In this document: positions 1 through 64,000 of the stretch, in pieces
Layout of the letters: the number at the start of each line of letters is the position of its first letter
Position numbering within the stretch: the first letter of the stretch is position 1
Sequence record: MZ065353.1
Direction: 5' to 3' (one strand)
Length of the DNA: 64,000 bases
Source of the DNA: Escherichia virus KFS-EC3
Made by a program: the position numbers and the translations under genes
Notes under the pieces: generated by a model
What the model saw: the letters and a program-made list of their open reading frames with translations, nothing else
The model's database searches: none
What the model was told of the DNA's origin: nothing

Positions 1-1703
1 ATAAAATTCGTGGGTTTATCGATCTAGTTTTAAGTATGTCTTATTACGCTAAAATGCCTTTTTCTGGTGTAATGAGCCCTATTAAAACTTGGGATGCTAT
101 TATTTTTAACTCACTGAAAGGTGAACATAAGGTTATTCCTCAACAAGGTTCGCATGTTAAACAGAGTTTTCCAGGTGCATTTGTATTTGAACCTAAACCG
201 ATTGCTCGTCGATACATTATGAGTTTTGACTTGACGTCTCTGTATCCTAGCATTATTCGTCAGGTTAACATTAGTCCTGAGACTATTCGTGGGCAGTTTA
301 AAGTTCATCCAATTCATGAATATATCGCAGGAACAGCTCCTAAGCCAAGTGATGAATATTCTTGCTCTCCGAATGGATGGATGTATGATAAGCACCAAGA
401 AGGTATCATTCCAAAGGAAATCGCTAAAGTATTTTTCCAGCGTAAAGATTGGAAAAAGAAAATGTTCGCGGAAGAAATGAATGCCGAAGCTATTAAAAAG
501 ATTATTATGAAAGGTGCAGGGTCTTGCTCAACTAAACCAGAAGTTGAACGATATGTTAAGTTCAGTGATGATTTCTTAAACGAATTATCGAATTACACCG
601 AATCTGTTCTTAATAGTCTGATCGAAGAATGTGAAAAAGCAGCTACACTTGCTAACACAAATCAGCTGAACCGTAAAATTCTTATTAACAGTCTTTATGG
701 TGCTCTTGGTAATATTCATTTCCGTTACTATGATTTGCGAAATGCTACTGCTATCACAATTTTTGGTCAAGTTGGTATTCAGTGGATTGCTCGTAAAATT
801 AATGAATATCTGAATAAAGTATGTGGAACTGATGGTGAAGATTTCATCGCCGCGGGTGATACTGATTCGGTATATGTTTGTGTAGATAAAGTAATTGAAA
901 AAGTAGGTCTTGACCGCTTTAAAGAACAAAATGATTTAGTTGAATTCATGAATCAGTTTGGTAAGAAAAAGATGGAACCTATGATTGATGTTGCATATCG
1001 TGAGTTATGTGATTATATGAATAACCGCGAGCATCTGATGCATATGGACCGTGAAGCTATTTCTTGCCCTCCGCTTGGTTCAAAGGGTGTTGGTGGATTT
1101 TGGAAAGCGAAAAAACGTTATGCTCTGAACGTTTATGATATGGAAGATAAGCGATTTGCCGAACCGCATCTAAAAATCATGGGTATGGAAACTCAGCAGA
1201 GCTCAACACCAAAAGCAGTACAAGAAGCTCTCGAAGAAAGTATTCGTCGTATTCTTCAGGAAGGCGAAGAGTCTGTCCAAGAATACTACAAGAACTTTGA
1301 GAAAGAATATCGTCAACTTGACTATAAAGTTATTGCTGAAGTAAAAACTGCGAACGATATAGCGAAATATGATGATAAAGGTTGGCCAGGATTTAAATGT
1401 CCGTTCCATATTCGTGGTGTGCTAACTTATCGTCGAGCTGTTAGCGGTTTAGGTGTAGCTCCAATTTTGGATGGAAATAAGGTAATGGTTCTTCCATTAC
1501 GTGAAGGAAATCCATTTGGTGACAAGTGCATTGCTTGGCCATCGGGTACGGAACTTCCAAAAGAAATTCGTTCTGACGTACTGTCTTGGATTGACTACTC
1601 AACTTTGTTCCAAAAATCGTTTGTTAAACCGCTTGCGGGCATGTGTGAATCGGCAGGTATGGACTATGAGGAAAAAGCTTCGTTAGACTTCCTGTTTGGC
1701 TGA
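1..1703 (+). CDS. 43: DNA polymerase gp43, C-terminal portion (5' end lies upstream of window)
   Basis: Frame open to window edge; family-B polymerase motifs DLTSLYPSII and AAGDTDSVYV; ends SLDFLFG; synteny 43-imm-42. Confidence 0.95.
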   Translation, partial: KIRGFIDLVLSMSYYAKMPFSGVMSPIKTWDAIIFNSLKGEHKVIPQQGSHVKQSFPGAFVFEPKPIARRYIMSFDLTSLYPSIIRQVNISPETIRGQFKVHPIHEYIAGTAPKPSDEYSCSPNGWMYDKHQEGIIPKEIAKVFFQRKDWKKKMFAEEMNAEAIKKIIMKGAGSCSTKPEVERYVKFSDDFLNELSNYTESVLNSLIEECEKAATLANTNQLNRKILINSLYGALGNIHFRYYDLRNATAITIFGQVGIQWIARKINEYLNKVCGTDGEDFIAAGDTDSVYVCVDKVIEKVGLDRFKEQNDLVEFMNQFGKKKMEPMIDVAYRELCDYMNNREHLMHMDREAISCPPLGSKGVGGFWKAKKRYALNVYDMEDKRFAEPHLKIMGMETQQSSTPKAVQEALEESIRRILQEGEESVQEYYKNFEKEYRQLDYKVIAEVKTANDIAKYDDKGWPGFKCPFHIRGVLTYRRAVSGLGVAPILDGNKVMVLPLREGNPFGDKCIAWPSGTELPKEIRSDVLSWIDYSTLFQKSFVKPLAGMCESAGMDYEEKASLDFLFG

Positions 1704-1716
1704 TAGAATAAATCTA

Positions 1717-1737
1717 GGGACCTCCGGGTCCCTTTTT
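1717..1737 (+). terminator. Rho-independent terminator after gene 43
   Basis: Hairpin GGGACC-TCCG-GGTCCC followed by TTTTT. Confidence 0.65.
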
Positions 1738-1820
1738 CATACAAGTAATATAAATCTATACTTAGGAAAAATAGATGATTCTAGGTCCTATAAATTCATT
1801 AAAAATTTTTTCACAAAACT

Positions 1821-1850
1821 GTTTACATCCCTGTTCTTCCATGGTACTAT
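1821..1850 (+). promoter_or_regulatory. early (sigma70-type) promoter inside PeSL-like cassette
   Basis: TTTACA-N17-TACTAT; same cassette recurs at 29632, 30139, 33441, 50716. Confidence 0.5.
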
Positions 1851-1878
1851 ACAACTATCAACTACGGAGGAACACAAA

Positions 1879-2130
1879 ATGAAAAACATTCAAACTAATT
1901 TTATTCAAAATTTAAAAGTTGTTAATGCAGAAAAAGCTAATAAACTCTTTAAAGTTAAAGAATTCGAAAATGAAGGTAATACTTATGGTATTATAGAACA
2001 AAATGGAATGGTGACTGGATTAGAAATTTATAATGGCAAAGGAAAATTTCAGTCACAGCCAATTTCTGTTATGGGTGTAAGAAAAGGAATTAAAACTGAA
2101 GATGCTTTAAAATTATTTGTTAAGTTTTAA
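1879..2130 (+). CDS. hypothetical protein (83 aa), cassette cargo ORF
   Basis: ATG 7 nt after SD GGAGG in conserved leader; ORF-track frame 1696..2130 trimmed to this ATG. Confidence 0.5.
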   Translation: MKNIQTNFIQNLKVVNAEKANKLFKVKEFENEGNTYGIIEQNGMVTGLEIYNGKGKFQSQPISVMGVRKGIKTEDALKLFVKF

Positions 2131-2142
2131 GAGGAAATTATT

Positions 2143-2523
2143 ATGAAAATCGCTATTTTGGTTATTGCGTTGGGTCTTACTGGTTGTGTAGCTCAAGGAC
2201 CGGTAGTAAATCAATCTGATGTAGGAAAAATTGTAAACTGTTCAAGCAAATTTTATAATCCTAACGTCAAGTGTTATAAAGAAGCTCCAAAACAGACAGT
2301 AGAACAAATGCAGGCGAATTTTGACGAAGCTATTCGTCCAGACGAATCTGCTCAAGCATATCGTAATTCAGATGTAATTACACGTGAAGAAAAAATTGAA
2401 AACTACTGCGCCGAACTTTGGGCTAATTGGGCTAATAATTACCAATGGCGTACTGGTAAAAATGCTCCGATGGAGTATGTAGTGAATTCTTATAATTCAT
2501 GCGTAAAAAATTTGACTAAGTGA
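2143..2523 (+). CDS. predicted lipoprotein (126 aa), imm.1-like position
   Basis: SD GAGGAAATT; N-terminal signal peptide with lipobox LTGC. Confidence 0.6.
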   Translation: MKIAILVIALGLTGCVAQGPVVNQSDVGKIVNCSSKFYNPNVKCYKEAPKQTVEQMQANFDEAIRPDESAQAYRNSDVITREEKIENYCAELWANWANNYQWRTGKNAPMEYVVNSYNSCVKNLTK

Positions 2524-2530
2524 GGAAAAC

Positions 2531-2782
2531 ATGGAAACTTTAGTAGCAGGTTCAATTTTTATGGTTTTAGTTTCAGGCGTGTTGGCTATTATTATATACA
2601 TGCTTCCATGGTTCATCGCCTTGATGCGTGGGTCAAAATCGACAGTAGGAATCTTTTTCACGTCTTTACTGTTTAATTGGTCAATTATTGGTTGGTTTAT
2701 TACATTTATTTGGTCAATTGCGGGTGAAACTAAAAAATCCGCACAACCAAATCAAGTAATTATCATCAGAGAGAAGGAATGA
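2531..2782 (+). CDS. imm: superinfection immunity membrane protein Imm
   Basis: 83 aa, two hydrophobic helices, same length and position as T4 Imm. Confidence 0.85.
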   Translation: METLVAGSIFMVLVSGVLAIIIYMLPWFIALMRGSKSTVGIFFTSLLFNWSIIGWFITFIWSIAGETKKSAQPNQVIIIREKE

Positions 2783-2928
2783 AAAGCAAAATTTTAGCAG
2801 TATTGCTTTTAATCTTGATGATTATAATAAGTATATACTATAGCGTAACGGTTCCTTGTATGATTCCGACACTTATTATAGGTTGGGGTTTATTACTGTT
2901 ACAAGTTAAATATGAATGTATCAATTGA
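2779..2928 (+). CDS. small hydrophobic protein (49 aa)
   Basis: ATG overlaps imm stop (ATGA); single TM-like segment; below ORF-track size cutoff. Confidence 0.3.
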   Translation: MKSKILAVLLLILMIIISIYYSVTVPCMIPTLIIGWGLLLLQVKYECIN

Positions 2929-2935
2929 GGTTTAA

Positions 2936-3676
2936 ATGATTAGTGACTCTATGACAGTTGAAGAAATCCGTCTTCATTTGGGGCTTGCATTAAAGGAAAA
3001 AGATTTCGTAGTTGATAAAACTGGTGTTAAAACTATTGAAATTATTGGTGCATCATTTGTAGCAGATGAACCTTTTATTTTTGGCGCTCTTAATGATGAA
3101 TACATTCAACGTGAACTTGAATGGTATAAGTCTCAAAGTCTGTTTGTTAAAGATATTCCAGGTGAAACACCGAAGATTTGGCAGCAGGTAGCATCTTCTA
3201 AAGGCGAAATTAACTCGAATTATGGTTGGGCCATCTGGTCAGAAGATAACTATGCCCAGTATGATATGTGTTTAGCTGAACTTGGTCAAAATCCTGATTC
3301 TCGACGCGGTATCATGATTTATACTCGTCCATCCATGCAATTTGACTACAATAAAGATGGTATGTCAGATTTCATGTGTACGAATACAGTACAGTACCTG
3401 ATTCGTGATAAGAAAGTCAATGCGGTTGTTAGCATGAGAAGCAATGATTGCTGGGCAGGCTATCGTAATGATTATGCTTGGCAAAAATACGTACTAGATA
3501 AATTAGTATCTGATTTGAATGCAGGCGACCCATCGCGGCAATATAAAGCAGGTTCTATTATATGGAACGTTGGAAGTCTTCATGTGTACGAAAATCAGTT
3601 TTATTTAGTTGACCATTGGTGGAACACCGGTGAGACTCATATTGCTAAAAAGGATTATACTGGAAAATGGAAGTAA
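2936..3676 (+). CDS. 42: dCMP hydroxymethylase
   Basis: 246 aa, near-identical to T4 gp42 as recalled (MISDSMTVEEIRLHLG...). Confidence 0.95.
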   Translation: MISDSMTVEEIRLHLGLALKEKDFVVDKTGVKTIEIIGASFVADEPFIFGALNDEYIQRELEWYKSQSLFVKDIPGETPKIWQQVASSKGEINSNYGWAIWSEDNYAQYDMCLAELGQNPDSRRGIMIYTRPSMQFDYNKDGMSDFMCTNTVQYLIRDKKVNAVVSMRSNDCWAGYRNDYAWQKYVLDKLVSDLNAGDPSRQYKAGSIIWNVGSLHVYENQFYLVDHWWNTGETHIAKKDYTGKWK

Positions 3677-4308
3677 ATGTGCCACATGTTTATAAGTATA
3701 AACATCCTAAAACTAAAAAGTGGTATATAGGAAGTCATGATGGTCACAACCCGAATTATGATGGTTCGGGTGTAGTTTGGCAACATGCTAAAAAGAAATA
3801 TGGAATAAAATCCTTTAATAAAGAAATATTATATGAAGGACCAATGTTTAGACAGGTTGAAGAAATTATTTTAACTTGTTTAGATGCTGCTAATTGTCCG
3901 GATTCATATAATTTAAAGAATGAAGCATGGGGAGGAAGTTTTCCAGGCAAATTAAATGGAATGTACGGTAAAAAACTATCTCCAGAAGAAAGATATAAGT
4001 GCGGAAATGCCTTTCGTGGAATCAAGCGTCCTGATCATTCTAAAAGAATGAAAGGCGAAGGTAATCCAATGTATGGTAAAAATGAGCAGGCATATGGAAT
4101 TATAAATCGAGCCAAGGAAAATTCTGGTAAAACTTATGAAGAAATTTTTGGCGTAGAAAAAGCTAAAATAATTAAAGAAACGATGTCTAAAAATCGTAAA
4201 GGAAAACCTCATAATTTGATAGAAAAAATATGTCCGCATTGCGGACTAAAAGGACGTGGGCCAAATATGACAAGATACCATTTTGACAAATGTAAGGCAC
4301 TTAAATGA
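3667..4308 (+). CDS. GIY-YIG homing endonuclease-like protein (Seg-type) with NUMOD3-like repeats
   Basis: VYKYKHPKTKKWYIGSH...YDGSG motif; repeated G-K/R-x-S/N modules; C-terminal CPHC...C; overlaps 42 stop and downstream start. Confidence 0.75.
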   Translation: MEVNVPHVYKYKHPKTKKWYIGSHDGHNPNYDGSGVVWQHAKKKYGIKSFNKEILYEGPMFRQVEEIILTCLDAANCPDSYNLKNEAWGGSFPGKLNGMYGKKLSPEERYKCGNAFRGIKRPDHSKRMKGEGNPMYGKNEQAYGIINRAKENSGKTYEEIFGVEKAKIIKETMSKNRKGKPHNLIEKICPHCGLKGRGPNMTRYHFDKCKALK

Positions 4309-5147
4309 TTCAATTCGTAATTCCAAGCTATCAACGCGTAGGGGCAGTTTCTGCCCTTGATATGTTTCCGACTGATTATGAACCTCATATTGTAGTACGT
4401 GAACACGAAGAAAAAGCTTATTATGACGCTTACGGGTCTAGGGCTAAAATTATAACTATTCCTGATGATGTCAATGGAATTGCTGGTACTCGTAAAGCAA
4501 TTACTGATATGTATGCAGGTCAACGAATTTGGATGATTGATGATGATACTACTATTCGTATGAGTTCAATGCGAAAGAAAGATGATCGTCGCTGCGTAGA
4601 TAAAATTAATCAGTTAACTCGTGAACAGTTCTATGAATTGATTCAATACGTTGAAGATGCCATGGATTGCGGGTATTATCATGGTCATGCTCGTTTACCA
4701 ATTTTTAAAATTACTTCATCTTGGGGTAATTATCGTGAAAATTCATATGGATTCACGAATACTTGGTATGACCTCGGGAAACTTACAACAGAACAAATTG
4801 GGTATGGAAAAATTGATTTATGCGAAGATATGTATGCATTTCTCAATTTAATTAATCAAGGTTATCCGCATTTGGCCTTGTTCAAATATCTGGTTGTATC
4901 CGGAAAAGCGCAAGCTCCTGGTGGATGTAGTTCAATTCGTAGTAATTCAAAACATAATAGAGCTCTTGAGCAAATCAATAGAGAGTTTCCAGAGCAAGCT
5001 CGTTGGAAAACTTCTAATATTGAAAAACGAAAATCATTAGGTGAAGAAGACGAGCCATTAAAGGTTCTTCGCATGTGTGTTTCGCGCAAAGAAAAATCAG
5101 AAGCGTTTCATAAGTTTAATGCTATTCATCCAATAGCAGTTGATTAA
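4305..5147 (+). CDS. GT-A fold glycosyltransferase, probable DNA (glucosyl-)HMC glucosyltransferase
   Basis: 280 aa; VIPSYQR N-terminus and DxD motif IWMIDDDTTI; occupies T4 beta-gt locus between 42 and uvsX. Confidence 0.6.
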   Translation: MIQFVIPSYQRVGAVSALDMFPTDYEPHIVVREHEEKAYYDAYGSRAKIITIPDDVNGIAGTRKAITDMYAGQRIWMIDDDTTIRMSSMRKKDDRRCVDKINQLTREQFYELIQYVEDAMDCGYYHGHARLPIFKITSSWGNYRENSYGFTNTWYDLGKLTTEQIGYGKIDLCEDMYAFLNLINQGYPHLALFKYLVVSGKAQAPGGCSSIRSNSKHNRALEQINREFPEQARWKTSNIEKRKSLGEEDEPLKVLRMCVSRKEKSEAFHKFNAIHPIAVD

Positions 5148-5224
5148 TGCCTAAATTTATTGTGTTATAATTACTCTATCTTTAACCAGTGAGGAAAATA
5201 TAATGATGCCTATGGAAAAAATGA

Positions 5225-6406
5225 ATGTCTATTGCAGATTTAAAATCCCGTTTGATTAAAGCTTCCACTTCTAAAATGACTGCTGAACTGACTACATCTA
5301 AATTCTTTAATGAAAAGGATGTAATCCGTACAAAAATTCCAATGCTCAATATCGCTATTTCCGGCGCGATTGATGGTGGTATGCAGTCTGGTTTAACCAT
5401 TTTTGCAGGTCCTTCTAAACACTTTAAATCAAATATGTCTTTGACTATGGTTGCGGCGTATTTGAACAAATATCCTGATGCGGTTTGTTTATTCTATGAT
5501 AGCGAATTTGGTATTACTCCAGCTTATTTGCGATCCATGGGAGTTGACCCGGAACGTGTAATTCATACACCAATCCAGTCAGTTGAACAACTGAAAATTG
5601 ATATGGTGAATCAGCTTGAAGCTATTGAGCGCGGTGAAAAAGTTATTGTATTCATCGACTCAATCGGTAATATGGCTTCTAAGAAAGAAACGGAAGATGC
5701 CTTGAATGAAAAATCTGTGGCAGATATGACTCGTGCTAAATCACTGAAGTCATTATTCCGTATTGTTACTCCTTATTTTAGTATTAAAAACATTCCGTGC
5801 GTTGCGGTTAACCATACAATTGAAACAATTGAAATGTTTAGTAAAACCGTGATGACAGGTGGTACAGGCGTAATGTATTCGGCTGATACTGTATTCATTA
5901 TCGGTAAGCGCCAGATTAAAGATGGTTCTGATCTTCAGGGGTATCAATTTGTTCTAAATGTAGAAAAATCTCGTACCGTCAAAGAAAAAAGTAAATTCTT
6001 TATTGATGTTAAATTTGACGGTGGTATCGATCCTTATTCTGGATTGTTAGATATGGCTCTTGAATTAGGATTTGTGGTAAAACCTAAAAATGGCTGGTAT
6101 GCTCGTGAATTTCTTGATGAAGAAACCGGCGAGATGATTCGCGAAGAAAAATCTTGGCGTGCAAAAGATACCAACTGCACTACATTCTGGGGTCCTTTAT
6201 TTAAGCATCAGCCATTCCGAGATGCTATTAAACGCGCTTATCAGTTAGGTGCTATTGATAGTAATGAAATTGTTGAAGCTGAAGTTGATGAATTGATTAA
6301 CTCAAAGGTTGAAAAATTTAAATCTCCAGAAAGTAAAAGTAAATCAGCAGCTGATTTAGAAACTGACCTAGATCAGTTAAGTGATATGGAAGAATTTAAT
6401 GAATAA
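5225..6406 (+). CDS. uvsX: recombinase UvsX (RecA-like)
   Basis: 393 aa; Walker A GPSKHFKS; near-identical to T4 UvsX as recalled. Confidence 0.95.
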   Translation: MSIADLKSRLIKASTSKMTAELTTSKFFNEKDVIRTKIPMLNIAISGAIDGGMQSGLTIFAGPSKHFKSNMSLTMVAAYLNKYPDAVCLFYDSEFGITPAYLRSMGVDPERVIHTPIQSVEQLKIDMVNQLEAIERGEKVIVFIDSIGNMASKKETEDALNEKSVADMTRAKSLKSLFRIVTPYFSIKNIPCVAVNHTIETIEMFSKTVMTGGTGVMYSADTVFIIGKRQIKDGSDLQGYQFVLNVEKSRTVKEKSKFFIDVKFDGGIDPYSGLLDMALELGFVVKPKNGWYAREFLDEETGEMIREEKSWRAKDTNCTTFWGPLFKHQPFRDAIKRAYQLGAIDSNEIVEAEVDELINSKVEKFKSPESKSKSAADLETDLDQLSDMEEFNE

Positions 6407-6743
6407 AGATGATTTAGATTTAGATCTAGAAATTATCGATGAATCCCCCTCTTCGGAGGGGGAAGAAGAAAGAAAAGAACGTCTTTTTAATGAATCTCTT
6501 AAGATAATTAAATCTGCTATGGAAAATGTTATCCAGGAGATTGTCATTAAACTAGAAGACGGTTCTACACACATTGTGTATGTGACAAAATTAGATTGGG
6601 TTGATGGAAAAGTCGTAATGGACTTTGCTGTTCTTGACCAAGAAAGAAAAGCTGAGTTAGCTCCTCATGTAGAAAAATGTATTACAATGCAACTACAAGA
6701 TGCGTTTAATAAAAGGTCAAAGAAAAAATTTAAATTCTTTTAA
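6399..6743 (+). CDS. 40: head vertex assembly chaperone gp40
   Basis: 114 aa from ATG overlapping uvsX stop; position between uvsX and 41. Confidence 0.75.
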   Translation: MNKDDLDLDLEIIDESPSSEGEEERKERLFNESLKIIKSAMENVIQEIVIKLEDGSTHIVYVTKLDWVDGKVVMDFAVLDQERKAELAPHVEKCITMQLQDAFNKRSKKKFKFF

Positions 6744-6752
6744 GGAGTAAGT

Positions 6753-8180
6753 GTGGTAGAAATTATTCTTTCTCATCTCATATTTGATCAAGCTTATTTT
6801 TCAAAAGTTTGGCCATATATGGATTCAGAATATTTTGAAAGTGGTCCAGCTAAAAATACATTCAAATTAATTAAATCTCATGTTAATGAGTACCATAGCG
6901 TTCCATCTATTAATGCGTTAAATGTTGCATTAGAAAATAGTTCATTTACTGAAACAGAATATTCTGGTGTAAAAACACTTATTTCAAAACTGGCCGATTC
7001 TCCGGAAGACCATAGCTGGTTAGTAAAAGAAACAGAAAAATATGTTCAGCAAAGGGCGATGTTTAACGCCACATCTAAAATAATTGAAATTCAAACTAAT
7101 GCTGAGCTTCCTCCGGAAAAACGAAATAAGAAAATGCCAGATGTAGGTGCTATTCCTGACATCATGCGCCAAGCATTATCAATTTCATTTGATAGCTACG
7201 TTGGTCATGATTGGATGGATGACTACGAAGCACGTTGGCTATCTTATATGAATAAAGCTCGTAAGGTTCCATTTAAACTCAAAATTCTAAATAAAATTAC
7301 TAAAGGCGGAGCTGAGACTGGAACACTGAACGTTTTAATGGCTGGTGTTAACGTTGGTAAGTCATTAGGATTGTGTTCATTGGCAGCAGATTATTTGCAG
7401 CTCGGACACAATGTTCTTTACATTTCCATGGAAATGGCAGAAGAAGTCTGTGCTAAACGTATTGATGCTAATATGCTTGACGTTTCTCTTGATGACATTG
7501 ATGATGGGCATATTTCTTACGCTGAATATAAAGGAAAAATGGAAAAATGGCGTGAGAAATCTACTCTTGGACGTTTAATCGTTAAACAGTATCCTACTGG
7601 TGGAGCAGACGCTAATACATTTCGATCGCTTTTAAACGAATTAAAGCTCAAGAAGAATTTTGTTCCAACAATCATTATTGTTGACTATCTAGGTATTTGT
7701 AAATCTTGTCGCATCAGAGTTTATTCAGAAAATAGTTACACAACTGTTAAAGCTATCGCAGAGGAATTGCGTGCTCTGGCTGTTGAAACCGAAACTGTTC
7801 TTTGGACTGCAGCACAGGTTGGTAAACAAGCTTGGGATTCTTCTGATGTTAACATGAGCGATATTGCAGAATCTGCCGGTCTTCCAGCAACAGCCGATTT
7901 TATGCTTGCGGTCATTGAAACCGAGGAGTTAGCAGCTGCTGAACAACAACTCATTAAGCAAATCAAATCACGATACGGTGATAAGAATAAATGGAATAAG
8001 TTTTTGATGGGTGTTCAAAAAGGAAATCAGAAATGGGTAGAAATTGAACAAGATTCTACTCCAACTGAAGTGAACGAAGTAGCAGGTTCACAGCAGATTC
8101 AGGCTGAACAGAATCGCTATCAAAGAAACGAATCCGCTCGAGCTCAGTTAGATGCTTTGGCAAATGAATTAAAATTTTAG
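6753..8180 (+). CDS. 41: replicative DNA helicase gp41 (DnaB family)
   Basis: 475 aa; GTG start; Walker A GVNVGKS. Confidence 0.95.
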   Translation: MVEIILSHLIFDQAYFSKVWPYMDSEYFESGPAKNTFKLIKSHVNEYHSVPSINALNVALENSSFTETEYSGVKTLISKLADSPEDHSWLVKETEKYVQQRAMFNATSKIIEIQTNAELPPEKRNKKMPDVGAIPDIMRQALSISFDSYVGHDWMDDYEARWLSYMNKARKVPFKLKILNKITKGGAETGTLNVLMAGVNVGKSLGLCSLAADYLQLGHNVLYISMEMAEEVCAKRIDANMLDVSLDDIDDGHISYAEYKGKMEKWREKSTLGRLIVKQYPTGGADANTFRSLLNELKLKKNFVPTIIIVDYLGICKSCRIRVYSENSYTTVKAIAEELRALAVETETVLWTAAQVGKQAWDSSDVNMSDIAESAGLPATADFMLAVIETEELAAAEQQLIKQIKSRYGDKNKWNKFLMGVQKGNQKWVEIEQDSTPTEVNEVAGSQQIQAEQNRYQRNESARAQLDALANELKF

Positions 8181-8209
8181 TTTACAAGCCGACAAGACTA
8201 TGGTATAGT
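8180..8209 (+). promoter_or_regulatory. early promoter upstream of dmd
   Basis: TTTACA-N17-TATAGT right after 41 stop; inverted repeat CAAGACTA/TAGTCTTG brackets the -10. Confidence 0.5.
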
Positions 8210-8238
8210 AGTCTTGTTGGTTAAATGAGGAGATTTTT

Positions 8239-8421
8239 ATGGAATTGGTAAAGGTAGTTTTTATGGGGTGGTTTAAGAATGAAAGCATGTTTACTAAAGA
8301 AATCACAATGATGAAAGATGACGTTCAATGGGCTACTACTCAATATGCTGAAGTTAATAAAGCGCTAGTTAAAGCTTTCATTGATGACAAGAAAGTATGC
8401 GAAGTGGATTGCCGAGGATAA
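8239..8421 (+). CDS. dmd: Dmd, antitoxin against RnlA/LsoA
   Basis: 60 aa, matches T4 Dmd (gene 61.5) as recalled; adjacent to 41. Confidence 0.85.
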   Translation: MELVKVVFMGWFKNESMFTKEITMMKDDVQWATTQYAEVNKALVKAFIDDKKVCEVDCRG

Positions 8422-8422
8422 T

Positions 8423-8680
8423 ATGCATATTGTTTTATTTAAACCTACTCCGTATAACGTCAGGAAAAATACTCAATTCAAAGCACTTATCGCAGATACG
8501 TGGGAATTGGTATTAGATATTCCAGCAGAAGAAAGCCCTCCATTTGGTCGAGTGGAATTTATTAAGTTTGCTGTGCGCCCTACAAAGCGGCAGATTCGCC
8601 AATGCAAAAGATACTTTCGTAAAATCGTCAAGTTAGAGAAACAGTTTGTAACATGTGATTATACAGAAGTTTTAAAATAG
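8423..8680 (+). CDS. hypothetical protein, T4 61.4-like (85 aa)
   Basis: ATG after SD GAGGATAAT, 2 nt past dmd stop; position matches T4 61.4. Confidence 0.55.
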   Translation: MHIVLFKPTPYNVRKNTQFKALIADTWELVLDIPAEESPPFGRVEFIKFAVRPTKRQIRQCKRYFRKIVKLEKQFVTCDYTEVLK

Positions 8681-8682
8681 TA

Positions 8683-8712
8683 GTTTACAAGCTGATAGAG
8701 TTGTGTTATAGT
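8683..8712 (+). promoter_or_regulatory. early promoter
   Basis: TAG-TTTACA-N17-TATAGT; inverted repeat GCTGATAGAG/TCTATCAGC around -10. Confidence 0.5.
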
Positions 8713-8743
8713 AATTCTATCAGCTAATCGCGGAGAAAAGAAA

Positions 8744-8998
8744 ATGATGCTAGTTAATAGAGAATATCAGTTTAAATCAGAAGAAGATTTGGAAAAATTC
8801 GCGAGTGGTTGTGAACTGAATAGACGCACAGCTAAAGTCATAGGATTAAAACCCTTTACAGTTCTAGATTGTGAAGTTTCTAAATTCCGCAGAGGGTGTT
8901 CTATTAGCGGTCATGCTCTTGTTGATGGGAACACATTTTTCTTTGTTTTTAGCGTCAGAGAACTTTTATTGATTAACGAACTTGAGGAAATAAAATAG
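8744..8998 (+). CDS. hypothetical protein (84 aa)
   Basis: ORF with SD GGAGAAAAG and its own early promoter. Confidence 0.5.
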   Translation: MMLVNREYQFKSEEDLEKFASGCELNRRTAKVIGLKPFTVLDCEVSKFRRGCSISGHALVDGNTFFFVFSVRELLLINELEEIK

Positions 8999-9062
8999 TT
9001 TACTTTTGTTTTAAACATGTTATTATAGACCTATCAAAACAAACGAGTAAATGGAGAACAAA

Positions 9063-9245
9063 ATGTCTAAAGTATCAGGTTATCAATTATTAACACAAGA
9101 ACAACGCTCAGAGATGGATTCTTTACAAGAACGGTGTCAGCATAGAAATAACGCACTTGATTCATTTTTATTAGTTGAATATGAAAACTTGTGCTCTAGA
9201 CTTGAAAAAGAATATGTTCATCAACATGAAGGAGGAGAAGAATGA
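9063..9245 (+). CDS. hypothetical protein (60 aa)
   Basis: ATG after SD GGAG (alternative ATG at 9051); preceded by early promoter near 8998-9027. Confidence 0.45.
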   Translation: MSKVSGYQLLTQEQRSEMDSLQERCQHRNNALDSFLLVEYENLCSRLEKEYVHQHEGGEE

Positions 9246-9348
9246 AACTGAAATCACCAATTATTGCAATTTGTCTGTTTGCTTCTACTAGTGTTTACTT
9301 TTGTTGAAAATTGAGATACTATAAACATAAACTACTGAGGAGATTATC

Positions 9349-9642
9349 ATGAAAAAATTTATCTTTGCTGCAATTTTTGCTTTATCTTCTTGCGCTGCTC
9401 AGCCTGCTATGGCAGGTTATGATAAAGACTTGTGTGAATGGTCTATGACTGCAGATCAGACTGAAGTTGAAACTCAAATTGAAGCAGATATTATGAATAT
9501 CGTTGAGCGTGATCGTCCTGAAATGAAAGCTGAAGTGCAAAAACAGCTTAAGTCTGGTGGTGTAATGCAGTATAATTATGTTCTATATTGCGATAAAAAC
9601 TTTAATAATAAAAATATCGTCGCTGAAGTGGTAGGTGAATAA
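9349..9642 (+). CDS. sp: spackle periplasmic protein Sp
   Basis: 97 aa with cleavable signal peptide, same length as T4 Sp (61.3); SD GGAGATTATC. Confidence 0.8.
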   Translation: MKKFIFAAIFALSSCAAQPAMAGYDKDLCEWSMTADQTEVETQIEADIMNIVERDRPEMKAEVQKQLKSGGVMQYNYVLYCDKNFNNKNIVAEVVGE

Positions 9643-10268
9643 TGCTTTACCAAATGCACAAGTGCAAAGATACATACAAATATAAAGGTGCCCAGTGTTA
9701 TATCATTAATCGTGAAAACGCGGGTCCAGGTCATTCGCATCAATCACGGTTTGTATTCGTTAAAAACAATGAAATTATAGCAGTTGCTAATTACATGCTT
9801 GTGACTAATGACGTTAATCCGGTGCCTTTTACATATTATAATCTAATGGACTTGGCGTACGATTATAATTGGTTTAATCATGATAATTTGGCTCATATTG
9901 AAGGCGTAGGATTTGACATCTCTTATTCTAGTTACTCGTTATGTCCTATGAGCAGAGCTCATAAAGAGCCTGAATATTTTTCATTTCGTCGGCGTGTAGA
10001 CTTTAAACGCAGCACAGAGTATGTCGGTGGAATCTTTGTTAAAGATAATCGAATTACTCGCATTATTTATCCTTTGGGCTGTGGTCAAAAAGATATTGAT
10101 GTTGATTTAGACTTTACTGAAAACATCATTAATCATATTGCTTCTGTGTATTTTGATATTGATCACAAAATTGTAATATGTGGATATGAATTACCATCAG
10201 AAAAACAGTCTAAAGTGAATGTTTCTATTGATGACCAAATTTTTAATGCTTTTATGAATAGAGGTTAA
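9642..10268 (+). CDS. hypothetical protein, T4 61.2-like (208 aa)
   Basis: ORF start overlaps sp stop; position between sp and 61. Confidence 0.6.
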   Translation: MLYQMHKCKDTYKYKGAQCYIINRENAGPGHSHQSRFVFVKNNEIIAVANYMLVTNDVNPVPFTYYNLMDLAYDYNWFNHDNLAHIEGVGFDISYSSYSLCPMSRAHKEPEYFSFRRRVDFKRSTEYVGGIFVKDNRITRIIYPLGCGQKDIDVDLDFTENIINHIASVYFDIDHKIVICGYELPSEKQSKVNVSIDDQIFNAFMNRG

Positions 10269-10269
10269 T

Positions 10270-10434
10270 ATGAAAACATATAAAGAATTTATCAAAGAAG
10301 ATATGGTAGCTGGAGATTCAGGTGGTAATCCTGAAAATATCTCCACTGGAACAACATCAGGCGCTGTAGTAAATAAAGGTCCTGAACAGATTCCTAAAAA
10401 GAAAAAAGAGGAATCTAAAGAAAAAGAAGAGTAA
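10270..10434 (+). CDS. hypothetical small protein, T4 61.1-like (54 aa)
   Basis: Uninterrupted ORF filling the gap between 61.2-like and 61; below ORF-track cutoff. Confidence 0.4.
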   Translation: MKTYKEFIKEDMVAGDSGGNPENISTGTTSGAVVNKGPEQIPKKKKEESKEKEE

Positions 10435-10436
10435 AA

Positions 10437-11465
10437 ATGTCATCAATACCTTGGATTGATAATGAGTTTGCATATCGTGCATTAGCTCATTTACCTAAAT
10501 TCACACAAGTAAATAATAGTTCAACTTTTAAATTGCGGTTTAGATGCCCTGTTTGTGGAGATTCAAAAACCGACCAAAATAAAGCCCGTGGATGGTATTA
10601 TGGCGATAATAATGAAGGAAATATTCATTGTTATAACTGCAACTATCATGCACCAATCGGAATATATTTAAAGGAGTTTGAACCCGATTTATATCGTGAG
10701 TATATCTTTGAAATAAGAAAAGAAAAAGGTAAAAGTCGTCCAGTAGAAAAACCTAAAGAACTTCCTAAACAACCTGAGAAGAAAATAATTAAATCTCTTC
10801 CGTCATGCATTAGATTAGATAAATTGGCGGAAGACCATCCAATTATAAAATATGTAAAAGCTCGCTGTATTCCAAAGGATAAATGGAAATATCTTTGGTT
10901 TACAACCGAATGGCCTAAATTAGTTAATAGCATAGCACCAGGAACATACAAAAAGGAAATACCTGAGCCTCGTCTTGTTATTCCAATTTATAATGCTAAT
11001 GGAAAAGCTGAGTCTTTTCAAGGACGTGCATTAAAGAAAGATGCTCCTCAAAAATATATCACCATCAAAGCTTATCCTGAAGCAACAAAAATCTATGGCG
11101 TTGAACGAGTTAAAGATGGTGATGTATATGTTCTAGAAGGACCTATAGATTCACTTTTTATTGAAAATGGTATAGCTATTACAGGTGGTCAATTAGACCT
11201 AGAAATTGTTCCATTTAAAGATAGACGTGTGTGGGTTTTAGATAATGAACCTCGTCATCCTGACACTATTAAACGAATGACTAAATTAGTTGATGCAGGA
11301 GAAAGGGTTATGTTTTGGGACAAATCTCCCTGGAAATCAAAAGATGTTAATGATATGATTAGAAAGGAAGGTGCAACCCCTGAACAAATTATGGAATATA
11401 TGAAAAATAATATTGCCCAGGGGTTGATGGCTAAAATGCGGCTATCTAAATATGCTAAGATTTAA
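10437..11465 (+). CDS. 61: DNA primase gp61
   Basis: 342 aa; Zn-ribbon CPVCGDS...CYNC; matches T4 gp61 length. Confidence 0.95.
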   Translation: MSSIPWIDNEFAYRALAHLPKFTQVNNSSTFKLRFRCPVCGDSKTDQNKARGWYYGDNNEGNIHCYNCNYHAPIGIYLKEFEPDLYREYIFEIRKEKGKSRPVEKPKELPKQPEKKIIKSLPSCIRLDKLAEDHPIIKYVKARCIPKDKWKYLWFTTEWPKLVNSIAPGTYKKEIPEPRLVIPIYNANGKAESFQGRALKKDAPQKYITIKAYPEATKIYGVERVKDGDVYVLEGPIDSLFIENGIAITGGQLDLEIVPFKDRRVWVLDNEPRHPDTIKRMTKLVDAGERVMFWDKSPWKSKDVNDMIRKEGATPEQIMEYMKNNIAQGLMAKMRLSKYAKI

Positions 11466-11662
11466 ATTAACCCAACTAAAGCAAATGCTAAATCTACGAA
11501 TGTATCAAGAGTAATTACTGGAATATTAACACCATGAGCAATAGCAATTGGTGATAAAACAAAATTCCAAAGTAAAATTCCTACCATAGCAGAAATAGTA
11601 AAAGCTATACGTTTTTTATTACCTTTTATGGCATTAACAAGTGCCATTAATTTTTGTACCAT
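11462..11662 (-). CDS. small hydrophobic protein (66 aa), opposite strand
   Basis: SD GGAGG 4 nt before ATG; two TM-like segments; lies between 61 and 56. Confidence 0.4.
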   Translation of the reverse strand: MVQKLMALVNAIKGNKKRIAFTISAMVGILLWNFVLSPIAIAHGVNIPVITLDTFVDLAFALVGLI

Positions 11663-11673
11663 ATGTCCTCCTT

Positions 11674-11699
11674 ATTGCTTTATATATTTATTGTATAAT
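11674..11699 (+). promoter_or_regulatory. middle-mode promoter (MotA box) for gene 56
   Basis: ATTGCTTTA MotA-box-like motif, 11 nt spacer, TATAAT. Confidence 0.45.
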
Positions 11700-11733
11700 T
11701 AATCTACTAACCCATGAATTGAAAGGAAAAATA

Positions 11734-12252
11734 ATGGCTTACTTTAATGAATGTTCGCAACTGATCGAAGGCGCTGATAAAGCTCAAAATGAATACTGGG
11801 ATATTCTCGGTGACGAAAAAGACCCACTGCAAGTTATGCTTGATATGCAGAAATCTTTGCAGGTTCGTTTAGCTAAAGATAAACCTGAATATAACCGTCA
11901 TCCTGATGATTTGGCTACTGCAGGCGAAGTTGTCGATTGGCTGCGTAATCAGAAAGATTACATTGATGATGAATTCCGTGAACTTCTGACTTCTCTTGGT
12001 GGTATGAGCAATGGTGAAAAAGATGCATCTGCTGTATGGAAGCCTTGGAAGTCGCAGCATGGTGAACGTCGTGAAACTCTAATTACTGATTTGTCACCAC
12101 AAGACCAATTGGAAATTAAATTCGAAATGATTGATATTCTTCATTTCGTTCTGAACATGTTCCAAGGTCTCGGTCTTACGGCTGAAGAAATCTTTAAACT
12201 TTATTATCTGAAAAATGCTGAAAACTTCGCTCGTCAAGACCGAGGTTATTAA
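11734..12252 (+). CDS. 56: dCTPase/dUTPase gp56
   Basis: 171 aa from ATG after SD GGAAAAATA; matches T4 gp56 as recalled. Confidence 0.9.
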   Translation: MAYFNECSQLIEGADKAQNEYWDILGDEKDPLQVMLDMQKSLQVRLAKDKPEYNRHPDDLATAGEVVDWLRNQKDYIDDEFRELLTSLGGMSNGEKDASAVWKPWKSQHGERRETLITDLSPQDQLEIKFEMIDILHFVLNMFQGLGLTAEEIFKLYYLKNAENFARQDRGY

Positions 12253-12452
12253 TGGCTCGTTTAAATAAACGCCAGCTTAAGAAAGCCCACAAGAAACGTA
12301 TTGACCAGCTATTTAAAAATTATGACAAGGAGCTCGTATGTGAGCTCTTATCTAATCAGCTCCACAAAGCTTACACAATTAAAACTGGACATATACAATT
12401 AGGTAAGGTGCATGAAGAAGCCTTAAAATTAATTATAGAGCATTCAAAATGA
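12252..12452 (+). CDS. hypothetical basic protein (66 aa)
   Basis: ORF with overlapping stop/start (TAATG) after gene 56. Confidence 0.45.
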   Translation: MARLNKRQLKKAHKKRIDQLFKNYDKELVCELLSNQLHKAYTIKTGHIQLGKVHEEALKLIIEHSK

Positions 12453-12658
12453 AATTTGATTTTTATGCATGGCAAAAAGCCGGGAGACCGGCTAGTCGAG
12501 CATTTGGTTCTGATGGATATAATATTAGAGCTCATTGGAAGTTTAATGCTCCAGACGATTATTCTCCGGTAGTTATTAACGGTGATGTTGTTATATTAAC
12601 TAAAATTGGATATTTTAGCGTTCCACGAGAATTTATTATAAATAATCATGTAATTTAA
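12449..12658 (+). CDS. hypothetical protein (69 aa)
   Basis: ORF overlapping previous stop (ATGA). Confidence 0.45.
   Translation: MKFDFYAWQKAGRPASRAFGSDGYNIRAHWKFNAPDDYSPVVINGDVVILTKIGYFSVPREFIINNHVI
12637..12644 (+). promoter_or_regulatory. late promoter (TATAAATA) for soc
   Basis: Exact T4 late-promoter -10 octamer about 30 nt upstream of soc. Confidence 0.5.
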
Positions 12659-12674
12659 ATAAAAGGAGAATTAC

Positions 12675-12920
12675 ATGGCTAGTACTCGCGGTTATGTTAA
12701 TATCAAAACGTTTGAGCAGAAATTAGATGGAAATAAGAAAATTGAAGGAAAGGAAATTTCTGTAGCTTTCCCTCTTTATTCTGACGTTCACAAAATTTCT
12801 GGCTCTCATTACCAGACATTCCCTTCAGAAAAAGCAGCATATTCTACAGTATATGAAGAAAATCAACGTACTGAATGGATTACTGCAAACGAAGATTTGT
12901 GGAAAGTAACTGGTGAATAA
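12675..12920 (+). CDS. soc: small outer capsid protein Soc
   Basis: 81 aa, near-identical to T4 Soc as recalled; SD AAGGAGAATT. Confidence 0.9.
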   Translation: MASTRGYVNIKTFEQKLDGNKKIEGKEISVAFPLYSDVHKISGSHYQTFPSEKAAYSTVYEENQRTEWITANEDLWKVTGE

Positions 12921-12926
12921 TTTCAA

Positions 12927-12950
12927 GGACTCCTCCGGGAGTCCTTTTTT
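12927..12950 (+). terminator. Rho-independent terminator after soc
   Basis: Hairpin GGACTCC-TCCG-GGAGTCC followed by TTTTTT. Confidence 0.7.
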
Positions 12951-12960
12951 CATTTTACCG

Positions 12961-12990
12961 GTTTACTTTCTAAAATGAGTATGGTATAAT
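12961..12990 (+). promoter_or_regulatory. early promoter
   Basis: TTTACT-N17-TATAAT. Confidence 0.5.
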
Positions 12991-13016
12991 AGAATTATCT
13001 TATAGAGGAGAGCACT

Positions 13017-13223
13017 ATGTTAAATCGCTGGATTAAACCAAATGAAGATTTAGATATTATCATTTCACGGCATGTAATGAAGAAATATGAACTACAGCCA
13101 TGGTCTACAGAAGTTGTTGTGCATTCATTTATGATGTACGCAGATGGTTCTGTCGAATTTAATGCAGAGATTCGATATGATTATGGCGAGAAGCAAGTCG
13201 AATTCAAGAGAGGCTTTTTGTAA
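13017..13223 (+). CDS. hypothetical protein (68 aa)
   Basis: ORF with SD AGAGGAGAG. Confidence 0.45.
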   Translation: MLNRWIKPNEDLDIIISRHVMKKYELQPWSTEVVVHSFMMYADGSVEFNAEIRYDYGEKQVEFKRGFL

Positions 13224-13564
13224 TGTTTATCTTTAATTGGTTTAAAAGCTTCTTTACGGATTTTTTCTCTACGACTCCCGGAGAAGGTGTAGTTCCTATT
13301 TCAAATGACTACCTTCCTTTAACTGTAGTTGAATATGTTTATATGGGAGATGGAACAGTAGAAGCAGTTACTATGACTTATGAAGAAGCCCAAGAATATT
13401 ATAAAAATCCTTGGCGCTGGTCAACACCTACTACATCATCTAATACGCAGAATACGCAGTCTAGTTCTGATTCATATGATACTAATGTTCCTGTTCATGT
13501 ATGGACGGGCGATTCGTGTGGAAGTTCTTGTGATTCTAGTTGTTCATCTACATCTTGTGATTGA
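13223..13564 (+). CDS. hypothetical protein (113 aa) with Ser/Cys-rich C-terminus
   Basis: ORF start overlaps previous stop; C-terminal [18 protein letters not shown]. Confidence 0.4.
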
Positions 13565-13572
13565 GGAAAATT

Positions 13573-14058
13573 ATGGAAGCGATTTTGTTTGAAATGTATA
13601 TTAGCAGTAATAGTATGTCGTTTGCTAAAGACGTTCCAATTACCGTAGCAGTAATGATTGATAAGGGTTATTGTGACCCAATGTATCTCGTAGAAAATTT
13701 TGTTTCAATGCCAGTTCCAGAAGATGCTGAAATAAAACTTAAAAAGATCGGAATTATTGAAACTGTACCAAATATTCCATTTAGAGCAATTGAAGCATTT
13801 ACTAAATCCGAATACATTAATGTTAGCGCAGAACAATATAATGATAAACCTTTATCTTTCTATTCGTATGATTCAGTATATAGCTGGAAAATAGATAAAG
13901 GAAATAAATTTATAATTGTGAGTGAAGATGCTTTATCATACTTTATTTCTTCTGTATGGAATAGTTTACATCCAAATTTGCTAAAAATTCATGAATTTGA
14001 TGATGCTCCTACTGTTGTTTTAGGTAAAACAAATGAAAGTTCTGAAGAAAATGTTTGA
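13573..14058 (+). CDS. hypothetical protein (161 aa), possibly Mrh-like by position and length
   Basis: ATG after SD GAGGAAAATT; between soc and modB. Confidence 0.45.
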
Positions 14059-14236
14059 ATGGTTCAATAGACCAAACTCAATGTACATTGACGATGGTTG
14101 GGTTGAACAAGCAAATAAAGAAATGCAGAACGAATCAGAAGAATGGATGAAATCAATGATTAGTGCTGAGAAAGAAAAGAAATTAGAACGCTCAGCGCTT
14201 AAATTGATGAGAGACATCTATGGGGATAAATCATGA
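14033..14236 (+). CDS. hypothetical protein (61-67 aa)
   Basis: ORF overlapping previous gene end; alternative ATG at 14051. Confidence 0.35.
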
Positions 14237-14397
14237 ACAGAGATATGACGCTAGAAGAGGCCAAGGCTAAAGCAAATGAAGCATTGGATTTGCTTCTTAA
14301 AATTGGCAGTAAAATGATGGAAGAAAATGAGAAATATATCCAGGAAAACAAAATTCCTGACGGCCCATTAGTAGGCAAGAGGAAATCACATGATTGA
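14233..14397 (+). CDS. hypothetical small protein (54 aa)
   Basis: ATGA overlap with previous stop; below ORF-track cutoff. Confidence 0.3.
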
Positions 14398-14860
14398 AGT
14401 AGCAAAACATTATTCAATAGAATTTATGTCCAAAGAAGGTAAATCAGTAAATACACTTGATAAAAAGTGCTCATTAATTATTCCTTTAGCAGAAAATCCG
14501 GATCTTTTAATTAAAGATATAAAAGAAAGAAAATATCCAGAAAATGTTATTCTAATTATAAAGCATACTGAAGATATTTTGCAGAATACTGATTCACCAT
14601 TTTCTTCTTCTGAAGCTTTAACTATTAAAGGCTATAAAAGAGCTCATGAATATGGTCTTTTTGACCTGTTTGAAGACGATAAAGTTAAATTAGTTAGTCA
14701 ACCTTCTAAAAGTAAAACATTCATTATTGAAGATATTAAAGATATAAATGCATTCGTTAAGATGGTCTGGGCTCATTTTGATGTTGGACTACGCTGGAGA
14801 ATGTCCGAAGAAGAAAGAAAGATTATTGAAGCTAATCGTCAATTTGGTTTTTATCGCTAG
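14390..14860 (+). CDS. hypothetical protein (156 aa)
   Basis: ORF with SD AAGAGGAAATC. Confidence 0.5.
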
Positions 14861-14868
14861 GAATTAAT

Positions 14869-15051
14869 ATGGATTTATTTGAGATGTTAGAAGATAATCA
14901 TTCTACGAATATCCAGAATGATTCTAGTGATTATAAGAAAGAGTACCGTATAGTATTACAGAATTATGGAATTGAAGCCCCAGATGCTCTTCTAGAAGAA
15001 CTAGCTTCATACCATCTTGACCCTCCGCCCTGGGCTCCCTGGGCAAAATAA
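14869..15051 (+). CDS. hypothetical protein (60 aa)
   Basis: ORF directly following previous gene. Confidence 0.4.
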   Translation: MDLFEMLEDNHSTNIQNDSSDYKKEYRIVLQNYGIEAPDALLEELASYHLDPPPWAPWAK

Positions 15052-15118
15052 TTCAAAAAGTTGTTTACTTTCCTTCCTAACAATGATATGATAGCTTCTG
15101 AAGTATATGGAGGCTATC

Positions 15119-15742
15119 ATGATTATTAATCTTGCAGATGTTGAACAGTTATCTATAAAAGCTGAAAGCGTTGATTTTCAATATGATATGTATAAAAAAG
15201 TCTGTGAAAAATTTACTGACTTTGAGCAGTCAGTTCTTTGGCAATGTATGGAAGCCAAAAAGAATGAAGCTCTTCATCGGCAGTTGAATAAAATCATTAA
15301 AAAGCATTTAACTGAATCACCTTATCAGTTATATCGTGGTATATCAAAATCGACAAAAGAACTCATTAAAGATTTACAAGTTGGAGAAGTGTTTTCAACG
15401 AACAGAGTAGATTCATTTACTACTAGTTTGCATACAGCGTGTTCTTTTTCTTATGCTGAATATTTCACTGAAATAATATTTCGCTTAAAAACTGATAAAG
15501 CTTTTAATTACTCTGACCATATCAGCGATATTATACTTTCTTCTCCTAATACTGAGTTTAAGTATACATATGAAGATACTGATGGATTAGATTCAGAACG
15601 TACTGATAACTTAATGATGATTGTGCGTGAACAAGAATGGATGATTCCAATTGGAAAGTATAAAATAACTTCTATTTCAAAAGAAAAATTACACGATTCG
15701 TTTGGAACATTTAAAGTGTATGATATTGAGGTAGTTGAATGA
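15119..15742 (+). CDS. modB: ADP-ribosyltransferase ModB
   Basis: 207 aa from ATG after SD GGAGG; R (LYRG), S-T-N (FSTN) and E-x-E (EQEWMIP) motifs. Confidence 0.8.
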   Translation: MIINLADVEQLSIKAESVDFQYDMYKKVCEKFTDFEQSVLWQCMEAKKNEALHRQLNKIIKKHLTESPYQLYRGISKSTKELIKDLQVGEVFSTNRVDSFTTSLHTACSFSYAEYFTEIIFRLKTDKAFNYSDHISDIILSSPNTEFKYTYEDTDGLDSERTDNLMMIVREQEWMIPIGKYKITSISKEKLHDSFGTFKVYDIEVVE

Positions 15743-16341
15743 AATATTCAGCAATGCAATTAAAAGATTTTAAAATCAAATCAATGGATGCATCTGTGCG
15801 TGCTTCTATTCGTGAAGAATTACTTTCTGAAGGATTTAATTTATCCGAAATTGAACTTTTAATTCATTGTATTACTAATAAGCCAGACGATCATTCTTGG
15901 TTAAATGAAATAATCAAATCTCGTTTGGTTCCAAACGATAAACCTCTTTGGAGAGGTGTTCCAGTTGAGACTAAACAGGTGTTAAATCAAGGAATTGATA
16001 TTATTACATTTGATAAAGTAGTATCAGCTTCATATGATAAAAATATAGCTCTGCATTTTGCTTCTGGATTAGAATACAACACGCAAGTTATTTTTGAATT
16101 CAAAGCTCCTATGGTGTTTAATTTCCAGGAGTATGCTATAAAAGCTTTACGCTGTAAAGAATATAGCCCAAGTTTTAAATTTCCGGATAGCCACCGTTAT
16201 CGTAATATGGAATTAGTTTCAGATGAACAAGAAGTAATGATACCAGCTGGAAGTGTATTTAGAATTGCGGATAGATATGAGTATAAAAAGTATTCAACAT
16301 ACACTATCTATACTCTTGATTTTGAAGGATTTAATCTATAA
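15739..16341 (+). CDS. modA: ADP-ribosyltransferase ModA
   Basis: 200 aa; LWRG, S-x-S and EQEVMIP motifs; tandem with modB as in T4. Confidence 0.8.
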   Translation: MKYSAMQLKDFKIKSMDASVRASIREELLSEGFNLSEIELLIHCITNKPDDHSWLNEIIKSRLVPNDKPLWRGVPVETKQVLNQGIDIITFDKVVSASYDKNIALHFASGLEYNTQVIFEFKAPMVFNFQEYAIKALRCKEYSPSFKFPDSHRYRNMELVSDEQEVMIPAGSVFRIADRYEYKKYSTYTIYTLDFEGFNL

Positions 16342-16397
16342 TGGAAGGACTTAGATTCATTATACCATGAAAGTTTTAAAGCATTTTTCATAAAGTT

Positions 16398-16427
16398 GTT
16401 TACAAGCTGAAGTAAAAATGTTATAGT
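16398..16427 (+). promoter_or_regulatory. early promoter upstream of srd-like gene
   Basis: TTTACA-N17-TATAGT. Confidence 0.5.
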
Positions 16428-16457
16428 ATAAGTAGTTAACCCGTCCGTGAGAAAAAT

Positions 16458-17204
16458 ATGAAACTGTCTAAAAATCAAATTCGTAAAATTACACGTCGTT
16501 TAGAGCATACTCAGGCATCTGCCAAAAGACGTTCTAAAGATTTTAACTTAGACTTCAATTACATTAAGAACATTTTAGATCAGAAAGTTTGCGCTTACTC
16601 GGGAGAACCTTTTGATAATCGTATTGAAGGAGAGAAATTATCATTAGAACGTTTTGATAATAACGTTGGATACATTAAAGGGAATGTTATTGCAGTAAAG
16701 AAAAAGTACAATACATTTCGTTCTGATTATACTTTAGAAGAGTTGATTGAAAAGCGTGATTTGTTTGCTTTACGAATTGGTCGTTCATCTGCGAAAAAAG
16801 TTCATAAACTAAATTTAGATGAAAAGAAATGGGCTAAAATCAAAAAGACTTATAATCAAATTAAAGCTATACAGAAAAAACGCGAAAACCGAATTGAGCA
16901 CATTTCTCAGCTTTCTAAATCAAAACAAACTTCTGACGTTAAGCTAACGATTATAGCACTTAAAGCTCGTATTGATGGTTCTCGTATAGCAGAAGGCGCT
17001 GAAGTTGTTAAATTGAACGTTCTTCTTAAAGGCTCGGATTGGAAAACTGTGAAAAAGTTGTCAGAAGCAGAAATGCAATATGATATGTGTGATAAAATTA
17101 TTCAAGGTGTAGAGCGGTATCAAAACTTGTCTTTTATTGATAAACTTAAACTGAAAAGAGGATACCCGCTAAATTGTTCAATTTTTAAACTTATCCGAGG
17201 ATAA
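16458..17204 (+). CDS. srd: Srd-like protein (248 aa)
   Basis: Basic protein of expected size between modA and dda; no motif verified. Confidence 0.55.
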   Translation: MKLSKNQIRKITRRLEHTQASAKRRSKDFNLDFNYIKNILDQKVCAYSGEPFDNRIEGEKLSLERFDNNVGYIKGNVIAVKKKYNTFRSDYTLEELIEKRDLFALRIGRSSAKKVHKLNLDEKKWAKIKKTYNQIKAIQKKRENRIEHISQLSKSKQTSDVKLTIIALKARIDGSRIAEGAEVVKLNVLLKGSDWKTVKKLSEAEMQYDMCDKIIQGVERYQNLSFIDKLKLKRGYPLNCSIFKLIRG

Positions 17205-17205
17205 T

Positions 17206-17517
17206 ATGTTTTATGTATATGCGATAGTGTATAGAGATAAAGATGGATTTGCGGTGCCTGTTCCTCTTGATGAACATCGTCCTGCTGTATTTTTTGAAAG
17301 GGAGATTGCCGATAAAGTTTTTACAACTCTTAAAGAGCAGTATCGACTAGCTTTAGGTATGGGAATTCCGAGATTAGTTGAGACTCCACGCAAGTTTTGG
17401 TTTAATAAAATAGAAGTTAAACATGTTAAGCCTGATGTAGACACACAAAGATTATATCGGCGAATTTTAGATACTGGGCGTATTGTTAGTATACCAATTG
17501 CAGGGAATTTACGATGA
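17206..17517 (+). CDS. hypothetical protein (103 aa), dda.1-like position
   Basis: ORF with SD GAGGATAAT. Confidence 0.5.
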   Translation: MFYVYAIVYRDKDGFAVPVPLDEHRPAVFFEREIADKVFTTLKEQYRLALGMGIPRLVETPRKFWFNKIEVKHVKPDVDTQRLYRRILDTGRIVSIPIAGNLR

Positions 17518-18833
17518 CATTTGATGATTTGACAGAAGGCCAGAAAAATGCCTTTAACATCGTTATGAGGGCTATTAAAGAAAAGAAACATCATGTAACT
17601 ATTAATGGACCTGCTGGTACTGGTAAGACTACTCTTACTAAGTTCATCATTGAAGCCTTAATATCTACAGGCGAAACTGGCATTATTTTAGCAGCTCCTA
17701 CTCATGCAGCTAAAAAGATTCTTTCAAAACTGTCAGGGAAAGAAGCGAGTACTATTCACAGTATTCTTAAAATTAACCCAGTAACATACGAAGAAAACGT
17801 TCTTTTTGAGCAAAAAGAAGTACCGGATTTGGCTAAATGCAGGGTATTAATCTGCGACGAAGTGTCAATGTATGATAGAAAGCTATTTAAAATTTTGCTT
17901 TCAACTATCCCGCCATGGTGTACTATAATTGGAATAGGAGATAATAAGCAAATTAGACCTGTTGACCCAGGAGAAAACACTGCTTATATCAGTCCGTTCT
18001 TTACGCACAAAGACTTTTATCAGTGTGAACTCACTGAAGTTAAACGCAGTAATGCTCCTATTATTGATGTAGCTACTGATGTTCGCAACGGTAAGTGGAT
18101 TTATGATAAAGTTGTTGACGGGCATGGAGTACGTGGATTTACTGGTGATACCGCTTTACGCGATTTTATGGTAAATTATTTTTCAATTGTAAAATCACTA
18201 GATGATTTGTTTGAAAATCGCGTAATGGCATTTACGAATAAATCTGTTGATAAGTTAAATAGCATTATTCGCAAAAAGATTTTTGAAACTGATAAAGATT
18301 TTATCGTTGGTGAAATTATTGTAATGCAGGAACCATTAATTAAAACATATAAAATTGATGGAAAGCCTGTGTCAGAAATTATTTTTAATAACGGACAATT
18401 AGTTCGTATTATAGAAGCAGAGTATACATCAACATTTGTTAAAGCTCGTGGTGTTTCTGGAGAATATCTAATTCGTCATTGGGATTTAACAGTAGAAACT
18501 TACGGCGATGATGAATATTATCGTGAAAAGATTAAAATAATTTCATCTGATGAAGAGCTGTATAAGTTTAACTTATTTTTAGGTAAAACGGCAGAAACTT
18601 ATAAAAATTGGAATAAAGGTGGAAAAGCTCCATGGAGTGATTTTTGGGATGCTAAATCACAGTTTAGTAAAGTGAAAGCACTTCCTGCATCAACATTCCA
18701 TAAAGCACAGGGTATGTCTGTAGACCGTGCTTTTATCTATACGCCTTGTATCCATTATGCAGATGCTGAACTAGCTCAGCAGCTTCTTTATGTTGGTGTC
18801 ACTCGTGGTCGTTATGATGTGTTTTATGTGTGA
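17514..18833 (+). CDS. dda: DNA helicase Dda (SF1B)
   Basis: 439 aa; Walker A GPAGTGKT; matches T4 Dda length. Confidence 0.95.
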   Translation: MTFDDLTEGQKNAFNIVMRAIKEKKHHVTINGPAGTGKTTLTKFIIEALISTGETGIILAAPTHAAKKILSKLSGKEASTIHSILKINPVTYEENVLFEQKEVPDLAKCRVLICDEVSMYDRKLFKILLSTIPPWCTIIGIGDNKQIRPVDPGENTAYISPFFTHKDFYQCELTEVKRSNAPIIDVATDVRNGKWIYDKVVDGHGVRGFTGDTALRDFMVNYFSIVKSLDDLFENRVMAFTNKSVDKLNSIIRKKIFETDKDFIVGEIIVMQEPLIKTYKIDGKPVSEIIFNNGQLVRIIEAEYTSTFVKARGVSGEYLIRHWDLTVETYGDDEYYREKIKIISSDEELYKFNLFLGKTAETYKNWNKGGKAPWSDFWDAKSQFSKVKALPASTFHKAQGMSVDRAFIYTPCIHYADAELAQQLLYVGVTRGRYDVFYV

Positions 18834-18839
18834 GGATAT

Positions 18840-19100
18840 ATGATTAACATCAATTCAAAATATTTAAATCGTCTAATAGATGGTATAAAGAAGCATACTG
18901 ATAAGCAAGATAATCTCAGTGTTATGGTAACAGGAGCTGAGCTCCTTTATAAGCTTAATCTTATAAGTGATACTATACTGGCAATTAAACGAATTGAAAA
19001 ACAATCATATCATAGTAATACAGATACGGTAATTACATTAGATGAAAGTGTCTGTAAGCTGCTAATTAAATTTGAGGAAGCTATTCGTGGAAATAACTAA
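18840..19100 (+). CDS. hypothetical protein (86 aa), paralog 1 of 3
   Basis: ORF with SD GAGGATAT. Confidence 0.45.
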   Translation: MININSKYLNRLIDGIKKHTDKQDNLSVMVTGAELLYKLNLISDTILAIKRIEKQSYHSNTDTVITLDESVCKLLIKFEEAIRGNN

Positions 19101-19332
19101 AGACCAGTTTTATCTACTTCAAGATAAAGTGAGCGAAATTTATGAAATAGCTTATAGTAAAAATCGCAAAAACGTGAAAATTGAATCGGGAAAGTTAATG
19201 CTTCAATTGGAAGAAATTGAACGAGATTTGATTGCATTAGAATTCTTTTGTGGTGAAGTGAAAACTGTTACAATCAGTGATTATGTTTTAGGCGAAATTA
19301 GCCATCTTTATAAGGCGGTTATTAATGATTGA
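19072..19332 (+). CDS. hypothetical protein (about 81-86 aa), paralog 2 of 3
   Basis: Non-ATG start (TTG 19072 or GTG 19087); C-terminal DYVLGEISHLYKAV. Confidence 0.4.
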   Translation: MRKLFVEITKDQFYLLQDKVSEIYEIAYSKNRKNVKIESGKLMLQLEEIERDLIALEFFCGEVKTVTISDYVLGEISHLYKAVIND

Positions 19333-19567
19333 ATTAAGTTTGCATCAGTTTAAATCTCTTATGGCAAATGTTAAAGCTGTCATTCAAGAAAATTCAGGAC
19401 CTGATAATGTTACTATTCGCGAAAAAGCTTTAAAGATAGTATACAGTCTTGAAGAGATACAAAAAGATATTGAATCTATGGCAAAATTTATTGATGAGCC
19501 CATTAATAAAGTTTATATCCAAGATTATACTGTAGGTCAAATTCGCGATTTAGCGAGGAAAATTTAA
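19325..19567 (+). CDS. hypothetical protein (80 aa), paralog 3 of 3
   Basis: C-terminal DYTVGQIRDLARKI resembles previous ORF. Confidence 0.45.
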   Translation: MIELSLHQFKSLMANVKAVIQENSGPDNVTIREKALKIVYSLEEIQKDIESMAKFIDEPINKVYIQDYTVGQIRDLARKI

Positions 19568-20250
19568 TGTTTGATTTTATTATAGATTTTGAAACAATGG
19601 GAAGCGGTGAAAAAGCAGCTGTTATTGACTTAGCTGTTATTGCCTTTGACCCTAACCCAGAAGTAGTTGAATCCTTTGATGAATTAGTTTCACGCGGCAT
19701 TAAAATCAAGTTTGATTTAAAAAGCCAAAAAGGACATCGTCTTTTTACTAAAAGCACTATCGAATGGTGGAAAAATCAGTCTCCTGAAGCTCGAAAAAAT
19801 ATTGCGCCATCAGATGAAGATGTAAGCACTATCGATGGTATTGCAAAATTTAATGATTACATCAATGCACATAACATCGATCCTTGGAAATCTCAAGGCT
19901 GGTGCCGTGGAATGTCGTTTGATTTTCCAATTTTAGTCGATCTCATTCGCGATATTCAGCGTCTTAACGGCGTTTCTGAGAATGAACTTGACACATTTAA
20001 GTTAGAACCATGTAAATTCTGGAATCAACGTGATATTCGTACTAGAATTGAAGCACTTTTGCTTGTTCGTGATATGACCACGTGTCCTCTTCCAAAGGGA
20101 ACTTTAGATGGATTCGTTGCACATGATTCTATTCATGACTGTGCGAAAGACATCCTGATGATGAAGTATGCTTTGCGATATGCTATGGGTCTTGAAGATG
20201 CTCCGTCAGAGGAAGATTGCGATCCTCTATCCCTTCCAACAAAACGATAA
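19567..20250 (+). CDS. dexA: exonuclease A DexA
   Basis: 227 aa; DEDD-like N-terminus FDFIIDFETMG; matches T4 DexA length. Confidence 0.9.
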   Translation: MFDFIIDFETMGSGEKAAVIDLAVIAFDPNPEVVESFDELVSRGIKIKFDLKSQKGHRLFTKSTIEWWKNQSPEARKNIAPSDEDVSTIDGIAKFNDYINAHNIDPWKSQGWCRGMSFDFPILVDLIRDIQRLNGVSENELDTFKLEPCKFWNQRDIRTRIEALLLVRDMTTCPLPKGTLDGFVAHDSIHDCAKDILMMKYALRYAMGLEDAPSEEDCDPLSLPTKR

Positions 20251-20408
20251 AAAGTTGTTTACTTCCTCGGTTAGTTATGGTATTATAACACCATAGCTAC
20301 TGAGGATAATAAAATGAAAATTTATCGTGTTGAACTTCTGAACGTTGTTCATGCAGGTGATTTTAGCGTAGTACCTCGTAGTGCAGTGGTAGCTATTTTA
20401 AATTAATA

Positions 20409-20438
20409 GTTTACAAACTCTTGGGACCAGAGTATAAT
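20409..20438 (+). promoter_or_regulatory. early promoter upstream of motB
   Basis: TAG-TTTACA-N17-TATAAT; inverted repeat GGACC/GGTCC around -10. Confidence 0.5.
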
Positions 20439-20482
20439 GGTCCTGTGGAGTATAAAATCTTTTTAACAAGTGAGAGATAACT

Positions 20483-20971
20483 ATGATTATTAATATTGGT
20501 GAAATTGCTCGTGTATCTGATAAATCACGTTCTAAAGCAGCAGGAAAATTGGTCGAAATTGTAAGCATTCAGCTTAAACATGGTGTTAAAGATGAAGATT
20601 CTGAAGTAAAAGTGCGTATCATTCCTAAAGATGGAAAGTCTAAACCTCAGTTTGGCTATGTTCGTGCGAAATTTCTTGAGTCTGCGTTTTTGAAAGCTGT
20701 TCCTGCTAAAGGAATTGAAACGATTGATACTTCGCATGTAGGTGTAGACTTTAAGTGGAAACTCGGTCAGGCTATTAAGTTCATTGCTCCTTGTGAATTT
20801 AAATTTATCAAAGATGATGGTGTGGCTGTTTATACTCGTGCTATGTGCGCATACATTACCGATCAGTGGGTAGAAGACGGTGTTAAGCTGTATAATGTGG
20901 TATTTTTAGGAACATACAAAGTCATTCCTGAAAGCTGGATTAAACACTATAGCAAAGCTCTCTATGCATAA
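20483..20971 (+). CDS. motB: MotB-like protein
   Basis: 162 aa, same length and position as T4 MotB. Confidence 0.7.
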   Translation: MIINIGEIARVSDKSRSKAAGKLVEIVSIQLKHGVKDEDSEVKVRIIPKDGKSKPQFGYVRAKFLESAFLKAVPAKGIETIDTSHVGVDFKWKLGQAIKFIAPCEFKFIKDDGVAVYTRAMCAYITDQWVEDGVKLYNVVFLGTYKVIPESWIKHYSKALYA

Positions 20972-20987
20972 AGTTTAAGGAATTATT

Positions 20988-21407
20988 ATGAATATTGTAA
21001 ATCTCTCTACTGGTGATTACGTATATGTATCCGTTGCTTCTCGTTCTAAAGTTGCAGGAAAGCTGGTTGAAGTTCTTTCTATAAGTGATCCAGTTTTTGG
21101 TCGTAACGAGGTTAAAGTTCGTGACGCTGATGGTAACATTGGTTATGTCTCAAGCCAATTCATTGAGCCAGAAGAAAGCGCATTTAAATGGAAACTTTGT
21201 TCTTCAGTTTTAGTTGTAAAAGACCATAAATTCACAATTGCGGCGGCAACAGATGGAACTCCGTGGACAACGAATCAAGTCGCTGGTTTTATTTCGGACC
21301 GTTGGGTAGAAGATGGCGTCAAGCTCTACAATATTGTTTTTGCAGGCCAGTTCATGGTAGTTCCTGAATTCCAAATTAAAAAATGGTGCGAAGCAGCTTT
21401 AGCATAA
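20988..21407 (+). CDS. MotB paralog (139 aa)
   Basis: Shares SRSKxAGKLVExxSI and WVEDGVKLYNxVF blocks with the upstream MotB-like ORF. Confidence 0.6.
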   Translation: MNIVNLSTGDYVYVSVASRSKVAGKLVEVLSISDPVFGRNEVKVRDADGNIGYVSSQFIEPEESAFKWKLCSSVLVVKDHKFTIAAATDGTPWTTNQVAGFISDRWVEDGVKLYNIVFAGQFMVVPEFQIKKWCEAALA

Positions 21408-21514
21408 ATTTGCATAAAGTTTAAAATTTTTTCATAAAACTATATACATCAGTAGTTGATTATGGTACTATATCAATATCAACTACTGATACAGAAAACA
21501 ACTTGGAGAATAAA

Positions 21515-21784
21515 ATGGAAAACTTAATTATCATCGAACAATCTTTCAACGATTATGGTATGGCTTATGGTTATCGTGCGATAATGGAAGATTCTCGTGG
21601 ATGTGTTATCGATATTGCTGAATGTAAAGATTTACTGCAGCTTTTGAAGATTGTTCGTAAAAATTGGGATTGTGAAAACATTAAAGTTCGTGTTGTAACG
21701 GAAGAAGAAACTGTTTTTCATGATGTAAAATTTGCCAAAGGTGCTGCTACTCTTCTGAAACGCATTGCTCCACTGTTCAATTAA
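21515..21784 (+). CDS. hypothetical protein (89 aa)
   Basis: ATG after SD GGAGAATAAA; preceded by degenerate cassette promoter. Confidence 0.45.
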   Translation: MENLIIIEQSFNDYGMAYGYRAIMEDSRGCVIDIAECKDLLQLLKIVRKNWDCENIKVRVVTEEETVFHDVKFAKGAATLLKRIAPLFN

Positions 21785-21797
21785 TGAGGAAATTGTA

Positions 21798-22013
21798 ATG
21801 AAACGTAAAATTGTTCAGAACTGCACTAATGACGAATTTGAAGATGTATTATTCGATCCAGATTTGGTAGTAGTTCAAAAGGAACATACTGTTAAGTTTA
21901 CTCACTTGACTTCGGTTTATGTGTATGAGAAAGTCGGCGATAAACAGCCAATTTACGGTGTATTTCGTGAAATTACTGAAGATGGCACAACTTACTGGAA
22001 GGAAATTTATTAA
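21798..22013 (+). CDS. hypothetical protein (71 aa)
   Basis: ATG after SD GAGGAAATTGTA. Confidence 0.4.
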
Positions 22014-22432
22014 TGGCTATTAAATTTGAAGTTAATAAATGGTATCAATTTAAAAATAAACAGGCTCAAGAAAATTTTATTAAAGACCATACTGATAACG
22101 GAATCTATGCACGACGTTTAGGTATGGAACCTTTTAAAATTTTAGATGTGGACTATTACGGGCGTCCTACTAAAATTGTGACATCTACTGGCACAGTTGG
22201 ATATGCAACACATGGTGATATCCTTGACGAAAACTTTATCTGGCTTTCTACTAACGAAGCTGGGTTCTTTGATGAAGTGGAAAATCCATACCAGGCATCT
22301 GAAGAACAAGAGCAGGAAGAGCAAGAACAAATAGAAGATTTCACAGAATTCCCAGTCATGAAAGTTACTATTGAAAATAATGAACAGGCATGGTCCTTGT
22401 ATCAGATGTTGAAAGCACACTTTAAGGAATAA
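22013..22432 (+). CDS. hypothetical protein (139 aa) with acidic EQ-repeat tract
   Basis: ORF start overlaps previous stop; [10 protein letters not shown] stretch. Confidence 0.5.
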
Positions 22433-22434
22433 TT

Positions 22435-22611
22435 ATGCCAATGTATGATTATAAATGCCAATCCGAAGATTGCGGGCATGAATATGAAAAAATTAAAAAG
22501 ATTTCTGAACGAGAAAATGATGTTTGCCCTAAATGTCATCGTTTGTCTACTCGTCGGCCTTCTGCTCCTAAGCATGTAAATGGTGGTTTTTACGACTTAC
22601 TTAAAGGGTAA
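22435..22611 (+). CDS. small zinc-ribbon protein (58 aa)
   Basis: SD AAGGA; MPMYDYKCQSEDCGHEY...CPKCHRL with two CxxC pairs; below ORF-track cutoff. Confidence 0.5.
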   Translation: MPMYDYKCQSEDCGHEYEKIKKISERENDVCPKCHRLSTRRPSAPKHVNGGFYDLLKG

Positions 22612-22613
22612 TT

Positions 22614-22985
22614 ATGTTTAAAATCGGTAAGAAATATCGTATTCGCGAAGGTGAAGAACAGAAATATCTACTTTCTGCTAGTAATAGGAATAGTTCTATT
22701 AATGCCGTAATATCTACAAGCGAATTTATCGTTGAAGATATGAAAGGTCATAATGTTACAATGATTAGTACAGCATCTGGAAATGATGGAAAAATTCTTC
22801 ATAGTTGTCAGAGTAATGTTCTAATTTATGATGAAGAATTTGACTTCTTCAAAGAAGTTTCCGAAGATTTTAATTTTGAATGTACTATCACTATGAAATC
22901 TGGCGACCCTCTTTCTTTTACAGTTAAAGATGAAAGAAGTCGCTTGAGAATTATTAGTCTCCTTCAAGCCATTAAATTTGAGTGA
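22614..22985 (+). CDS. hypothetical protein (123 aa)
   Basis: ORF immediately after the zinc-ribbon ORF. Confidence 0.5.
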   Translation: MFKIGKKYRIREGEEQKYLLSASNRNSSINAVISTSEFIVEDMKGHNVTMISTASGNDGKILHSCQSNVLIYDEEFDFFKEVSEDFNFECTITMKSGDPLSFTVKDERSRLRIISLLQAIKFE

Positions 22986-22989
22986 AATT

Positions 22990-23250
22990 ATGAAATATGT
23001 TAATCGTTCTATCGCGGCATTAGTATTAGCAGTATCTTTAGTAGGATGTACTGATGCTGATAATGCAACCAAAGTTTTGTCTTCAAGTGGTTTTACTAAT
23101 ATTGAAATCACTGGATATAATTGGTTCGGTTGCTCTGAAAATGATTTCCAGCATACTGGATTTCGTGCTATTGGACCTACCGGGCAGAAAGTAGAAGGAA
23201 CCGTATGTTCTGGTCTATTCTTCAAGGATTCGACTATCCGTTTTAAATAA
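22990..23250 (+). CDS. predicted lipoprotein (86 aa)
   Basis: ATG-initiated signal peptide with lipobox LVGC. Confidence 0.5.
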   Translation: MKYVNRSIAALVLAVSLVGCTDADNATKVLSSSGFTNIEITGYNWFGCSENDFQHTGFRAIGPTGQKVEGTVCSGLFFKDSTIRFK

Positions 23251-23251
23251 A

Positions 23252-23268
23252 AGGCCTTCGGGCCTTTA
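23252..23268 (+). terminator. terminator-like hairpin
   Basis: AGGCC-TTCG-GGCCT hairpin with short T-run. Confidence 0.45.
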
Positions 23269-23319
23269 GCTTTATGATTACCGGAGTATAATATTCCCGA
23301 AACCAAACGAGGATAAGTG

Positions 23320-25137
23320 ATGATTAAGAATGAAATTAAAATTCTGAGCGATATTGAACATATCAAAAAGCGTAGCGGCATGTACATTGGTTCTTCTGCT
23401 AATGAAATGCATGAGCGCTTTCTGTTTGGTAAATGGGAAAGTGTTCAGTATGTACCTGGTCTTGTTAAGCTTATTGATGAAATTATCGATAACTCAGTAG
23501 ATGAAGGTATTCGTACTAAGTTTAAATTCGCGAATAAAATTAATGTTACTATTAAAAACAATCAAGTAACAGTTGAAGATAACGGTCGTGGTATTCCACA
23601 AGCGATGGTTAAAACACCTACTGGTGAAGAAATTCCTGGTCCTGTTGCTGCCTGGACTATTCCAAAAGCAGGTGGTAACTTTGGTGATGATAAAGAACGC
23701 GTCACTGGCGGTATGAATGGTGTTGGTTCTAGTTTAACTAACATTTTTTCTGTGATGTTTGTTGGTGAAACTGGCGACGGTCAAAATAATATTGTAGTTC
23801 GTTGTTCAAATGGCATGGAAAATAAATCATGGGAAACTATTCCTGGAAAATGGAAAGGAACTCGTGTTACTTTCATTCCTGATTTTATGTCATTTGAAAC
23901 TAATGAGCTATCTCAAGTTTATCTTGACATTACACTGGATCGTCTCCAGACACTTGCAGTAGTTTATCCTGATATTCAATTTACCTTTAACGGTAAAAAG
24001 GTTCAGGGTAATTTTAAGAAATATGCACGCCAATATGATGAGCATGCTATCGTTCAAGAACAGGAAAACTGTTCTATTGCGGTCGGTCGTTCACCCGACG
24101 GTTTTCGTCAATTAACATACGTTAATAACATTCATACTAAGAATGGTGGCCATCACATTGACTGTGTTATGGATGATATTTGTGAAGACCTTATTCCACA
24201 AATCAAACGTAAATTTAAAATTGACGTAACTAAAGCACGTGTTAAAGAATGTTTGACTATCGTTATGTTTGTTCGTGATATGAAAAACATGCGATTTGAT
24301 TCTCAGACTAAAGAGCGTTTGACTTCTCCATTTGGTGAAATTCGTAGTCATATTCAGCTTGATGCTAAAAAGATTTCACGTGCTATTTTAAATAATGAAG
24401 CAATTTTAATGCCAATTATTGAAGCTGCTTTGGCTCGTAAATTGGCGGCAGAAAAAGCAGCAGAAACTAAAGCAGCTAAAAAGGCTTCTAAAGCTAAGGT
24501 TCATAAACATATTAAAGCGAATCTTTGTGGTAAAGATGCTGACACGACTCTTTTCTTGACTGAGGGTGATTCTGCTATCGGATATCTTATTGATGTTCGT
24601 GATAAAGAACTTCATGGTGGTTATCCATTACGTGGTAAAGTTCTCAACAGTTGGGGTATGTCATATGCTGATATGCTTAAAAATAAAGAACTGTTTGATA
24701 TTTGCGCAATCACTGGATTAGTTCTTGGTGAAAAGGCTGAAAACTTAAATTATCATAATATTGCCATTATGACTGACGCTGACCATGATGGTCTAGGAAG
24801 CATTTATCCTTCTCTGCTCGGATTTTTTAGTAATTGGCCAGAACTGTTTGAACAAGGAAGAATTCGCTTTGTCAAAACTCCTGTAATCATCGCTCAGGTC
24901 GGTAAAAAACAAGAATGGTTTTATACAGTCGCTGAATATGAGAGTGCCAAAGATGCTCTACCTAAACATAGCATCCGTTATATTAAAGGACTTGGCTCTT
25001 TGGAAAAATCTGAATATCGTGAGATGATTCAAAATCCAGTATATGATGTTGTTAAACTTCCTGAGAACTGGAAAGAGCTTTTTGAAATGCTCATGGGAGA
25101 TAATGCTGACCTTCGTAAAGAATGGATGAGCCAATAG
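23320..25137 (+). CDS. 39: DNA topoisomerase II large subunit (GyrB-like), unsplit gp39 (39+60 equivalent)
   Basis: 605 aa continuous ORF with ATPase and Toprim regions; no gene 60 split. Confidence 0.9.
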   Translation: MIKNEIKILSDIEHIKKRSGMYIGSSANEMHERFLFGKWESVQYVPGLVKLIDEIIDNSVDEGIRTKFKFANKINVTIKNNQVTVEDNGRGIPQAMVKTPTGEEIPGPVAAWTIPKAGGNFGDDKERVTGGMNGVGSSLTNIFSVMFVGETGDGQNNIVVRCSNGMENKSWETIPGKWKGTRVTFIPDFMSFETNELSQVYLDITLDRLQTLAVVYPDIQFTFNGKKVQGNFKKYARQYDEHAIVQEQENCSIAVGRSPDGFRQLTYVNNIHTKNGGHHIDCVMDDICEDLIPQIKRKFKIDVTKARVKECLTIVMFVRDMKNMRFDSQTKERLTSPFGEIRSHIQLDAKKISRAILNNEAILMPIIEAALARKLAAEKAAETKAAKKASKAKVHKHIKANLCGKDADTTLFLTEGDSAIGYLIDVRDKELHGGYPLRGKVLNSWGMSYADMLKNKELFDICAITGLVLGEKAENLNYHNIAIMTDADHDGLGSIYPSLLGFFSNWPELFEQGRIRFVKTPVIIAQVGKKQEWFYTVAEYESAKDALPKHSIRYIKGLGSLEKSEYREMIQNPVYDVVKLPENWKELFEMLMGDNADLRKEWMSQ

Positions 25138-25166
25138 TTTACTTTACCACAAGGATGTGGTATAAT
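25137..25166 (+). promoter_or_regulatory. early promoter
   Basis: TAG-TTTACT-N17-TATAAT; inverted repeat CCACA/TGTGG. Confidence 0.5.
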
Positions 25167-25191
25167 TAATTGGGCAAATGAGGATATTGAA

Positions 25192-25395
25192 ATGAAATCA
25201 TATAAAGTAAATTTAGAACTTTTTGATAAAGCAGTTCATCGAGAATATAGAATCATTCAACGCTTTTTCGATATGGGAGAAGCCGAAGAGTTTAAAAACC
25301 GCTTTAAGGATATTAGAGATAAAATTCAATCCGACACCGCAACTAAAGATGAACTACTAGAAGTTGCTGAAGTTATTAAACGCAATATGAATTAA
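25192..25395 (+). CDS. hypothetical protein (67 aa)
   Basis: ORF with SD GAGGATATTGAA. Confidence 0.5.
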
Positions 25396-25405
25396 TGAGG
25401 AAATT

Positions 25406-27583
25406 ATGATTATCACCACTGAAAAAGAAACAATTCTTGGTAATGGTTCTAAATCAAAAGCATTTAGCATCACAGCGTCTCCTAAAGTATTTAAAATTCT
25501 ATCATCTGATTTGTATACAAACAAGATTCGCGCAGTAGTTCGTGAATTGATTACTAATATGATTGATGCCCATGCTCTTAATGGAAATCCTGAAAAATTT
25601 ATCATACAAGTTCCAGGACGATTAGATCCGCGATTTGTTTGCCGAGATTTTGGTCCAGGTATGAGCGATTTTGATATTCAGGGTGATGATAATTCTCCTG
25701 GGTTGTATAATTCATACTTTAGTTCATCTAAGGCTGAATCTAACGATTTCATTGGTGGATTTGGTTTAGGTTCTAAATCTCCGTTTAGTTATACTGATAC
25801 GTTCAGTATTACTTCGTACCATAAAGGTGAAATTCGCGGTTATGTAGCTTATATGGATGGTGATGGTCCACAGATTAAACCTACATTCGTAAAAGAAATG
25901 GGTCCAGACGATAAAACTGGTATTGAAATCGTAGTTCCAGTTGAAGAAAAAGACTTTAGAAATTTTGCTTATGAAGTTTCTTATATCATGCGACCATTCA
26001 AAGATTTGGCTATCATTAATGGTCTTGACCGTGAAATTGATTATTTTCCGGATTTTGATGATTATTATGGCGTAAATCCAGAAAGATACTGGCCAGATCG
26101 TGGTGGATTGTATGCTATCTATGGTGGTATTGTTTATCCTATTGATGGTGTTATTAGAGACCGTAACTGGTTAAGCATTCGCAATGAAGTGAATTATATT
26201 AAGTTTCCAATGGGTTCGTTGGATATTGCTCCATCGCGTGAAGCGCTTTCATTAGATGATCGTACTCGTAAAAATATTATTGAGCGTGTTAAAGAACTCA
26301 GTGAGCAGGCATTTAATGAAGATGTAAAACGATTTAAAGAATCTACATCTCCTCGTCATACATACCGTGAATTGATGAAGATGGGATATTCTGCTCGAGA
26401 TTATATGATTAGTAATTCGGTCAAATTCACGACTAAAAATCTGTCATATAAGAAGATGCAGAGCATGTTTGAACCTGACAGTAAGTTATGTAATGCAGGA
26501 GTTGTGTATGAAGTAAATCTTGACCCTCGACTGAAACGCATTAAGCAAAGCCATGAAACTTCAGCCGTTGCATCAAGTTATCGTCTGTTTGGTATTAATG
26601 CAACAAAAATTAATATCGTTATTGATAATATTAAAAATCGTGTTAATATTGTCCGTGGATTAGCCCATGCGTTAGATGATAAAGAATTTAATAACACTTT
26701 AAATATTCACCATAATGAACGTCTTCTGTTTATTAATCCAGAAGTAGAATCGCAAATTGATTTACTTCCTGATATTATAGCAATGTTTGAAAGTGATGAA
26801 GTTAACATTCATTATTTGTCAGAAATTGAAGCTTTAGTTAAAAGCTATATTCCGAAGGTAGTTAAAAGTAAAGCTCCTCGTCCTAAAGCTGCCACAGCAT
26901 TTAAGTTTGAAATTAAAGATGGACGGTGGGAAAAAGAGGAGTTATTTACTCTCACATCAGAAGCAGATGAAATTACTGGTTATGTAGCATACATGCATCG
27001 CTCTGACATTTTCTCTATGGATGGTACTACATCTCTTTGTAATCCATCTACGAGTATTTTGATTCGTATGGCTAATCTTATTGGCATTAATGAATTTTAT
27101 GTTATTCGTCCGCTTTTACAGAAAAAGGTAAAAGAACTCGGTCAGTGCCAATGTATTTTTGAAACTCTGCGTGATTTATATGTAGATGCTTTTGATGATG
27201 TAGATTATGATAAGTATGTAGGATATTCAAGTTCAGCTCAACGATATATTGATAAAATTATTAAGTATCCTGAACTAGATTTTATGATGAAGTACTTCAG
27301 TATAGATGATGTTTCTGAAGAATATACTCGCCTTGGTAATATGGTTAGTTCATTGCGAGGTGTATATTTCAACGGTGGAAAAGATACCATCGGTCATGAT
27401 ATTTGGACAGTAACTAATCTCTTTGATGAATTGTCACGTAATGCTTCAAAAAACAGTGATAAAATGGTTGCTGAGTTTACCAAGAAATTCCGTATTGTTT
27501 CTGACTTCATCGGATATCGCAGCTCTTTAAGTGATGATGAAGTTTCCCAAATCGCTAAAACTATGAAGGCCCTTGCGGCCTAA
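25406..27583 (+). CDS. rIIA: rIIA membrane-associated protein
   Basis: 725 aa, matches T4 rIIA length; synteny with rIIB. Confidence 0.95.
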
Positions 27584-27594
27584 TAAGGAAAATT

Positions 27595-28533
27595 ATGTAC
27601 AATATTAAATGCCTGACCAAAAACGAACAAGCTGAAATTGTTAAATTGTATTCAAGCGGTAATTATACTCAGCAGGAATTGGCTGATTGGCAAGGTGTAT
27701 CGGTTGACACAATCCGCCGTGTTTTGAAAAATGCCGAAGAAGCTGGTCGTTCTAAAGTTACTATTAGTGGTGACATTACAGTTAAAGTTAAGAGCGATGC
27801 AGTTATTGCTCCAGTTGCTAAATCTGACATTATTTGGAATGCATCTAAAAAATTCATTTCAATTACTGTTGATGGTGTAACTTATAACGCAACTCCTAAT
27901 ACTCATTCAAACTTCCAGGAAATTCTTAATCTGCTTGTTGCAGATAAACTGGAAGAAGCAGCACAAAAAATTAATGTTCGCCGTGCTGTTGAAAAATATA
28001 TTTCCGGCGATGTTCGAATTGAAGGTGGAAGTTTGTTCTATCAAAATATCGAATTGCGATCTGGTTTAGTTGATCGTATTCTTGATTCGATGGAAAAAGG
28101 TGAAAATTTTGAATTTTATTTTCCGTTCTTGGAAAATCTGTTGGAAAACCCAAGCCAAAAAGCGGTGTCTCGACTCTTTGATTTCTTGGTAGCAAATGAT
28201 ATTGAAATTACAGAAGATGGCCACTTCTATGCTTGGAAAGTAGTTCGCAGTAATTACTTCGACTGCCATTCAAATACTTTTGATAACAGTCCGGGTAAAG
28301 TAGTTAAAATGCCACGTACTCGCGTGAATGACGACGATACACAAACTTGTTCTCGTGGTTTGCATGTGTGTTCTAAATCTTATATTCGTCACTTTGGTAG
28401 TTCAACTAGTCGAGTCGTAAAAGTTAAAGTACACCCTCGCGATGTAGTATCAATTCCAATTGATTACAATGATGCTAAAATGCGTACCTGCCAATACGAA
28501 GTAGTTGAAGACGTTACTGAACAATTCAAATAA
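27595..28533 (+). CDS. rIIB: rIIB protein
   Basis: 312 aa, matches T4 rIIB length. Confidence 0.95.
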   Translation: MYNIKCLTKNEQAEIVKLYSSGNYTQQELADWQGVSVDTIRRVLKNAEEAGRSKVTISGDITVKVKSDAVIAPVAKSDIIWNASKKFISITVDGVTYNATPNTHSNFQEILNLLVADKLEEAAQKINVRRAVEKYISGDVRIEGGSLFYQNIELRSGLVDRILDSMEKGENFEFYFPFLENLLENPSQKAVSRLFDFLVANDIEITEDGHFYAWKVVRSNYFDCHSNTFDNSPGKVVKMPRTRVNDDDTQTCSRGLHVCSKSYIRHFGSSTSRVVKVKVHPRDVVSIPIDYNDAKMRTCQYEVVEDVTEQFK

Positions 28534-28564
28534 GGGCTTCGGCCCTTAACTATAAAGGAAAATT

Positions 28565-28759
28565 ATGTTAGGTTATCAAGCACGAGTAAAAGAAGAATAC
28601 GATCAGCTAATGCTCAAAATTAATGCGTTGAGCAAATTTTTAGAAAGCACAAAGTTTTTAACAGTTAATGAAGTTGAACAAGAATTACTGCTTTCACAGT
28701 TTATCTCAATGAAATCTTATGCTGACTGCTTAGAGAAAAGAATTGCGCAATTCAAATAA
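28565..28759 (+). CDS. hypothetical protein (64 aa) flanked by duplicated hairpin segment
   Basis: ORF with SD AAGGAAAATT; about 45-bp imperfect direct repeat on both sides. Confidence 0.45.
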   Translation: MLGYQARVKEEYDQLMLKINALSKFLESTKFLTVNEVEQELLLSQFISMKSYADCLEKRIAQFK

Positions 28760-28762
28760 TTA

Positions 28763-28785
28763 AAGGGCTTCGGCCCTTTTGTTTT
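28763..28785 (+). terminator. Rho-independent terminator
   Basis: AAAGGGC-TTCG-GCCCTTT hairpin plus TGTTTT; second copy of hairpin at 28532-28547. Confidence 0.55.
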
Positions 28786-28795
28786 AAGGGAAATT

Positions 28796-29125
28796 ATGAT
28801 TTATTATATGAATATCAGTGATTCCGATATAAAAGAGATTAATCTACACGGAAATCATCACGCTAACATCGTGTACTGTAACAAATTTGAGTTTGGTCAT
28901 GAAAATTTAGGATTTCTTTATTGCAATGATGTTATAGTCATGGATAAAAAGAAACTCGATGAACTTGATCGTGAATCTTTAGATGAAAATGATCGAATTT
29001 ATTATGGTACTCTTAAAGTATATAACGCTTATCTCAGTGGTAAAAAGGAAAGTCTAAATGCAGAAAACGAATCCGGGTTTACAGAGACTGTTTCAGATTC
29101 CGACATTTACCCTATCGAACAATGA
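28796..29125 (+). CDS. hypothetical protein (109 aa)
   Basis: ORF with SD AAGGGAAATT. Confidence 0.45.
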   Translation: MIYYMNISDSDIKEINLHGNHHANIVYCNKFEFGHENLGFLYCNDVIVMDKKKLDELDRESLDENDRIYYGTLKVYNAYLSGKKESLNAENESGFTETVSDSDIYPIEQ

Positions 29126-29615
29126 TTTGACTGGTGAAATGAAGATCAAAATTGCTGATACTGCAAGATACTCTTTAAAACAAAATCCAAACCAAGATAA
29201 AGCAGAAGTCATCGAAAGATGCCGTATCGCTGTGTATGCAGAGTTTTTTGTAGCAGATTGGCTGAGCGGATATGTTAACAAAGGTCAAGAGGATGTTAAT
29301 GACCCGTATACATACGCATGGGATGTATTGGCACATCCAAGATACTGTGGGCTTCGAGTAGAAGTCAAGACACATCAAACTGACTCACGCTGGATTTCTG
29401 TAACAACAGGATGCAGCGGAGAGTATCCATACGGTTCTGGAATAAATCTAGGGCCCATTCTGAATCATCAAGTCGCAGACTGTATAATTATATTCAACAC
29501 TAAAGAAATTCATCCAGGTGTCATCCAGTACACTCCGAAGTTCATTGGTGACAGAGAAGACCTTCGTAAGGTTGTAAGAAAAAGTAACTACAACGGATGG
29601 TATCTTTCCATTTAA
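29058..29615 (+). CDS. denB: endonuclease IV DenB
   Basis: 185 aa, same length and position as T4 DenB. Confidence 0.85.
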   Translation: MQKTNPGLQRLFQIPTFTLSNNDLTGEMKIKIADTARYSLKQNPNQDKAEVIERCRIAVYAEFFVADWLSGYVNKGQEDVNDPYTYAWDVLAHPRYCGLRVEVKTHQTDSRWISVTTGCSGEYPYGSGINLGPILNHQVADCIIIFNTKEIHPGVIQYTPKFIGDREDLRKVVRKSNYNGWYLSI

Positions 29616-29631
29616 AAATTTTCACAAAACG

Positions 29632-29661
29632 GTTTACATACCACAAGGACTGTGGTATTAT
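29632..29661 (+). promoter_or_regulatory. early promoter inside PeSL-like cassette
   Basis: TTTACA-N17-TATTAT followed by conserved leader ACAACTATCAACTACGGAGGAACAGAAA. Confidence 0.5.
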
Positions 29662-29689
29662 ACAACTATCAACTACGGAGGAACAGAAA

Positions 29690-29953
29690 ATGAAATTTAA
29701 GTTCTTTTACGTTAAACATAAAATTACCGGTGAATTTATTGCATTTACGACTTCAACTACAGATGAAGGAGATATTTTTACTGCAGTATTTTTATCAAAA
29801 TGGGAATCAGATCAACCTTACTTATCATCACGTGAAGATCTTCAACAATTAGTTAATGGAGAATATAATGATTCATGGTCATATTTAGTCCATGATTGTG
29901 TTAAAAAGGCAATAAAACAAAAACGCTTGGAAATCGTTGAGATTGAACTATGA
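29690..29953 (+). CDS. hypothetical protein (87 aa), cassette cargo ORF
   Basis: ATG 7 nt after leader SD GGAGG. Confidence 0.5.
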   Translation: MKFKFFYVKHKITGEFIAFTTSTTDEGDIFTAVFLSKWESDQPYLSSREDLQQLVNGEYNDSWSYLVHDCVKKAIKQKRLEIVEIEL

Positions 29954-30138
29954 GTTCATTATGGTGGTGTTTCGTTTGGTTAATTAGTATTCCTTTAATT
30001 TGTTTAGCATTTACTTTTGTGATGAGGTTATTATGAAAATTTTGAATTCTGTACTTATTGCTTGTGCGTGGTGGGTTGTGCAAGTTTCAGCGGTAGTAGT
30101 TGGTATTCACATTTATTACGAATATTTTTAAAAAAGTT

Positions 30139-30168
30139 GTTTACAAGACTGTTCCTCTGTGGTACTAT
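30139..30168 (+). promoter_or_regulatory. early promoter inside PeSL-like cassette
   Basis: TTTACA-N17-TACTAT plus identical leader. Confidence 0.5.
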
Positions 30169-30196
30169 ACAACTATCAACTACGGAGGAACAGAAA

Positions 30197-30310
30197 ATGA
30201 AAAAGATTGTTAAAGCTATATGGAATGTAATTATAATTTTAGTTGTTTTGAGTATATTCCCAATTGTTTTAATGATTGATGTATTAAACGCTTACTTTGG
30301 ATTTATGTGA
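30197..30310 (+). CDS. small hydrophobic peptide (37 aa), cassette cargo ORF
   Basis: ATG after leader SD; single TM-like segment. Confidence 0.35.
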   Translation: MKKIVKAIWNVIIILVVLSIFPIVLMIDVLNAYFGFM

Positions 30311-30317
30311 GGAAAAT

Positions 30318-30515
30318 ATGAAGCGTAAACGTAGTGCTTTTACATTTATTGAATGGTTTTTCGATAATATTTTTCCGGCTTTATTCATTTTCATGCTGAT
30401 TTTCGCCTTAGGTTCAGTTGTAGTTGGAATTTATTTAATGGCGGTTGTCGGAATGGATATTCACCAAAACGGTTTAAAATCTGTAGTTGAAACAATTTGG
30501 AATGGTGTAAAATGA
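30318..30515 (+). CDS. small membrane protein (65 aa)
   Basis: ATG after SD GAGGAAAAT; two hydrophobic segments. Confidence 0.4.
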   Translation: MKRKRSAFTFIEWFFDNIFPALFIFMLIFALGSVVVGIYLMAVVGMDIHQNGLKSVVETIWNGVK

Positions 30516-30630
30516 TGAATTTGTTGAGTGGTTGGTTTTATATTCTTATGTTTTACATTGGTGCAAATTTCCCGTATTGGATGGGATGGTCAACAACTGC
30601 ATTTGGATTTTATACTCCTTGAGGTGAATT

Positions 30631-30846
30631 ATGAAAATCTTTAAAGATGTAAAAGTTGGTGAAATTTTTTGCTTGGATAGCGGTGATCAGTTAATTCGCA
30701 TTTCACCTCTTAAGAGTACCAGCGAGAAAATGACAGTTAACGCTACTTTAGTAAATAACAGTAATGAACGTTTCTGTATTGAAAATGATACTGAAACTTA
30801 TACCGTAGAAGAGTTCTGGGAATTGAGCGTCGACTGCGACGATTAA
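30631..30846 (+). CDS. hypothetical protein (71 aa)
   Basis: ORF with SD GAGGTGAATT. Confidence 0.45.
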   Translation: MKIFKDVKVGEIFCLDSGDQLIRISPLKSTSEKMTVNATLVNNSNERFCIENDTETYTVEEFWELSVDCDD

Positions 30847-30906
30847 TTTATCGGCCGTGTGTATTCATGCGGCCTTGGAGTAGAAAATAATTTAGAGGAA
30901 ATTAAT

Positions 30907-31362
30907 ATGAAATACATGACTTCTAGTGATTTACGTGATGCAGGCGCTACTATTATTGGTACAATCAAGAATGGCGAATGGTTTTTGGGAACTCCGCATA
31001 AAGACATTTTATCTAAACCTGGATTTTACTTTTTAGTGAGTAAATTCGGTGGTCCATTTGGTTGTCCATGCGTATCTGCACGATTTTATGTAGGTAATCA
31101 GCGTTCTAAGCAAGGATTCAGCGCAGTTCTAAGTCATATTCGTCAACGTCGGTCTCAGCTTGCGCGTACTATTGCAAATAACAATGTTCCATACGCAGTA
31201 TTTTATCTGCCTGCTTCTAAGATGAAACCTCTGACGACTGGATTCGGAAAAGGTCAGTTAGCTTTAGCGTTTACTCGTAATCATCATTCTGAGTATCAAA
31301 CGCTTGAAGAAATGAACCGTATGTTGGCTGATAACTTTAAATTTGTTTTGCAGGCATACTAA
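30907..31362 (+). CDS. ndd: nucleoid disruption protein Ndd
   Basis: 151 aa from internal ATG after SD GAGGAAATTAAT; matches T4 Ndd as recalled. Confidence 0.85.
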
Positions 31363-31535
31363 TGAAAGCTCTATTTGTAATGGGTTACCTATTAGTTTTA
31401 GCCTTATTCACATTGACTGGAATCTTTACGGCTTTAGGTCTACCTCTTAATGATAATGTGGCTGTCGTGATGTGTGTAGGTGGCGGATTTATCTGTTTTG
31501 AACGTTTATGCAAAATGTGTGGTGTGTATGAGTAA
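31362..31535 (+). CDS. small membrane protein (57 aa)
   Basis: ATGA overlap with ndd stop; two TM-like segments. Confidence 0.35.
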
Positions 31536-31608
31536 TTTCCATAACGAACATGTGATGCAGTTCTATCGTAACAATCTTAAAACCAAAGGCGTCTTCGGAC
31601 GCCAGTGA
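31528..31608 (+). CDS. stp: Stp peptide (26 aa)
   Basis: [26 protein letters not shown] matches the T4 Stp peptide as recalled. Confidence 0.8.
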
Positions 31609-31615
31609 GGAAAAT

Positions 31616-31774
31616 ATGAATATCGCAAAATTATTAGGAGTTATTTCATTTATTTGTTGGATAGTAGCATGTGTTTTAACTATCTGTATCGATGCTAGCA
31701 GTGTGTTTTCACAAGCTTTAGCCCAGGGTATGTGTGCATATTTAACATTTGTGTTGTTATCTACTAATGATTAA
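31616..31774 (+). CDS. small membrane protein (52 aa), ac-like position
   Basis: SD GAGGAAAATAT; hydrophobic; T4 ac sits near here. Confidence 0.4.
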   Translation: MNIAKLLGVISFICWIVACVLTICIDASSVFSQALAQGMCAYLTFVLLSTND

Positions 31775-31907
31775 GAAAATCTTGGGCTATTCATTAGCCC
31801 TTGCTGCTTTATTGGTAGCACTATATTATGGAGTAATGTTCGGATTAATTCAAGTCGTGCTTTTCATTTCTGATGTTATTATGGCACTACATTCACTAGT
31901 ATGGTAA
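31767..31907 (+). CDS. small membrane protein (46 aa)
   Basis: Hydrophobic ORF ending 4 nt before gene 52. Confidence 0.35.
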   Translation: MIKKILGYSLALAALLVALYYGVMFGLIQVVLFISDVIMALHSLVW

Positions 31908-31911
31908 ATTT

Positions 31912-33240
31912 ATGCAACTGAATAATCGCGATTTAAAAAGTATCATTGATAATGAAGCATTGGCTTATGCTATGTACACGGTTGAAAATCGTGCTATCCC
32001 AAATATGATTGATGGATTTAAGCCAGTTCAACGATTTGTTATTGCTCGAGCTCTTGATTTGGCACGAGGAAATAAAGATAAGTTTCACAAACTCGCTTCT
32101 ATTGCAGGTGGTGTAGCAGACCTTGGATATCATCATGGTGAAAACTCTGCACAAGACGCAGGTGCTTTGATGGCTAATACTTGGAATAATAACTTTCCTC
32201 TGTTAGATGGTCAAGGAAACTTTGGTTCTCGTACCGTTCAAAAAGCAGCGGCAAGTCGTTATATTTTTGCTCGTGTAAGTAAAAATTTCTATAACGTATA
32301 TAAAGATACTGAATATGCTCCGGTACATCAAGATAAAGAACACATTCCGCCTGCTTTCTATTTGCCTATTATTCCTACTGTTCTTCTTAACGGTGTTTCC
32401 GGTATTGCAACTGGTTATGCAACTTACATTCTTCCTCATAGTGTTTCTTCTGTCAAGAAAGCTGTATTACAAGCTCTTCAAGGAAAGAAAGTAACTAAAC
32501 CGAAGGTAGAATTCCCAGAATTTCGCGGTGAAGTCGTTGAAATTGACGGTCAATATGAAATTCGTGGAACATATAAGTTTACTTCACGAACTCAAATGCA
32601 TATCACTGAGATTCCATATAAGTATGATCGTGAAACTTATGTGAGTAAAATCTTAGACCCGCTTGAAGATAAAGGCTTCATTACGTGGGATGATGCTTGT
32701 GGCGAGCATGGTTTTGGCTTCAAGATTAAATTCCGCAAAGAATATTCTTTGAGCGATAATGAAGAAGAACGTCATGCAAAAATTATGAAAGACTTCGGGT
32801 TGATTGAGCGTCGTTCTCAGAATATTACGGTTATTAATGAGAAAGGAAAACTACAAGTTTACGATAACGTAGTTGATTTAATTAAAGACTTTGTTGAAGT
32901 TCGTAAAACTTATGTCCAAAAACGAATTGATAATAAAATTAAAGAAACTGAGTCAGCTTTTCGTTTAGCTTTTGCCAAGGCACATTTCATTAAGAAAGTA
33001 ATTTCAGGTGAAATTGTTGTGCAGGGTAAAACTCGCAAAGAACTGACCGAAGAACTTTCTAAAATTGATATGTATTCTTCTTATGTTGATAAACTAGTTG
33101 GAATGAATATTTTTCATATGACTTCAGATGAAGCAAAGAAACTTGCTGAAGAAGCTAAAGCCAAAAAAGAAGAAAACGAATATTGGAAAACTACCGATGT
33201 AGTTACAGAATACACCAAAGATTTAGAGGAAATCAAATGA
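31912..33240 (+). CDS. 52: DNA topoisomerase II medium subunit gp52 (GyrA-like)
   Basis: 442 aa; matches T4 gp52 length. Confidence 0.95.
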   Translation: MQLNNRDLKSIIDNEALAYAMYTVENRAIPNMIDGFKPVQRFVIARALDLARGNKDKFHKLASIAGGVADLGYHHGENSAQDAGALMANTWNNNFPLLDGQGNFGSRTVQKAAASRYIFARVSKNFYNVYKDTEYAPVHQDKEHIPPAFYLPIIPTVLLNGVSGIATGYATYILPHSVSSVKKAVLQALQGKKVTKPKVEFPEFRGEVVEIDGQYEIRGTYKFTSRTQMHITEIPYKYDRETYVSKILDPLEDKGFITWDDACGEHGFGFKIKFRKEYSLSDNEEERHAKIMKDFGLIERRSQNITVINEKGKLQVYDNVVDLIKDFVEVRKTYVQKRIDNKIKETESAFRLAFAKAHFIKKVISGEIVVQGKTRKELTEELSKIDMYSSYVDKLVGMNIFHMTSDEAKKLAEEAKAKKEENEYWKTTDVVTEYTKDLEEIK

Positions 33241-33386
33241 GTCCATTCATAGGTATTACAAGCGCTGCATTAGTATCTGGTGGCATTTTGCTGGCGGGTT
33301 TAGGCGTTGTTCCAGCCGTAGCAGGAGGTCTTCTTGCGTTCGGAATTCAACGTGTTATCATGACAGTTATCACAGTCATGCAGTAA
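33237..33386 (+). CDS. small Gly/Ala-rich membrane peptide (49 aa)
   Basis: ATGA overlap with 52 stop; GxxxG-type repeats. Confidence 0.4.
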   Translation: MSPFIGITSAALVSGGILLAGLGVVPAVAGGLLAFGIQRVIMTVITVMQ

Positions 33387-33391
33387 TCTTA

Positions 33392-33416
33392 GGGGAGCCT
33401 CGGCTCCCCTTTTTTA
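33392..33416 (+). terminator. Rho-independent terminator
   Basis: GGGGAGC-CTCG-GCTCCCC hairpin followed by TTTTTT. Confidence 0.7.
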
Positions 33417-33440
33417 TTTCAAAAATTTTTTCACAAAACG

Positions 33441-33470
33441 GTTTACAACCAAAGCATTCCATGGTACTAT
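33441..33470 (+). promoter_or_regulatory. early promoter (PeSL-like cassette, variant leader) upstream of motA
   Basis: TTTACA-N17-TACTAT; leader ACAACTATCAACTACTGATACAG. Confidence 0.5.
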
Positions 33471-33511
33471 ACAACTATCAACTACTGATACAGAATTACG
33501 GAGATTAGAAA

Positions 33512-34147
33512 ATGTCTAAAGTAACTTACATCATCAAAGCTTCTAACGATGTTCTGAATGAAAAAACTGCCGCAATTTTAATTACCATTGCTAAGAAAGA
33601 TTTCATTACAGCTGCAGAAGTTCGTGAGGTGCATCCAGATTTAGGTAACGCAGTAGTTAATAGTAATATTGGGGTATTGATTAAAAAAGGCCTGGTGGAG
33701 AAATCTGGTGATGGATTAATCATTACAGGCGAAGCTCAGGATATTATTTCAAATGCGGCAACTTTATATGCACAGGAAAATGCTCCTGAACTACTGAAAA
33801 AACGAGCAACTCGTAAAGCTCGTGAGATTACTTCCGATATGGAAGAAGATAAAGACTTCATGTTAAAACTTTTAGATGAAAATGGATTTGTTCTTAAAAA
33901 GGTTGAAACTTATCGCAGTAACTATCTCGCTATTTTAGAAAAACGCACTCATGGAATTCGTAATTTTGAAATTAACAACAATGGAAATATGCGAATTTTT
34001 GGATACAAAATGATGGAACATCATATTCAGAAATTTACTGACATCGGTATGTCATGCAAAATCGCTAAAAATGGTAATGTGTATCTTGACATTAAACGCT
34101 CAGCAGAAAACATTGAAGCTGTAATCACTGTAGCATCTGAACTGTGA
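33512..34147 (+). CDS. motA: middle transcription activator MotA
   Basis: 211 aa, matches T4 MotA length. Confidence 0.9.
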   Translation: MSKVTYIIKASNDVLNEKTAAILITIAKKDFITAAEVREVHPDLGNAVVNSNIGVLIKKGLVEKSGDGLIITGEAQDIISNAATLYAQENAPELLKKRATRKAREITSDMEEDKDFMLKLLDENGFVLKKVETYRSNYLAILEKRTHGIRNFEINNNGNMRIFGYKMMEHHIQKFTDIGMSCKIAKNGNVYLDIKRSAENIEAVITVASEL

Positions 34148-34157
34148 GGAATAAATA

Positions 34158-34487
34158 ATGAACAAGTTAGAAATTGTTAATGAACTTCGTCGTTGTGCAG
34201 AACCTACTCAAGAGGGTTGGGACATCTGGTACCACGGGGCTTATCTTGGAACTATCGTAAAGATTAAGACTGGTAAATACATGATTATTCGTGAAAATAA
34301 AGATGCTCCAGTAGGTATTCGCAATAATTTCATGACAGCGATAAGTTCCTTTACGGATTCAGCTTACGAAATTTACCTTGCTGATTATAAAGAATTCCAG
34401 GAATCTCAACCAGTTATTCGCTCAATTGGTGTTAACAAAGCTCAACAGAAAACTTTGTGGCAGCGTATTAAAGGATGGTTTAAATGA
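34158..34487 (+). CDS. hypothetical protein (109 aa)
   Basis: ORF with SD GAGGAATAAATA. Confidence 0.5.
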
Positions 34488-34945
34488 ACCCATTTATTAA
34501 TCGTTTAAAAATGCTGAATGTGCCTTTATCTCGTGAAACTCCAGAAAGTCTTGTTGAAAAATTTAAAGCACATGGTTATAAATGCACAGAAGAAGATATT
34601 CTTGCAGAAGTTCCTGAAATCTGTTGGCAGACCGCATACTGGGACGAAAACCAAAAGTATCAACGACGAATTGTTTGCGCAGCAAATCGTTTTAAATTAA
34701 AAGATGGACGAACTCTTGTTATTCCAGGTGCTCGTCATTATTCTAAAGATATGGCAGAAGTTTTAGATGTAGTTAAACCTCAATTAGTTACTCAACAAGT
34801 TTGTGATGATGACCAAGGGTTTATTGACCAATATAGTAATTATTGGACCCGTGAAGAAGCAATGATTATTGCAACTTACGCTGGACAAGTACGTATCGAA
34901 CGCGGCGGTAGTGAAAAAGAACTTTACTCTGAGGACCTTTACTAA
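34484..34945 (+). CDS. hypothetical protein (153 aa)
   Basis: ORF with overlapping stop/start. Confidence 0.5.
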
Positions 34946-35241
34946 TGAATATTAAAAAGTTTCAAATTGATGGAATTACGAATCAAATCCAGGCACTGGA
35001 ATATGCCAATAAAATGATGTCAACTAATTGGGGAATTTATGCCAATGAACCGGGATTTAAGTTCTGTGATATGGAATTCACTAAAAAGCTCGTAGGAAAA
35101 GATTATGTATGTCCATTTAGTTCTATAATAAATGACATGCTAAAACCTGCTTTGCGCGATCTTTATATTGCGATGAACGAAGAAATGATAAAAGAACTAA
35201 AACGTCAACTGAAGGTGATTCAATTTGGCCAGGGAAATTAA
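34945..35241 (+). CDS. hypothetical protein (98 aa)
   Basis: ORF with overlapping stop/start. Confidence 0.5.
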   Translation: MNIKKFQIDGITNQIQALEYANKMMSTNWGIYANEPGFKFCDMEFTKKLVGKDYVCPFSSIINDMLKPALRDLYIAMNEEMIKELKRQLKVIQFGQGN

Positions 35242-35525
35242 TTCAAAATCCGATTATTTTAATTCTCTCAACGATAAAGATAAAATCTAATACGGCATTT
35301 TATTGTTGAAATGGGATATATTGATACGCATGATTTAAGAGAACATATATTTGAATGTGGTGTAGCTAAAAAGTTTTCATTCACATGCAAATGTTTAAGA
35401 GAGGTAATTCAGCACTATGAACAATTTAGTCGCAAAGCATAACTTTAATAAAGCTTCTGTTCATAAAGATAAGAAGAAAGCGTTTAAAGAATCCAATCGC
35501 AAACAGAAACATAAGGGGAAGGTCT

Positions 35526-35804
35526 ATGATTATTAATTCTCAGTCTGTGGTTCAATACACAATCAAAATTGATATTCTAGAAAAGCTATATAAGTTTCTA
35601 CCAAATTTATACCACTCGATTGTTAATGAATTAGTTGAAGAACTACATCTCGAGAATAATGATTTCTTGGTTGGAACTTATAAAGACCTCTCAAAAGCAG
35701 GATATTTTTACGTAATTCCAGCTCCAGGAAAAAGTATTGATGATGTATTAAAAACTATAATGATTTATGTTCTTGATTATGAAATTGAAGATTATTTCGA
35801 ATGA
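35526..35804 (+). CDS. arn: anti-restriction nuclease Arn (McrBC inhibitor)
   Basis: 92 aa acidic protein, same length and position as T4 Arn. Confidence 0.75.
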   Translation: MIINSQSVVQYTIKIDILEKLYKFLPNLYHSIVNELVEELHLENNDFLVGTYKDLSKAGYFYVIPAPGKSIDDVLKTIMIYVLDYEIEDYFE

Positions 35805-35965
35805 GTCATAATCTTGAAAAAGTAATCGAGCATAATGTAGCTCAGGAACGTAAGTCGTTCAAGGAATTCGTAGAAAAAATTTTTGAAGAAAATACCACAG
35901 ACCAGTTTACAAATCAAGCGTCTGATGATATTATAATAAAGTCAACTAATTGAGTGGTATAGTTA

Positions 35966-36238
35966 ATGAATAAAAATATTGATACAGTTCGTGAAATTAT
36001 TACTGTTGCGTCTATTTTGATTAAATTTTCCCGAGAAGATATTGTTGAGAATCGTGCTAATTTTATTGCATTTCTGAATGAGATTGGAGTAACGCATGAA
36101 GGTAGAAAGTTGAATCAGAATTCATTCCGTAAAATTGTTTCTGAATTAACTCAAGAAGATAAGAAAACCCTCATCGACGAATTCAACGAGGGTTTTGAGG
36201 GTGTATATCGATATCTAGAGATGTATACGAACAAATAA
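35966..36238 (+). CDS. asiA: anti-sigma70 factor AsiA
   Basis: 90 aa, matches T4 AsiA as recalled. Confidence 0.9.
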   Translation: MNKNIDTVREIITVASILIKFSREDIVENRANFIAFLNEIGVTHEGRKLNQNSFRKIVSELTQEDKKTLIDEFNEGFEGVYRYLEMYTNK

Positions 36239-36895
36239 TTATTTAGCCCTTCCTAATATTCTGGCCGCCTGAGCACATATTGATTCAAGGCGGTCATTAC
36301 TTATATGATCATTTCTATACCAGTACATGGTTATTGTTCCAGCATAGATATTATCCAAATTGAAATATGGACAACTGTACATGTAATTTATTTCGGGAGT
36401 AGGCTTTTTAGTCGGTAAAAAAGCAAATTTTGAGTTGGAATAATAATGACGTCCATTTAAATGAACTGCATATTCATCCATAGTTTTATCAACAGGATAT
36501 CCTCCAAGTGATTTTTCACTTATTGTTGAAGGTAATTTTCCTTCATATGCTATAATATCAACAAAATAGTTTAAGTTTTTAGGGCGGAAAGAATACACCG
36601 CACTAAAGTCTGCCTCAGATGATATATGAACTATCTGGAGTTGTTCCAGGGCGACAGATTCAAAGCGTGCATTTCTTTCCTTTTCAATAATTTCACTGTA
36701 TGTTTCATACTTTGATTGCTTATAGTACTCAAAGAAACTATCTCCCCTATACCAAACAATCGCCATTATAAACAAAAGAATTACGACAGCTACCCGGGAA
36801 GCAAGAACTTTCCCGGTAGCGTTATCTTTGAACAAGCGATCTAGAACACCAAACAGAATATCAGAGGGCGAAAATGATATTCTAGGTGCTGCCAT
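36239..36895 (-). CDS. t: holin T
   Basis: 218 aa, single N-terminal TM segment; matches T4 T as recalled. Confidence 0.9.
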   Translation of the reverse strand: MAAPRISFSPSDILFGVLDRLFKDNATGKVLASRVAVVILLFIMAIVWYRGDSFFEYYKQSKYETYSEIIEKERNARFESVALEQLQIVHISSEADFSAVYSFRPKNLNYFVDIIAYEGKLPSTISEKSLGGYPVDKTMDEYAVHLNGRHYYSNSKFAFLPTKKPTPEINYMYSCPYFNLDNIYAGTITMYWYRNDHISNDRLESICAQAARILGRAK

Positions 36896-36926
36896 AGACC
36901 CTCCTTTTAAGGATATTTATTCAAAA

Positions 36927-37712
36927 TTATACTCTTGCACCATATATTGTACCAACTTTAGTCCAAGTTGGAGCATTACCAGTAACAGCTTTACCTGCTG
37001 CGCCGCCGTTATATTCTGATCCTTGACCGCGAATATTACATTTACCTCCTGCAGCTCCGGCATCACCACCATTCCCGCCATTATAGATACCGTTGACAGA
37101 CCCTTTACCGGGTGCAGAAATAGTACCAGCGGTAGCACCTTGTTCCATATTAGCAGAACCACCAGCAGCGCCAAATGGACGACCGCCTCCTCCGCCAAAA
37201 GTCAATTTCATTTGTGAAAAAGGAGAGTAGTATCCGCCGCCGCCACCGCCACCGCCTCCTGCGATAACACCATTGTTGTTAATACGTAATCTAGTTCCAA
37301 TTCCGTTATTTATTGCAGTTCCTCCTGCTCCACCGGCAGAGTTATTTCCACCATTCCCGCCGCGACCCCAAACATGCACACCTGAATTGATATTAAGTGT
37401 CACATACGCATTAGTTAACGAGCTAGGAAAATCTAAGCATGGAACACCAGTAGATTGAGAAACAATATTTCCTGTAATAGTAATAACAACAGGAGTGCTT
37501 CCTTGGGCTTTTATCCAATTTATTAGTGTGTCTTTATTATAAGAATTGCTAGCACCAATGCTGTAATATACTTCTTTAGATTGTCCGGCCATTGAGCTCA
37601 TCCAACCAGGAACTGAAACACGAACTGCTTTCATTGCAGCATCCATCCAACGTTGTCCAGTTTCATTCACGGCAGATTCACCAATCCAGCCAGGAACACC
37701 TACAATTGCCAT
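36927..37712 (-). CDS. 38: long tail fibre tip adhesin gp38 (T2/T6 type)
   Basis: 261 aa; conserved N-terminus MAIVGVPGWIG; poly-Gly motifs GGGGGGGGGYYSP. Confidence 0.8.
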   Translation of the reverse strand: MAIVGVPGWIGESAVNETGQRWMDAAMKAVRVSVPGWMSSMAGQSKEVYYSIGASNSYNKDTLINWIKAQGSTPVVITITGNIVSQSTGVPCLDFPSSLTNAYVTLNINSGVHVWGRGGNGGNNSAGGAGGTAINNGIGTRLRINNNGVIAGGGGGGGGGYYSPFSQMKLTFGGGGGRPFGAAGGSANMEQGATAGTISAPGKGSVNGIYNGGNGGDAGAAGGKCNIRGQGSEYNGGAAGKAVTGNAPTWTKVGTIYGARV

Positions 37713-37742
37713 TAAAAATCCTTAGAGGGCCGAAGCCCTCTT

Positions 37743-40700
37743 TTACATAAGTTTAGATTCAAGTTCTTTTACACGAGAAGAAAGTGTTTTCACAGCTTCA
37801 ACCAGAAGAGCAATCTGGGCTTGAGAAGAAACAGTGAGTATTTTATTACCCTTGCTGTCTTCTGTTTCATGGACAGCTTCTGGTAAAACGTCTTGCAACG
37901 TTTGAGCTATAATACCCGCTTCGGTTTGAACAGGTTCACCGCCTATATATTCAGCTTTGTCATAGATTAAACCATCAAGTTGCTCAACCCTTTCGAGCGC
38001 ATTTTTAATAGGTTTAAAATTAGATTTCAAGCGAACATCAGAACGAATATAAACGTTAGGAGCATTGACGTTTTTCTCGGAATAAACTTCACTTGAGGTG
38101 AATCTAACAACTTTAACGTTGTTCGCCCACGCTTCTAAAAGCCCATCGCCTACTTGTCTAAAACCAGTATCACTATCACCAATTGCAATGGAGTTACCAC
38201 CCCAACCATTTGTTGTATTAATACCAAAAGAGTTAGTCTGTGTTATACCCGAAAGAACAGCAGAGTTAAATGAACATTGGTTACTACCGCCCGGTGAACG
38301 CTGGAAATAAACCAAATAATTTGATTCATCGGCAATTTCAATACGGTTGCCACGTGTGGCATCTCCAGCATGGAATATACTCATGTTTCTTGGATTAGCG
38401 CCAGACTTATTAAAGTGAATATAACCGTTGTTTTTGAGGGCAATATCGTTATAGAACTCTGATATCCCAGAAACACTCATCGAGTTTGAAATAGTTACTT
38501 TACCTGAAGCGATATTGATAGAAAAAGGTCTCAAGCTATTATAAGAACCCGAGGCTTTAGTTTTATCAGTATCGGTATTTTTATCTGTTAATAATATGTG
38601 GAACGTAGTACCATCATTATAAAACAGAGCAGCTGCAGAGCCGCTTTCGTCACCGTTAGATTTGTGACGATATCCTATAGTAGTATTTGCCACAAAAGTT
38701 GCATTTGTAGAAATATTAGAACTACCCGCGTCAAAAACGCCTGAGCTATTATTAAGAAGTTTAAAAACACGACCTTTAACAATATCTACAGGAAGCTCTG
38801 CTACTGGTGATTGCGTAGGCCCATATAATCCATGAACTACCACAGAAGCATTTTCTGAAGTGCTATATTCTATGGTAAGTCTATTTAAATAAGTGCCGCA
38901 ACTAATATAAACATCATACTCATCTCCTGAGGTATTAATATACGCAATATCTTTAATAGCATCTGTTTCACGTTGCCATAAAACACCGTTAATTCCTTTA
39001 GGCGTATTATTACCAGAACGTAATACAATTTCATTAATTGTTGCTTGTTTGAAAATACCAACGTTAAAACCGGAACCGCCTGTTATTTTAAATTGGACTG
39101 TAGCTACACCTTGAGGCATAGTTACTGTTGCCAATTTATACCAACCGCTTACAGAAGAATAGTTAATCCAGCCGGTAGTTACTTTACGGTTTAAAGTCGT
39201 ATCTAAGTTAGAAAAATTACCAGAACCACCGGTAATATTACCAGTTCTATCAAATCTGACTTTGCCTGCTATTAAATCGCGAGGTGAAATAAAATCACCG
39301 TTTTTAATAAATTCCCATCCAAAATCTGCTGTTTGTGGTCCTGAAGAACCGTTATCTCCGCCACCATGATAATGAACCCTGAAGTTACCATTATTAATTA
39401 AAGTTCCTAATGAATAGCAACCATTACCTTGGACATAACGTTGCTTCAAAATAGGAACATAAGTGCTTGTATCGGTTCTATCTATATTCATGTAGAACGG
39501 AGCACGAACGTTTTCATTATTTTGTGAAGCGAACGAACCTGCACCAGCAGGGCGAACAGCATCAGTACATTCTGCATCAATGTACGCAGCCTGACCTAAC
39601 TGCATACGGTAATTAGGAGAAATACGACTATGACTAGTAACAACAACAAGTTTATTATCGTTGTCTACAGTAATCATATTGCCGCCTCTGCCGTCATCGC
39701 CTAACGTGACAGAATGACGCATTTGTACCATACCATTATTAAGGCTGATACTTAGTGGGCGGAGATTACTTATTCCACCACTTTCACCGGCATCTTTAGG
39801 AGTCGGGATAATATGTAATGATGCTTCTGAACGACGGAAAATAGCACCATATTCAGCATTCCAAATTCTTAATGCATCTGCTGTTCCACCAAATTTAGCT
39901 TGTCCATTTACAGATAATCCATTATTTGCAACTAAACTGGATTCAGTAACAATAGAACCAGATGATGTAATACCGCCAGAAGTTAATAATGCTCCGGCAA
40001 CTCTAAATTGAATTGGTCCGACAGTCGAACCTGTTGCTGGAGCTACACGCTGTGCATAAAAATAATATCCCTGCCCGTCAGCCACTTCAAAAACTGTTTC
40101 ACGAGCACGATCGCCAGATGCGTTAAATGAATTACCCCACGCTTTAATAGATACATAACTTTTGTTCTGACCTGCGCGAGTACCACCAGCCCACAGTATA
40201 GTTTTAGTGCCATCTGCTGATGTAGGAGCGTCAAGTTGAATACCGTCAGGTCTAGCACCAGTAAGAACTAATCCGTTATCAAATTTAATTCTTTGTATTG
40301 AAGATACTGTTCCATTAGCATAAAACTGTACGTTATTAGAGCCAGTTACCAATTTCAAAATACCAGGGTTAATTTCCATACCTTCCTGTGTATTAATGTT
40401 GGTTTGGCCTTTACCGCGGAAATAATGGGAAAATTTACCGCCAGAATTATATCCAATGTGGGTTTGACCATCACCTGCATTGTTTGTATCAGCTTGGGTT
40501 TGAACCGATAAAAGCGCGGCGTTGGTTCCAGGCATTGTCCAGGTTCCGCCTTGGTCTTCTGAGCGTCCAAATAATGCTTTACGAGTACTACGGAAACTAT
40601 CCGGGGTAATAGATGCAACGGAATTCCAATTACCTACTAAATCATAAACGCCTTGCTTAATATATTTTAAACCGGTTGCAGCATCACCCAAAGCAATATA

Positions 40701-41639
40701 TCTTTCTCCCATTGGAGTAGGAGAGCCATAATTGTTAGTATTTTCATCAGTGGTAATTGTGCCAATAGCAAGCGAACGACGTAATACCATTGCGCCATCA
40801 TTACGAAGACCCATTAATTTAGTAGTAAGCGAGTTTCCGGTCCACCAAGAAATTTCATCATTCTTACCGGTTTGAGCTGAAGCGATTTCATGGTAAATAG
40901 TTCCACCTGATTTAGCTCGAACTTTACGAAGATAGTTTATACCATTTTCTTCGCCTGTTCCAGGATAAACATATTGAACTAATGATTGCGAATCATATTG
41001 TCCGAATGCTTTTGTATCTAAAATAATATTTTTAGTATTAATTTGAGGTGAAGTAATATTTCCAATAGCTGCAATATTTCCAGATGTAGTTATACTACCT
41101 CCTGATACTGCTAAACCTCCTGTATCAACAACAAATCCACCGTCACGTCGAAACGTCCAATATTTCGAATCGCCAGATTCATTAATATAATGAATCTTCA
41201 ACGAACCTTCAGAAACTAAAGTACCTAATGAAAAAGTTCCATCTTTAAAGCGCTGCTTAATTATAGGATTATATTCAGATGTGGAAAGAGCTGAGCTCAA
41301 ATCTACAAAAATTGGGGCTTTTGCAGCATGTTGACCAGCCCAAGCCCCACTTCCAGTAGTACGATAATTAAACTCAATATATCCACCGCTTGCTACAATT
41401 TGCGGACCAATTAAATTAAATTTTCCAGTCTGTGTATAATCACCGGTTTGAGTGATATTTCCACTGATATTACCGCCAGCAGAAATGCTTAAATCAATGA
41501 TATTTCCTGAATCATCTTTAGTAAAAATTGTTCTATCTTTTAAGTTTATAGCCAATTCACCTTCGGCTAATACTGAAGCAGCAGGACGTGCACCTGCGGT
41601 TTTGCTTCTTTTAAATTGTATTTGTTTTAAAGTAGCCAT
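37743..41639 (-). CDS. 37: long tail fibre distal subunit gp37 with C-terminal chaperone-like domain
   Basis: 1298 aa; N-terminus [13 protein letters not shown]; C-terminal ...[11 protein letters not shown]...ELESKLM. Confidence 0.85.
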
Positions 41640-41647
41640 AAGTCCTC

Positions 41648-42313
41648 TTAATAATAGCCGAAATCTTGAACAGAATCCTTAATTACGATTTGGTCAAATC
41701 GCGGAACGTGTGAAGGTTGAGACGCAGGATTCTGCGAGAAAAAGTTTGGTGCGGTTAAGTTTCCTGTCATAGTGTCACCAGATCGTAACACTCTAGAGTT
41801 TGCATTTGCCGTAACAGTATTTATTGCTCCATCAACATAGTCCTTTCTAGTAAGGTCATTTGCTGCTATAGGAGCGGCCGCATCACTTCTTACTTGACCA
41901 GTCGCCGACACAACACCTTTTGTGCTAATATCACCATTACGTGTGTTAATTACCACAGTTCGAGCTGCTGAACCCTGTGATGATTTAAAACCAATACCAT
42001 ACCATGAAACAATATCAATATTTGCTGTAGCAAAAGTAGCTGCATCGCCATTACCTGGATAAATACCGCACGGGTTTGTATTGTTTACAGCATATGGTAC
42101 TTGAACACCAGCATTAAATGTTACCTTTGACGCAAAAGTACCACCATTAGCTTTAGAAACGAAATCGTTATCAACAGCTTGTGGTTTATTATATTCTGAA
42201 TATATTTTAAATGATTTATAGAGTACATCGTCACCGGCTGGATTCAATGGAAAATTTCCTTGATGCCAAATGACAGAGCCTCCAGTTGTTGAACCTACTT
42301 TTAAATCAGCCAT
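41648..42313 (-). CDS. 36: long tail fibre hinge protein gp36
   Basis: 221 aa; synteny 34-35-36-37. Confidence 0.85.
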
Positions 42314-42336
42314 TGTATGCCCCTTTATTTTAATAG

Positions 42337-42344
42337 TATTTATA
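42337..42344 (-). promoter_or_regulatory. late promoter (TATAAATA) for genes 36-37-38
   Basis: Exact late octamer on minus strand about 24 nt upstream of gene 36 start. Confidence 0.45.
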
Positions 42345-42347
42345 AAG

Positions 42348-42370
42348 AAAAAGGGAACCCGAAGGCTCCC
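42348..42370 (-). terminator. Rho-independent terminator after gene 35
   Basis: Minus-strand hairpin GGGAGCC-TTCG-GGTTCCC followed by TTTTT. Confidence 0.55.
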
Positions 42371-42375
42371 TCAAT

Positions 42376-43491
42376 TTATACTTCTCTAAATTCTTGTCCA
42401 AACACTTTACCAGTTTTAGACGATGCTTGCGTAGGAAGTACCATTATATCCGGAGGTGAAGCAGATTCACAGATATAATTAACACGAATACCATTGACGC
42501 CAAATTCAGCAGGTTTCGAAATACCTCCATTTCTTGACACTTCAGAAAAGCTTAAACTTCTCATGCCACCTTGACCAGCTTGTGCTGTTCTTTGCGCATA
42601 TATCGTAAATCCGACAGCGTTTTCTGGAACAACTACATAATCTTCCTTTAATTCCCAAGACCCAGCTTGCCCGGTAAACTCAGCTTGTGTCGAGGAAATA
42701 TATCCATTCGATGCATTATAAAAACGGATAGATATATTTGTAGTTCCAAGCGCAAGTAAATCGGCATCAGCATATAACTGTGCTTTAAGATAAAGAACAT
42801 CACCAGGGATTAAATTATAGTCAGATAATTTACTTATCGCAGCTGAAGTTGGTAGACGTGCAATTTCGTTATTAGTTCCACCAACCGCTGACATAAATTG
42901 CTCAACGCTTTCATACGTTCTTCTTGGAAACCCGGTAGCTCCAACGTCTTCTAAACTGTCAAATACAACATCTAAAATAGTTTGATAGTCATCTGTGCTT
43001 TTTCTATTACTTAGTTTAACATGCTCTAATGCAATAGCTCTTTTAGAAGAAGTGTAAAAAGCAGCGTATGATACGTCAAATCTTGACAATATAGAATCAG
43101 ACGGAAAAGCAGACGTTCCTGCGGCTCTTAGCCAAGATACTACTTCAGGAGGAAAATTAACCTTTCCGCTAGTTAATATAGCAACAAGTCTGTTATTCGT
43201 CAAAGAATTCATGAAACTAACAAAAGCAGCCGATGTAGTATCATTTGAAGCCGAAAAAGCATATGACTTACTATCAACTAATGCTCCGGTGGAAGGGTCA
43301 AAAACTCTTAAATGAAGTCCTGTGTTAAATGTTTGACTTCCAACAGGATTATCCTGAAATTTAACGTATGGTCCTGCCGTAGAAAGCGGGCAAGAACCCG
43401 CTATACTTATTTTATATCTTACTGAATTACTTTCCGATAAAAATGGCGTTTGGACATATCCTTGTCCAAACTCTGCCATAAATTTTTCCAT
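42376..43491 (-). CDS. 35: long tail fibre hinge connector gp35
   Basis: 371 aa; synteny. Confidence 0.85.
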   Translation of the reverse strand: MEKFMAEFGQGYVQTPFLSESNSVRYKISIAGSCPLSTAGPYVKFQDNPVGSQTFNTGLHLRVFDPSTGALVDSKSYAFSASNDTTSAAFVSFMNSLTNNRLVAILTSGKVNFPPEVVSWLRAAGTSAFPSDSILSRFDVSYAAFYTSSKRAIALEHVKLSNRKSTDDYQTILDVVFDSLEDVGATGFPRRTYESVEQFMSAVGGTNNEIARLPTSAAISKLSDYNLIPGDVLYLKAQLYADADLLALGTTNISIRFYNASNGYISSTQAEFTGQAGSWELKEDYVVVPENAVGFTIYAQRTAQAGQGGMRSLSFSEVSRNGGISKPAEFGVNGIRVNYICESASPPDIMVLPTQASSKTGKVFGQEFREV

Positions 43492-43499
43492 AATACCTC

Positions 43500-46400
43500 T
43501 TATTCAACCCATTCAAATTTAACCGTTTTATTCACTGGGTCAGGAATAATGCGAACATTACCAATTCGTAAGAAATCACGAATAGTAAGATTCCCCATTG
43601 TAGCATTATCAGATGGTAAAGCACCAATATCAGATGGTTGTGGAGGGTTACCTCCATCAAATACCTGAACAAAACTTGACCAAGAGTTTTTGGTTTTCTG
43701 CCATGTACGCGTCCAACGAGTGGTGCGTGCTTCTGGAGTCGTTGGATAAGTAATCCAATCTTGGTAAAGCGAATCAAGTGTGTTACCAAACTGAGTCAAT
43801 GTACCAGGAGATTTAACTTCTTCGCCACGTTCTAAGTACGGAAGCCCAGTCACTTCATTAGTTTTTTCAACCATTTTAAAATAACCTGGAAACTGGTTAT
43901 AAGTAGCTGAATCATTAATATCGATTGACCAGAATCCTACAGTATCAGATGTTGGCGCACGGGTATATAAGTCAGATGTTTTAGTGCCCTGAGAACGAAT
44001 TCTCGAGTTAACAGTTAAACCACCTGAATTTATAGTAGCACCTTTGGCAATGATTAAGCTTTCACCAATCGTTACTTGACCAGATACATTATTAATAGCT
44101 AAAGGACGTAATCCATTAAATCCGCCAGTCTGATCACCCGATGCAGTAAGCATAAAATAGGTGTTAGCAGCATCATTGCGAATAAAGAATCCATAGTCGC
44201 CATTTATTGCTCTAAAAGCATTTGCAGACTTGCTGATGAATTCACCCTGCGCGGTCACCGAACGACCGAATGTTGCAACGCCATTCACATTCATTAACCC
44301 GGAAGCATTAATATTTATCGGCATTACAGTACCATTAATGCTAAACGCTATATTACCATCTTTATTGCGTTGAGAATAAAAGTGATTAGACGTTTCATCA
44401 CCAACTTCAAATACAGTAGAACGTGTTGTATCTGAACCGCCACCAAACTGATTTCCCCAAACTCTGATAGTCATCGTCTGCACTGGGTTAGTTCCAGTTT
44501 GAGGTCCTTTCTCAAAAATCAGACGAGTTGCCGTTCCAGTATTAGAAATAGTTAATGTGCTGTTTGCCGAAACTGATCCGCCAAACGTAGCAGTACTAGA
44601 TGATACAAGAGGGGCACTCAGATTCGTTTGTTGGGTTAAGGTTAGTGAACCATTAACCGTCTGTGCAATATCCCTACGAATGAATTGAGATGAATCTAGA
44701 CCATCTAATAAATTTGTATCAGCAGCTTTTGCTTTTAACGGCAAATAATTTGCTAATACACGGTTTAATTCATATGGCGATACTGCATAGCTATTTTTCT
44801 CGTATAGCTCTAAGTCCTGCGTAGAACCAGCTGTATCATTACCAACGAATGTAATTGAACCAGATGAAGTTTTAACAAAGCCTCTTATCGCAGTAGTAGC
44901 TGCCCAAGTAGGTTCACTCTGTACAATCCATTTTAAATTTTTTGGAGATACAGCAGTATTTGCTGACGTTCCAGTTACAGTTTCAGACTGAGTTGCAACT
45001 TTAATAACACCTTCCTGCGATTCGGTAGATTTAGTACCTAAAAGCTTTTTAGGAGTTATTAAAACATTATCCAATGTTCCTGCAGCAGCTTCAACCTGTG
45101 TAGCTACACGAAGTGTACCACGTTGTGTCTCATTTGCTTCAAGAATATTAAGGGTATAATGGTCCCAGAGAGTTCCTGATTCAACTAATCCAGATAGAGC
45201 AACAACAGAAGTACGATCAGTACTATTAAATCTAGTTTTAATTTTTAATGGTGTAGAGATACGAGTATCGTCGACGCCTGCGTCGAATTCAACTTGTGTA
45301 GCAATTTCAGCTATACCACTTAAACTTTCAGTTGCTTTACGGTCATTTAAAGTTTTAGGAGTGACTGCACGAGTATAATCAGTTCCTGTATTAACTTCAC
45401 TTTGTGTAGCAATTTCAATTAAACCAATTCTTCCATCAGTTGATGTCTTTTTATGTAACGTTTCTGGCGTTACAACCGCATTTGCCCATCCTTCTTGACT
45501 CTGCCCAGCAATTACTTCACTTTCAACTGCTAAAATTACTGCACCTTGTTGTGTTGGAGTAGCTTTATACTGATCCAGAGCTTTAGGCGAAACAACTAAA
45601 TTATTAGTGTTTTTATTATAAACGTTTGTACCATTTAATTCACGACTAGAAGCTGGAGTAGCTCCTGCGGTAGATACAAAGGTTACAATACCTGATAATG
45701 ATTCAGAACCCTGACGAGCTTGAAGCTTTTTAGGAGTGATGATTGTAGTATCATCAGTACCTGCATTAGTTTCCTGTTGCGTAGCAATTTCGGCAACACC
45801 TCTACGAGTTTCTGTAGCAGTTCTTTCATTCAGCTTTTTAGGAGTGATGATAATATCATCAGCAAAAGAGAATGTAGTATCCTGGTTTACTTGAGCAGTA
45901 GTTGCTATTCTTGCGATACCTCTGCGGGTTTCTGTAGCAGTACGATTAGCTAATGTTTCTGGAGTAATTGCTAATTCTTTTTGAGGTGAATTTTCTAAAT
46001 CAGCATTTGCTTGAGCCTGTGTAGCTAAAGCAATTACACCTAATCTTGCTCTAGTAGAATCATTTAAAGAATCTACTCTTTCAACTGTTGGAACGTTTTG
46101 CTGTACAACCCAGTATTTTCCATCAGAATCTTCTATATAAGCAAGTTGTAAAACTGGAACATAATTAGTTTCACCGTTAAAAACTAATTCTTGGACAGTT
46201 ACCCATTTAGTTTCAGGCGGATATTCTGAACGTTTTGGGAATTGCAATAATTGAACTGAAGAAGCAATTTTATCTTCTGGAGCAGCTTTAATTTTAACTG
46301 TTTGTCCTTTTCTCATGTAATTCATGGAAATTTTAACAGTATCACCAACAGAAATATTAGTTGGAAGCTGAAGCTCAATCGTTTGAGTTGTTCCATTATT

Positions 46401-47369
46401 CGCACCAAATACCATAACTTCTTCGTTTGGACGAATGTTTGAATTAGTCGTTATGATGCGTAAACGTGCTTTACTGTCCCCGTCAAACAATCTCCATAAT
46501 TTCTCATTATCATCAAACATCAAGAAACCGTCAATCGATGTACGGCCTTCAATGGAATGAGTTCCATCTTCTTGTACTGATGTCGTTTCATCATATGTCG
46601 TAACAATTGTATGATAAAGAGGGTTTAATTTATCCAAATCGACGAAATTAATAATATCGCCGTGATTAGCAAATCTCGGAAGTTTAATATTTATCGGTGC
46701 AGCAGAAGTAAATCTACGTACGATAAAGTCGTTGGATTGCGCTTGATAAGTATTCGCTGGTGTTACAACTACAGCTTCTCTACTATAATCAGCAATATAC
46801 ATTTGCCACAGACGATTACTAAAAATTAAAACTATCTGTGATTTTGGATGAGTCATTAGTACTGATCGTACTTGCTGACCTCTAAAATTTACAATGCTTT
46901 GTACTGGAGCTACAATTAAAACTTGATTAACGCCAGGTTTTCCTCCAATATCTTGGAGAACGATAGTATCACCGTCAATTGGTGAAGACGGTAAAGTAAA
47001 TGTAATATCATTACCAGCTGCAGTATTAACAGAAATTGCTTCACCGGATTTTAACTGATAAGAACCAGATGAAACTGTAGTCCAGTTAGCATCAGTACGT
47101 AATGCTCTCCAACGTGCGCTATTAAAAGCTCCTGCTGGTTTTGAAATATCATTTATAGCAGCCCAAAAGCGGTTATCATAAATGATTACAAAATCTTTTA
47201 AATATCCACGAGTTGGATCATATTGTTGAACTGTATTTTCTTGAATTAAGTAATCAACGTTAACACCGTCAGTTCCTACGGTACGATTAGCTAAAGCTAC
47301 GTTGATTATTTTATCGCCACCTGCGTCCAGACCATCTTCTGCTCTGAACTTTCTTTTAATCTCGGCCAT
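43500..47369 (-). CDS. 34: long tail fibre proximal subunit gp34
   Basis: 1289 aa; N-terminus MAEIKRKFRAEDGLDAGGDKIINVALA; repeated ETRRG...ATQ motifs. Confidence 0.9.
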   Translation of the reverse strand: MAEIKRKFRAEDGLDAGGDKIINVALANRTVGTDGVNVDYLIQENTVQQYDPTRGYLKDFVIIYDNRFWAAINDISKPAGAFNSARWRALRTDANWTTVSSGSYQLKSGEAISVNTAAGNDITFTLPSSPIDGDTIVLQDIGGKPGVNQVLIVAPVQSIVNFRGQQVRSVLMTHPKSQIVLIFSNRLWQMYIADYSREAVVVTPANTYQAQSNDFIVRRFTSAAPINIKLPRFANHGDIINFVDLDKLNPLYHTIVTTYDETTSVQEDGTHSIEGRTSIDGFLMFDDNEKLWRLFDGDSKARLRIITTNSNIRPNEEVMVFGANNGTTQTIELQLPTNISVGDTVKISMNYMRKGQTVKIKAAPEDKIASSVQLLQFPKRSEYPPETKWVTVQELVFNGETNYVPVLQLAYIEDSDGKYWVVQQNVPTVERVDSLNDSTRARLGVIALATQAQANADLENSPQKELAITPETLANRTATETRRGIARIATTAQVNQDTTFSFADDIIITPKKLNERTATETRRGVAEIATQQETNAGTDDTTIITPKKLQARQGSESLSGIVTFVSTAGATPASSRELNGTNVYNKNTNNLVVSPKALDQYKATPTQQGAVILAVESEVIAGQSQEGWANAVVTPETLHKKTSTDGRIGLIEIATQSEVNTGTDYTRAVTPKTLNDRKATESLSGIAEIATQVEFDAGVDDTRISTPLKIKTRFNSTDRTSVVALSGLVESGTLWDHYTLNILEANETQRGTLRVATQVEAAAGTLDNVLITPKKLLGTKSTESQEGVIKVATQSETVTGTSANTAVSPKNLKWIVQSEPTWAATTAIRGFVKTSSGSITFVGNDTAGSTQDLELYEKNSYAVSPYELNRVLANYLPLKAKAADTNLLDGLDSSQFIRRDIAQTVNGSLTLTQQTNLSAPLVSSSTATFGGSVSANSTLTISNTGTATRLIFEKGPQTGTNPVQTMTIRVWGNQFGGGSDTTRSTVFEVGDETSNHFYSQRNKDGNIAFSINGTVMPININASGLMNVNGVATFGRSVTAQGEFISKSANAFRAINGDYGFFIRNDAANTYFMLTASGDQTGGFNGLRPLAINNVSGQVTIGESLIIAKGATINSGGLTVNSRIRSQGTKTSDLYTRAPTSDTVGFWSIDINDSATYNQFPGYFKMVEKTNEVTGLPYLERGEEVKSPGTLTQFGNTLDSLYQDWITYPTTPEARTTRWTRTWQKTKNSWSSFVQVFDGGNPPQPSDIGALPSDNATMGNLTIRDFLRIGNVRIIPDPVNKTVKFEWVE

Positions 47370-47403
47370 TCTCCCGGGCTCCTATTGTGTTTTCAATAAT
47401 AAG

Positions 47404-47411
47404 TATTTATA
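47404..47411 (-). promoter_or_regulatory. late promoter (TATAAATA) for gene 34
   Basis: Exact late octamer on minus strand about 35 nt upstream of gene 34 ATG. Confidence 0.5.
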
Positions 47412-47414
47412 CTT

Positions 47415-47444
47415 GTTTACTTTAAGATTCGGATGGTATATAAT
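47415..47444 (+). promoter_or_regulatory. early promoter for rnh
   Basis: TTTACT-N17-TATAAT, divergent from gene 34. Confidence 0.5.
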
Positions 47445-47473
47445 AGAAATCTCACTAATTGAACGAGGTTCAT

Positions 47474-48391
47474 ATGGATTTAGAAATGATGCTGGATGAA
47501 GATTACAAAGAAGGAATCTGCTTAATTGACTTTAGTCAAATTGCACTTTCAACTGCTTTAGTAAACTTTCCAGATAAAGAAAAAATTAATTTATCAATGG
47601 TTCGTCATTTGATATTGAACTCAATTAAGTTTAATGTCAAAAAAGCAAAAGCTCTTGGATACACTAAAATTGTACTGTGTATTGATAACGCGAAATCTGG
47701 ATACTGGCGTCGTGATTTCGCTTATTATTATAAGAAAAACCGTGGAAAAGCACGAGAAGAATCTACTTGGGACTGGGAAGGTTATTTTGAATCCAGTCAT
47801 AAAGTTATAGATGAATTGAAAGCTTATATGCCATACATCGTTATGGATATTGATAAGTATGAAGCAGATGACCATATTGCTGTTCTTGTTAAAAAGTTCT
47901 CTTTAGAAGGACATAAGATTTTAATCATTTCATCGGATGGTGACTTTACTCAACTTCATAAATATCCAAATGTTAAGCAATGGTCACCGATGCACAAGAA
48001 ATGGGTTAAAATTAAAAGCGGTTCTGCTGAAATTGACTGTATGACTAAAATCCTTAAAGGTGACAAAAAGGATAACGTTGCTTCAGTTAAAGTACGATCT
48101 GACTTTTGGTTTACCAGAGTTGAAGGTGAACGAACTCCTTCAATGAAAACCTCTATTGTTGAAGCTATTGCTAATGACCGCGAGCAAGCTAAGGTGCTTC
48201 TCACTGAATCTGAATATAATCGTTATAAAGAAAATTTAGTTCTAATTGATTTTGATTATATTCCTGATAATATTGCTTCAAACATTGTGAATTACTATAA
48301 TTCATATAAATTACCACCGCGTGGCAAAATTTATTCATATTTTGTAAAAGCGGGTCTTTCTAAATTAACTAATAGCATTAATGAATTTTGA
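47474..48391 (+). CDS. rnh: RNase H (5'-3' exonuclease, FEN family)
   Basis: 305 aa from ATG giving MDLEMMLDEDYKEG; matches T4 RNase H. Confidence 0.9.
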   Translation: MDLEMMLDEDYKEGICLIDFSQIALSTALVNFPDKEKINLSMVRHLILNSIKFNVKKAKALGYTKIVLCIDNAKSGYWRRDFAYYYKKNRGKAREESTWDWEGYFESSHKVIDELKAYMPYIVMDIDKYEADDHIAVLVKKFSLEGHKILIISSDGDFTQLHKYPNVKQWSPMHKKWVKIKSGSAEIDCMTKILKGDKKDNVASVKVRSDFWFTRVEGERTPSMKTSIVEAIANDREQAKVLLTESEYNRYKENLVLIDFDYIPDNIASNIVNYYNSYKLPPRGKIYSYFVKAGLSKLTNSINEF

Positions 48392-48399
48392 GGTGAATA

Positions 48400-48669
48400 A
48401 TGGCTAAAAAAGAAATGGTTGAATTTGATGAAGCTATCCATGGCGAAGACTTGGCTAAATTTATTAAAGAAGCATCTGATCATAAACTGAAAATTTCTGG
48501 TTATAATGAATTGATTAAAGATATTCGAATTCGTGCCAAAGATGAACTTGGCGTTGATGGTAAGATGTTTAATCGTCTGTTAGCTTTGTATCATAAAGAT
48601 AACCGTGATGTGTTTGAAGCTGAAACTGAAGAGGTAGTTGAACTTTATGACACAGTTTTCTCTAAATGA
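48400..48669 (+). CDS. dsbA: double-stranded DNA binding protein DsbA
   Basis: 89 aa; position and length as T4 DsbA. Confidence 0.85.
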   Translation: MAKKEMVEFDEAIHGEDLAKFIKEASDHKLKISGYNELIKDIRIRAKDELGVDGKMFNRLLALYHKDNRDVFEAETEEVVELYDTVFSK

Positions 48670-48985
48670 TATTCGTCCGGTCGATGAGACCGGTCTTTCA
48701 GAAAAAGAACTTTCAATTAAGAAAGAAAAGGATGAAATTGCAAAGCTTCTTGACCGCCAAGAAAATGGATTTATTATTGAAAAAATGGTAGAAGAGTTTG
48801 GAATGAGTTATCTTGAAGCAACTACTGCGTTTTTGGAAGAAAATTCAATTCCTGAAACTCAATTTGCTAAATTTATTCCTTCAGGTATAATTGAAAAAAT
48901 TCAGTCAGAAGCTATCGACGAAAATCTTTTACGTCCTTCTGTTGTTCGTTGTGAAAAAACTAATACATTAGATTTTCTACTATGA
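48647..48985 (+). CDS. 33: late transcription co-activator gp33
   Basis: 112 aa from ATG at 48647; overlaps dsbA end. Confidence 0.8.
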   Translation: MTQFSLNDIRPVDETGLSEKELSIKKEKDEIAKLLDRQENGFIIEKMVEEFGMSYLEATTAFLEENSIPETQFAKFIPSGIIEKIQSEAIDENLLRPSVVRCEKTNTLDFLL

Positions 48986-49635
48986 TTAAACTCCGCATGC
49001 CTGCTGGTGGTGAAAGATACATTGATGGTAAATCAGTTTATAAATTATACTTAATGATAAAACAGCATATGAATGGAAAGTATGATGTAATTAAGTATAA
49101 TTGGTGCATGCGGGTGTCTGATGCCGCTTATCAAAAGCGAAGGGATAAGTATTTTTTCCAGAAGTTATCAGAAAAATATAAATTAAAGGAACTTGCTTTA
49201 ATCTTTATAAGCAATCTGGTTGCTAACCAAGATGCTTGGATTGGTGACATCTCTGACGCTGATGCACTTGTGTTTTATCGTGAATATATCGGACGCTTAA
49301 AGCAAATTAAATTTAAGTTTGAAGAAGATATTCGCAACATTTATTATTTTAGTAAAAAAGTTGAAGTTTCTGCTTTTAAAGAAATCTTTGAGTATAATCC
49401 AAAAGTCCAATCAAGTTATATTTTTAAACTTCTTCAGTCGAATATAATTTCTTTTGAAACATTCATTTTGCTTGATTCGTTTTTAAATATAATTGATAAA
49501 CATGATGAACAAACCGATAATTTGGTTTGGAATAATTATTCTATAAAGTTAAAGGCTTATAGAAAAATTTTAAATATTGATTCACAGAAAGCTAAAAGTG
49601 TTTTTATTGAAACTGTGAAATCTTGTAAGTATTAA
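48982..49635 (+). CDS. 59: helicase loader gp59
   Basis: 217 aa; matches T4 gp59 length and position. Confidence 0.9.
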   Translation: MIKLRMPAGGERYIDGKSVYKLYLMIKQHMNGKYDVIKYNWCMRVSDAAYQKRRDKYFFQKLSEKYKLKELALIFISNLVANQDAWIGDISDADALVFYREYIGRLKQIKFKFEEDIRNIYYFSKKVEVSAFKEIFEYNPKVQSSYIFKLLQSNIISFETFILLDSFLNIIDKHDEQTDNLVWNNYSIKLKAYRKILNIDSQKAKSVFIETVKSCKY

Positions 49636-49735
49636 TTGCTTATTATAAATAAATTATAATTATCTCATTGACCAGCTATGAGGTCATACATCGTCATAGC
49701 ACCAACTGTTAAATTAAATTAAAAAGGAAATAAAA
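49636..49735 (+). promoter_or_regulatory. gene 32 translational operator / 5' leader
   Basis: AU-rich tract TTAAATTAAATTAAAAAGGAAATAAAAATG after a structured segment, as in T4 gp32 autoregulatory site. Confidence 0.55.
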
Positions 49736-50644
49736 ATGTTTAAACGTAAATCTACTGCTGAACTCGCTGCGCAAATGGCTAAACTGGCTGGAAATAAAGG
49801 TGGTTTTTCTTCTGAAGATAAAGGCGAGTGGAAACTGAAACTCGATAATGCGGGTAACGGTCAAGCAGTAATTCGTTTTCTTCCGTCTAAAAATGATGAA
49901 CAAGCACCATTCGCAATTCTTGTAAATCACGGTTTCAAGAAAAATGGTAAATGGTATATTGAAAATTGTTCATCTACCCACGGTGATTACGATTCTTGCC
50001 CAGTATGTCAGTACATCAGTAAAAATGATCTGTACAATACCGATAATAAAGAATACGGTCTTGTTAAACGTAAAACTTCTTACTGGGCTAATATTCTTGT
50101 TGTAAAAGACCCGGCTGCTCCAGAAAATGAAGGTAAAGTATTTAAATATCGTTTCGGTAAAAAAATCTGGGATAAAATCAATGCAATGATTGCAGTTGAT
50201 GTTGAAATGGGTGAAACTCCGGTTGATGTAACTTGTCCGTGGGAAGGTGCTAACTTTGTATTGAAAGTTAAACAAGTTTCTGGTTTTAGTAACTACGACG
50301 AATCTAAATTCTTGAATCAATCTGCGATTCCAAACATTGATGATGAATCTTTCCAGAAAGAACTGTTCGAACAAATGGTTGATCTTTCTGAAATGACTTC
50401 TAAAGATAAATTCAAATCGTTTGAAGAACTGAATACTAAATTCAGTCAAGTTATGGGAACTGCTGTTATGGGTGGTGCCGCGGCAACTGCCGCTAAGAAA
50501 GCTGATAAAGTTGCTGATGATTTGGATGCATTCAATGTTGATGACTTCAATACAAAAACTGAAGATGATTTTATGAGCTCAAGCTCTGGCAGTTCATCTA
50601 GTGCTGATGACACGGACCTGGATGACCTTTTGAATGACCTTTAA
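49736..50644 (+). CDS. 32: single-stranded DNA binding protein gp32
   Basis: 302 aa; Zn-binding C/H cluster [14 protein letters not shown]; acidic C-terminal tail. Confidence 0.95.
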
Positions 50645-50666
50645 TAAATTATATTACTAATTAATT

Positions 50667-50691
50667 GGGGACCCTAGAGGTCCCCTTTTTT
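50667..50691 (+). terminator. Rho-independent terminator after gene 32
   Basis: GGGGACC-CTAGA-GGTCCCC hairpin followed by TTTTTT. Confidence 0.7.
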
Positions 50692-50715
50692 ATTTCAAAA
50701 TTTTTTCACAAAACG

Positions 50716-50745
50716 GTTTACAAGCATAAAGCTTTATGGTACTAT
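50716..50745 (+). promoter_or_regulatory. early promoter (PeSL-like cassette)
   Basis: TTTACA-N17-TACTAT plus conserved ACAACTATC leader start. Confidence 0.5.
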
Positions 50746-50788
50746 ACAACTATCGGCAATACTGCTGATGATTAAAGAGGAAAATAAT

Positions 50789-51016
50789 ATGGCTAAAGTT
50801 GATATTGACATCGTTGATTTTGAATATATTGAAGAAATTATTCGTAATCGTTATCCTGAACTTAGTATCACAAGCGTGCAAGATTCTAAGTTTTGGAGTA
50901 TTCAAATCGTTATTGAAGGTCCTCTTGAAGACCTCACCCGCTTTATGGCTAATGAGTATTGTGACGGCATGGATTCTGAAGACGCAGAATTTTACATGGG
51001 ATTGATTGAACAATAA
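50789..51016 (+). CDS. hypothetical acidic protein (75 aa)
   Basis: ATG after SD AAAGAGGAAAATAAT. Confidence 0.5.
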
Positions 51017-51060
51017 TTATCAAGGGGCTATTACAGCCCCGTTAAAATGAGGAAAACGTA

Positions 51061-51426
51061 ATGTATAATGGCAAAAAGTATGAGCTTGTTCCAAGACTTA
51101 TTGATACATTTATTAGTTATCGCCCACGTTCTAATTCATCAATAGTTAAAATTATTCAAGAAAATGGCGGATGGTTTGAAGTTAAAGAATCTTTCTTTGC
51201 TGACGGATTTAAAGTAATAAAACACATTGAATGCGCAAATGGAAAGCATTTTTACTTTAACGTCTGCGAAGATGAATTTCATTGTTTTCGTGAGTATAAA
51301 GAACCGACTTCCGAAGAAGATGAAGTCGAAGACAAGGTTTCTGGCGTAACAAAAATTCACTGCATTGTAGACGAAAATAACGTCGACGAAATCATTGAAC
51401 TTTTGCGAAAAACTTTCAAAAAGTAG
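51061..51426 (+). CDS. hypothetical protein (121 aa)
   Basis: ORF with SD GAGGAAAACGTA. Confidence 0.5.
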   Translation: MYNGKKYELVPRLIDTFISYRPRSNSSIVKIIQENGGWFEVKESFFADGFKVIKHIECANGKHFYFNVCEDEFHCFREYKEPTSEEDEVEDKVSGVTKIHCIVDENNVDEIIELLRKTFKK

Positions 51427-51455
51427 TTTACAGTAGGGTAGTAGTGTGATACTAT
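51426..51455 (+). promoter_or_regulatory. early promoter
   Basis: TAG-TTTACA-N17-TACTAT with imperfect inverted repeat AGGGTAGTAG/CTATTACCCT. Confidence 0.45.
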
Positions 51456-51564
51456 TACCCTATCAAAACTAATGGAGAAAAGAAAATGTTCGCACCTTAT
51501 ATTATGGCAGCAGTTATGTTAGTTTGCTTATACCTTTTGATTAAAGCTTGCTAAGGAGAATAAA

Positions 51565-51807
51565 ATGAGATTACAACGCCAGAGCATCAAAGATTCAGAA
51601 GTTAAAGGTAAATGGTATTTTAATATCATCGGTAAAGATTCTGAACTTGTTGAAAAAGCTGAACATCTTTTACGTGACATGGGGTGGGAAGATGAATGTG
51701 ATGGATGCCCTCTTTATGAGGATGGAGAAAGCGCAGGATTCTGGATTTACCATTCTGACGTTGAACAGTTTAAAGCTGATTGGAAAATTGTGAAAAAGTC
51801 TGTCTGA
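51565..51807 (+). CDS. hypothetical protein (80 aa)
   Basis: ORF with SD AAGGAGAATAAA. Confidence 0.5.
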   Translation: MRLQRQSIKDSEVKGKWYFNIIGKDSELVEKAEHLLRDMGWEDECDGCPLYEDGESAGFWIYHSDVEQFKADWKIVKKSV

Positions 51808-51816
51808 GGAAATATA

Positions 51817-52625
<809 letters not shown>

Positions 52626-52644
52626 AATAACACTGGCTGAAAAT

Positions 52645-52992
52645 ATGAATTTTAATTATTACCCTATTCTATTAGAAAAAGACGCGAAACAACCAAAATG
52701 GCAGGGTCCTCAGTTTATTAAAGGCGTCTATCAATTAGTAGTTCCTAAAGACAAAATTTATAGCAGTTGTTTCACTGAATCCGCTTGTAGTATTTTTGGT
52801 AATAGTTCTCCGTATTGGAATTTTGATATAAAACTTGACAGAAATATCGATATTTGGTTGAAAGCTATGGATATCGGCAATATCACGTTTGATGAGAATA
52901 ATTATCATATTATTGGTCGCTTTTCCAAGCGTGGTAAAGAATTATATTTTACGCCTGAAATTGAAAGAAAATTTGATGCTAAACCGTATTAA
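52645..52992 (+). CDS. hypothetical protein (115 aa) inserted between frd and td
   Basis: Uninterrupted ORF; frd and td abut in T4 as recalled. Confidence 0.45.
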   Translation: MNFNYYPILLEKDAKQPKWQGPQFIKGVYQLVVPKDKIYSSCFTESACSIFGNSSPYWNFDIKLDRNIDIWLKAMDIGNITFDENNYHIIGRFSKRGKELYFTPEIERKFDAKPY

Positions 52993-53036
52993 TTATTAGC
53001 TTCATAAAATGTATTATAATTTATATAAGGTACTAA

Positions 53037-53897
53037 ATGAAACAATACCAAGATTTAATTAAAGACATTTTTGAAAATGGCTATGAAACCGATGACCGAA
53101 CGGGCACAGGAACAATTGCTTTGTTCGGTACTAAATTACGCTGGGATTTAACTAAAGGTTTTCCTGCAGTAACAACTAAGAAGCTCGCCTGGAATGCATG
53201 TATTTCTGAGTTACTATGGTTTCTGTCAGGAAGTACTAACGTAAATGATTTACGTCAACGTACTCATGGATCTTTAATTGCAGGAAAAACAATTTGGGAT
53301 GAAAACTACGAAAACCAGGCCAAAGACTTAGGTTATCATAGCGGTGAACTTGGTCCAATTTACGGAAAACAGTGGCGTGATTTTGGTGGTGTAGACCAAA
53401 TTGTAGAAGTTGTTAATCGTATTAAAACATTTCCCAATGATAGACGTCAAATTGTGTCGGCATGGAATCCAGCTGAACTCAAGCAGATGGCATTACCTCC
53501 TTGTCATATGTTCTATCAGTTTAATGTGCGTAACGGATATCTCGATCTCCAATGGTATCAACGTTCGGTAGATGTTTTCCTCGGTCTTCCATTTAACATC
53601 GCGAGTTATGCTGCTCTTTTACATATTGTTGCTGACATGTGTGAACTAGTTCCGGGCGATTTGGTATTCTCGGGTGGTAATACACACATTTATTCTAATC
53701 ATATTGAGCAATGCAAAGAGATATTAAATAGAACTCCTATGGATCTATGCAAACTCAGTATTAATTGGCCTAATGGATTCAGTCAATGCGATACTGAAAC
53801 TCAGATGTATTGGTTAACTGAATATATGACAGCACGGGATTTCGTTCTCAAAGATTATCAGTCCCACGGTGTCCTGAAAGGAAAGATGGCGGTGTAA
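53037..53897 (+). CDS. td: thymidylate synthase, uninterrupted (no intron)
   Basis: 286 aa continuous; active-site region PPCH. Confidence 0.95.
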   Translation: MKQYQDLIKDIFENGYETDDRTGTGTIALFGTKLRWDLTKGFPAVTTKKLAWNACISELLWFLSGSTNVNDLRQRTHGSLIAGKTIWDENYENQAKDLGYHSGELGPIYGKQWRDFGGVDQIVEVVNRIKTFPNDRRQIVSAWNPAELKQMALPPCHMFYQFNVRNGYLDLQWYQRSVDVFLGLPFNIASYAALLHIVADMCELVPGDLVFSGGNTHIYSNHIEQCKEILNRTPMDLCKLSINWPNGFSQCDTETQMYWLTEYMTARDFVLKDYQSHGVLKGKMAV

Positions 53898-53920
53898 TTT
53901 TAATTTAATTGAGAGGATAT

Positions 53921-54184
53921 ATGATTTTACGATTTAAGGATACTTCTGGTGTCGTTCTTTTTACACTTCCTAATCCAAGCGAGTTAGAAGTTCCAGGACC
54001 AGAACAACCTATTATCATTTATGGTAAAAAATATTATACTCATAAAATGACTCGTGAGTATTTTGATAATAAAATTTCTACAGTTAAAACTTCTTCTGAT
54101 TGTTATTATGATATTACTGTTTTAACGGAAAAACAATATGACGAATTATTCCAGCGTGGGCCGTCTATGCCGAGTAGTGAATAA
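53921..54184 (+). CDS. hypothetical protein (87 aa)
   Basis: ATG after SD GAGAGGATAT. Confidence 0.45.
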
Positions 54185-54464
54185 ATATAAATCCGACTTT
54201 GATGTTAATATTCACCGTGGTACATTTTGGGGAAATTACGTCGGTAAAGATGCTGGCAGCCGGGAGGCTGCCATTGAATTATTCAAAAAAGATTTTATAC
54301 GTCGAATTAAATCCGGAGAAATAACTAAAGCACATTTAGAGCCTTTACGTGGAATGAGGCTAGGATGCACATGTAAACCAAAGCCGTGTCATGGTGATAT
54401 AATAGCTCATATAGTTAACCGATTGTTTAAAGACGATTTTCAAGTTGAGGACTTATGCAATTAA
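54138..54464 (+). CDS. hypothetical protein (108 aa) with CxC...CH motif
   Basis: ORF overlapping neighbours; [13 protein letters not shown] motif. Confidence 0.4.
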
Positions 54465-56719
54465 TTAATGTTATCAAAAGTAGTGGTGTTTCTCAGAGCT
54501 TTGACCCGCAAAAAATTATTAAAGTTTTATCTTGGGCAGCTGAAGGAACATCTGTAGATCCTTATGAATTATATGAAAATATTAAATCATATCTCCGTGA
54601 TGGAATGACCACTGATGACATTCAAACCATTGTAATTAAGGCTGCTGCGAATTCTATTTCAGTTGAAGAGCCTGATTATCAATATGTAGCTGCACGGTGT
54701 TTAATGTTCGCTCTTCGTAAGCATGTTTACGGGCAGTATGAGCCCCGTTCATTTATTGACCATATTTCTTACTGTGTAAATGAAGGTAAATATGACCCTG
54801 AATTGTTGTCAAAATATTCTGCTGAAGAAATTACATTTTTAGAATCAAAAATTAAGCATGAGCGGGATATGGAATTTACTTATTCCGGGGCGATGCAATT
54901 AAAAGAAAAATATCTAGTTAAAGATAAAACCACTGGTCAAATTTATGAAACTCCACAGTTTGCATTTATGACTATTGGAATGGCATTGCATCAAGATGAA
55001 CCTGTTGATAGATTAAAACACGTTATTCGTTTTTATGAAGCAGTATCTACTCGACAGATTTCATTGCCAACTCCTATTATGGCTGGCTGTCGTACTCCGA
55101 CTCGACAGTTTAGTTCATGCGTTGTTATTGAGGCAGGTGATTCGCTGAAGTCTATCAATAAGGCTTCCGCTTCAATTGTTGAATATATCTCCAAACGCGC
55201 TGGAATTGGTATTAACGTTGGTATGATTCGTGCCGAAGGTTCTAAGATTGGCACAGGTGAAGTACGCCATACTGGTGTTATTCCTTTCTGGAAACATTTT
55301 CAGACTGCTGTTAAATCATGCTCACAGGGTGGAATTCGTGGCGGCGCTGCTACTGCTTATTATCCTATTTGGCATTTGGAAGTTGAAAATCTTCTCGTTT
55401 TGAAAAATAACAAAGGTGTAGAAGAAAACCGTATCCGTCATATGGATTATGGCGTTCAACTGAATGACCTAATGATGGAACGATTCGGAAAGAATGATTA
55501 CATTACTTTGTTCAGTCCGCATGAAATGGGTGGCGAACTTTATTATTCTTATTTTAAAGACCAAGACCGTTTCCGTGAATTGTACGAAGCCGCAGAAAAA
55601 GACCCTAATATTCGTAAAAAGCGTATTAAAGCCCGTGAACTGTTTGAATTGCTCATGACTGAACGCTCAGGAACAGCAAGGATTTATGTACAGTTCATAG
55701 ATAATACGAATAACTATACTCCGTTTATTCGTGAAAAGGCACCTATTCGTCAGAGTAACTTGTGTTGTGAAATTGCTATTCCAACAAATGATGTGAATAG
55801 TCCTGATGCTGAAATTGGATTGTGTACGTTATCTGCATTTGTGTTAGATAACTTTGACTGGCAAGACCAAGATAAAATTAATGAATTGGCAGAAGTCCAA
55901 GTTCGTGCTCTTGATAATCTTTTGGACTACCAAGGATATCCAGTTCCTGAAGCAGAAAAAGCTAAAAAGCGTCGAAACCTTGGTGTAGGTGTTACTAACT
56001 ATGCAGCTTGGCTGGCAAGTAATTTTGCTTCTTATGAAGATGCTAACGATTTAACACATGAACTATTTGAGAGATTACAGTATGGACTCATTAAAGCATC
56101 CATTAAGCTCGCCAAAGAAAAAGGACCTTGCGAATATTATTCAGACACTCGTTGGTCTCGAGGCGAATTACCTATCGACTGGTACAATAAAAAGATTGAC
56201 CAAATCGCAGCTCCAAAATACGTTTGTGACTGGTCGTCGCTGCGGGAAGACCTTAAGCTCTTTGGCATCCGTAATAGCACATTATCAGCACTTATGCCAT
56301 GTGAGTCATCTTCCCAAGTTTCTAACAGTACAAACGGTATCGAGCCTCCACGTGGACCAGTCTCTGTTAAAGAATCAAAAGAGGGCTCCTTTAATCAAGT
56401 CGTGCCCAATATTGAGCATAACATAGACCTGTATGATTATACGTGGAAATTAGCTAAGAAAGGTAATAAACCTTATCTTACGCAAGTAGCTATTATGCTG
56501 AAATGGGTATGTCAATCAGCTTCAGCGAATACATATTATGACCCGCAGATTTTTCCAAAAGGAAAGGTTCCAATGTCAATAATGATTGATGACCTTTTGT
56601 ATTTTTGGTATTTTGGCGGAAAAAATTTCTATTATCATAATACCCGTGATGGTTCTGGTACTGATGATTATGAAATAGAAACTCCAAAAGCTGAAGATTG
56701 TTCATCCTGTAAATTATGA
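54455..56719 (+). CDS. nrdA: ribonucleotide reductase class Ia alpha subunit
   Basis: 754 aa; matches T4 NrdA length. Confidence 0.95.
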   Translation: MQLINVIKSSGVSQSFDPQKIIKVLSWAAEGTSVDPYELYENIKSYLRDGMTTDDIQTIVIKAAANSISVEEPDYQYVAARCLMFALRKHVYGQYEPRSFIDHISYCVNEGKYDPELLSKYSAEEITFLESKIKHERDMEFTYSGAMQLKEKYLVKDKTTGQIYETPQFAFMTIGMALHQDEPVDRLKHVIRFYEAVSTRQISLPTPIMAGCRTPTRQFSSCVVIEAGDSLKSINKASASIVEYISKRAGIGINVGMIRAEGSKIGTGEVRHTGVIPFWKHFQTAVKSCSQGGIRGGAATAYYPIWHLEVENLLVLKNNKGVEENRIRHMDYGVQLNDLMMERFGKNDYITLFSPHEMGGELYYSYFKDQDRFRELYEAAEKDPNIRKKRIKARELFELLMTERSGTARIYVQFIDNTNNYTPFIREKAPIRQSNLCCEIAIPTNDVNSPDAEIGLCTLSAFVLDNFDWQDQDKINELAEVQVRALDNLLDYQGYPVPEAEKAKKRRNLGVGVTNYAAWLASNFASYEDANDLTHELFERLQYGLIKASIKLAKEKGPCEYYSDTRWSRGELPIDWYNKKIDQIAAPKYVCDWSSLREDLKLFGIRNSTLSALMPCESSSQVSNSTNGIEPPRGPVSVKESKEGSFNQVVPNIEHNIDLYDYTWKLAKKGNKPYLTQVAIMLKWVCQSASANTYYDPQIFPKGKVPMSIMIDDLLYFWYFGGKNFYYHNTRDGSGTDDYEIETPKAEDCSSCKL

Positions 56720-56770
56720 TATAATTTGACTCACGGACGAGTCACTATCTATTAACTAAGCGGAAAATTT

Positions 56771-57949
56771 ATGAGCACAGTTTTTAATACAAATCCAGTT
56801 GATGTTTTAAAAGAACCTATGTTCTTCGGTTCAGGTCTTGGTATTGCGCGTTATGATATTCAACGTCATAAAGTTTTTGAAGATTTAACCGAAAAGCAAT
56901 TGTCATTTTTCTGGCGTCCTGAAGAAGTAAACTTGATGATGGATGCTGCACAATTTAACAAGCTTCCTCAGTATCAGCAAGATATTTTTACTAATAACCT
57001 GAAGTATCAATCACTTCTAGATAGCATTCAGGGTCGTGCACCTTCTGCTGTACTTATGTCATTAATTTCAGACCCAAGCCTTGATACATGGGTTGCTACA
57101 TGGACTTTTAGTGAAACTATTCACAGCCGTTCATATACTCATATTATGCGGAATCTTTATACTGATCCGTCAAAAGTATTTGATGAGATTGTATTAGATA
57201 AAGCTATAATGAAACGTGCTGAATCTATTGGTCGTTATTATGATGATGTTATTAAGAAAACTAGATATTGGCAGAATGCTAAAGCTGATATTGAGTACCA
57301 AAAAGAAATTAACGCAGACGAAGATGATATTAAAGATGCCATAGAGCATGAAATGTATTGGAAACGTGAACTAATGCGCTCTCTTTACCTCTGCCTGCAC
57401 GTAATCAACGCACTGGAAGCTATTCGTTTTTACGTATCTTTCGCATGTACCTTTAACTTCCATAAAAACATGGAAATCATGGAAGGTAATGCCAAGATTA
57501 TGAAGTTCATTGCACGTGATGAACAGCTTCACCTTAAAGGCACCCAATATATTATTCGTCAACTTCAACTTGGCACTGATGGTGATGAATGGGTTAAAAT
57601 CGCCCAAGAGTGTGAACAAGAAGCAGTTGATATTTTCATGGAAGTTAACCGTCAAGAAAAAGACTGGGCAGTTCATTTATTTAAAGATGGCGATGTTCCT
57701 GGATTAAATACAAATAGCATGTGGAGCTTTATTGATTACTTAACTGTATCTCGTATGAAACAGTGCGGTCTTCCATGCCCAATTACCGATGCTCCGGTTA
57801 AACATCCGTATCCTTGGATTCGTGAATATCTTAATTCTGATAATGTTCAATCCGCGCCGCAAGAAGTAGAACTGTCATCTTATCTTGTAGCACAGATTGA
57901 TAATGATGTTGATGATAAAGTTATGATGAGTTTTAAAAAATATTTTTAA
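56771..57949 (+). CDS. nrdB: ribonucleotide reductase beta subunit, uninterrupted (no intron)
   Basis: 392 aa continuous ORF with di-iron ligand regions. Confidence 0.95.
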   Translation: MSTVFNTNPVDVLKEPMFFGSGLGIARYDIQRHKVFEDLTEKQLSFFWRPEEVNLMMDAAQFNKLPQYQQDIFTNNLKYQSLLDSIQGRAPSAVLMSLISDPSLDTWVATWTFSETIHSRSYTHIMRNLYTDPSKVFDEIVLDKAIMKRAESIGRYYDDVIKKTRYWQNAKADIEYQKEINADEDDIKDAIEHEMYWKRELMRSLYLCLHVINALEAIRFYVSFACTFNFHKNMEIMEGNAKIMKFIARDEQLHLKGTQYIIRQLQLGTDGDEWVKIAQECEQEAVDIFMEVNRQEKDWAVHLFKDGDVPGLNTNSMWSFIDYLTVSRMKQCGLPCPITDAPVKHPYPWIREYLNSDNVQSAPQEVELSSYLVAQIDNDVDDKVMMSFKKYF

Positions 57950-57954
57950 GGAGT

Positions 57955-57975
57955 GGGCCGCAAGGCCCATTTTAT
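57955..57975 (+). terminator. terminator-like hairpin after nrdB
   Basis: GGGCC-GCAA-GGCCC hairpin followed by ATTTTATTA. Confidence 0.45.
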
Positions 57976-57976
57976 T

Positions 57977-59564
<1,588 letters not shown>

Positions 59565-59568
59565 GCTG

Positions 59569-59598
59569 TTTACAAGTCCCTCGTGTTGTGTTATAGTA
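59569..59598 (+). promoter_or_regulatory. early promoter upstream of alc
   Basis: TTTACA-N17-TATAGT right after rnlA stop. Confidence 0.45.
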
Positions 59599-59628
59599 AT
59601 CTTACTGATATAACATGAGGACTTTATG

Positions 59629-60132
59629 ATGGATTTGCAGCTTATTACTACTGAGATGGTCGTTGAAGCATACGGTGATACTACAGATGGGATTTCTGTA
59701 TTTAAAGGAAATCGTCGAGTTGGATATATCACCGATCTTAAGAAAGATTTAGCTAAACAAGTCAAGCGGAAAACGACCATTAAAGAATATCGAAATCGTC
59801 GTCTTGAGCAAGCTCGTGATATGCTTCCTGATGCGGTTGAGGAGATGAAAGTCTTTTTAGAAAATCAGCTTGCGAAATATGATTGTGATGTGTTCATTAA
59901 TCAGACTCAACCTAATGTTCATATTAACAACTGTAAATGCTATATCATCGTTAATCCTTTAACTGGAAAACATCGTCTTGGAATTAGTAATCCAAATCGT
60001 AGCGCATCGGATATGGCAGAAGATGTTGAGGCATGCTTTAAAATTTCTAAATCTCCTGCTGAACATCATATTTTAATTAACGGTCTTTCTCAAGACGATA
60101 TTATAGAGGTTATTAAAACTTTATGCAATTAA
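59629..60132 (+). CDS. alc: Alc-like protein
   Basis: 167 aa; position between rnlA and pseT as in T4. Confidence 0.65.
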   Translation: MDLQLITTEMVVEAYGDTTDGISVFKGNRRVGYITDLKKDLAKQVKRKTTIKEYRNRRLEQARDMLPDAVEEMKVFLENQLAKYDCDVFINQTQPNVHINNCKCYIIVNPLTGKHRLGISNPNRSASDMAEDVEACFKISKSPAEHHILINGLSQDDIIEVIKTLCN

Positions 60133-60476
60133 GTAATACGACAGCAGGCTTGCTATTAATTGTAATTGCATTGGGCGGAACTTCTTTAATTTTAAAAAAT
60201 AAAATTGAAAGATTAGAAACGTCTGTTGTAGAAATTACAAAAACGGCCAATGAAAACGCTTTAGCATTAAATAATTTGCGAATTCAGTATAATTATATTG
60301 ATGCGATGAATAATAAAAATCGTGAGGCAATTGCTGCTATTGAGCGTGAAAATGAAAAACTGCGCAAAGACGCAAAGAAGGCGGATGTGGTGGCTCATAA
60401 GCCAGGATTGGTTGAAAAACAAATCAACAACTCCTTCAACAAGTTTGCAGAAGACATCCAGGACCTTTCTAAATGA
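60123..60476 (+). CDS. hypothetical protein (117 aa), N-terminal TM segment and coiled-coil
   Basis: ORF overlapping alc stop. Confidence 0.45.
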   Translation: MQLSNTTAGLLLIVIALGGTSLILKNKIERLETSVVEITKTANENALALNNLRIQYNYIDAMNNKNREAIAAIERENEKLRKDAKKADVVAHKPGLVEKQINNSFNKFAEDIQDLSK

Positions 60477-60772
60477 TTAAACTATCAGCAGTAATATTAT
60501 CTATTGGTCTTCTAGTTGGTTGTTCGACAAAGCCTCTAGAAGTAAAGAAAGAAACAGTTCATCCTAATTGGCCAGTACAAATAAAGTCATATGATGAAGC
60601 TAAACTATCCTGGCAAGTTAAAGTTATTGATGGTAAAGCTTGGGTCGGTATGCCATTCGAAGATTCCCAGGAATTTCGTATTTGGCTTAATGATGTAAAA
60701 CGATATGTACATGATCAGAAAACTATGATATGTTATTATCGCCAAGAGTTAAAAGAGGATAAATGCAAATGA
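60473..60772 (+). CDS. predicted lipoprotein (99 aa)
   Basis: Signal peptide with lipobox LVGC. Confidence 0.5.
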   Translation: MIKLSAVILSIGLLVGCSTKPLEVKKETVHPNWPVQIKSYDEAKLSWQVKVIDGKAWVGMPFEDSQEFRIWLNDVKRYVHDQKTMICYYRQELKEDKCK

Positions 60773-60993
60773 TTTCATGGCATCAATTTGAACATCTCAA
60801 AGGATTGATTTATGAATCCGAGATGGCTGCAATGATTTACGGACGCCAGATTCAGCGGTTAGAATCTTTACCTCCAACTAATGATGTTTTATTAGCTCAA
60901 TCACGTGCTAATCTTAAAAATGAATACCAAAATAAGTGGGGTAAAGCATCTAAAGACTTGCATGATTATATTCAATCATTGGTTGAGAAATAA
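60763..60993 (+). CDS. hypothetical protein (76 aa)
   Basis: ORF with overlapping start. Confidence 0.45.
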   Translation: MQMISWHQFEHLKGLIYESEMAAMIYGRQIQRLESLPPTNDVLLAQSRANLKNEYQNKWGKASKDLHDYIQSLVEK

Positions 60994-60996
60994 TAA

Positions 60997-62221
<1,225 letters not shown>

Positions 62222-62222
<1 letters not shown>

Positions 62223-62419
62223 TGGCGTGGCATCATGAAACTTGGTCTATTGTTATTGTAAATAGTGGTTTAGTTGGTACTAGTAATGGGCAATTTTGTG
62301 TATTCACTAGTGAAATCAGAGCTTGGGAGGAATGTCTTAAATTAAGAGAAAAGAATCCTGATGTTGAACTAACAGTAAAGAAAACTAAACTACCTTTACC
62401 ATGGAAAACTTATGAATAA
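62222..62419 (+). CDS. hypothetical protein (65 aa)
   Basis: ATG overlapping pseT stop (TAATG). Confidence 0.4.
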
Positions 62420-62612
62420 CATAGAAAAGATTTATCGACTTTGTGATAGAATTGAAAAAGAAAAGAAATATCTATTTTGTTTATGGCCTATTGTTGATGG
62501 AAGAGTAGGCTTAGATGTTCTTGATTATGAAACAGAAGACAAAGTAGATGGTTCAACTTTTGATAATGCGTTGGATGTTATTGATTGGCTTGAAGAAAAT
62601 TATGTGAGGTAA
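62412..62612 (+). CDS. hypothetical protein (66 aa)
   Basis: ORF with overlapping start. Confidence 0.45.
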   Translation: MNNIEKIYRLCDRIEKEKKYLFCLWPIVDGRVGLDVLDYETEDKVDGSTFDNALDVIDWLEENYVR

Positions 62613-62614
62613 AT

Positions 62615-62890
62615 ATGTTTCCAACTTACTCTAAAATCGTAGAAGTAGTGTTTAGCCAAATTATCGCTAATAATATGTTTGAAAAGCTTGATAACGCAGC
62701 TGAGCTTCGAATTCATGCTCAAGTGACTCATGTATTGAACACTTTGCTTCCAGACCAGGTGGATTCTATTGCCATTACGCTGTATCCAAGTTCAGCACAT
62801 ATCATTGTCGTATTTGGTCTTGATGCTGAGCTAGTCATCAAAGGCGATATTCGTTTTGAATCGCAGACATCAGAATTCAAAGCAATTTAA
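62615..62890 (+). CDS. hypothetical protein (91 aa)
   Basis: ORF with SD GAGGTAAAT. Confidence 0.45.
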   Translation: MFPTYSKIVEVVFSQIIANNMFEKLDNAAELRIHAQVTHVLNTLLPDQVDSIAITLYPSSAHIIVVFGLDAELVIKGDIRFESQTSEFKAI

Positions 62891-62892
62891 TA

Positions 62893-62922
62893 GTTTACTT
62901 TACGGTAGAGTTGTGATATTAT
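62893..62922 (+). promoter_or_regulatory. early promoter
   Basis: TAG-TTTACT-N17-TATTAT; perfect inverted repeat GGTAGAG/CTCTACC around -10. Confidence 0.5.
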
Positions 62923-62952
62923 AGCTCTACCAAAATAAATGAGGAAATTGAA

Positions 62953-63480
62953 ATGAGCGAATGGTTTGAAGAAGATAAGGTTTATCGCTTTAAAGCTGGA
63001 TATAAAGATATTTTTAATGAAACTTGTGGGGCTAATAAACGAATTGCTCAGTTTATTGGGGAAAATTCATTTAAAGTAAAAATAGATCCTGCGAAAAATG
63101 TTATTAGCATTAAACGCGAAATTGACGATTGCTGGTATAAAGCTGTTGATGTAATGGGCGAATCCTATAAAGTTAGCCCGTTATTTTCAATTGCTTATAT
63201 GTTAGAATATTCTTTTTTCGAAGAAGTTCAAAAAGATGATTCTGTCAGTAAATTTGAAATTAAAACTGATAAAGAAATTAAGTGGAAAGTAGTAGGTATT
63301 ACTGGTTGTATGTTTTATATCTATGCTCAAACTGATACGAAGGAAGAAGCTAAAAAGAAAGCTCTAGAATATCTTGAAGAGTATGAAGAAGGCCCGGTAA
63401 TGATTACCCAAGATGCCGAATTAGTTTCTGTCAAATTAGTTAAAAACGTTGAAAGTAAGGAGCTAGGATCAACATGCTAA
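62953..63480 (+). CDS. hypothetical protein (175 aa)
   Basis: ORF with SD GAGGAAATTGAA. Confidence 0.5.
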   Translation: MSEWFEEDKVYRFKAGYKDIFNETCGANKRIAQFIGENSFKVKIDPAKNVISIKREIDDCWYKAVDVMGESYKVSPLFSIAYMLEYSFFEEVQKDDSVSKFEIKTDKEIKWKVVGITGCMFYIYAQTDTKEEAKKKALEYLEEYEEGPVMITQDAELVSVKLVKNVESKELGSTC

Positions 63481-63710
63481 GCGAAAAACCAATTATTGTT
63501 AAAGAATTCCAAGAAAAAGTTAAACTATTTGCTCAGGAATTGGTAAATAAGGTTTCTGAACGATTTCCAGAAACATCGGTTCGTGTTATTACCGAAACTC
63601 CTCGTTCAGTATTAGTAATTGTGAATCCAGGTGATGGTGATCAAATAACACATCTCAAATTGGATTTTGATGGATTAGTTGAAGCACAAAGGGTGTATGG
63701 CGTACTATGA
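63474..63710 (+). CDS. hypothetical protein (78 aa)
   Basis: ORF overlapping previous stop. Confidence 0.45.
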   Translation: MLSEKPIIVKEFQEKVKLFAQELVNKVSERFPETSVRVITETPRSVLVIVNPGDGDQITHLKLDFDGLVEAQRVYGVL

Positions 63711-64000
63711 TGAATTTAACTGATATAATTGATAATTGTCTTGAAAATGATACTGGCGATCATAGAGCGCTTGACTCTGAAACAGCACAGTTCATTAGAA
63801 TAACTTTAATGAATGATACTCTAGTGAATAGTATTCATCCTTCTGTGTATGATGCTATTATTGTGACGAAGTATCCGGTTGAGCTTCACAAAAAGATGGC
63901 TGGTGCAATTTTTATTGATAAGAAAAACCGCTTTAAAGATGGGCAGAATATAATTAGTTCTGTTATTAAAAGTATAACTAAACTTCGTCACGAAATTTAT
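63707..64000 (+). CDS. hypothetical protein, N-terminal 98 codons (3' end beyond window)
   Basis: ATGA overlap with previous stop; frame open to window end. Confidence 0.4.
   Translation, partial: MMNLTDIIDNCLENDTGDHRALDSETAQFIRITLMNDTLVNSIHPSVYDAIIVTKYPVELHKKMAGAIFIDKKNRFKDGQNIISSVIKSITKLRHEIY

Follow-up and report, generated by a model that had tools for sequence, protein, structure and literature searches.

The closest described relatives of the locus analyzed here are the PeSL (promoter-early stem-loop) cassettes, known from RB49 (ORF192/ORF210) and from the comparison of T4 ndd.4/.5 with PST ORF268/269 (PMC2839356, PMC4122927). For the T4/PST pair, the element has been described as a stem-loop, an A/T block, a promoter of the form TTTACW-N17-TAYWAT, an SD sequence and an ATG (PMC4122927), and the PeSL mini-circle crossovers sequenced by Arbiol et al. 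fall between the -10 box and the SD/ATG (PMC2839356). The T4 early promoter class is described in PMC2988021.

At the level of the gene product, Kibby et al. (bioRxiv 2024, preprint) carried out an AlphaFold-multimer screen of 629 Tequatrovirus protein clusters against Klebsiella bNACHT11, an NLR-related defense protein, in which T2 gp046 (YP_010073694.1) was among the top scorers (PMC11702601). Co-expression of gp046 and bNACHT11 in E. coli led to a large drop in colony formation, and gp046 also activated bNACHT02 and, unexpectedly, bNACHT01 (PMC11702601). The evidence on gp046 is genetic only; binding constants were measured for gp006, gp009 and gp057, and binding constants and/or deletion mutants are reported for the activators gp006, gp009, gp028 and gp057 (PMC11702601). 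Contact between bNACHT11 and the characterized activators is of the protein–protein type and involves mainly hydrophobic residues, and according to the authors' hypothesis, the activators have a host partner in common, of which the sensor domain is a mimic (PMC11702601). Counter-defense functions, finally, have been assigned to the T-even ORFans T4 NrdC.1 (anti-Septu), Bas37_0203 (anti-Druantia III), Bas37_0260 (anti-McrBC) and Tk.4/AdfM (anti-DarTG2) (bioRxiv 10.1101/2025.11.20.689424).

Here we consider a stretch of 64,000 nucleotides from Escherichia virus KFS-EC3 (MZ065353.1; hereafter the window), in which an earlier note had described a terminator, a promoter with its leader and an 83-residue open reading frame between gene 43 and an imm.1-like lipoprotein gene. 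All of these elements are present, at 1717–1737, in the interval that follows and at 1879–2130, respectively. We propose that the reading frame, ORF-A, is the T2-type allele of a three-state site between gene 43 and imm.1 and likely encodes an immediate-early, host-binding effector, a reading to which we assign a probability of roughly 0.6. Its genetic and evolutionary part is held with high confidence; the effector function taken by itself is put forward tentatively, at clearly less than even odds. Much of the groundwork existed already: the gene had been catalogued, publications describe the cassette mechanism, and a phenotype of the T2 protein is on record. To this the present work contributes the division of the site into three alleles, the breakpoint mapped in the window and a second location of the gene in Dhakavirus. 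The features of the region are as follows.

1–1703, + strand: 3' part of gene 43, DNA polymerase (ORF 36–1703, stop codon 1701–1703), matching the T2, RB51 and T4 annotation at the same position
1717–1737, + strand: intrinsic terminator of the gene 43 transcript (GGGACC-tccg-GGTCCC at 1717–1732, T5 at 1733–1737)
1783–1821, + strand: remnant of a PeSL stem-loop (TCTAGGTCCTAT...) with an A/T-rich, UP-like block (AAAAATTTTTT), from alignment to the copies at 50702 and 33427
1822–1850, + strand: early promoter (sigma-70, UP/-35/TGn/-10), with TTTACA at 1822–1827, N17 and TACTAT at 1845–1850
1851–1864, + strand: conserved leader ACAACTATCAACTAC, the allele-exchange zone by comparison with Shfl2 and T2
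1865–1878, + strand: short form of the leader, carrying the SD GGAGG (same sequence in T2 and in the copies at 29618 and 30125, nearly identical in Dhakavirus)
1879–2130, + strand: ORF-A, the T2 gp046 allele, 83 aa (ATG at 1879, stop codon 2128–2130; PHROG 18567)
2131–2142, + strand: intercistronic junction GAGGAAATTATT with the imm.1 SD, present with ORF-A as with ORF-B and missing in T4
2143–2523, + strand: imm.1 lipoprotein (DUF5481, E 5e-72; lipobox L-T-G-C at residues 12–15), in the same transcription unit as ORF-A
2531–2782, + strand: imm, superinfection immunity membrane protein (PF14373), in the same transcription unit as ORF-A

Identity of ORF-A and its upstream signals

The window belongs to a T2-like Tequatrovirus, with ECP2301 as the best DNA match (99.7%; T2, 95.7%). 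The ORF-A product is 100% identical over 83 aa to T2 gp046 (tblastn, NC_054931 24682–24930), whose coding sequence at NC_054931 24679–24930 is recorded as KMC23_gp046, YP_010073694.1, T2_046 and BBC14661.1. It is 97.6% identical to RB51ncORF048c, which occupies the same locus with the same promoter, leader and downstream genes. The annotated copies, T2_046, RB51 ncORF048c and bas43_0162 of the BASEL phage Bas43, are all labeled 'hypothetical protein', and PHROG 18567, whose profile covers residues 1–83 of 83 (E 7.4e-52), carries no function annotation. Across the 30 phage records with the gene, the protein is 97–100% identical at a DNA divergence of 4–5% (up to 5%). Nine synonymous and no non-synonymous differences separate ORF-A from the T2 gene, and dN/dS is 0.05 against RB51 and 0.05–0.15 within genera. 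In public assemblies, 127 blocks encode exactly this protein, and at the eight metagenome or assembly places that were inspected, the context is identical in all.

Given this constancy of the protein despite DNA drift, together with the SD (GGAGG at 1866–1870, spaced 8 nt from the ATG at 1879) and the full-length match to PHROG 18567, the sequence identifies ORF-A as a real gene under strong purifying selection, more than a chance open reading frame. By the same comparisons, it is an already catalogued accessory gene of T2-like phages and not a new one. The term orphan used in the earlier note is apt in so far as no homologue occurs outside T-even phages, but it overlooks a gene on record as T2 gp046, RB51ncORF048c, bas43_0162 and PHROG 18567. 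No paralogue was found within the 64-kb window and no copy in an IMG/VR scan, and the literature searched held no relevant paper mentioning RB51ncORF048c, T2_046 or BBC14661. Two overlapping reading frames were rejected as genes: a 144-aa frame from TTG 1696, which reads in frame across the terminator and promoter, and a 35-aa frame at 1775–1882, which spans the promoter and is judged spurious. Some product names in the databases are misleading; ORF-A is a 'tail tape measure protein' in the T2 record AP018813.1, a name propagated to UniRef, and a 'recombination protein' in ZCEC14 (OP168898.1).

The terminator hairpin begins 14 nt after the gene 43 stop codon, with a minimum free energy of -13.9 kcal/mol (z = -2.3 against shuffled sequences), and a terminator scan recovers 1717–1737 where 0.6 sites are expected by chance. 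It is conserved in T4, T2, Shfl2 and JoYop, and the T4 record M37159 annotates the same hairpin as a potential terminator. The terminator belongs to gene 43; T4 carries it in its empty allele as well, and it did not arrive with ORF-A. Farther downstream, the promoter TTTACA-N17-TACTAT fits the PST/T4 PeSL consensus TTTACW-N17-TAYWAT; TG (1842–1843) precedes the -10 box, and the -35 box has an A/T-rich block ahead of it. For T4, the record X75802 marks a sister copy of this family as a promoter. Transcription would start at about 1857. The leader from the -10 box to ATG 1879 measures 28 nt and holds GGAGG; its segment 1865–1878 thus contains GGAG, the RegB cleavage motif. In T4, RegB cleaves at GGAG, and the ORF-A leader may be one of its targets. 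An Rfam search of 1500–3000 found nothing.

The cassette family and the mosaic breakpoint

The promoter and leader of ORF-A form one of six copies of a repeat in the window (1807, 21428, 29618, 30125, 33427 and 50702; 60–86% identity over 84 nt), which justifies the word cassette. Directly upstream of the copies at 33427 and 50702 lies an intact GC stem-loop, whereas at 1783–1800 only a decayed remnant is found, which aligns with the stem-loops GGGGACCCTAGAGGTCCCC-T6 and GGGGAGCCTCGGCTCCCC-T6 of copies 50702 and 33427. The family comes with two leaders. Short leaders (ACTACGGAGGAACAnAAAATGAAA) lie ahead of ORF-A and of the genes at 29690 and 30197; long ones (ACTACTGATAC...GGAGAAnnAAATG) are found before imm.1 of T4, before ORF-B and in the window copies at 21428 and 33427. 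At the 43/imm.1 site, T2 has a promoter that barely differs from window copy 30125, and on that basis we suggest that conversion may occur among the cassette copies. The copies at 29618–29701 and 30125–30208, which carry the short GGAGGAACA leader, lie in the denB/ndd region, the former driving an 87-aa ORF (ATG 29690) and the latter a 37-aa hydrophobic ORF (ATG 30197). Similarity among copies extends into the first codons (ATGAAAAAGATT versus ATGAAAAACATT).

How closely does this arrangement follow the published PeSLs? The ORF-A cassette has the same promoter, A/T block, SD and ATG as those of RB49, T4 and PST; like them, it is repeated in the genome, sits at an insertion or replacement between close relatives and has its crossover between the -10 box and the SD. 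The differences concern the flanks. Only one full PeSL adjoins ORF-A, and in place of a second one, the downstream exchange point is a short SD/start region held in common (GAGGAAATTATTATGAAAAT). In compact PeSLs the terminator abuts the -35 box, but here the two are about 85 nt apart: the intact hairpin at 1717–1737 stands that far upstream, and a decayed hairpin remnant abuts the ORF-A promoter.

The breakpoint itself is visible in the comparison with relatives of either allele type. Over the 211 positions from 1640 to 1850, 3 differences separate the window from Shfl2, which carries the ORF-B allele, and 15 separate it from T2, which carries ORF-A. From 1851 on it is T2-like, with no differences in the SD part and 9 silent ones in ORF-A. 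[quoted passage not shown] The final bases common to the leader variants, ahead of their divergence, also fall in this segment. Compared with T2, the locus thus has only silent DNA differences in the ORF and a promoter half upstream of the -10 box derived from an ORF-B-type lineage. These alignments show that alleles are exchanged by homologous recombination, with one crossover in the leader, just past the -10 box, and the other where the ribosome site or start of imm.1 lies. The locus appears to be a clean natural case of PeSL-mediated allele exchange, with a visible breakpoint and with the same gene at two sites in two genera.

Three alleles and a second genomic location

In Tequatrovirus, the 43/imm.1 site is found in three states: with ORF-A, with ORF-B or empty. 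Among about 530 records carrying the interval, ORF-B occurs in 326, and ORF-A is the minority state at about 6% (30 records, from T2 and about 20 distinct relatives); RefSeq and GenBank duplicates are counted in, and the individual checks cover carriers of ORF-A and ORF-B. T4 and T6 have no gene between 43 and imm.1, only a spacer of 181–183 nt with the same terminator and promoter, the latter driving imm.1 in this empty allele. The earlier note had named no T4 gene at this spot, which is correct and extends to T6; across T-even genomes the picture is divided, as T2 has the identical gene under the name 'hypothetical protein'.

Alleles differ only between the leader past the -10 box and the ribosome site of imm.1. 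Those with ORF-A and those with ORF-B have the junction GAGGAAATTATTATGAAAAT in common. In T4, a leader of the ORF-B allele runs straight into imm.1 at ATGAAAAT, so that the empty allele looks like a deletion (or, in reverse, an insertion) across an 8-nt repeat. Delivery by a cassette, as proposed in the earlier note, is well supported by the six-copy promoter/leader family and the breakpoint in the leader, with one correction: the terminator and promoter are resident in all alleles, and exchange is limited to the segment from the leader to imm.1. ORF-B is unrelated to ORF-A and of an exported type (78–85 aa, PHROG 4189, a hydrophobic N-terminus and four Cys). It is acidic (78 aa) and far more variable than ORF-A, with identities from under 60% to 100%. 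Copies lie at L003 1785–2021, L004 1786–2043 and L005 1786–2022, and in that of PinkRuby, seven residues of the hydrophobic segment (VCLVALA) are duplicated.

Downstream, imm.1 begins twelve bases past the ORF-A stop codon and is followed by imm, 42.1 and gene 42. The neighbor at 2143–2523 is, as the earlier note had it, an imm.1-like lipoprotein, with its LTGC lipobox and DUF5481 domain. Several annotations in this stretch merit correction or mention. The RefSeq records of T4 (NC_000866.4) and T2 (NC_054931.1) misname imm.1 'iduronate sulfatase'. The gene 42.1 (2779–2928) encodes a 49-aa hydrophobic protein (PHROG 3610; PF26865 in one metagenome copy) that is annotated in RB51, PinkRuby and Bas43, and the T2, T4, T6 and Shfl2 records leave about 153 nt unannotated there. 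Between gene 42 and the beta-alpha-glucosyltransferase gene, and overlapping both, lies a 213-aa Seg-like homing endonuclease ORF (3667–4308; PHROG 314, a weak NUMOD3 match, N-terminal VYKY...YIGS), absent at the same spot in T2 and RB51 and present in one phage contig from an E. coli assembly, L018.

Seven Dhakavirus records (IME08, dhabil, dhaeg, CLB_P2 and EcWhh-1 among them) carry a homologue of ORF-A with 54% amino-acid identity, which matches PHROG 18567 at E 7.8e-39 and has a pI of 9.3. The two proteins share 40 invariant residues at saturated silent sites (dS about 2.1, dN 0.38). The homologue lies elsewhere, in the hyperplastic region that separates rI.-1 from mobD.3, where it stands behind a stem-loop, GTTTACA-N17-TACTAT and a TATCAACTA...GAGGAGAACAAAATGAAAAC leader (TATCAACTAATGAGGAGAACAAAATGAAAAC) and starts its own transcription unit after a terminator, not next to imm. 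Its annotation in IME08 (L007 3462–3722) starts 30 nt too early, inside the -10 box, giving 86 aa in place of 76 aa. Next to it, IME08 has a further reading frame of about 81 aa that bears no annotation (L007 3727–3972); it is missing in CLB_P2, which marks another indel beside the homologue.

Such a distribution could be that of a neutral passenger, a functionless ORFan shuffled by PeSL recombination: the gene is patchy, at about 6% of the Tequatrovirus records and 7 Dhakavirus records, it is absent from T4 and T6, and it has no homologues elsewhere. We nevertheless consider this very improbable, because drift would hardly leave 0 non-synonymous against 9 synonymous changes relative to T2, or 40 residues invariant across genera where silent sites are saturated, and because the exact protein recurs in 127 public assembly blocks. 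The location also bears on a different alternative, in which ORF-A is part of an envelope or superinfection module with imm.1 and Imm, for example as a cytoplasmic helper of superinfection exclusion or of competition between phages. Co-transcription with imm.1 and imm fits this proposal, as do the exported, Cys-containing protein encoded by the alternative allele and the position of the Dhakavirus homologue two genes from rI, the lysis-inhibition (superinfection-sensing) gene. The proposal is, however, improbable: the ORF-A protein has no signal peptide or membrane segment, T4 and T6 possess Imm and Imm.1 without ORF-A, and the neighborhood is not conserved, given that the Dhakavirus copy is away from imm in a unit of its own behind a terminator.

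The ORF-A protein and its proposed role

The ORF-A protein has a mass of 9.4 kDa, a pI of 9.6 and a net charge of about +4.5, with no hydrophobic or transmembrane segment, no signal peptide and no Cys, and is expected to be a small, basic, soluble protein of the cytoplasm. The earlier note had recognized no motif in it, and the searches agree. With the single protein as well as with a profile, there was no match in Pfam, NCBIfam, PADLOC or PDB sequences; a search of 5.8 billion proteins, run in both ways, returned only the two phage clusters already known, and a HMMER search of 1.84 billion representatives matched only the same two. These domain, PDB and large protein searches thus yielded no homologue outside T-even phages and no recognizable motif, and no homology or fold likeness to a characterized inhibitor of defense or of the host was found.

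Three weak HMMER hits (E 3e-5 to 1e-4) were to long repeat proteins, with FG-GAP-like repeats, with Big_2 repeats and, in the third case, a 4,307-residue protein with 11 matching stretches. The FG-GAP-like and Big_2 hits were rejected as homologues, the match being limited to the IIEQNGMVTGLE hairpin and its score inflated by repetition. The source of these two matches is the hairpin IIEQNGMVTGLEIY (window 1993–2031, residues about 38–51 of ORF-A), whose likeness to the two repeat proteins is probably a convergent beta-hairpin motif and not homology. A single-sequence AlphaFold model of ORF-A reached a pLDDT of 62.5; in a run with three sequences, the best model reached 79.5 and the other four 52.6 or below. 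Neither fold was relied on, as the topologies disagree and one of the five models is confident in the better run. Fold searches with the predicted structures gave no match indicating a biochemical activity.

A small basic protein made early might be a regulator that binds RNA or DNA rather than a host protein. The charge is suggestive (pI 9.6 and about +4.5, with a pI of 9.3 for the Dhakavirus homologue), and other T4 regulators are likewise expressed early. Yet no known nucleic-acid-binding domain or fold match was found for ORF-A, and bNACHT11 recognizes its characterized activators by hydrophobic protein–protein contact, so that we regard this alternative as quite unlikely. Still less can be said for an internal protein that is packaged and then injected together with the DNA, as the products of the polymorphic ip genes are. 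T4 internal proteins bear the capsid-targeting sequence MKTYQEFIAE, with L/I-x-E as the consensus of the prohead-protease site. The ORF-A N-terminus, MKNIQTNFIQ, loosely resembles that sequence, and ip loci are polymorphic cassettes as well. But MKNIQTNFIQN has no Glu at the protease cleavage position, the Dhakavirus homologue does not have that five-residue N-terminal segment, an early promoter is the only one evident, and the first codons, ATGAAAA, belong to the shared cassette leader. We find this alternative hardly credible.

What, then, might ORF-A do? The bNACHT phenotype of gp046 was obtained with the YP_010073694.1 product, to which that of the window ORF is identical; few other proteins of phages have been reported to set off an NLR-related sensor of bacteria. 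The other bNACHT11 activators, T2 gp006 (39.2), gp009, gp028 and gp057 (46.1) and T4 30.5 (PMC11702601), are likewise small (58–89 aa), non-structural accessory proteins, and they have no sequence similarity to one another. Activation of bNACHT fits a host-interacting effector without showing one, for sensing by an immune receptor does not by itself show that gp046 targets the host. In the literature searched there is no report that gp046 inhibits a defense system or a host process. ORF-A also resembles the T-even counter-defense ORFans in being small and variably present in a hyperplastic region, often with no domain or fold match (bioRxiv 10.1101/2025.11.20.689424). Those ORFans, unlike ORF-A, have a demonstrated defense target, and ORF-A lies outside the phages screened, T4 being without the gene and Bas37, not Bas43, having been used. 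The HIDEN-SEQ transposon study was set aside as coverage of ORF-A on the same grounds, since it used T4 and Bas37 and the BASEL carrier is Bas43.

Returning to ORF-A as an immediate-early effector, we envisage the following course of events. Unmodified host RNA polymerase would transcribe the gene within the first minute of infection, as expected from T4 biology (PMC2988021), and by the same analogy the GGAGG site would support strong translation. Early shut-off could follow from a RegB cut at GGAG. The product, presumably dispensable in the laboratory, may bind a host protein as a host-takeover or counter-defense effector, as the behavior of its class and the sensor data would suggest. The bNACHT sensor domain, in turn, might detect gp046 directly, possibly by mimicking its host partner. 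A gain in some hosts, set against the liability incurred with NLR-type sensors, could account for the presence of ORF-A in only about 6% of relatives.

We speculate further, as an extension that we consider unlikely in its full form, that ORF-A binds a conserved host protein imitated by the SNaCT sensor domain of bNACHT01/02/11, which would act as an integrated decoy. The trade-off between benefit and detection would then maintain the three-state polymorphism, with PeSL recombination as the switch for quick gain or loss. The host partner of gp046 would bear both on what bNACHT activators do and on whether the sensor is a decoy.

The window also encodes orthologues of three more activators, those of gp009 (98.9% identity), gp006/39.2 (100%) and gp028 (94%); the gp009 orthologue lies at 21515–21781, and the further coordinates are 22435–22608 and 12449–12655. 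The gp009 orthologue is the first gene behind a promoter/leader copy of the same family (21428–21511), and 39.2 is found farther down the same unit. The occurrence of these orthologues, one of them behind the same cassette family as ORF-A, suggests that the bNACHT sensor is tuned to immediate-early cassette products.

Follow-up and report, generated by a model that had tools for sequence, protein, structure and literature searches.

A free-standing Seg-like GIY-YIG homing endonuclease gene co-inherited with the 3′ end of gene 42 in T-even coliphages

Introduction

What is the short gene that stands between gene 42 and the glycosyltransferase gene of Escherichia virus KFS-EC3, and what travels with it among related phages? 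We analysed a 64,000-nt stretch of this genome (MZ065353.1; hereafter the window), for which a sequence-only reading had described a 213-aa open reading frame (ORF) as a free-standing GIY-YIG homing-endonuclease-like insert that could spread both itself and the adjacent glycosyltransferase allele. Our analysis supports the insert and assigns it to the Seg type of phage T4: the ORF is a genuine homing endonuclease gene, a selfish element so far uncharacterised. In T4, free-standing endonucleases cleave at a distance of hundreds of base pairs from the genes that encode them, with a preference for sequences coding for critical residues, and the intron-encoded I-TevI cuts 23/25 nt upstream of the td exon–intron junction, in CAACG. 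A study of an endonuclease at gene 42 was not found in the literature searched.

Results

The ORF is present as described, at 3667..4308 on the + strand, with an ATG start and a product of 213 aa. It is sited between gene 42 (dCMP hydroxymethylase, thymidylate-synthase fold; 2936..3676, +), its putative target gene, and ba-gt (beta-glucosyl-HMC-alpha-glucosyltransferase; 4305..5147, +). Both overlaps noted earlier hold: the ATG overlaps the end of gene 42 by 10 nt (gene 42 stop TAA, 3674–3676), and the TGA shares ATGA with the ATG of ba-gt. An in-frame GTG at 3679 would give an N-terminus resembling the common MGYVYKY; we disfavour this start and prefer ATG 3667, since that codon is GCG in phage PE37 and since the closest homologues likewise start upstream, overlapping gene 42. 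Scans for sigma-70-like promoters and terminators were at background (13 found, 11.1 expected), a search for the T4 late-promoter TATAAATA gave none near the ORF, and the promoter scans yielded no dedicated promoter for it; the endonuclease ORF probably depends on read-through from gene 42. A profile search covering every ORF in the window detected no paralogue of the product elsewhere.

Many GenBank records name the product only 'hypothetical protein', as would be expected of a chance open frame or an annotation artefact. That reading is already refuted by the high-confidence predicted fold, by 70 homologues found down to an E value of 5.8e-4, by conserved synteny and by an excess of synonymous codon changes (12 of 17 distinct changes among six intact copies). 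Copies of the product at ≥95% amino acid identity are encoded in 77 phage records. Homopolymer frameshifts occur in the copies of Shinka, REP2 and Roth77, and not all copies are therefore functional.

The GIY-YIG N-terminus of the sequence-only reading is borne out by the fold and not by Pfam, whose GIY-YIG families (PF01541 and PF19835) gave zero matches to the product at E ≤ 1. Single-sequence phmmer against the PDB matched only a sugar-binding protein, by chance. Since neither search gave a GIY-YIG match, a homologue profile and structure prediction were needed. Searched with a profile of 42 homologues, the PDB returned I-TevI as top match (E 0.039), and PHROG 314, 'homing endonuclease', matched at 2.3e-31. 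The AF2 model (pLDDT 88.8) has a three-stranded sheet between helices that is superposable on a solved GIY-YIG domain, with the I-TevI catalytic domain as best structural match. At E ≤ 0.01, PF01541 is matched by 6 of the 42 homologues themselves and PF19835 (SegE_GIY-YIG) by 14.

The catalytic domain spans aa 7–95 (3685..3951, +) and carries VY9, Y20-I-G22, Y31-x-G-S-G35, K44, E65/E66, Y-N82 and G-G89. The GIY/YIG motif pair reads H-V-Y9 ... Y20-I-G22, with a Tyr-to-Tyr spacing of 11 as in I-TevI (Y6/Y17); in the family, Y9 is nearly invariant and Y20 and G22 are invariant. E65/E66 (VEEIIL) align with the ERE of I-TevI, whose catalytic Glu is E75, and N82 (YN), invariant in the 42 homologues, aligns with its catalytic N90. 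No Arg aligns with the catalytic R27 in helix 1 of I-TevI, a segment that lies opposite a gap in the ORF product; the seven T4 Seg proteins are all gapped there too, and activity is reported for most of them. Against TIGR01453 (I-TevI-like group I intron endonuclease) the product scores 24 bits, below the cutoff of 56.05, and the gene lies outside any intron.

Of the three NUMOD3 repeats proposed earlier, the middle one stands as a sub-threshold match, and the first and third have no match. This single NUMOD3-like motif (PF07460) occupies aa 125–138 (4039..4080, +) in the presumed extended DNA-binding linker (aa ~97–183) and scores 18–19.3 bits against a Pfam threshold of 20.4; NUMOD3 matches occur in 27 of 42 homologues. 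The C-terminal cysteine cluster proved to be a family-wide feature: C189, C192, H205 and C209 form a nearly invariant CCHC zinc-finger-like module (4222..4293, +).

The ORF is carried by 77 of the 474 Tequatrovirus records that have ba-gt (~16%, about one in six T2/T6-like phages; the 77 records are not mutually independent), at an identical insertion site in all carriers. A ba-gt scan of IMG/VR gave only 5 loci, and annotated GenBank regions were used instead. The comparison with T2, T4, T6 and RB relatives that the sequence-only reading had suggested shows the ORF to be variably present rather than invariant: it is absent from T2, T4, T6 and RB32. Gene 42 directly abuts ba-gt in T2 and RB32, and the ATGA coupling into ba-gt is found in ORF-carrying (ORF+) and ORF-less (ORF−) phages alike. 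The earlier statement that T4 has no homing endonuclease here is correct for the 42/beta-gt junction and fails for the 42–uvsX interval as a whole, in which segA sits one gene further, between beta-gt and uvsX. Klebsiella phages of the genus Jiaodavirus have a homologue with the same presence/absence polymorphism; a query spanning it is covered to 80% or more by 13 of 156 records, a count that may include cross-genus matches to Tequatrovirus such as phage Shinka. At the Jiaodavirus 42/glycosyltransferase junction, Roth77 and KP185 carry a GIY-YIG gene and KpnM6E1 an HNH nuclease gene. Among 8 ORF+ Tequatrovirus phages, pairwise diversity is 0.9% in the ORF, 3.7% in the 5′ part of gene 42 and 4.5% in ba-gt. 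The ORF is thus 4–5 times less diverse than its fully shuffled flanks, which argues for recent horizontal spread into diverged backgrounds.

What is inherited with the gene is sharply delimited. All 38 fixed ORF+/ORF− differences fall within 3437..3676 (+), the last 240 bp of gene 42, with zero upstream and zero from 4305 onward, and 8 of them sit in its last 30 nt. Spread of the adjacent glycosyltransferase allele is contradicted by this absence of fixed differences from 4305 and by ba-gt identities that interleave ORF+ and ORF− phages: what is linked to the ORF is the 240 bp at the 3′ end of gene 42, not the glycosyltransferase allele. The whole tract is present in 77 of 77 ORF+ records. ORF− phages contain nested, left-anchored partial tracts with at least four different right ends; the ORF+-type sequence is found in 89 records at cluster 1, in 85 at cluster 2 and the ORF itself in 77, so that ~12 ORF− records (89 minus 77) have an ORF+-type site. 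Reciprocal recombinants, ORF+ with an ORF−-type site, were not seen among the 77 ORF+ records. Cluster 2 (3586–3600, gp42 VY-ENQ vs VY-SRH) was considered as a discriminating site and down-weighted, because two endonuclease-linked gene 42 homologues (L026, L027) encode SRH there and because an ORF− recombinant (L018) combines an ORF+-type cluster 1 with a T2-type cluster 2.

In Tequatrovirus, the left edge of the tract lies at the codons for Arg-Ser in the MRSND active-site motif; in Jiaodavirus it lies one codon further on, at the Ser of that motif. Fixed differences in Jiaodavirus number zero in the first 500 nt of gene 42, and the site alleles there are AGT/AGC ... TGC TGG GCA vs TCx ... 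GTx GTC TTT. Klebsiella and Yersinia phage gp42 have the same residues as the tract encodes in gp42 here (CWAGY, ENQ), and the 240-bp block could partly represent foreign DNA that was imported once and within which divergence suppresses crossovers.

Relatives of the gene keep the same company. All 10 metagenomic homologues examined (42–71% identity) lie directly after a PF00303 (thymidylate-synthase-family) gene, and are followed by unrelated genes; two more distant matches are located elsewhere. The Klebsiella and Yersinia phage copies also directly follow a thymidylate-synthase-family gene and precede unrelated genes. This recurrent position just after a thymidylate-synthase-family gene suggests that the endonuclease probably acts on phages without the ORF, cutting gene 42 in the part that encodes the active site.

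Codons 168–177 of gp42 mark the candidate site. ORF− phages read CGY TCA AAT GAC GTG GTC TTC GGA TTC CGT, and the predicted immunity version (R168–R177; 3437..3466, +) reads AGA AGC AAT GAT TGC TGG GCA GGC TAT CGT. In alignment, gp42 MRSND-VVFGF-RND corresponds to ThyA QRSCDVFLGLPFN and also to the end of T4 td exon 1 (CAA CGC TCA GTA GAT GTT TTC TTG GGT, followed by the intron); the left edge of the tract is homologous to the I-TevI cleavage region of T4 td. Counting against this model, the proposed site is of the VFG/ILG type in two distant homologue contexts (L030, L032), beside the endonuclease genes there.

Discussion

We consider it likely that the ORF encodes a GIY-YIG homing endonuclease of the free-standing Seg type, from a clade specialised on thymidylate-synthase-family genes, here gene 42, and that it spreads by cleavage and gene conversion. 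In a mixed infection, the enzyme would bind DNA through its extended C-terminal region with the NUMOD3-like and CCHC elements, and its N-terminal GIY-YIG domain, whose nuclease activity we infer, would break both strands of the ORF-less phage's gene 42, the VVFGF-type allele, at or beside codons 168–176 (ATG CGY TCA AAT GAC GTG GTC TTC GGA TTC). Repair of the break would copy from the ORF-carrying genome: conversion tracts reaching ~230 bp rightwards would bring the endonuclease gene across, and shorter ones would make the gene 42 allele immune yet leave the endonuclease gene behind. The ORF-carrying allele is proposed to be immune because its site reads AGA AGC AAT GAT TGC TGG GCA GGC TAT; the immunity is predicted from the tract differences.

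An active homing endonuclease might instead target the gene 42/ba-gt junction itself, that is, the last gene 42 codons together with the start of the downstream gene, so that the insertion splits its site as in intron-type homing and the gene 42 tract is a scar of co-conversion or import. The cluster of fixed differences in the last 30 nt of gene 42 would fit such a site, as would the compact ATGA overlap of ORF− phages that the insertion interrupts, and the HNH gene in KpnM6E1 would mark the junction as a preferred landing site. A junction target predicts left tracts of variable length in ORF+ phages, however, and all 77 carry the full tract from 3437; the left-anchored partial tracts occur in ORF− phages instead, and in two genera the left edges of the block agree in position to within one codon. 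The downstream gene, moreover, differs in every homologue context, so that a junction site would lack conservation in one of its halves. We regard a junction target as unlikely.

It is similarly improbable, in our estimate, that the gene is a decaying or domesticated endonuclease, brought in by one import with a foreign piece of gene 42 from a Jiaodavirus- or Yersinia-phage-like donor, never driven by cleavage in Tequatrovirus, and now passively inherited or serving another role such as DNA binding or regulation. The catalytic Arg without an aligned counterpart, the missing Pfam match, the frameshifted isolates and a frequency of only ~16% all agree with decay, and the Klebsiella/Yersinia-like residues of the tract are consistent with one foreign import. 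Against it stand the low diversity of the ORF between fully shuffled flanks, its mostly synonymous codon changes and the retention of catalytic-core motifs in homologues down to 42% identity. Recombinants are also asymmetric, with ORF+-type sites in ORF− phages and none of the reciprocal kind, and a second genus shows the same polymorphism and boundary.

Among characterised systems, the T4 Seg proteins are similar in several respects. SegA–E share the N-terminal signature Y..(10)..YIG, YxGSG, KKYG, YN, GG with the ORF product at 26–31% identity. T4 seg genes are likewise free-standing between conserved genes and polymorphic in presence among T-even relatives, and their targets lie in an adjacent essential gene hundreds of base pairs away (SegA in uvsX, SegE in uvsW, SegF in gene 56, and SegG), similar to the target that we infer here. 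Across SegA–G, however, identity is 20–31%, the C-terminal halves cannot be aligned, none of the seven has the CCHC module and the T4 seg loci all lie elsewhere. The protein therefore adds a further member to the known Seg-type class and is the orthologue of no named T4 Seg.

In its modular plan the protein resembles I-TevI: the nuclease domain is N-terminal, and the presumed extended linker, with its sub-threshold NUMOD3-like element, is accompanied by a zinc-finger-like module. I-TevI and I-BmoI are intron-encoded GIY-YIG enzymes that cut thymidylate synthase genes, and the putative target here also has the thymidylate-synthase fold; the predicted site, where (M/Q)-R-S-x-D... is encoded, occupies the position paralogous to CAACG, which I-TevI cleaves in td. 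The two also differ: I-TevI is intron-encoded, whereas the ORF is free-standing; identity between them is only 19%; I-TevI's zinc finger lies in the linker, whereas the CCHC cluster is at the extreme C-terminus; and no helix-turn-helix domain was detected in the ORF product. The predicted cut lies ~230 bp from the gene, compared with 23–25 bp from the intron insertion site for I-TevI. The alternation of GIY-YIG and HNH genes at the Jiaodavirus junction parallels SegH, Hef and MobE, endonucleases of different classes at one locus in the nrd region of T4-related phages, although that locus and target gene differ from the gene 42/glycosyltransferase junction.

With these results, the T-even model system of homing endonucleases gains a Seg-type family, so far uncharacterised, whose target is precisely predicted. 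The results also account for the sharp-edged mosaic block that many therapeutic-candidate coliphages, and Klebsiella phages, have in the essential gene 42. Should the predicted site prove correct, one active-site-coding sequence, shared by the paralogues td and gene 42, would be a point on which GIY-YIG enzymes have converged or from which they have diverged, with a bearing on target switching of endonucleases and on the origin of mobile introns. A bolder reading, possible rather than probable in our judgement, is that a whole clade of free-standing GIY-YIG endonucleases is devoted to thymidylate-synthase-fold genes; its spread would impose the change from VVF to CWA, next to the catalytic Asp179, on an essential DNA-modification enzyme, and a selfish element would thereby drive the evolution of an hmC-pathway protein. 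Since the gene does not appear to drive the spread of a glycosyltransferase allele, it is probably no vehicle for DNA-modification (anti-restriction) traits in this phage group. The enzyme would provide a new GIY-YIG nuclease and DNA-binding module for engineering. GenBank labels for the gene are inconsistent (hypothetical, segC-like, segD, segE); 'segD', 'segC-like' and 'segE' are similarity labels only, which the assignment given here corrects.

The ORF is a Seg-type endonuclease gene

The window is a segment of a T2/T6/RB32-like Tequatrovirus genome with the gene order gene 43 (3′ end), imm.1, imm, 42.1, gene 42, the ORF, ba-gt, uvsX, 40 and 41. The ORF (3667–4308, plus strand, ATG start, 213 aa) overlaps the end of gene 42 (2936–3676) by 10 nt, and its own end shares ATGA with the start of ba-gt (4305–5147). 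The latter encodes a T2/T6-type beta-glucosyl-HMC-alpha-glucosyltransferase (PHROG 842, 5.6e-89; Pfam TAGT) rather than T4 beta-gt.

Pfam returned no GIY-YIG match for the ORF protein and NUMOD3 in one stretch only (aa 125–138), slightly under threshold; PHROG 314 ‘homing endonuclease’ matched at 2.3e-31 and TIGR01453 ‘group I intron endonuclease’ weakly (24 bits, cutoff 56). We aligned 42 of 70 homologues. Y20, G22, G33, N82, G94 and R203 are invariant in this alignment, and Y9, Y31, S34, G35, K44, G46 and the C-terminal C189, C192, H205 and C209 are nearly so. Pfam matches among the 42 are NUMOD3 (27/42), SegE_GIY-YIG (14/42) and GIY-YIG (6/42), and in the PDB the homologue profile matches the catalytic domain of I-TevI best (E 0.039). 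The AlphaFold2 model, computed from the homologue alignment, is confident (pLDDT 88.8) and shows beta-beta-alpha-beta-alpha across aa 7–72, a fold supported by Foldseek (1mk0, prob 1.00). The seven aligned T4 Segs share a Seg signature with the N-terminal 95 residues of the ORF protein, at 26–31% identity for SegA–E and 20% for SegF and SegG; identity to I-TevI (sequence identical to the annotated T4T protein) is 19%. The CCHC C-terminus, in contrast, has no counterpart in any of the seven. Catalytic Arg27 of I-TevI aligns with no residue of the ORF protein or of any T4 Seg, active Seg enzymes included. We conclude that the ORF is a real Seg-type homing endonuclease gene of a known class and predicted function, which had been loosely annotated (hypothetical, ‘SegD’, ‘similar to segC’, ‘segE’, ‘site-specific intron-like DNA endonuclease’, ‘homing endonuclease’). 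What the present analysis adds is the gene's specific tie to thymidylate-synthase-fold genes, together with a concrete prediction of its target.

By tblastn, 77 phage records encode the ORF protein at ≥95% identity, always between gene 42 and ba-gt, compared with 474 records for a ba-gt gene of this type. The ORF is absent from T2, RB32, Sfk20 and four of five IMG/VR loci, in all of which the gene 42 stop overlaps the ba-gt ATG; T6 and T4 also follow the ORF-less pattern. T4 lacks an endonuclease gene at this junction; its segA is located between beta-gt and uvsX. Several copies are frameshifted: Shinka (L015, +A in an A-run, window-equivalent 4222) and REP2 (L016, −A in an A-run, window-equivalent 3970) by single-base homopolymer indels, and Roth77 (L011 2989–3653) as well. 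These frameshifts are either sequencing errors or the first signs of the decay that homing endonuclease genes typically undergo in their life cycle.

A gene 42 tract is linked to the ORF

Comparing seven loci with the ORF (ORF+) and seven without (ORF−), we found all 38 fixed differences inside 3437–3676, the final 240 bp of gene 42, and none upstream of 3436 or from 4305 onward, where between-group equals within-group divergence. The first cluster (3437–3466) exchanges R-S-N-D-VVFGF (ORF−) for R-S-N-D-CWAGY (ORF+) in gp42, the dCMP hydroxymethylase, and includes the synonymous switches CGC TCA to AGA AGC; the second (3586–3600) encodes ENQ (ORF+) versus SRH (ORF−), and the third occupies the final ~30 nt of the gene. 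The proposal that the glycosyltransferase allele spreads with the ORF is rejected: gene 42 identity distinguishes ORF+ from ORF− phages, but identity in ba-gt does not.

The whole tract is present in every one of the 77 ORF+ records, since each covers ≥99% of query 3430–3800. Records with the ORF+-type first cluster number 89, those with the ORF+-type second cluster 85, and those with the ORF itself 77. Some ORF-less phages have just the left portion of the tract, which stops at one of at least four places: between 3478 and 3526 in pSe_SNUABM_01, ~3580 in BYEP02, ~3625 in EO1 and ~3659 in PD112. None of the 77 ORF+ records belongs to the reciprocal class, in which the ORF would be paired with a T2-type first cluster. 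Such an asymmetry would be expected if DNA broke in or close to the first cluster and was repaired rightwards from an ORF+ donor, and if self-sensitive recombinants were selected against; because the records are phylogenetically related, this evidence is suggestive and not statistical proof.

Synteny and an independent genus

Homologues of 65–70% identity directly follow gene 42 in Klebsiella phage Roth77 and Yersinia phage MHG19, and the glycosyltransferase genes downstream of them differ. All ten metagenomic homologues examined (42–71% identity) have a PF00303 thymidylate-synthase-family gene immediately upstream on the same strand, next to otherwise unrelated neighbours (glucosyltransferases, IMPDH, helicase, NTP-transferases, small ORFs); what stays the same from locus to locus is thus the thymidylate-synthase-fold gene and not the gene that follows the endonuclease. 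Two more distant matches (E 3e-11, 2e-5), serving as controls, are located elsewhere. Metagenomic phage contig L033 holds two thymidylate-synthase-family genes (25–894 and 2197–2940), and its endonuclease gene comes after the gp42-like (VWAGY), not the ThyA-like, copy. Contigs L031 (4743–5390) and L035 (257–1180) have extra NUMOD3-containing ORFs <2 kb from the linked endonuclease gene and appear rich in homing endonuclease genes.

In Jiaodavirus (Klebsiella phages), 13 of 156 records cover ≥80% of the homologue-spanning query, some of which may be cross-genus Tequatrovirus matches, Shinka for instance; in the rest, gene 42 is joined straight to the glycosyltransferase gene. Between carriers (Roth77, KP185) and non-carriers (Roth17, PKO111, KpnM6E1), the first 500 nt of gene 42 contain no fixed differences. 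Differences begin at the MRSND Ser codon and run to the gene end (AGT/AGC ... TGC TGG GCA in carriers, TCx ... GTx GTC TTT in non-carriers). The left edges in the two genera are therefore no more than one codon apart.

An HNH nuclease gene lies at the gene 42/glycosyltransferase junction of KpnM6E1 (L042 1896–2420) and phage Metamorpho (database match H337), beside a GIY-less-type gene 42 allele; the junction is therefore a landing site common to two nuclease classes. In the partial genome of Klebsiella phage vB_KpnM_GF (L013 2364–3098), gene 42 is truncated after ...IIWN (214 versus 246 aa) and followed by an other-frame remnant of the last ~30 endonuclease codons (80% identity, aa 181–210) and then the glycosyltransferase gene. 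This arrangement is due either to a deletion or to faulty assembly.

Predicted target site

The gp42 segment M-R-S-N-D-V-V-F-G-F-R-N-D aligns with E. coli ThyA Q-R-S-C-D-V-F-L-G-L-P-F-N, and its last Asp (...R-N-D), residue 179 in the alignment numbering, is the known specificity residue. T4 td exon 1 ends in CAA CGC TCA GTA GAT GTT TTC TTG GGT before the intron, and I-TevI cuts 23/25 nt upstream of this junction, within CAACG, which spans the Q-R codons. The paralogous position in ORF-less gene 42 reads ATG CGY TCA AAT GAC GTG GTC TTC GGA. Related sites in thymidylate synthase genes are cut by both I-TevI and I-BmoI, DNA encoding critical residues is a typical recognition target of homing endonucleases, and free-standing T4 enzymes cut hundreds of bp away from their own genes. 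We infer that the ORF enzyme would cut VVFGF-type gene 42 near codons 168–176, ~230 bp 5′ of the endonuclease gene. A caveat is the VFG/ILG-type sequence found at the proposed site in two distant homologue contexts (L030, L032).

Cleavage at the gene 42/ba-gt junction itself is an improbable alternative to this upstream site. The linked block may partly stem from a single import of foreign DNA that is divergent enough to restrict crossovers within it. That the ORF is a passive relic is similarly doubtful: 12 of 17 distinct codon changes among six intact copies are synonymous, and pairwise diversity among eight ORF+ phages is low in the ORF (0.9%) and the tract (1.8%) but higher in uvsX (2.7%), the 5′ part of gene 42 (3.7%) and ba-gt (4.5%). 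These diversity values are those of an element that spread recently through well-shuffled backgrounds.

Other features of the region

A hairpin with a 9-bp stem, TAGGGGCAGTTTCTGCCCTTG (4339–4359), followed by a T-rich stretch, lies within the ba-gt 5′ end, whether or not the phage has the ORF; a ‘terminator’ annotated in the fPS-2 and DalCa records, within the query span containing the hairpin, may coincide with it. In Salmonella phage pSe_SNUABM_01 (L018 3664–5047), uvsX is annotated at 930 nt only and followed by a ‘putative endonuclease’ gene, which may be another homing-endonuclease insertion splitting or truncating uvsX. Between gene 43 and imm.1, window 1696–2130 is a variable small-ORF region (open frame ≤144 aa from TTG; an ~80-aa ORF at the equivalent position in T2 and ACG-C40, none in RB32) that looks like another mosaic spot beside the polymerase gene.

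Follow-up and report, generated by a model that had tools for sequence, protein, structure and literature searches.

The beta-gt slot of Escherichia virus KFS-EC3 carries an intact gene that is very probably the T2/T6 beta-glucosyl-HMC-alpha-glucosyltransferase

The glucosyltransferase of phages T2 and T6, encoded by ba-gt (also g-gt or ggt), adds a second glucose onto alpha-glucosyl-hydroxymethylcytosine (alpha-glucosyl-hmC) in a beta-1,6 linkage, which yields gentiobiosyl-hmC (PMC13216743; bioRxiv 10.64898/2026.02.25.707755). This linkage and acceptor are contrary to the historical name of the enzyme, beta-glucosyl-HMC-alpha-glucosyltransferase. For T6, the transfer from UDP-glucose onto alpha-glucosyl-hmC in DNA is known from genetics and biochemistry, and deletion of ba-gt leaves alpha-glucosyl-hmC only and turns T6 DNA into a substrate of Brig1 and BapA (PMC11078745; bioRxiv 10.64898/2026.02.25.707755). 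T6-like Tequatroviruses with both an alpha-glucosyltransferase and this enzyme, a member of the TAGT (TET-associated glycosyltransferase) family, contain hmC, alpha-glucosyl-hmC, and gentiobiosyl-hmC by LC-MS, and their TAGT gene is syntenic in position with T4 beta-gt (PMC13390438). An AlphaFold3 model of the T6 TAGT protein has a GT-A fold and clusters beside GT2 as a sister group (PMC13216743). Thus, publications from 2024-2026 cover the phenotype of the T6 deletion, the assignment to GT-A, the synteny with T4 beta-gt, and the detection of gentiobiosyl-hmC in T6-like phages by LC-MS.

We analyzed a 64,000-nucleotide stretch of Escherichia virus KFS-EC3 (sequence record MZ065353.1; referred to below as the window), which is a segment of a T4-like (Tequatrovirus) genome. 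Its gene order was the C-terminus of gene 43 (36..1703), imm.1/imm-like genes, gene 42, a 213-aa open reading frame (ORF), ggt, and uvsX, followed by gene 40, gene 41, and later gene 61. The features of the locus were as follows:

2936 to 3676, plus strand: gene 42, dCMP hydroxymethylase (Pfam Thymidylat_synt, E = 1.5e-14)
3667 to 4308, plus strand: Seg-like GIY-YIG homing endonuclease ORF, 213 aa, at the gene 42/ggt junction
4294 to 4297, plus strand: AAGG, a plausible Shine-Dalgarno element read from the sequence, 7 nt before the ggt ATG
4305 to 5147, plus strand: ba-gt/g-gt/ggt coding sequence (TAGT family), ATG at 4305, TAA at 5145-5147, 280 aa plus stop
5225 to 6406, plus strand: uvsX, the downstream neighbor of ggt

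The 280-aa ORF that the preliminary description had placed here was real according to both the ORF list and the sequence. The gene 42 region was about 93% identical in nucleotide sequence to its T4 counterpart. In a blastn map, window positions 2143-3668 and 5237-8688 were collinear with T4 at 93% identity, and positions 3669-5236 had no T4 counterpart; T4 holds beta-gt and segA in that slot. The map thus placed the ORF between gene 42 and uvsX, where T4 has beta-gt, as had been proposed. The accompanying claim that the protein is unrelated to T4 beta-gt also held, with a best BLASTP E value of 3.4.

The earlier identification with T2/T6 beta-alpha-gt was borne out by direct alignment. The window protein showed 99% amino acid identity to the T2 protein (three T2 records) and 98% to the T6 beta-glucosyl-HMC-alpha-glucosyltransferase (two T6 records), each over 280 aa. 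The differences were R11H, K92R, I101V, and P251S with respect to T2 and Y40N, D55G, K92R, I101V, and R106H with respect to T6. In a megablast search, the ORF matched 474 GenBank phage records over its full length at 90-99% nucleotide identity, many of them annotated as beta-glucosyl-HMC-alpha-glucosyl-transferase. The protein matched PHROG 842, 'beta-glucosyl-HMC-alpha-glucosyltransferase' (E = 5.6e-89), and Pfam PF20691, TAGT (38.8 bits versus a gathering cutoff of 27.5). The Pfam match spanned residues 3-207, corresponding to model positions 2-205 of 205, and 80 of 80 aligned relatives matched the same family; NCBIfam had no model for the protein. Because of the full-length records and the PHROG and Pfam matches, the ORF is not a chance reading frame. 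Together with the identity levels and the slot between gene 42 and uvsX shared with T2 and T6, these matches make it highly likely that the ORF is an orthologue of the T2/T6 enzyme (EC 2.4.1.28; ba-gt, g-gt, ggt; Pfam TAGT). This T2/T6 gene has long been known, is intact here, and adds nothing new to the textbook and recent literature. A divergent T4 beta-gt or alpha-gt was ruled out, as neither showed similarity by BLASTP and tblastn. A pseudogene or hypomorph was also ruled out, since the frame was intact and every conserved residue was kept, unlike in some T2/T6 laboratory records. An IMG/VR scan gave five near-identical ggt loci, too few for a study of variation.

T4 beta-gt (PF09198) resembles ggt in its slot, its UDP-glucose donor, its beta-linked (inverting) product, and its action on phage hmC DNA. 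However, T4 beta-gt has a GT-B fold (PMC13216743) and uses naked 5-hmC as the acceptor, whereas the window protein belongs to GT-A and ggt uses alpha-glucosyl-hmC. The window protein had no Pfam match to PF09198, and tblastn with T4 beta-gt gave no match in the 64-kb window. Phage records numbered 474 for ggt, 29 for T4-type beta-gt, and 503 for alpha-gt. The first two counts add up to the third (474 + 29 = 503), which, together with the matching organism breakdowns, suggests that alpha-gt nearly always occurs alongside ggt or T4-type beta-gt. As had been noted before, alpha-gt lies outside the window, since T4 alpha-gt gave no tblastn match in the 64 kb. In the relative ECP2301, which is 97% identical to the window over 20 kb, alpha-gt is found upstream of gene 43 at a distance of about 7 kb; because the window starts inside gene 43, a position like that in ECP2301 would fall beyond its left end. 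We infer that KFS-EC3 has an alpha-gt. The preliminary description had stated that this ORF replaces T4 beta-gt. The shared slot supports that statement, but its wording is T4-centric, because the counts (474 versus 29 records) make the TAGT state the norm and T4 the exception, the same conclusion as in PMC13216743. We also observed that in the GenBank records KM607002 (RB55) and KM607003 (RB59), the b-gt gene, 100% identical to T4 beta-gt, has its product mislabelled 'beta-glucosyl-HMC-alpha-glucosyl-transferase', which could mislead name-based glucosylation typing.

Next, we examined the conserved residues and the fold of the protein. An exhaustive profile search of 1.84 billion representatives gave 2169 relatives at E <= 1e-3, of which 153 were aligned to calculate conservation. 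Sixteen positions reached at least 80% conservation in this set, and the window protein has the family residue at each of them. The motifs were as follows:

4317 to 4337, plus strand: VIPSYQR, residues 5-11, N-terminal beta1 strand and nucleotide-binding motif, equivalent to the GT2 'IPxYNR'
4539 to 4547, plus strand: DDD (D79-D81), DxD metal/UDP-sugar-binding motif at the end of a beta strand
4824 to 4829, plus strand: E174-D175 'ED' motif, putative catalytic base, from conservation and a weak alignment with GT2 9jma
4920 to 4940, plus strand: GGCSSIR, residues 206-212, family-specific motif, from conservation

Both motifs quoted in the preliminary description were found: VIPSYQR spans residues 5-11, and IWMIDDDTTI spans residues 75-84, its DDD being encoded at 4539-4547. 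Among the 153 family sequences, conservation was 93% for I6, 90% for P7, and 151 of 151 for R11; 99%, 100%, and 95% for D79, D80, and D81; 79% for E174 and 100% for D175; and 99%, 100%, 85%, and 98% for G206, G207, C208, and R212, respectively. R63, also kept in the window protein, was conserved at 93%. The GGCSSIR motif is possibly involved in acceptor or DNA binding.

An AF2 model built from an alignment of nine homologues had a mean pLDDT of 71.5 and a pTM of 0.74, with pLDDT of 82-94 in the N-terminal half. It contained strands at residues 3-7 (pLDDT about 85) and at residues 74-78, just before DDD (pLDDT about 90). About one fifth of the model consisted of low-confidence loops (residues 130-150, 190-211 with pLDDT below 50, and 238-248), and the second of these overlaps the conserved GGCSxxR motif. 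The protein showed the single Rossmann-like alpha/beta/alpha nucleotide-sugar-binding domain and the conserved DxD after a beta strand that are expected of a GT-A enzyme. A PDB search with the single protein sequence gave nothing meaningful, and no solved structure of a TAGT family member was found by PDB sequence and profile searches, which were empty or marginal. With the GT2 glucosyltransferase 9jma, the profile search gave a marginal alignment (E = 0.19) that paired IPsykR with IPTYNR, lmlDDD with FLDDDD, and meD with eED, which fits the GT2 layout of a nucleotide-binding strand, a DxD, and a catalytic-base motif. The protein had no match to Pfam Glycos_transf_2. Identity to inverting GT-A enzymes of the GT2 family (BcsA 9fmv, AvpGT 9jma, TarP 6h1j, and K4CP 2z86) was 9-16%, and those enzymes act on a lipid, polysaccharide, or teichoic acid acceptor, whereas that of ggt is a sugar on DNA. 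The earlier GT-A (DxD) label is therefore sound, given the membership in Pfam TAGT and the 95-100% conservation of the DxD, and it agrees with PMC13216743.

The comparisons above establish the synteny, fold class, motif conservation, and intactness of the KFS-EC3 gene along with its orthology. The pathway in KFS-EC3 would then begin with the gene 42 product, which would make hydroxymethyl-dCMP to be built into phage DNA. The phage alpha-glucosyltransferase, whose gene is presumed to lie outside the window, would place an alpha-linked glucose on 5-hmC in the DNA, and the GT-A-fold, GT2-like ggt enzyme would use UDP-glucose to add the second, beta-1,6-linked glucose, giving gentiobiosyl-hmC. Catalysis would be an inverting, metal-dependent transfer from UDP-glucose. 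In this putative scheme, the divalent metal and the diphosphate of UDP would sit at DDD, nucleotide binding would fall to R11 and the IPSY strand, and D175 would probably serve as the base in inverting catalysis; these roles of DDD, R11, and D175 are predictions from conservation and the GT2 layout. The enzyme could instead differ in specificity: it might take its sugar from another donor, accept beta-glucosyl-hmC, or act on naked hmC as a primary glycosyltransferase. The 2169 representatives noted above make TAGT a large and varied family. Its invariant R11, DDD, D175, GG, and R212 are shared by the window protein, and most members are 20-35% identical to the window protein. Many members occur in other genomic contexts with donor and acceptor unknown, and TAGT homologues are found paired with beta-GT or alone, with activities undefined (PMC13216743). 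However, at 98% identity to the genetically characterized T6 enzyme a change is very unlikely, and the five or six differing residues fall outside the family-conserved positions. Different specificity is thus extremely improbable, and the transfer known for T6 is the preferred reading.

The 213-aa ORF upstream of ggt was 32% identical to T4 SegA (E = 4e-9) and matched PHROG 314, 'homing endonuclease'. At its 5' end it overlaps the last bases of gene 42, and its TGA stop shares bases with the ggt ATG (ATGA). This ORF is absent from T2 and T6, where the order is 42, ggt, and uvsX and the ggt ATG overlaps the gene 42 stop codon; in the window, the order is 42, Seg-like ORF, ggt, and uvsX. The insertion could break translational coupling or transcription at the gene 42/ggt junction, leaving ggt poorly expressed or silenced, because the ggt ATG overlaps here the stop of the Seg-like ORF rather than that of gene 42, and Seg genes, such as those of T4, are typically weakly expressed. 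Nevertheless, 77 phage records keep this arrangement at 95-100% identity with an intact ggt (versus 474 records with ggt), and the AAGG element resembles a Shine-Dalgarno sequence ahead of the ggt ATG. Silencing of ggt is thus very unlikely. A scan for promoters and terminators around ggt gave 13 hits versus 11.1 expected from shuffled sequences, which is not above expectation, and no promoter is claimed. In T4, segA sits on the opposite side of the same slot; Seg enzymes may therefore drive cassette exchange between gene 42 and uvsX. A GC-rich hairpin, GGGGCAG-TTT-CTGCCC, was also observed at 4339-4359 (plus strand) within ggt codons 12-18, followed by a T-rich stretch. Its 16-nt core did not vary among T2, T6, and the five IMG/VR loci, although synonymous variation occurs nearby; the hairpin might act as an RNA element or as a target for an endonuclease.

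Although the T2 and T6 enzymes are nearly identical in sequence, gentiobiosyl-hmC makes up about 5% in T2 DNA (PMC13390438; bioRxiv 10.64898/2026.02.25.707755) and about 72% in T6 DNA, so that ggt alone cannot tell a T2-like from a T6-like pattern. A ggt gene could thus be present in KFS-EC3 with low gentiobiosylation as in T2, leaving the DNA effectively mono-alpha-glucosylated. This alternative draws on the T2 protein, 99% identical to that of the window, and on the Durham TAGT phages, which show two different ratios (PMC13390438), indicating that determinants outside ggt exist. To compare the enzymes, we translated the T2 ggt records. All of them (AP018813, MH751506, and LC348380) carried R11H (CAT) and P251S, and the position of the first was as follows:

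L004:5093-5095, also in L006 and L007, minus strand: T2 ggt codon 11, R11H (AP018813, MH751506, LC348380)

Neither T2-specific substitution occurs in the window protein, which keeps R11, as do T6 and every other relative examined, in line with the invariance of this residue in the family. The exact T2 63-mer with the H11 codon was confined to 8 T2/SV76 records among 267 matching records. Furthermore, every LC-MS-typed natural T6-like isolate had at least about 40% gentiobiosyl-hmC (PMC13390438). A low T2-like level in KFS-EC3 is thus unlikely, if less so than silencing. R11H is a reasonable candidate cause of a hypomorphic T2 enzyme and of the low gentiobiosyl content of T2. We propose tentatively, as a possibility somewhat short of an even chance, that residue 11 separates T2-type (about 5%) from T6-type (about 70%) gentiobiosyl-hmC DNA. 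No statement of this idea was found in the searched literature, which did not reach the older T2/T6 papers. Since the window protein keeps R11, a T6-like, gentiobiosyl-rich pattern is favored, and we lean towards this reading for KFS-EC3 DNA from the sequence comparison.

Two T6 records carried lesions in ggt. In MH550421, an amber codon replaces Q10 (CAG to TAG; L002:4951-4953, minus strand), and the annotated CDS begins at M20 and so lacks the IPSYQR strand. In AP018814 (L003, CDS 4135-4974), one Asp of the invariant DDD is lost in frame (GATGATGAT). These lesions could be laboratory-stock mutations or sequencing errors; a supE host reads amber as Gln.

The window has no dam gene between genes 61 and 56 (11466-11640), where T4 has dam; T4 coordinates 17725 and 16825 are directly adjacent in this region, and T4 Dam matched nothing in the window by tblastn. 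A Dam-like gene is likewise missing from the Durham phages with the most gentiobiosyl-hmC (PMC13390438), a weak correlation. At window 24737-24802, about 64 bp stand in place of T4 coordinates 2794-3910, which hold the 5' part of gene 60 with its 50-nt translational bypass, 60.1, mobA, and the end of gene 39; the topoisomerase large-subunit gene appears to be unsplit in KFS-EC3, as annotated in ECP2301. Between gene 43 and imm.1 lies a small gene (window 1868-2143; listed ORF 1696..2130) that has no T4 counterpart. The match to PHROG 18567 (E = 3.7e-51), a group of unknown function, covers residues 62-144 of the listed ORF, which makes an actual product of 83 aa probable; at this position T2 has a similar ORF of 83 aa.

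The gene ggt decides whether T-even DNA carries mono-glucosyl or gentiobiosyl hydroxymethylcytosine and thereby alters sensitivity to defenses that target the modification. In the studies cited above, the Brig1 glycosylase and BapA are inactive on gentiobiosyl-hmC in vitro, whereas GmrSD and BrxU still cut gentiobiosyl-hmC DNA. The gene is ordinary, being present in hundreds of T4-like phages, and its presence in KFS-EC3 is no discovery in itself. Nevertheless, it types the phage as T2/T6-like, the common Tequatrovirus state, and such typing is useful for annotation and for the choice of therapy phages. If the proposal for residue 11 is true, the glucosylation pattern would be predictable from sequence, and KFS-EC3 would be a T6-type phage with DNA rich in gentiobiosyl-hmC.

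Follow-up and report, generated by a model that had tools for sequence, protein, structure and literature searches.

The junction between tifA and sp in the Tequatrovirus Escherichia virus KFS-EC3 (MZ065353.1) probably holds two early-expression cassettes, whose products would be host-takeover or counter-defence factors. The architecture of these cassettes and their shuffling among related phages are very likely as we describe them; that at least one of the two proteins acts in counter-defence in some way is an even chance, and that at least one specifically neutralizes the toxin of a toxin–antitoxin (TA) system is unlikely. The two units would be self-contained, single-gene cassettes of 315 bp (8683–8997) and 295 bp (8998–9292), in each of which a T4-type sigma-70 early promoter abutting the preceding stop codon is followed by a ribosome-binding site and a single small ORF. 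Given a promoter and a ribosome-binding site for each cassette, the ORF84 and ORF60 proteins would be expected within minutes of the onset of infection, irrespective of dmd–tifA.

Organization of the dmd–sp interval and its early promoters

All coordinates refer to the window, i.e., the whole stretch of 64,000 nucleotides that was analysed, and the features described in this section lie on its plus strand. The interval begins with dmd (8239–8421), encoding the antitoxin mimic acting against RnlA/LsoA (Pfam Dmd, 1.6e-46; 60 of 60 residues identical to T4 Dmd), and tifA (8423–8680), which corresponds to 61.4, is named according to PMC9391042, and encodes the ToxN inhibitor (DUF7279, 2.2e-20; 83 of 85 residues, or 98%, identical to T4 61.4/TifA). 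The tifA gene of KFS-EC3 is the 85-aa variant of the T4 type. Downstream lie ORF84 (8744–8998; 84 aa; GGAG at 8732–8735) and ORF60 (9063–9245; 60 aa; PHROG 37915), followed by sp, encoding spackle (9349–9642; Pfam T4_Spackle, 2.2e-45), and by 61.2, i.e., adfA, encoding the anti-DarT factor A (9642–10268; 208 aa; Pfam AdfA, 1.7e-136).

The initial annotation had placed two small ORFs after dmd and a 61.4-like ORF and before sp, and both were found there; it had also, with the count given as uncertain, assigned fewer ORFs to T4 at this point, correctly, the gap between tifA and sp measuring only 60 nt in T4 versus 668 nt in KFS-EC3. The longer gap holds the two genes absent from T4, ORF84 and ORF60, neither of which is a homologue of a T4 61.x gene; T2 and T6 share the T4 arrangement, with an empty tifA–sp junction. 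A further possible ORF of 21 codons (MKLKSPIIAICLFASTSVYFC; 9242–9307) overlaps the ORF60 stop codon as ATGA and has AGGAGGAG just upstream. It is present solely in the 20 phages carrying ORF60, and its region contains a repeat with a 73% match to the signal-peptide region of sp; it may be the relic of a signal-peptide-coding 5′ end, and its status as a gene is uncertain.

Since a generic sigma-70 scan of the window showed no enrichment (26 matches found versus 24.9 expected), the T4-specific early-promoter pattern GTTTAC-N16-18-TAnnnT was used, with the expectation obtained from shuffled sequence. This pattern occurs 20 times on the plus strand of the 64-kb window and never on the minus strand, 1.3 matches being expected; adding the extended -10 TG left 17 observed versus 0.12 expected. 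Four of the 20 matches (8180, 8683, 8998, and 9293) fall within 1.1 kb and form the densest cluster of the window. They represent the early promoters of the dmd–tifA operon (8180–8209; GTTTAC-N-TGGTATAGT), of the ORF84 cassette (8683–8712), of the ORF60 cassette (8998–9026), and of sp (9293–9322), the last of which is the same in T4. An early promoter of its own, abutting a stop codon, had been proposed for each extra ORF, and the pattern bears this out: GTTTAC begins 2 nt past the tifA stop codon in the first case and overlaps the final base of the ORF84 stop codon in the second. Moreover, the first 13 nt of the sp promoter, GTTTACTTTTGTT, recur 295 nt upstream, where the ORF60 promoter begins; the ORF60 cassette is bracketed by a direct repeat of 13–18 nt with a spacing of 295 nt.

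Two of the four promoters are associated with a stem-loop. The dmd promoter is overlapped by one formed by an inverted repeat (8189–8220; -21.8 kcal/mol, z -5.1), and a 13/13-nt stem-loop extends across the spacer and the -10 of the ORF84 promoter (8690–8725; -18.0 kcal/mol, z -3.6); no convincing stem-loop was found at the ORF60 (z -0.85) and sp (z +0.45) promoters. The two hairpins are not classical terminators because they lack a U-tract. A scan for intrinsic terminators did not retrieve any in the dmd–sp interval, and Rfam and tRNA scans of 7900–9700 gave no match.

Phylogenetic distribution and gain/loss of the two cassettes

The presence of the two genes was checked in 514 related phage records: 16 harbor both, about 54 harbor ORF84 alone, 4 harbor ORF60 alone, and about 85%, T4, T2, and T6 among them, harbor neither. 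Counted separately, ORF84 is present in 83 records and ORF60 in 20. Most relatives lack the two genes, which assort independently of each other, and the span classes of the 514 records (293, ~580, ~593, and 901 nt) fit the four states exactly. The copies of ORF84 and of ORF60 are nearly identical across their carriers, and a word-indexed search of 5.8 billion proteins retrieved only close relatives of either.

The junctions were compared among T4, LYE-01 (ORF84 only), ECP2301 (ORF60 only), and REP4/ime09 (both). They fall either within GTTTACTTTTGTT, the -35 block that the promoters share, or within GGAGAA, the ribosome-binding sequence; the junction of ECP2301 uses GGAGAA microhomology and not the promoter. 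Such a pattern is the known product of recombination between repeated early-promoter or leader motifs, i.e., of modular shuffling of the promoter-early stem-loop (PeSL) type.

Their small size and the lack of a Pfam match might lead one to regard ORF84 and ORF60 as chance intergenic frames; this reading is effectively refuted by the comparative data, and we give it almost no credence, since a promoter, a ribosome-binding site, and a PHROG family can be assigned to each of them, homologues with 44–81% identity keep the full length, and pN is far below pS. The values are 0.13 and 0.75–0.80, respectively, for ORF84 compared to its diverged homologues, and 0.34–0.40 and 0.77–0.91 for the ORF60 family; both are real genes under purifying selection. 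The strength of this selection in both families, with their diverged homologues, also bears on the idea that the cassettes are neutral or selfish hitch-hikers, carried along through promoter-mediated recombination and of no use to the phage. The relatives thriving without either gene (about 85%), the near-identical copies, which suggest a recent spread, and the ability of PeSL mini-circles to move ORFans (PMC2839356) speak for it; against it, besides the purifying selection, are the retention of the ORF84 family in several genera and the limit set on the genome by capsid size, which makes useless DNA costly (PMC9391042). We regard this explanation as quite improbable.

Features and origin of the ORF84 and ORF60 proteins

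The ORF84 family was used as the hhalign query against the GoF protein encoded in the same window: residues 3–45 of ORF84 align with residues 6–48 of GoF (35% identity, hhalign 97%, E 1e-10), and the two share matches to PHROGs 2980, 622, 13003, and 8464; the hhalign comparison of ORF84 with 39.1 was not significant. According to this profile alignment, ORF84 is a short relative of GoF consisting of the N-terminal domain only, within the LSm/SH3-like GoF/MotB.1/Frd.2 family; the C-terminal domain, joined by a flexible linker, of the GoF-family proteins (about 120–140 aa) is missing. The true goF gene is located at 22013–22432 of the window, and the genome also has 39.1; the label “goF mRNA metabolism modulator” attached to ORF84 (RefSeq, PHROG 2980) is an over-annotation, and the present outcome corrects its propagation to what is only a distant, partial GoF relative of 84 aa. 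ORF84 is acidic and is predicted to form a small beta-barrel, with KOW, LSm, and SH3 barrels among its fold neighbours and a disordered C-terminal stretch (residues 74–84). Residues C23, C43, C52, and H57 are invariant in ORF84 and absent from GoF. The strand register suggests that C43 and C52 are far apart, and for this reason a zinc site built from the four residues is kept as a possibility only. Homologues of ORF84 occur in three other T4-like lineages, always in the 41–sp interval, beside tifA or dmd.

The start codon of ORF60 is ATG 9063, with GGAG upstream at 9053–9056. The ATG at 9051 was rejected, as phage ECP2301 lacks it and yet keeps the gene, and as the PHROG profile aligns from residue 5 of the 64-aa version that would begin there. 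The protein is acidic (pI 4.9) and predicted to be helical. A model with a single long helix was built from a two-sequence alignment; the alignment of the family reveals a mid-protein insert of four residues, often with proline, which suggests a helical hairpin rather than a single helix.

The region 8998–9073, comprising the promoter, the leader, and ATGTCTAAAGT, shows about 87–90% identity to motA of Mosigvirus APCEc01 (its promoter and the beginning of the gene), and the match extends into the first 11 coding bases of ORF60. ORF60 is here a fusion in which the promoter, the leader, and the first four codons are of the Mosigvirus motA type. The ORF60 family is small: an exhaustive protein search yielded nine distant representatives, and apart from the phage copies the only relatives found were on plasmid- or ICE-like contigs and on one viral contig. 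One relative resides on a Vibrio fluvialis plasmid; contig L009 combines another with an integrase, a Gp49/HTH toxin–antitoxin pair, and TrbL/VirB6, and contig L011 with Toprim/DUF3991 and ParA. These relatives sit in same-strand runs of small ORFs. Complete E. coli genomes gave no DNA match to the ORF60 cassette, and a non-exhaustive scan of one genome per species, with one pattern, retrieved no relative of ORF60. The cassette would provide a worked example of a lytic phage turning a foreign gene into an early gene, by borrowing a motA-type promoter, leader, and first codons, the unit then being moved by early-promoter recombination.

Possible functions and comparison with known systems

A Pfam search revealed no similarity of ORF84 or ORF60 to Dmd (PF17587), TifA (DUF7279), or AdfA (PF23813), and neither has a paralogue within the window. 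The two sequences and their family alignments gave no significant match in Pfam, NCBIfam, PADLOC, or PDB sequences; weak zinc-finger-like matches (E 0.002–0.9) were disregarded. The link between the dmd-proximal block and counter-defence in T4, drawn by the initial annotation, is in print: this neighbourhood figures there as a possible “anti-TA island”, with Dmd acting on RnlA, TifA on ToxN, and AdfA (61.2) on DarT, and the “other genes in this region” have been named as anti-TA candidates (PMC9391042). ORF84 and ORF60 sit in the 41–61 interval under early promoters, and an anti-toxin role is plausible for them through guilt by association; their residence in the interval may reflect a permissive hyperplastic region and not a common function.

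One or both of the extra ORFs might directly inhibit TA toxins (RnlA/LsoA, ToxN, DarT, or another), thus extending the Dmd–TifA–AdfA island. This would agree with their location within the candidate island as published, both lying between tifA and adfA, with early expression signals like those of dmd–tifA, with their small size and sporadic, host-range-like distribution, with the ORF84 homologues of other lineages being neighbours of tifA or dmd, and with the TA modules carried by plasmids harboring ORF60 relatives. However, this last association is drawn from a single related plasmid lineage, and location is a weak predictor, as sp lies in the interval and is not anti-TA; furthermore, neither ORF is homologous to Dmd, TifA, or AdfA, and both proteins are acidic, whereas TifA is basic and requires RNA binding for its activity (PMC10853763). 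We consider direct toxin inhibition doubtful. The same low degree of belief applies to ORF84 being a minimal GoF-like LSm/SH3 modulator of phage or host RNA, with no role in defence, and ORF60 an unrelated passenger. The sole experimental link of the GoF/MotB.1/Frd.2 family is to mRNA stability, the GoF(D25Y) mutant stabilizing the gene 41 mRNA (PMC12152347); the D25Y site falls within the N-terminal domain to which ORF84 is homologous, and the KOW, LSm, and SH3 barrels among the fold neighbours point in the same direction. However, the only functional assay of the family revealed little or no effect of wild-type GoF and MotB.1 (PMC12152347); in addition, ORF84 is acidic, with four invariant Cys/His residues that GoF lacks, and goF and 39.1 are already in the genome.

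In the reading that we prefer, i.e., that of two early-expression cassettes, ORF84 and ORF60 would be dispensable, host-specific takeover or counter-defence factors binding a host protein or RNA; an enzymatic role is unlikely because of their length (60–84 aa) and lack of catalytic motifs. ORF60 would most likely act as an acidic amphipathic helix or hairpin blocking a partner protein, and ORF84 as a small beta-barrel binding RNA or protein, in line with what has been suggested for GoF-family members. A bolder version, which we advance very tentatively and hold to be improbable in its entirety, would see in ORF60 a new protein family, common to plasmids/ICEs and lytic phages, whose small acidic members inhibit a bacterial defence protein, perhaps a TA toxin; the gene would have been captured recently via the motA-type promoter/leader/start fusion and put in the anti-TA island by promoter–promoter recombination. 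In this version, ORF84 would act as a second inhibitor, being a metal-binding mini-domain that derives from GoF and has acquired a new use. If either protein were a counter-defence factor, the T-even anti-TA island would gain a member, and the natural presence/absence series (none, ORF84 only, ORF60 only, both) could serve for host-range testing.

As for the known systems, the closest are the PeSL ORFan cassettes of T4-type phages (Arbiol et al. 2010, PMC2839356; Comeau et al. 2014, PMC4122927). As in these, the stop codon and the next ribosome-binding site are separated by a strong sigma-70-type early promoter in the KFS-EC3 cassettes, stem-loops are found at two promoters (dmd and ORF84), each unit consists of one small, non-essential ORF within a hyperplastic region, and the gain/loss boundaries lie inside a repeated motif. 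Unlike PeSLs, the ORF60 and sp promoters have no convincing stem-loop, hence they are not classical PeSLs, and the ECP2301 junction, at GGAGAA, is outside the promoter. With the dmd–tifA–adfA island (Srikant et al. 2022, PMC9391042; Guegler et al. 2023, PMC10853763), ORF84 and ORF60 share the 41–61 interval, the early promoters, and the small size of the proteins; dmd–tifA is itself bracketed by promoter repeats (8171/8674 in the window) and was amplified by recombination in evolution experiments (PMC9391042, PMC10853763). Nonetheless, the two proteins lack sequence similarity to Dmd, TifA, and AdfA, and are acidic in contrast to the basic TifA.

ORF84 resembles the GoF/MotB.1/Frd.2 proteins of Tevenvirinae (Kim et al. 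2025, PMC12152347), a family whose N-terminal LSm/SH3-like fold is a bent antiparallel beta-sheet of five strands, in being an early gene with a predicted beta-barrel product and the same PDB neighbours (FeoA/IdeR-type SH3). It differs from them in its length of 84 aa, without the C-terminal domain, in the additional invariant C23, C43, C52, and H57, and in its sporadic occurrence, being not conserved across the subfamily. Conjugative plasmids and ICEs share small accessory genes with phages, such as the anti-restriction/anti-defence genes of plasmid leading regions. The ORF60 relatives match this type of gene in being carried by a Vibrio plasmid and by contigs that also have integrase, TA, TrbL/VirB6, ParA, and Toprim genes. 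As swappable accessory cassettes, those of ORF84 and ORF60 are of the ordinary type.

Gene Content and Early Promoters before sp

The window corresponds to a Tequatrovirus early region transcribed on the + strand, where gene 41 (6753-8180), dmd (8239-8421; product identical to T4 Dmd) and 61.4/tifA (8423-8680; 83/85 residues identical to T4 61.4) are followed by ORF84 (8744-8998), ORF60 (9063-9245), sp (9349-9642), 61.2/adfA (9642-10268; Pfam AdfA, 1.7e-136), 61.1 (10270-10434) and gene 61 (10437-11465), all on the same strand. The initial annotation had supposed that extra small ORFs precede sp relative to T4; there are indeed two, since the 61.4-sp gap spans 668 nt versus only 60 nt in T4, and ORF84 and ORF60 thus represent added content rather than homologues of T4 61.x genes. 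The closest matches in the reference collection, which lacks the window's own phage, are ~97% identical over 24 kb, and Shigella phage SH-1 shares 99.9% identity with the window across the tifA-sp locus. Neither Rfam families nor tRNAs were found in 7900-9700. At the adfA position, T4 and the window have the 208-aa adfA, versus a 118-aa gene in ime09 (L002, 3041-3397) and T2 (L013, 2509-2865).

A generic sigma-70 scan gave no enrichment in the window. The T4 early-promoter pattern (GTTTAC-N16-18-TAnnnT) gave 20 matches on the + strand and none on the - strand (1.3 expected), and 17 when an extended -10 TG was required (0.12 expected); the densest cluster in the window is formed by the four copies at 8180, 8683, 8998 and 9293. 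The -35 block of the ORF84 promoter begins 2 nt past the tifA stop, and that of ORF60 overlaps the final base of the ORF84 stop; the promoters had thus been correctly described as abutting stop codons, and the initial observation as a whole is well above chance. A strong hairpin covers the spacer and -10 of the dmd (-21.8 kcal/mol, z -5.1) and ORF84 (-18.0 kcal/mol, z -3.6) promoters, and the same analysis revealed no strong hairpin at those of ORF60 and sp.

GGAG ribosome-binding sites lie upstream of ATG 8744 (ORF84) and ATG 9063, the start of ORF60. The alternative ORF60 start at ATG 9051 was rejected because phage ECP2301, without the upstream ATG, still has the gene, and because the PHROG profile starts at the residue of ATG 9063. 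Both genes are under purifying selection (pN 0.13 and pS 0.75-0.80 for ORF84 against homologues ~80% identical; pN 0.34-0.40 with saturated pS for the ORF60 family). A possible 21-codon ORF, MKLKSPIIAICLFASTSVYFC (9242-9307), overlaps the ORF60 stop as ATGA downstream of AGGAGGAG; its product resembles a signal peptide, its DNA is 73% similar to the sp signal-peptide region (9369-9390), and it is present only in the 20 ORF60-carrying phages. It may encode a genuine micro-peptide or be what is left of a gene for a secreted protein.

The ORF84 and ORF60 Families

Dozens of GenBank records already list the two genes as coding for hypothetical proteins. No Pfam family matches ORF84; its top PHROG is 2980 (3e-20), labelled "goF mRNA metabolism modulator", and its N-terminus gives weaker matches to PHROGs containing the window's real goF (22013-22432, 139 aa) and the goF paralogue 39.1 (22614-22985). 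In the profile comparison, residues 3-45 of the ORF84 family match GoF 6-48 (97% probability, E 1e-10, 35% identity), which implies that ORF84 is a short relative having the GoF N-terminal domain only. ORF84 differs from GoF in lacking the C-terminal domain and in the invariant C23, C43, C52 and H57, which have no equivalents in GoF and are kept in 6/6 family members at identities down to 56%; these residues may form a metal site. The RefSeq name of ORF84 overstates knowledge. The real goF and 39.1 fall in PHROG 622 ("unknown function"), and the "goF" label is on PHROGs 2980, 13003 and 8944, so that PHROG naming is inverted with respect to T4 genetics.

ORF84 homologues are always located within the 41-sp interval: after tifA in Tequatrovirus, between 41 and dmd in SP18, and before tifA in three metagenomic T4-like contigs. 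In the latter (L015 and L016, 2179-2940; L017, 1086-1847), the place directly downstream of gene 41, taken by dmd in Tequatrovirus, is occupied by an unannotated 253-aa gene without a Pfam match; the ORF84 homologue, tifA and sp come next.

ORF60 is acidic (pI 4.9, net charge -6), with a predicted helix at residues 12-56 bearing a heptad-like hydrophobic stripe. In the family alignment its relatives have a four-residue mid insert, often with proline, making a helical hairpin equally likely as a single helix. Only nine relatives (44-59% identity over the alignment) emerged when 1.84 billion representatives were searched exhaustively with HMMER. Those with readable surroundings are on a Vibrio fluvialis plasmid, on a contig with an integrase, a Gp49/HTH toxin-antitoxin pair and TrbL/VirB6 (L009), on one with Toprim/DUF3991 and ParA (L011), on a 33-kb metagenomic contig directly upstream of a 181-aa GmrSD_N (DUF262)-domain gene (L010, 4294-4839), and on an 87-kb IMG/VR viral contig. 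No DNA match to ORF60 was found in E. coli complete genomes.

Distribution and Junctions of the Cassettes

Searching 50,697 phage records with tblastn, ORF84 was found in 83 (70 at >=95% identity and 13, e.g., Gaprivervirus SP18, at ~57%) and ORF60 in only 20, all >=98% identical and the only cultured phages with the gene, all Tequatrovirus. Among the 514 records matching the tifA-sp locus, both ORFs occur in 16 (span 901 nt), ORF84 only in about 54 (about 593 nt) and ORF60 only in 4 (about 580 nt); the remainder, about 85% and including T4 and T6, have neither (293 nt). According to its annotation T2 has the empty arrangement too, falling outside the 293-nt class because its sp has diverged.

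These four classes are explained by the junction sequences. In ORF84-only phages the ORF84 stop joins the sp promoter directly, at TAGTTTACTTTTGTTGG; in the window, GTTTACTTTTGTT is present at 8998 and 9293 as a direct repeat with a spacing of 295 nt that brackets the ORF60 cassette. ORF60-only phages have CAAAATG of ORF60 directly behind the ORF84 promoter and its GCGGAGAA, which amounts to a deletion between one ribosome-binding site and the next. The 85-aa T4-type tifA of the window (8423-8680) is paired with the ORF84 cassette, and the other annotated ORF84 carriers inspected have an 80-aa tifA (L001, 1821-2063; L002, 1824-2066; L004 and L005, 1324-1566); the recombination point must therefore be close to the 3' end of tifA.

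The segment 8998-9073, comprising the promoter of ORF60, its leader and the initial 11 coding bases ATGTCTAAAGT, shares about 87-90% identity with the promoter and start of motA in Mosigvirus APCEc01 (L014, 1201-1285) and does not match the window's own motA promoter (33441-33531). The native N-terminus of the family reads ..KV[ST]GY, which places the join at an AAAGT microhomology. Combining a motA-type 5' end with a plasmid-type gene, the cassette looks chimeric, and the sequences suggest a foreign ORF captured at a motA 5' end: a plasmid-type gene would have come under a motA-type early promoter, and the cassette would then have been placed next to sp via the shared GTTTACTTTTGTT.

Possible Roles and Comparison with Known Systems

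The neighbourhood of Dmd, which inhibits RnlA, and of AdfA, which counters DarT, has been proposed as an anti-toxin-antitoxin (anti-TA) island (PMC9391042), together with TifA, which inhibits ToxN by holding it on RNA (PMC9391042; PMC10853763); according to the authors, [quoted passage not shown] (PMC9391042). The small size and early expression of the two ORFs, their sporadic distribution, independent assortment and purifying selection, together with the ORF60 relatives on mobile elements, fit accessory host-interaction or counter-defence genes, and the chances that at least one of the two is some kind of counter-defence factor appear evenly balanced. The narrower anti-TA role is a reasonable hypothesis, already voiced for this region, and yet it seems rather unlikely for either gene: no finding links either protein to a toxin, neither resembled Dmd, TifA, AdfA or a defence-related model in sequence and profile searches, both products are acidic and TifA is not, and not every gene of the interval is anti-TA, sp being an exception. 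For ORF84, the GoF link would suggest a competing role in RNA metabolism; support for this reading is itself weak, wild-type GoF and MotB.1 having shown little effect in a published assay (PMC12152347). The natural presence/absence series makes the anti-TA hypothesis easily testable.

The dmd-tifA operon lies between two copies of a direct repeat, AAAAT..TAGTTTAC (8171-8185 and 8674-8688), with a spacing of 503 nt. Segmental amplification of this locus was reported in T4 experimental evolution on toxIN hosts (PMC9391042); the repeats fit those amplifications and may correspond to them.

An architecture of cassettes and their shuffling is, in our opinion, highly probable. Modular shuffling of promoter-early stem-loops (PeSLs) has been described for hyperplastic regions of T4-type phages (PMC2839356; PMC4122927), and the tifA-sp cassettes appear to be an instance of it, the window differing in that the stem-loop is missing from two of the four promoter motifs (ORF60 and sp). 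The cassette architecture is of a known kind, with ORF84 belonging to a known family and ORF60 to an uncharacterised small one.

Follow-up and report, generated by a model that had tools for sequence, protein, structure and literature searches.

The primase-dCTPase junction of Escherichia virus KFS-EC3 very likely has the standard dam-less, T6-type T-even layout and carries the small opposite-strand gene dam.1

Dam of phage T4 is the product of a dispensable accessory gene. In T4 and T2 this gene is located between genes 61 and 56, a position that was given in an initial annotation of the sequence studied here and that we confirmed in the RefSeq records of both phages (NC_000866 and NC_054931, respectively). 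Each interval also holds a small open reading frame (ORF) on the opposite strand, hereafter dam.1, which lies between gene 61 and dam and is unannotated in both records; in T4 it falls within a 309-bp gap. Between dam.1 and the promoter of gene 56, T4 carries an insert of about 880 bp with a possible early promoter, the tail of a decayed ORF and dam. T2 carries in this slot a full 181-aa ORF, T2_032, together with dam, and T4 keeps only the last codons of T2_032. The T2_032 product gave a sub-threshold Pfam match to a DpnII-type family (E = 0.0096; 15.7 bits, cutoff 23), belongs to PHROG 8706, which has no function, and had no match in NCBIfam, and its reading as a decayed DpnII-like ORF is offered as a lead.

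Other described relatives have no dam at this position. The T6 record (GenBank MH550421) gives the order 61, an opposite-strand gene annotated 'Dam.1; dam.1', 56, soc.2, a soc.1-like ORF and soc, and no Dam homologue was found in the first 50 kb of T6, the nrdC locus included. The layout of RB69 and ST0 (Mosigvirus) and of VR25 (Gaprivervirus) consists of gene 61, an ORF of the dam.1 family and gene 56, with VR25 carrying two tandem dam.1 paralogues.

The window analyzed in this study is a stretch of 64,000 nucleotides from Escherichia virus KFS-EC3 (MZ065353.1). According to the ORF list, gene 61 occupies positions 10437..11465 (+ strand) and encodes a DNA primase of 342 aa, which is the annotation of this gene in all matching records; its product gave a weak Pfam match to DNAG_N, and its DNA is 96.9% identical to T4 gene 61 by BLAST. 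Gene 56, encoding a dCTPase/dUTPase of 172 aa that matches Pfam dUTPase_2, occupies 11734..12252 (+ strand), with its start at 11734 and not at 11735. The gap between the two genes measures 268 bp, in line with the approximately 270 bp given in the initial annotation, and the gene order is that of T6. The T6 sequence aligns with window positions 10437-13000 without gaps at 92% identity, and the promoter region is essentially identical, although the two phages are different mosaic Tequatroviruses overall and no database record matches the window above about 97%. We consider it highly likely that the locus is the standard dam-less ('T6-type') T-even primase-dCTPase junction, a level of confidence that applies to the identification of the locus and not to the role of dam.1. 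Both the dam-less layout and the dam.1 gene are ordinary and already known.

The observation in the initial annotation that no Dam-type methyltransferase is encoded in the 64-kb window was upheld by direct searches, since tblastn with T4 Dam returned nothing better than an E value of about 5 (best, 5.4) and no DPPY motif was present. Strings of the form [DNS]PP[YFW] were found in the window only in a GIY-YIG endonuclease (NPPW; ORF 57953..58387), in a 99-aa ORF (8381..8680), in short frames and antisense to pseT, all of them unrelated or spurious. Additionally, no Dam homologue is encoded in the whole genome of phage SH-1, whose sequence over the interval is the same and which shares 95.6% identity with the window in the portions that align. 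In KFS-EC3 nothing occupies the slot between dam.1 and the promoter of gene 56, and therefore this phage very probably makes no Dam of its own and its GATC sites would be left unmethylated by a phage enzyme. A dam gene in the remaining 100 kb or so of the genome, for instance at the nrdC locus where other genera have theirs, is unlikely.

On the minus strand, positions 11462..11662 hold dam.1, a gene of 66 aa whose stop codon overlaps that of gene 61 within TTAA. The initial annotation had described this ORF as having a strong Shine-Dalgarno sequence and two hydrophobic segments, and both features were recovered, the former as AGGAGG at 11667..11672 (minus strand), 4 nt 5' of the ATG, and the latter as 19-residue Kyte-Doolittle means that peak at 2.0 (about residues 27-36) and 1.9 (about residues 54-57). 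It belongs to the dam.1/RB69ORF029w family; the match to phrog_2024 (E = 5.4e-31) is full-length, with residues 2-66 aligned to profile positions 1-65 of 65. The protein is 100% identical to 'RB32ORF030w' of phages ime09 and vB_SsoM_113, and the family has already been recorded as 'dam.1' in T6, as RB69ORF029w and RB32ORF030w, and as PHROG 2024.

Comparison with the named phages changes how this ORF should be viewed. The initial annotation had presented it as a membrane ORF standing in the place of dam, but T4 and T2 carry it alongside dam (94% and 92% amino-acid identity, respectively), and the idea of a replacement for dam was rejected because the two coexist in these phages. In T6 the first codon of dam.1 is ATT instead of ATG, so that the annotated start is Met6 and the annotated product has 61 aa. 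The homologues of Mosigvirus and Gaprivervirus (RB69ORF029w/RB32ORF030w; 65 aa) share about 48-54% amino-acid identity with dam.1 as well as the motifs AIKGNKK, LWNF..P.A.AHG and DTFVD, and they agree with the window in position, orientation and upstream signals. The opposite-strand, 3'-end-to-3'-end arrangement with gene 61 was seen in T4, T2, T6, RB69, ST0, VR25, ime09 and WL-3, and throughout the 692 phage records of Tequatrovirus, Mosigvirus and Gaprivervirus in which dam.1 was found it is always tail-to-tail with the primase gene. Far from being unusual, as it had first appeared, an antisense membrane gene is a constant element of the locus across these three genera. A scan of IMG/VR with dam.1 returned 5 loci, every one of them a Tequatrovirus.

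The opposite-strand frame could in principle be incidental to a non-coding spacer kept for signals of the + strand, such as a gene 61 terminator, upstream promoter elements or an origin structure. There is a + strand feature of this kind within the 5' end of dam.1, where a consensus scan located a weak terminator-like hairpin followed by a T-run (11628..11647, + strand; 8 pairs, 3 of them G-C), and gene 61 transcripts may possibly end there, ahead of the gene 56 promoter. The spacer reading is also in keeping with the lack of annotation in the T4 and T2 RefSeq records, with Pfam and NCBIfam scans of the 66-aa protein that returned no family, and with literature searches on RB69ORF029w, RB32ORF030w, 'dam.1' and unannotated small proteins of T4, which gave nothing relevant and no transcript, protein or phenotype data. 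Against it, the frame is intact in 686 of the 692 records, at amino-acid identities from 100% down to 48%, and substitutions in dam.1 concentrate on codon positions 1 and 3, whereas changes at the second position number 0-1 within Tequatrovirus and make up 10-12 of about 80 in comparisons across genera. Pairwise dN/dS values range from 0.08 to 0.47 and mostly lie between 0.1 and 0.4. The Shine-Dalgarno sequence is AGGAGG or AAGGAG in all lineages for which upstream regions were compared (T4, T2, T6, RB69, ST0 and VR25), and both it and the start codon are kept across these regions while the flanks diverge. Furthermore, the tandem paralogue of VR25 has its own start and matches the same PHROG at E = 3e-27. 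An incidental frame is very improbable given this evidence, and the pattern of substitution indicates that dam.1 is a gene under purifying selection.

Both strands of the interval carry promoter-like signals upstream of their genes. Middle promoters that depend on MotA are recognized by a box, (a/t)(a/t)TGCTT(t/c)A, with its centre at about -30, followed after 11-13 bp by a -10 element of the form TAnnnT, and pattern matching located such an arrangement ahead of gene 56 at 11673..11699 (+ strand), consisting of the MotA box TATTGCTTTA, a spacer of 11 nt and the -10 element TATAAT. Its core, TGCTTTA followed after 11 nt by TATAAT (11676-11699), corresponds to the middle promoter of the initial annotation; the window contains 11 occurrences of this pattern where 3.1 would be expected. 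A MotA-type element also precedes gene 56 in T4, T2, T6, RB69 and VR25, and the distance to the start codon and the downstream leader are the same as in T4 and T2. The T4 record X01416 annotates a 'mot-box of promoter P(M) 16.53' before gene 56, the T4 RefSeq record NC_000866 places oriA at the P(M)16.53 transcript, and Nolan et al. predicted an RB69 middle promoter, Pm:16038, at the corresponding place (PMC1524935). By position, the promoter described here corresponds to P(M)16.53 of T4, the promoter of the oriA primer, and its dependence on MotA is predicted.

Upstream of dam.1, 22 nt 5' of its ATG, lies a candidate late promoter of the gp55 type, AATAAATA (11685..11692, minus strand), which matches the T4 late promoter sequence TATAAATA, located at -13 to -6, in 7 of 8 positions; the late promoters of T4 relatives commonly have either A or T at position -13 (PMC1524935). 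The candidate falls within the spacer of the gene 56 middle promoter, on the opposite strand. Its core, ATAAATA, occurs only 15 times in the 128 kb formed by the two strands of the window, and it is kept 16-22 nt 5' of the dam.1 ATG in Tequatroviruses with and without dam, in Mosigvirus and in Gaprivervirus, with diverged flanks. T4 and T2 share with the window the Shine-Dalgarno sequence, ATAAATA and, immediately 5' of gene 56, a middle promoter with a MotA box. In Mosigvirus and Gaprivervirus, ATAAATA is located upstream of the MotA box or overlaps it, in contrast to its position within the promoter spacer in the window. Nolan et al. predicted 31 late promoters in RB69, none of them before RB69ORF029w (PMC1524935), and the minus strand of the KFS-EC3 interval yielded no sigma-70-like promoter. 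The conserved ATAAATA element suggests that dam.1 may be expressed late.

With these signals the interval would form a compact control region with divergent transcription, in which gene 56, on the + strand, would be driven from a MotA-dependent middle promoter equivalent to the oriA promoter of T4. On the minus strand, the conserved small gene dam.1, ending tail-to-tail with gene 61, would probably be transcribed late from an (A/T)ATAAATA promoter of the gp55 type that is interleaved with the gene 56 promoter. By contrast, dam is an accessory cassette and not a conserved part of the locus, situated between dam.1 and the gene 56 promoter in about one third of sequenced Tequatroviruses.

The distribution of dam across phage records bears directly on this point. 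T4-type dam DNA was present in 184 records versus about 323-354 with the dam-less layout, the latter counted as records that cover at least 80% of a query spanning the interval and hence have no dam there. Similarly, at most about 227 Escherichia and Shigella phage records contain any Dam homologue, versus 589 with dam.1. By these counts most sequenced Tequatroviruses have the dam-less layout, and it is shared by the classical phages T6 and RB69, which gives no support to the idea, suggested by the initial annotation, that a loss of dam sets this phage apart. What lies between dam.1 and the promoter of gene 56 differs from phage to phage: the slot is empty, or occupied by dam, by a DpnII-like remnant together with dam, or by a homing endonuclease, the last of these in WL-3. 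Dam homologues of Slopekvirus and Krischvirus are found at another locus, adjoining nrdC and gene 49.

It is conceivable that the dam-less state arose secondarily, through recombination between short flanking repeats in an ancestor with a T4/T2-type cassette, in which case dam would truly have been lost, as the initial annotation supposed. Up to 11673, the exact boundary of the cassette, the DNA flanking the slot in the window shares 97% identity with T4, short similar strings that could have mediated a deletion (TTTAAATTAAT and TTTAATTAAT) lie around the T4 cassette, and similar AT-rich strings flank it on the left (CCTCCTTTAAATTAAT) and on the right (TTTTTAATTAATTGCTT). T4 has a 536-bp deletion relative to T2 within the cassette, so deletions do occur there. 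However, the junction in the window, CCTCC-TTA-TTGCTTTA, is not the one expected from a simple repeat-mediated deletion of the T4 sequence, and the position of ATAAATA relative to the MotA box differs from that in T4. In addition, all of the outgroups examined (RB69, ST0 and VR25) have an empty slot and the same layout, and the fact that further genera carry Dam at a different locus agrees with its being a mobile accessory gene. We regard a secondary deletion as rather unlikely.

The product of dam.1 has the features of a small membrane protein. Its N-terminus is basic, with 5 Lys/Arg in residues 1-18, a transmembrane helix extends over about residues 19-41, and the C-terminal segment that follows is hydrophobic or amphipathic and contains two conserved Asp; for RB69ORF029w, a transmembrane helix was predicted at residues 21-41 by Nolan et al. 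2006 (PMC1524935). The AlphaFold model (mean pLDDT of 73) contains helices at residues 2-13, 16-42 and 52-63. As modeled, the second hydrophobic segment, a short helix (52-63) containing the two Asp, may not span the membrane. Taken together, dam.1 would be an inner-membrane protein with one clear transmembrane helix, an N-terminus that probably faces the cytoplasm and, at its C-terminal end, a short segment that is both acidic and hydrophobic.

Searches for remote relatives returned almost exclusively the family itself. Searched with a profile HMM, 1.84 billion representative proteins gave 7 matches, six of them within the dam.1 family and the seventh, a weak one, to a protein of 1,255 aa, and no remote homologue with a function was detected among them. 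A word-indexed search of 5.8 billion proteins gave 33 matches, all to close relatives of dam.1, one of which carries the unsupported name 'Holin'. A Foldseek search of the model against viral structures recovered the family and two weak matches to uncharacterised 63-aa proteins, one of them from a Karamvirus, but nothing characterised; the fold search was kept to viral structures because a helical hairpin of 66 residues at this pLDDT could be expected to yield uninformative matches in PDB and AFDB.

The 'Holin' label, given in UniRef and BFVD to the homologue of phage OE5505, raises the question of whether dam.1 is a holin-like or pinholin-like lysis protein, and its small size (63-66 aa), one or two hydrophobic helices and probable late expression would be compatible with such a function. 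The label appears to be automated, and no evidence supporting it was found. Amongst the Foldseek results, the 'Holin' matches were the dam.1 homologue itself and one at E = 7.4, with no significant match to a characterised holin. The protein also lacks the charged hydrophilic C-terminus typical of holins, as its C-terminus is hydrophobic (...AFALVGLI) and its charges are N-terminal, and the second segment is modeled as a helix of 12 residues instead of the second transmembrane segment that characterizes class II holins and pinholins. Moreover, no endolysin or lysis cassette lies beside dam.1, and all of the genomes inspected have it flanked by the primase and dCTPase genes. Lysis in T4 is already served by a defined holin, T, and by antiholins. 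A lysis protein of the holin type seems improbable on these grounds.

Our best guess, made with low confidence, is that the membrane protein encoded by dam.1 could act late, at the inner membrane or the cell envelope, for example in lysis timing or in the exclusion of superinfecting phages. The small T4 membrane proteins Imm, RI and Ac, phage-encoded accessory proteins with roles in the envelope, resemble dam.1 in being membrane proteins of about its size; neither sequence nor fold relates them to dam.1 in the searches made here, and the likeness serves as a functional lead only. A more elaborate proposal would make dam.1 a functional late small inner-membrane protein overlooked in T4, with an envelope role in lysis timing or superinfection exclusion, in which the late onset of minus-strand transcription helps to shut off the MotA transcript that primes oriA; we hold this combined proposal to be a long shot.

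These results have consequences for the annotation and use of T-even phages. In the RefSeq records of T4 and T2 a small gene under purifying selection in three genera, dam.1, is missing and should be added to the annotation. The slot between dam.1 and the gene 56 promoter emerges as a recurrent insertion site for accessory or selfish genes such as dam, the DpnII-like remnant and the homing endonuclease. Furthermore, host defences that depend on methylation or are sensitive to it could act differently on a Tequatrovirus according to its Dam status, which could therefore be recorded as a cheap marker when phages are chosen for host-range or therapy work.

Gene 56 of KFS-EC3 is itself a diverged allele, with 76% identity to T4 and about 80% to T2 over the stretch aligned by BLAST. 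It is followed on its 3' side by soc.2 and soc.1, a T2/T6-like order according to the ime09 and T6 annotation, and not by segF, which occupies this position in T4.

The window sequence is a segment of a Tequatrovirus (T4-like) genome in which the primase gene 61 (10437..11465, + strand) and the dCTPase gene 56 (11734..12252, + strand) are separated by 268 bp containing no + strand ORF. The 66-aa ORF dam.1 occupies the minus strand at 11462..11662; its stop codon overlaps that of gene 61 in the shared string TTAA, and its Shine-Dalgarno sequence, AGGAGG, is located 4 nt upstream of the ATG. A MotA-type middle promoter for gene 56 was found on the + strand at 11676-11699 (TGCTTTA, 11 nt, TATAAT), a pattern that is 3-4x over-represented in the window (11 matches against 3.1 expected). 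Additionally, a terminator-like hairpin with a T-run lies on the + strand at 11628-11647, inside the 5' coding end of dam.1, where gene 61 transcripts could stop ahead of the gene 56 promoter. The short interval, the middle promoter and the opposite-strand ORF with its Shine-Dalgarno sequence and two hydrophobic stretches had been described in the initial annotation and were confirmed, as was the position of dam between genes 61 and 56 in T4 (NC_000866; order 61, dam, 56, segF, soc) and likewise in T2.

The proposal that the membrane ORF is found instead of dam was incorrect, as both coexist in T4 and T2. By tblastn, the 309 bp left unannotated between 61 and dam in T4 encode the 66-aa ORF on the opposite strand with 94% identity, and T2 carries it with 92% identity. 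The window matches T4 at 97% identity as far as 11673, just beyond the dam.1 ribosome-binding site. The alignment picks up again at 11694, entering an allele of gene 56 that has diverged (76% identical); approximately 880 bp of T4, comprising dam and its upstream region, are missing from the window. The diverged gene 56 stretch (11734-12658; 76% identical to T4, ~80% to T2) has soc.2 and soc.1 ORFs downstream of it in place of segF. This is a T2/T6-type context, the target of SegF-mediated marker exclusion by T4. Window positions 8689-9291, flanked by a 61.4-like ORF and sp, also did not align to T4; they hold two small + strand ORFs (8744..8998, 84 aa; 9051..9245, 64 aa), and at the matching position phage ime09 carries a pair of hypothetical ORFs.

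An antisense gene at this locus had also been regarded as unusual, which was not borne out: the junction is of the T6 type, the arrangement that the majority of T-even phages have between genes 61 and 56, and the conserved opposite-strand ORF is already on record (dam.1, RB69ORF029w, PHROG 2024). In T6 (MH550421), which aligns to the window without gaps from 10437 to 13000, gene 61 is followed by an opposite-strand ORF annotated 'Dam.1; dam.1', gene 56, soc.2, a soc.1-like ORF and soc, with no dam. Dam is likewise absent at this site in RB69 (RB69ORF029w), ST0 and the Gaprivervirus VR25 (KP007361), the last of which has two tandem paralogues of the ORF at 2995-3401 (VR25_031 and VR25_032), both matching PHROG 2024. 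A 321-nt query running from the 3' end of gene 61 to the beginning of gene 56 was covered to at least 80% in 323 phage records, and a 1.8-kb query spanning 61 to 56 in 354; T4-type dam DNA was found in 184. The ORF itself was detected by tblastn in 692 phage records, ~500 at 90% identity or higher (Tequatrovirus) and 190 at ~50% (Mosigvirus and Gaprivervirus), and it overlaps the 3' end of the primase gene in every one of the matches listed.

No plausible ORF in the window contains a DPPY or NPPY motif, in agreement with the initial annotation, and tblastn of the 64 kb revealed no T4 Dam homologue (best E = 5.4). Two similar strings were rejected as methyltransferase motifs, NPPW being within a GIY-YIG endonuclease and SPPY being antisense to pseT. 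No Dam homologue was found in the whole genome (168.7 kb) of the related phage SH-1, which is 100% identical across the 61-56 interval, or in the first 50 kb of T6, including the nrdC region. Phage records with any Dam homologue (E at most 1e-10) numbered only 208 for Escherichia and 19 for Shigella, against 512 and 77 with the dam.1 ORF. Thus, most phages of this locus type have no Dam at all, and these relatives argue indirectly against a Dam elsewhere in the KFS-EC3 genome.

What is inserted between dam.1 and the gene 56 promoter varies among phages, making this slot a polymorphic insertion site. In place of dam, WL-3 (MT968995) carries a gene for a 216-aa homing endonuclease (1597-2247), and RPN226 an HNH endonuclease. 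T2 (NC_054931) has an additional 181-aa ORF, T2_032 (2365-2910), between the small ORF and dam, with a weak, sub-threshold Pfam match to DpnII restriction endonuclease (E = 0.0096) and a D...EIK motif; a deletion of 536 bp in T4, compared with T2, has removed all but the final T2_032 codons (NTYDEELYNSFLLQ*). This DpnII-like match and motif, together with the remnant in T4, suggest that a GATC restriction-modification module has decayed to give the T-even dam cassette. In Slopekvirus (Miro, 3115-3840) and Krischvirus (Makalu_002, 2492-3304), a T4-Dam homologue of 46-55% identity is located immediately upstream of nrdC and gene 49; the Dam locus therefore differs between T4-like genera, and dam is a movable accessory cassette. 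A secondary deletion of dam could also have produced the empty slot, an origin that we consider possible but unlikely; because the slot is empty in all outgroups compared (RB69, ST0 and VR25), an ancestral empty slot, with dam gained in part of Tequatrovirus, is favoured.

Comparative evidence indicates that dam.1 is a real gene. Its frame is intact from 100% to 48% amino-acid identity, and the family is duplicated in tandem in VR25. Differences within Tequatrovirus are confined to first and third codon positions apart from 0-1 second-position changes, and almost every amino-acid replacement is conservative (mainly Ile/Val); pairwise dN/dS is 0.08-0.47. Both the start codon and the strong Shine-Dalgarno sequence have been retained, except for the T6 start: in T6 dam.1 (3232-3432) the first codon is ATT instead of ATG, with the Shine-Dalgarno sequence intact. 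The T6 annotation begins at Met6, giving 61 aa, and T6 dam.1 may be translated weakly from ATT or start at the internal Met. The protein matches PHROG 2024 (unknown function; E = 5e-31) but no Pfam or NCBIfam family, and a profile search of 1.84 billion proteins returned only 7, six of them from its own family. The T4 and T2 reference annotations omit this conserved small gene, which is of modest residual interest.

The gene shares its strand with the T4 late genes, and at this locus that strand yielded no sigma-70-like promoter. ATAAATA is found just 15 times across both window strands (128 kb in all). In the window itself and in T6, T4, T2, RB69, ST0 and VR25 it is kept 16-22 nt ahead of the ATG, with differing surrounding bases. 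The upstream motif agrees with the late promoter TATAAATA at 7 of 8 positions; position -13 is often A or T in T4 relatives (PMC1524935). Judging from this motif, dam.1 is probably expressed late, although Nolan et al. (PMC1524935) did not predict a late promoter ahead of RB69ORF029w and no transcript or protein evidence for dam.1 was found in the literature searched. By position, the gene 56 promoter corresponds to T4 P(M)16.53, which T4 records tie to oriA priming, and it was also predicted in RB69 as Pm:16038 (Nolan et al., PMC1524935). As ATAAATA (11685-11691) lies within its spacer in the window, the two divergent promoters, the late one putative, are interleaved, and this overlap with the oriA middle promoter contributes to the modest residual interest of the locus.

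The AlphaFold model of dam.1 (mean pLDDT 73) has helices at 2-13, 16-42 and 52-63. The N-terminal 18 residues include five Lys/Arg and no acidic residues, a clear transmembrane helix spans 19-41, and the C-terminal part (HGxNxP....DTFVD.AFAL.GLI) is hydrophobic with two conserved Asp. A single transmembrane helix at 21-41 was predicted for RB69ORF029w by Nolan et al. (PMC1524935 supplement). The product would accordingly be an N-in membrane protein that either crosses once, leaving a short periplasmic tail, or folds as a helical hairpin, and we tentatively place its role late, at the inner membrane or cell envelope. One homologue is labelled 'Holin'; this label is unsupported, as the charges are N-terminal and not in a hydrophilic C-terminal tail, no lysis gene is nearby, and Foldseek matched no characterised holin significantly. 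The model does resemble an uncharacterised 63-aa protein of Enterobacter phage vB_EclM_CIP9 (Karamvirus; BFVD A0A6B9Y0M4; Foldseek probability 0.99, E = 0.11, 28% identity), which may be a distant member extending the family to another genus.
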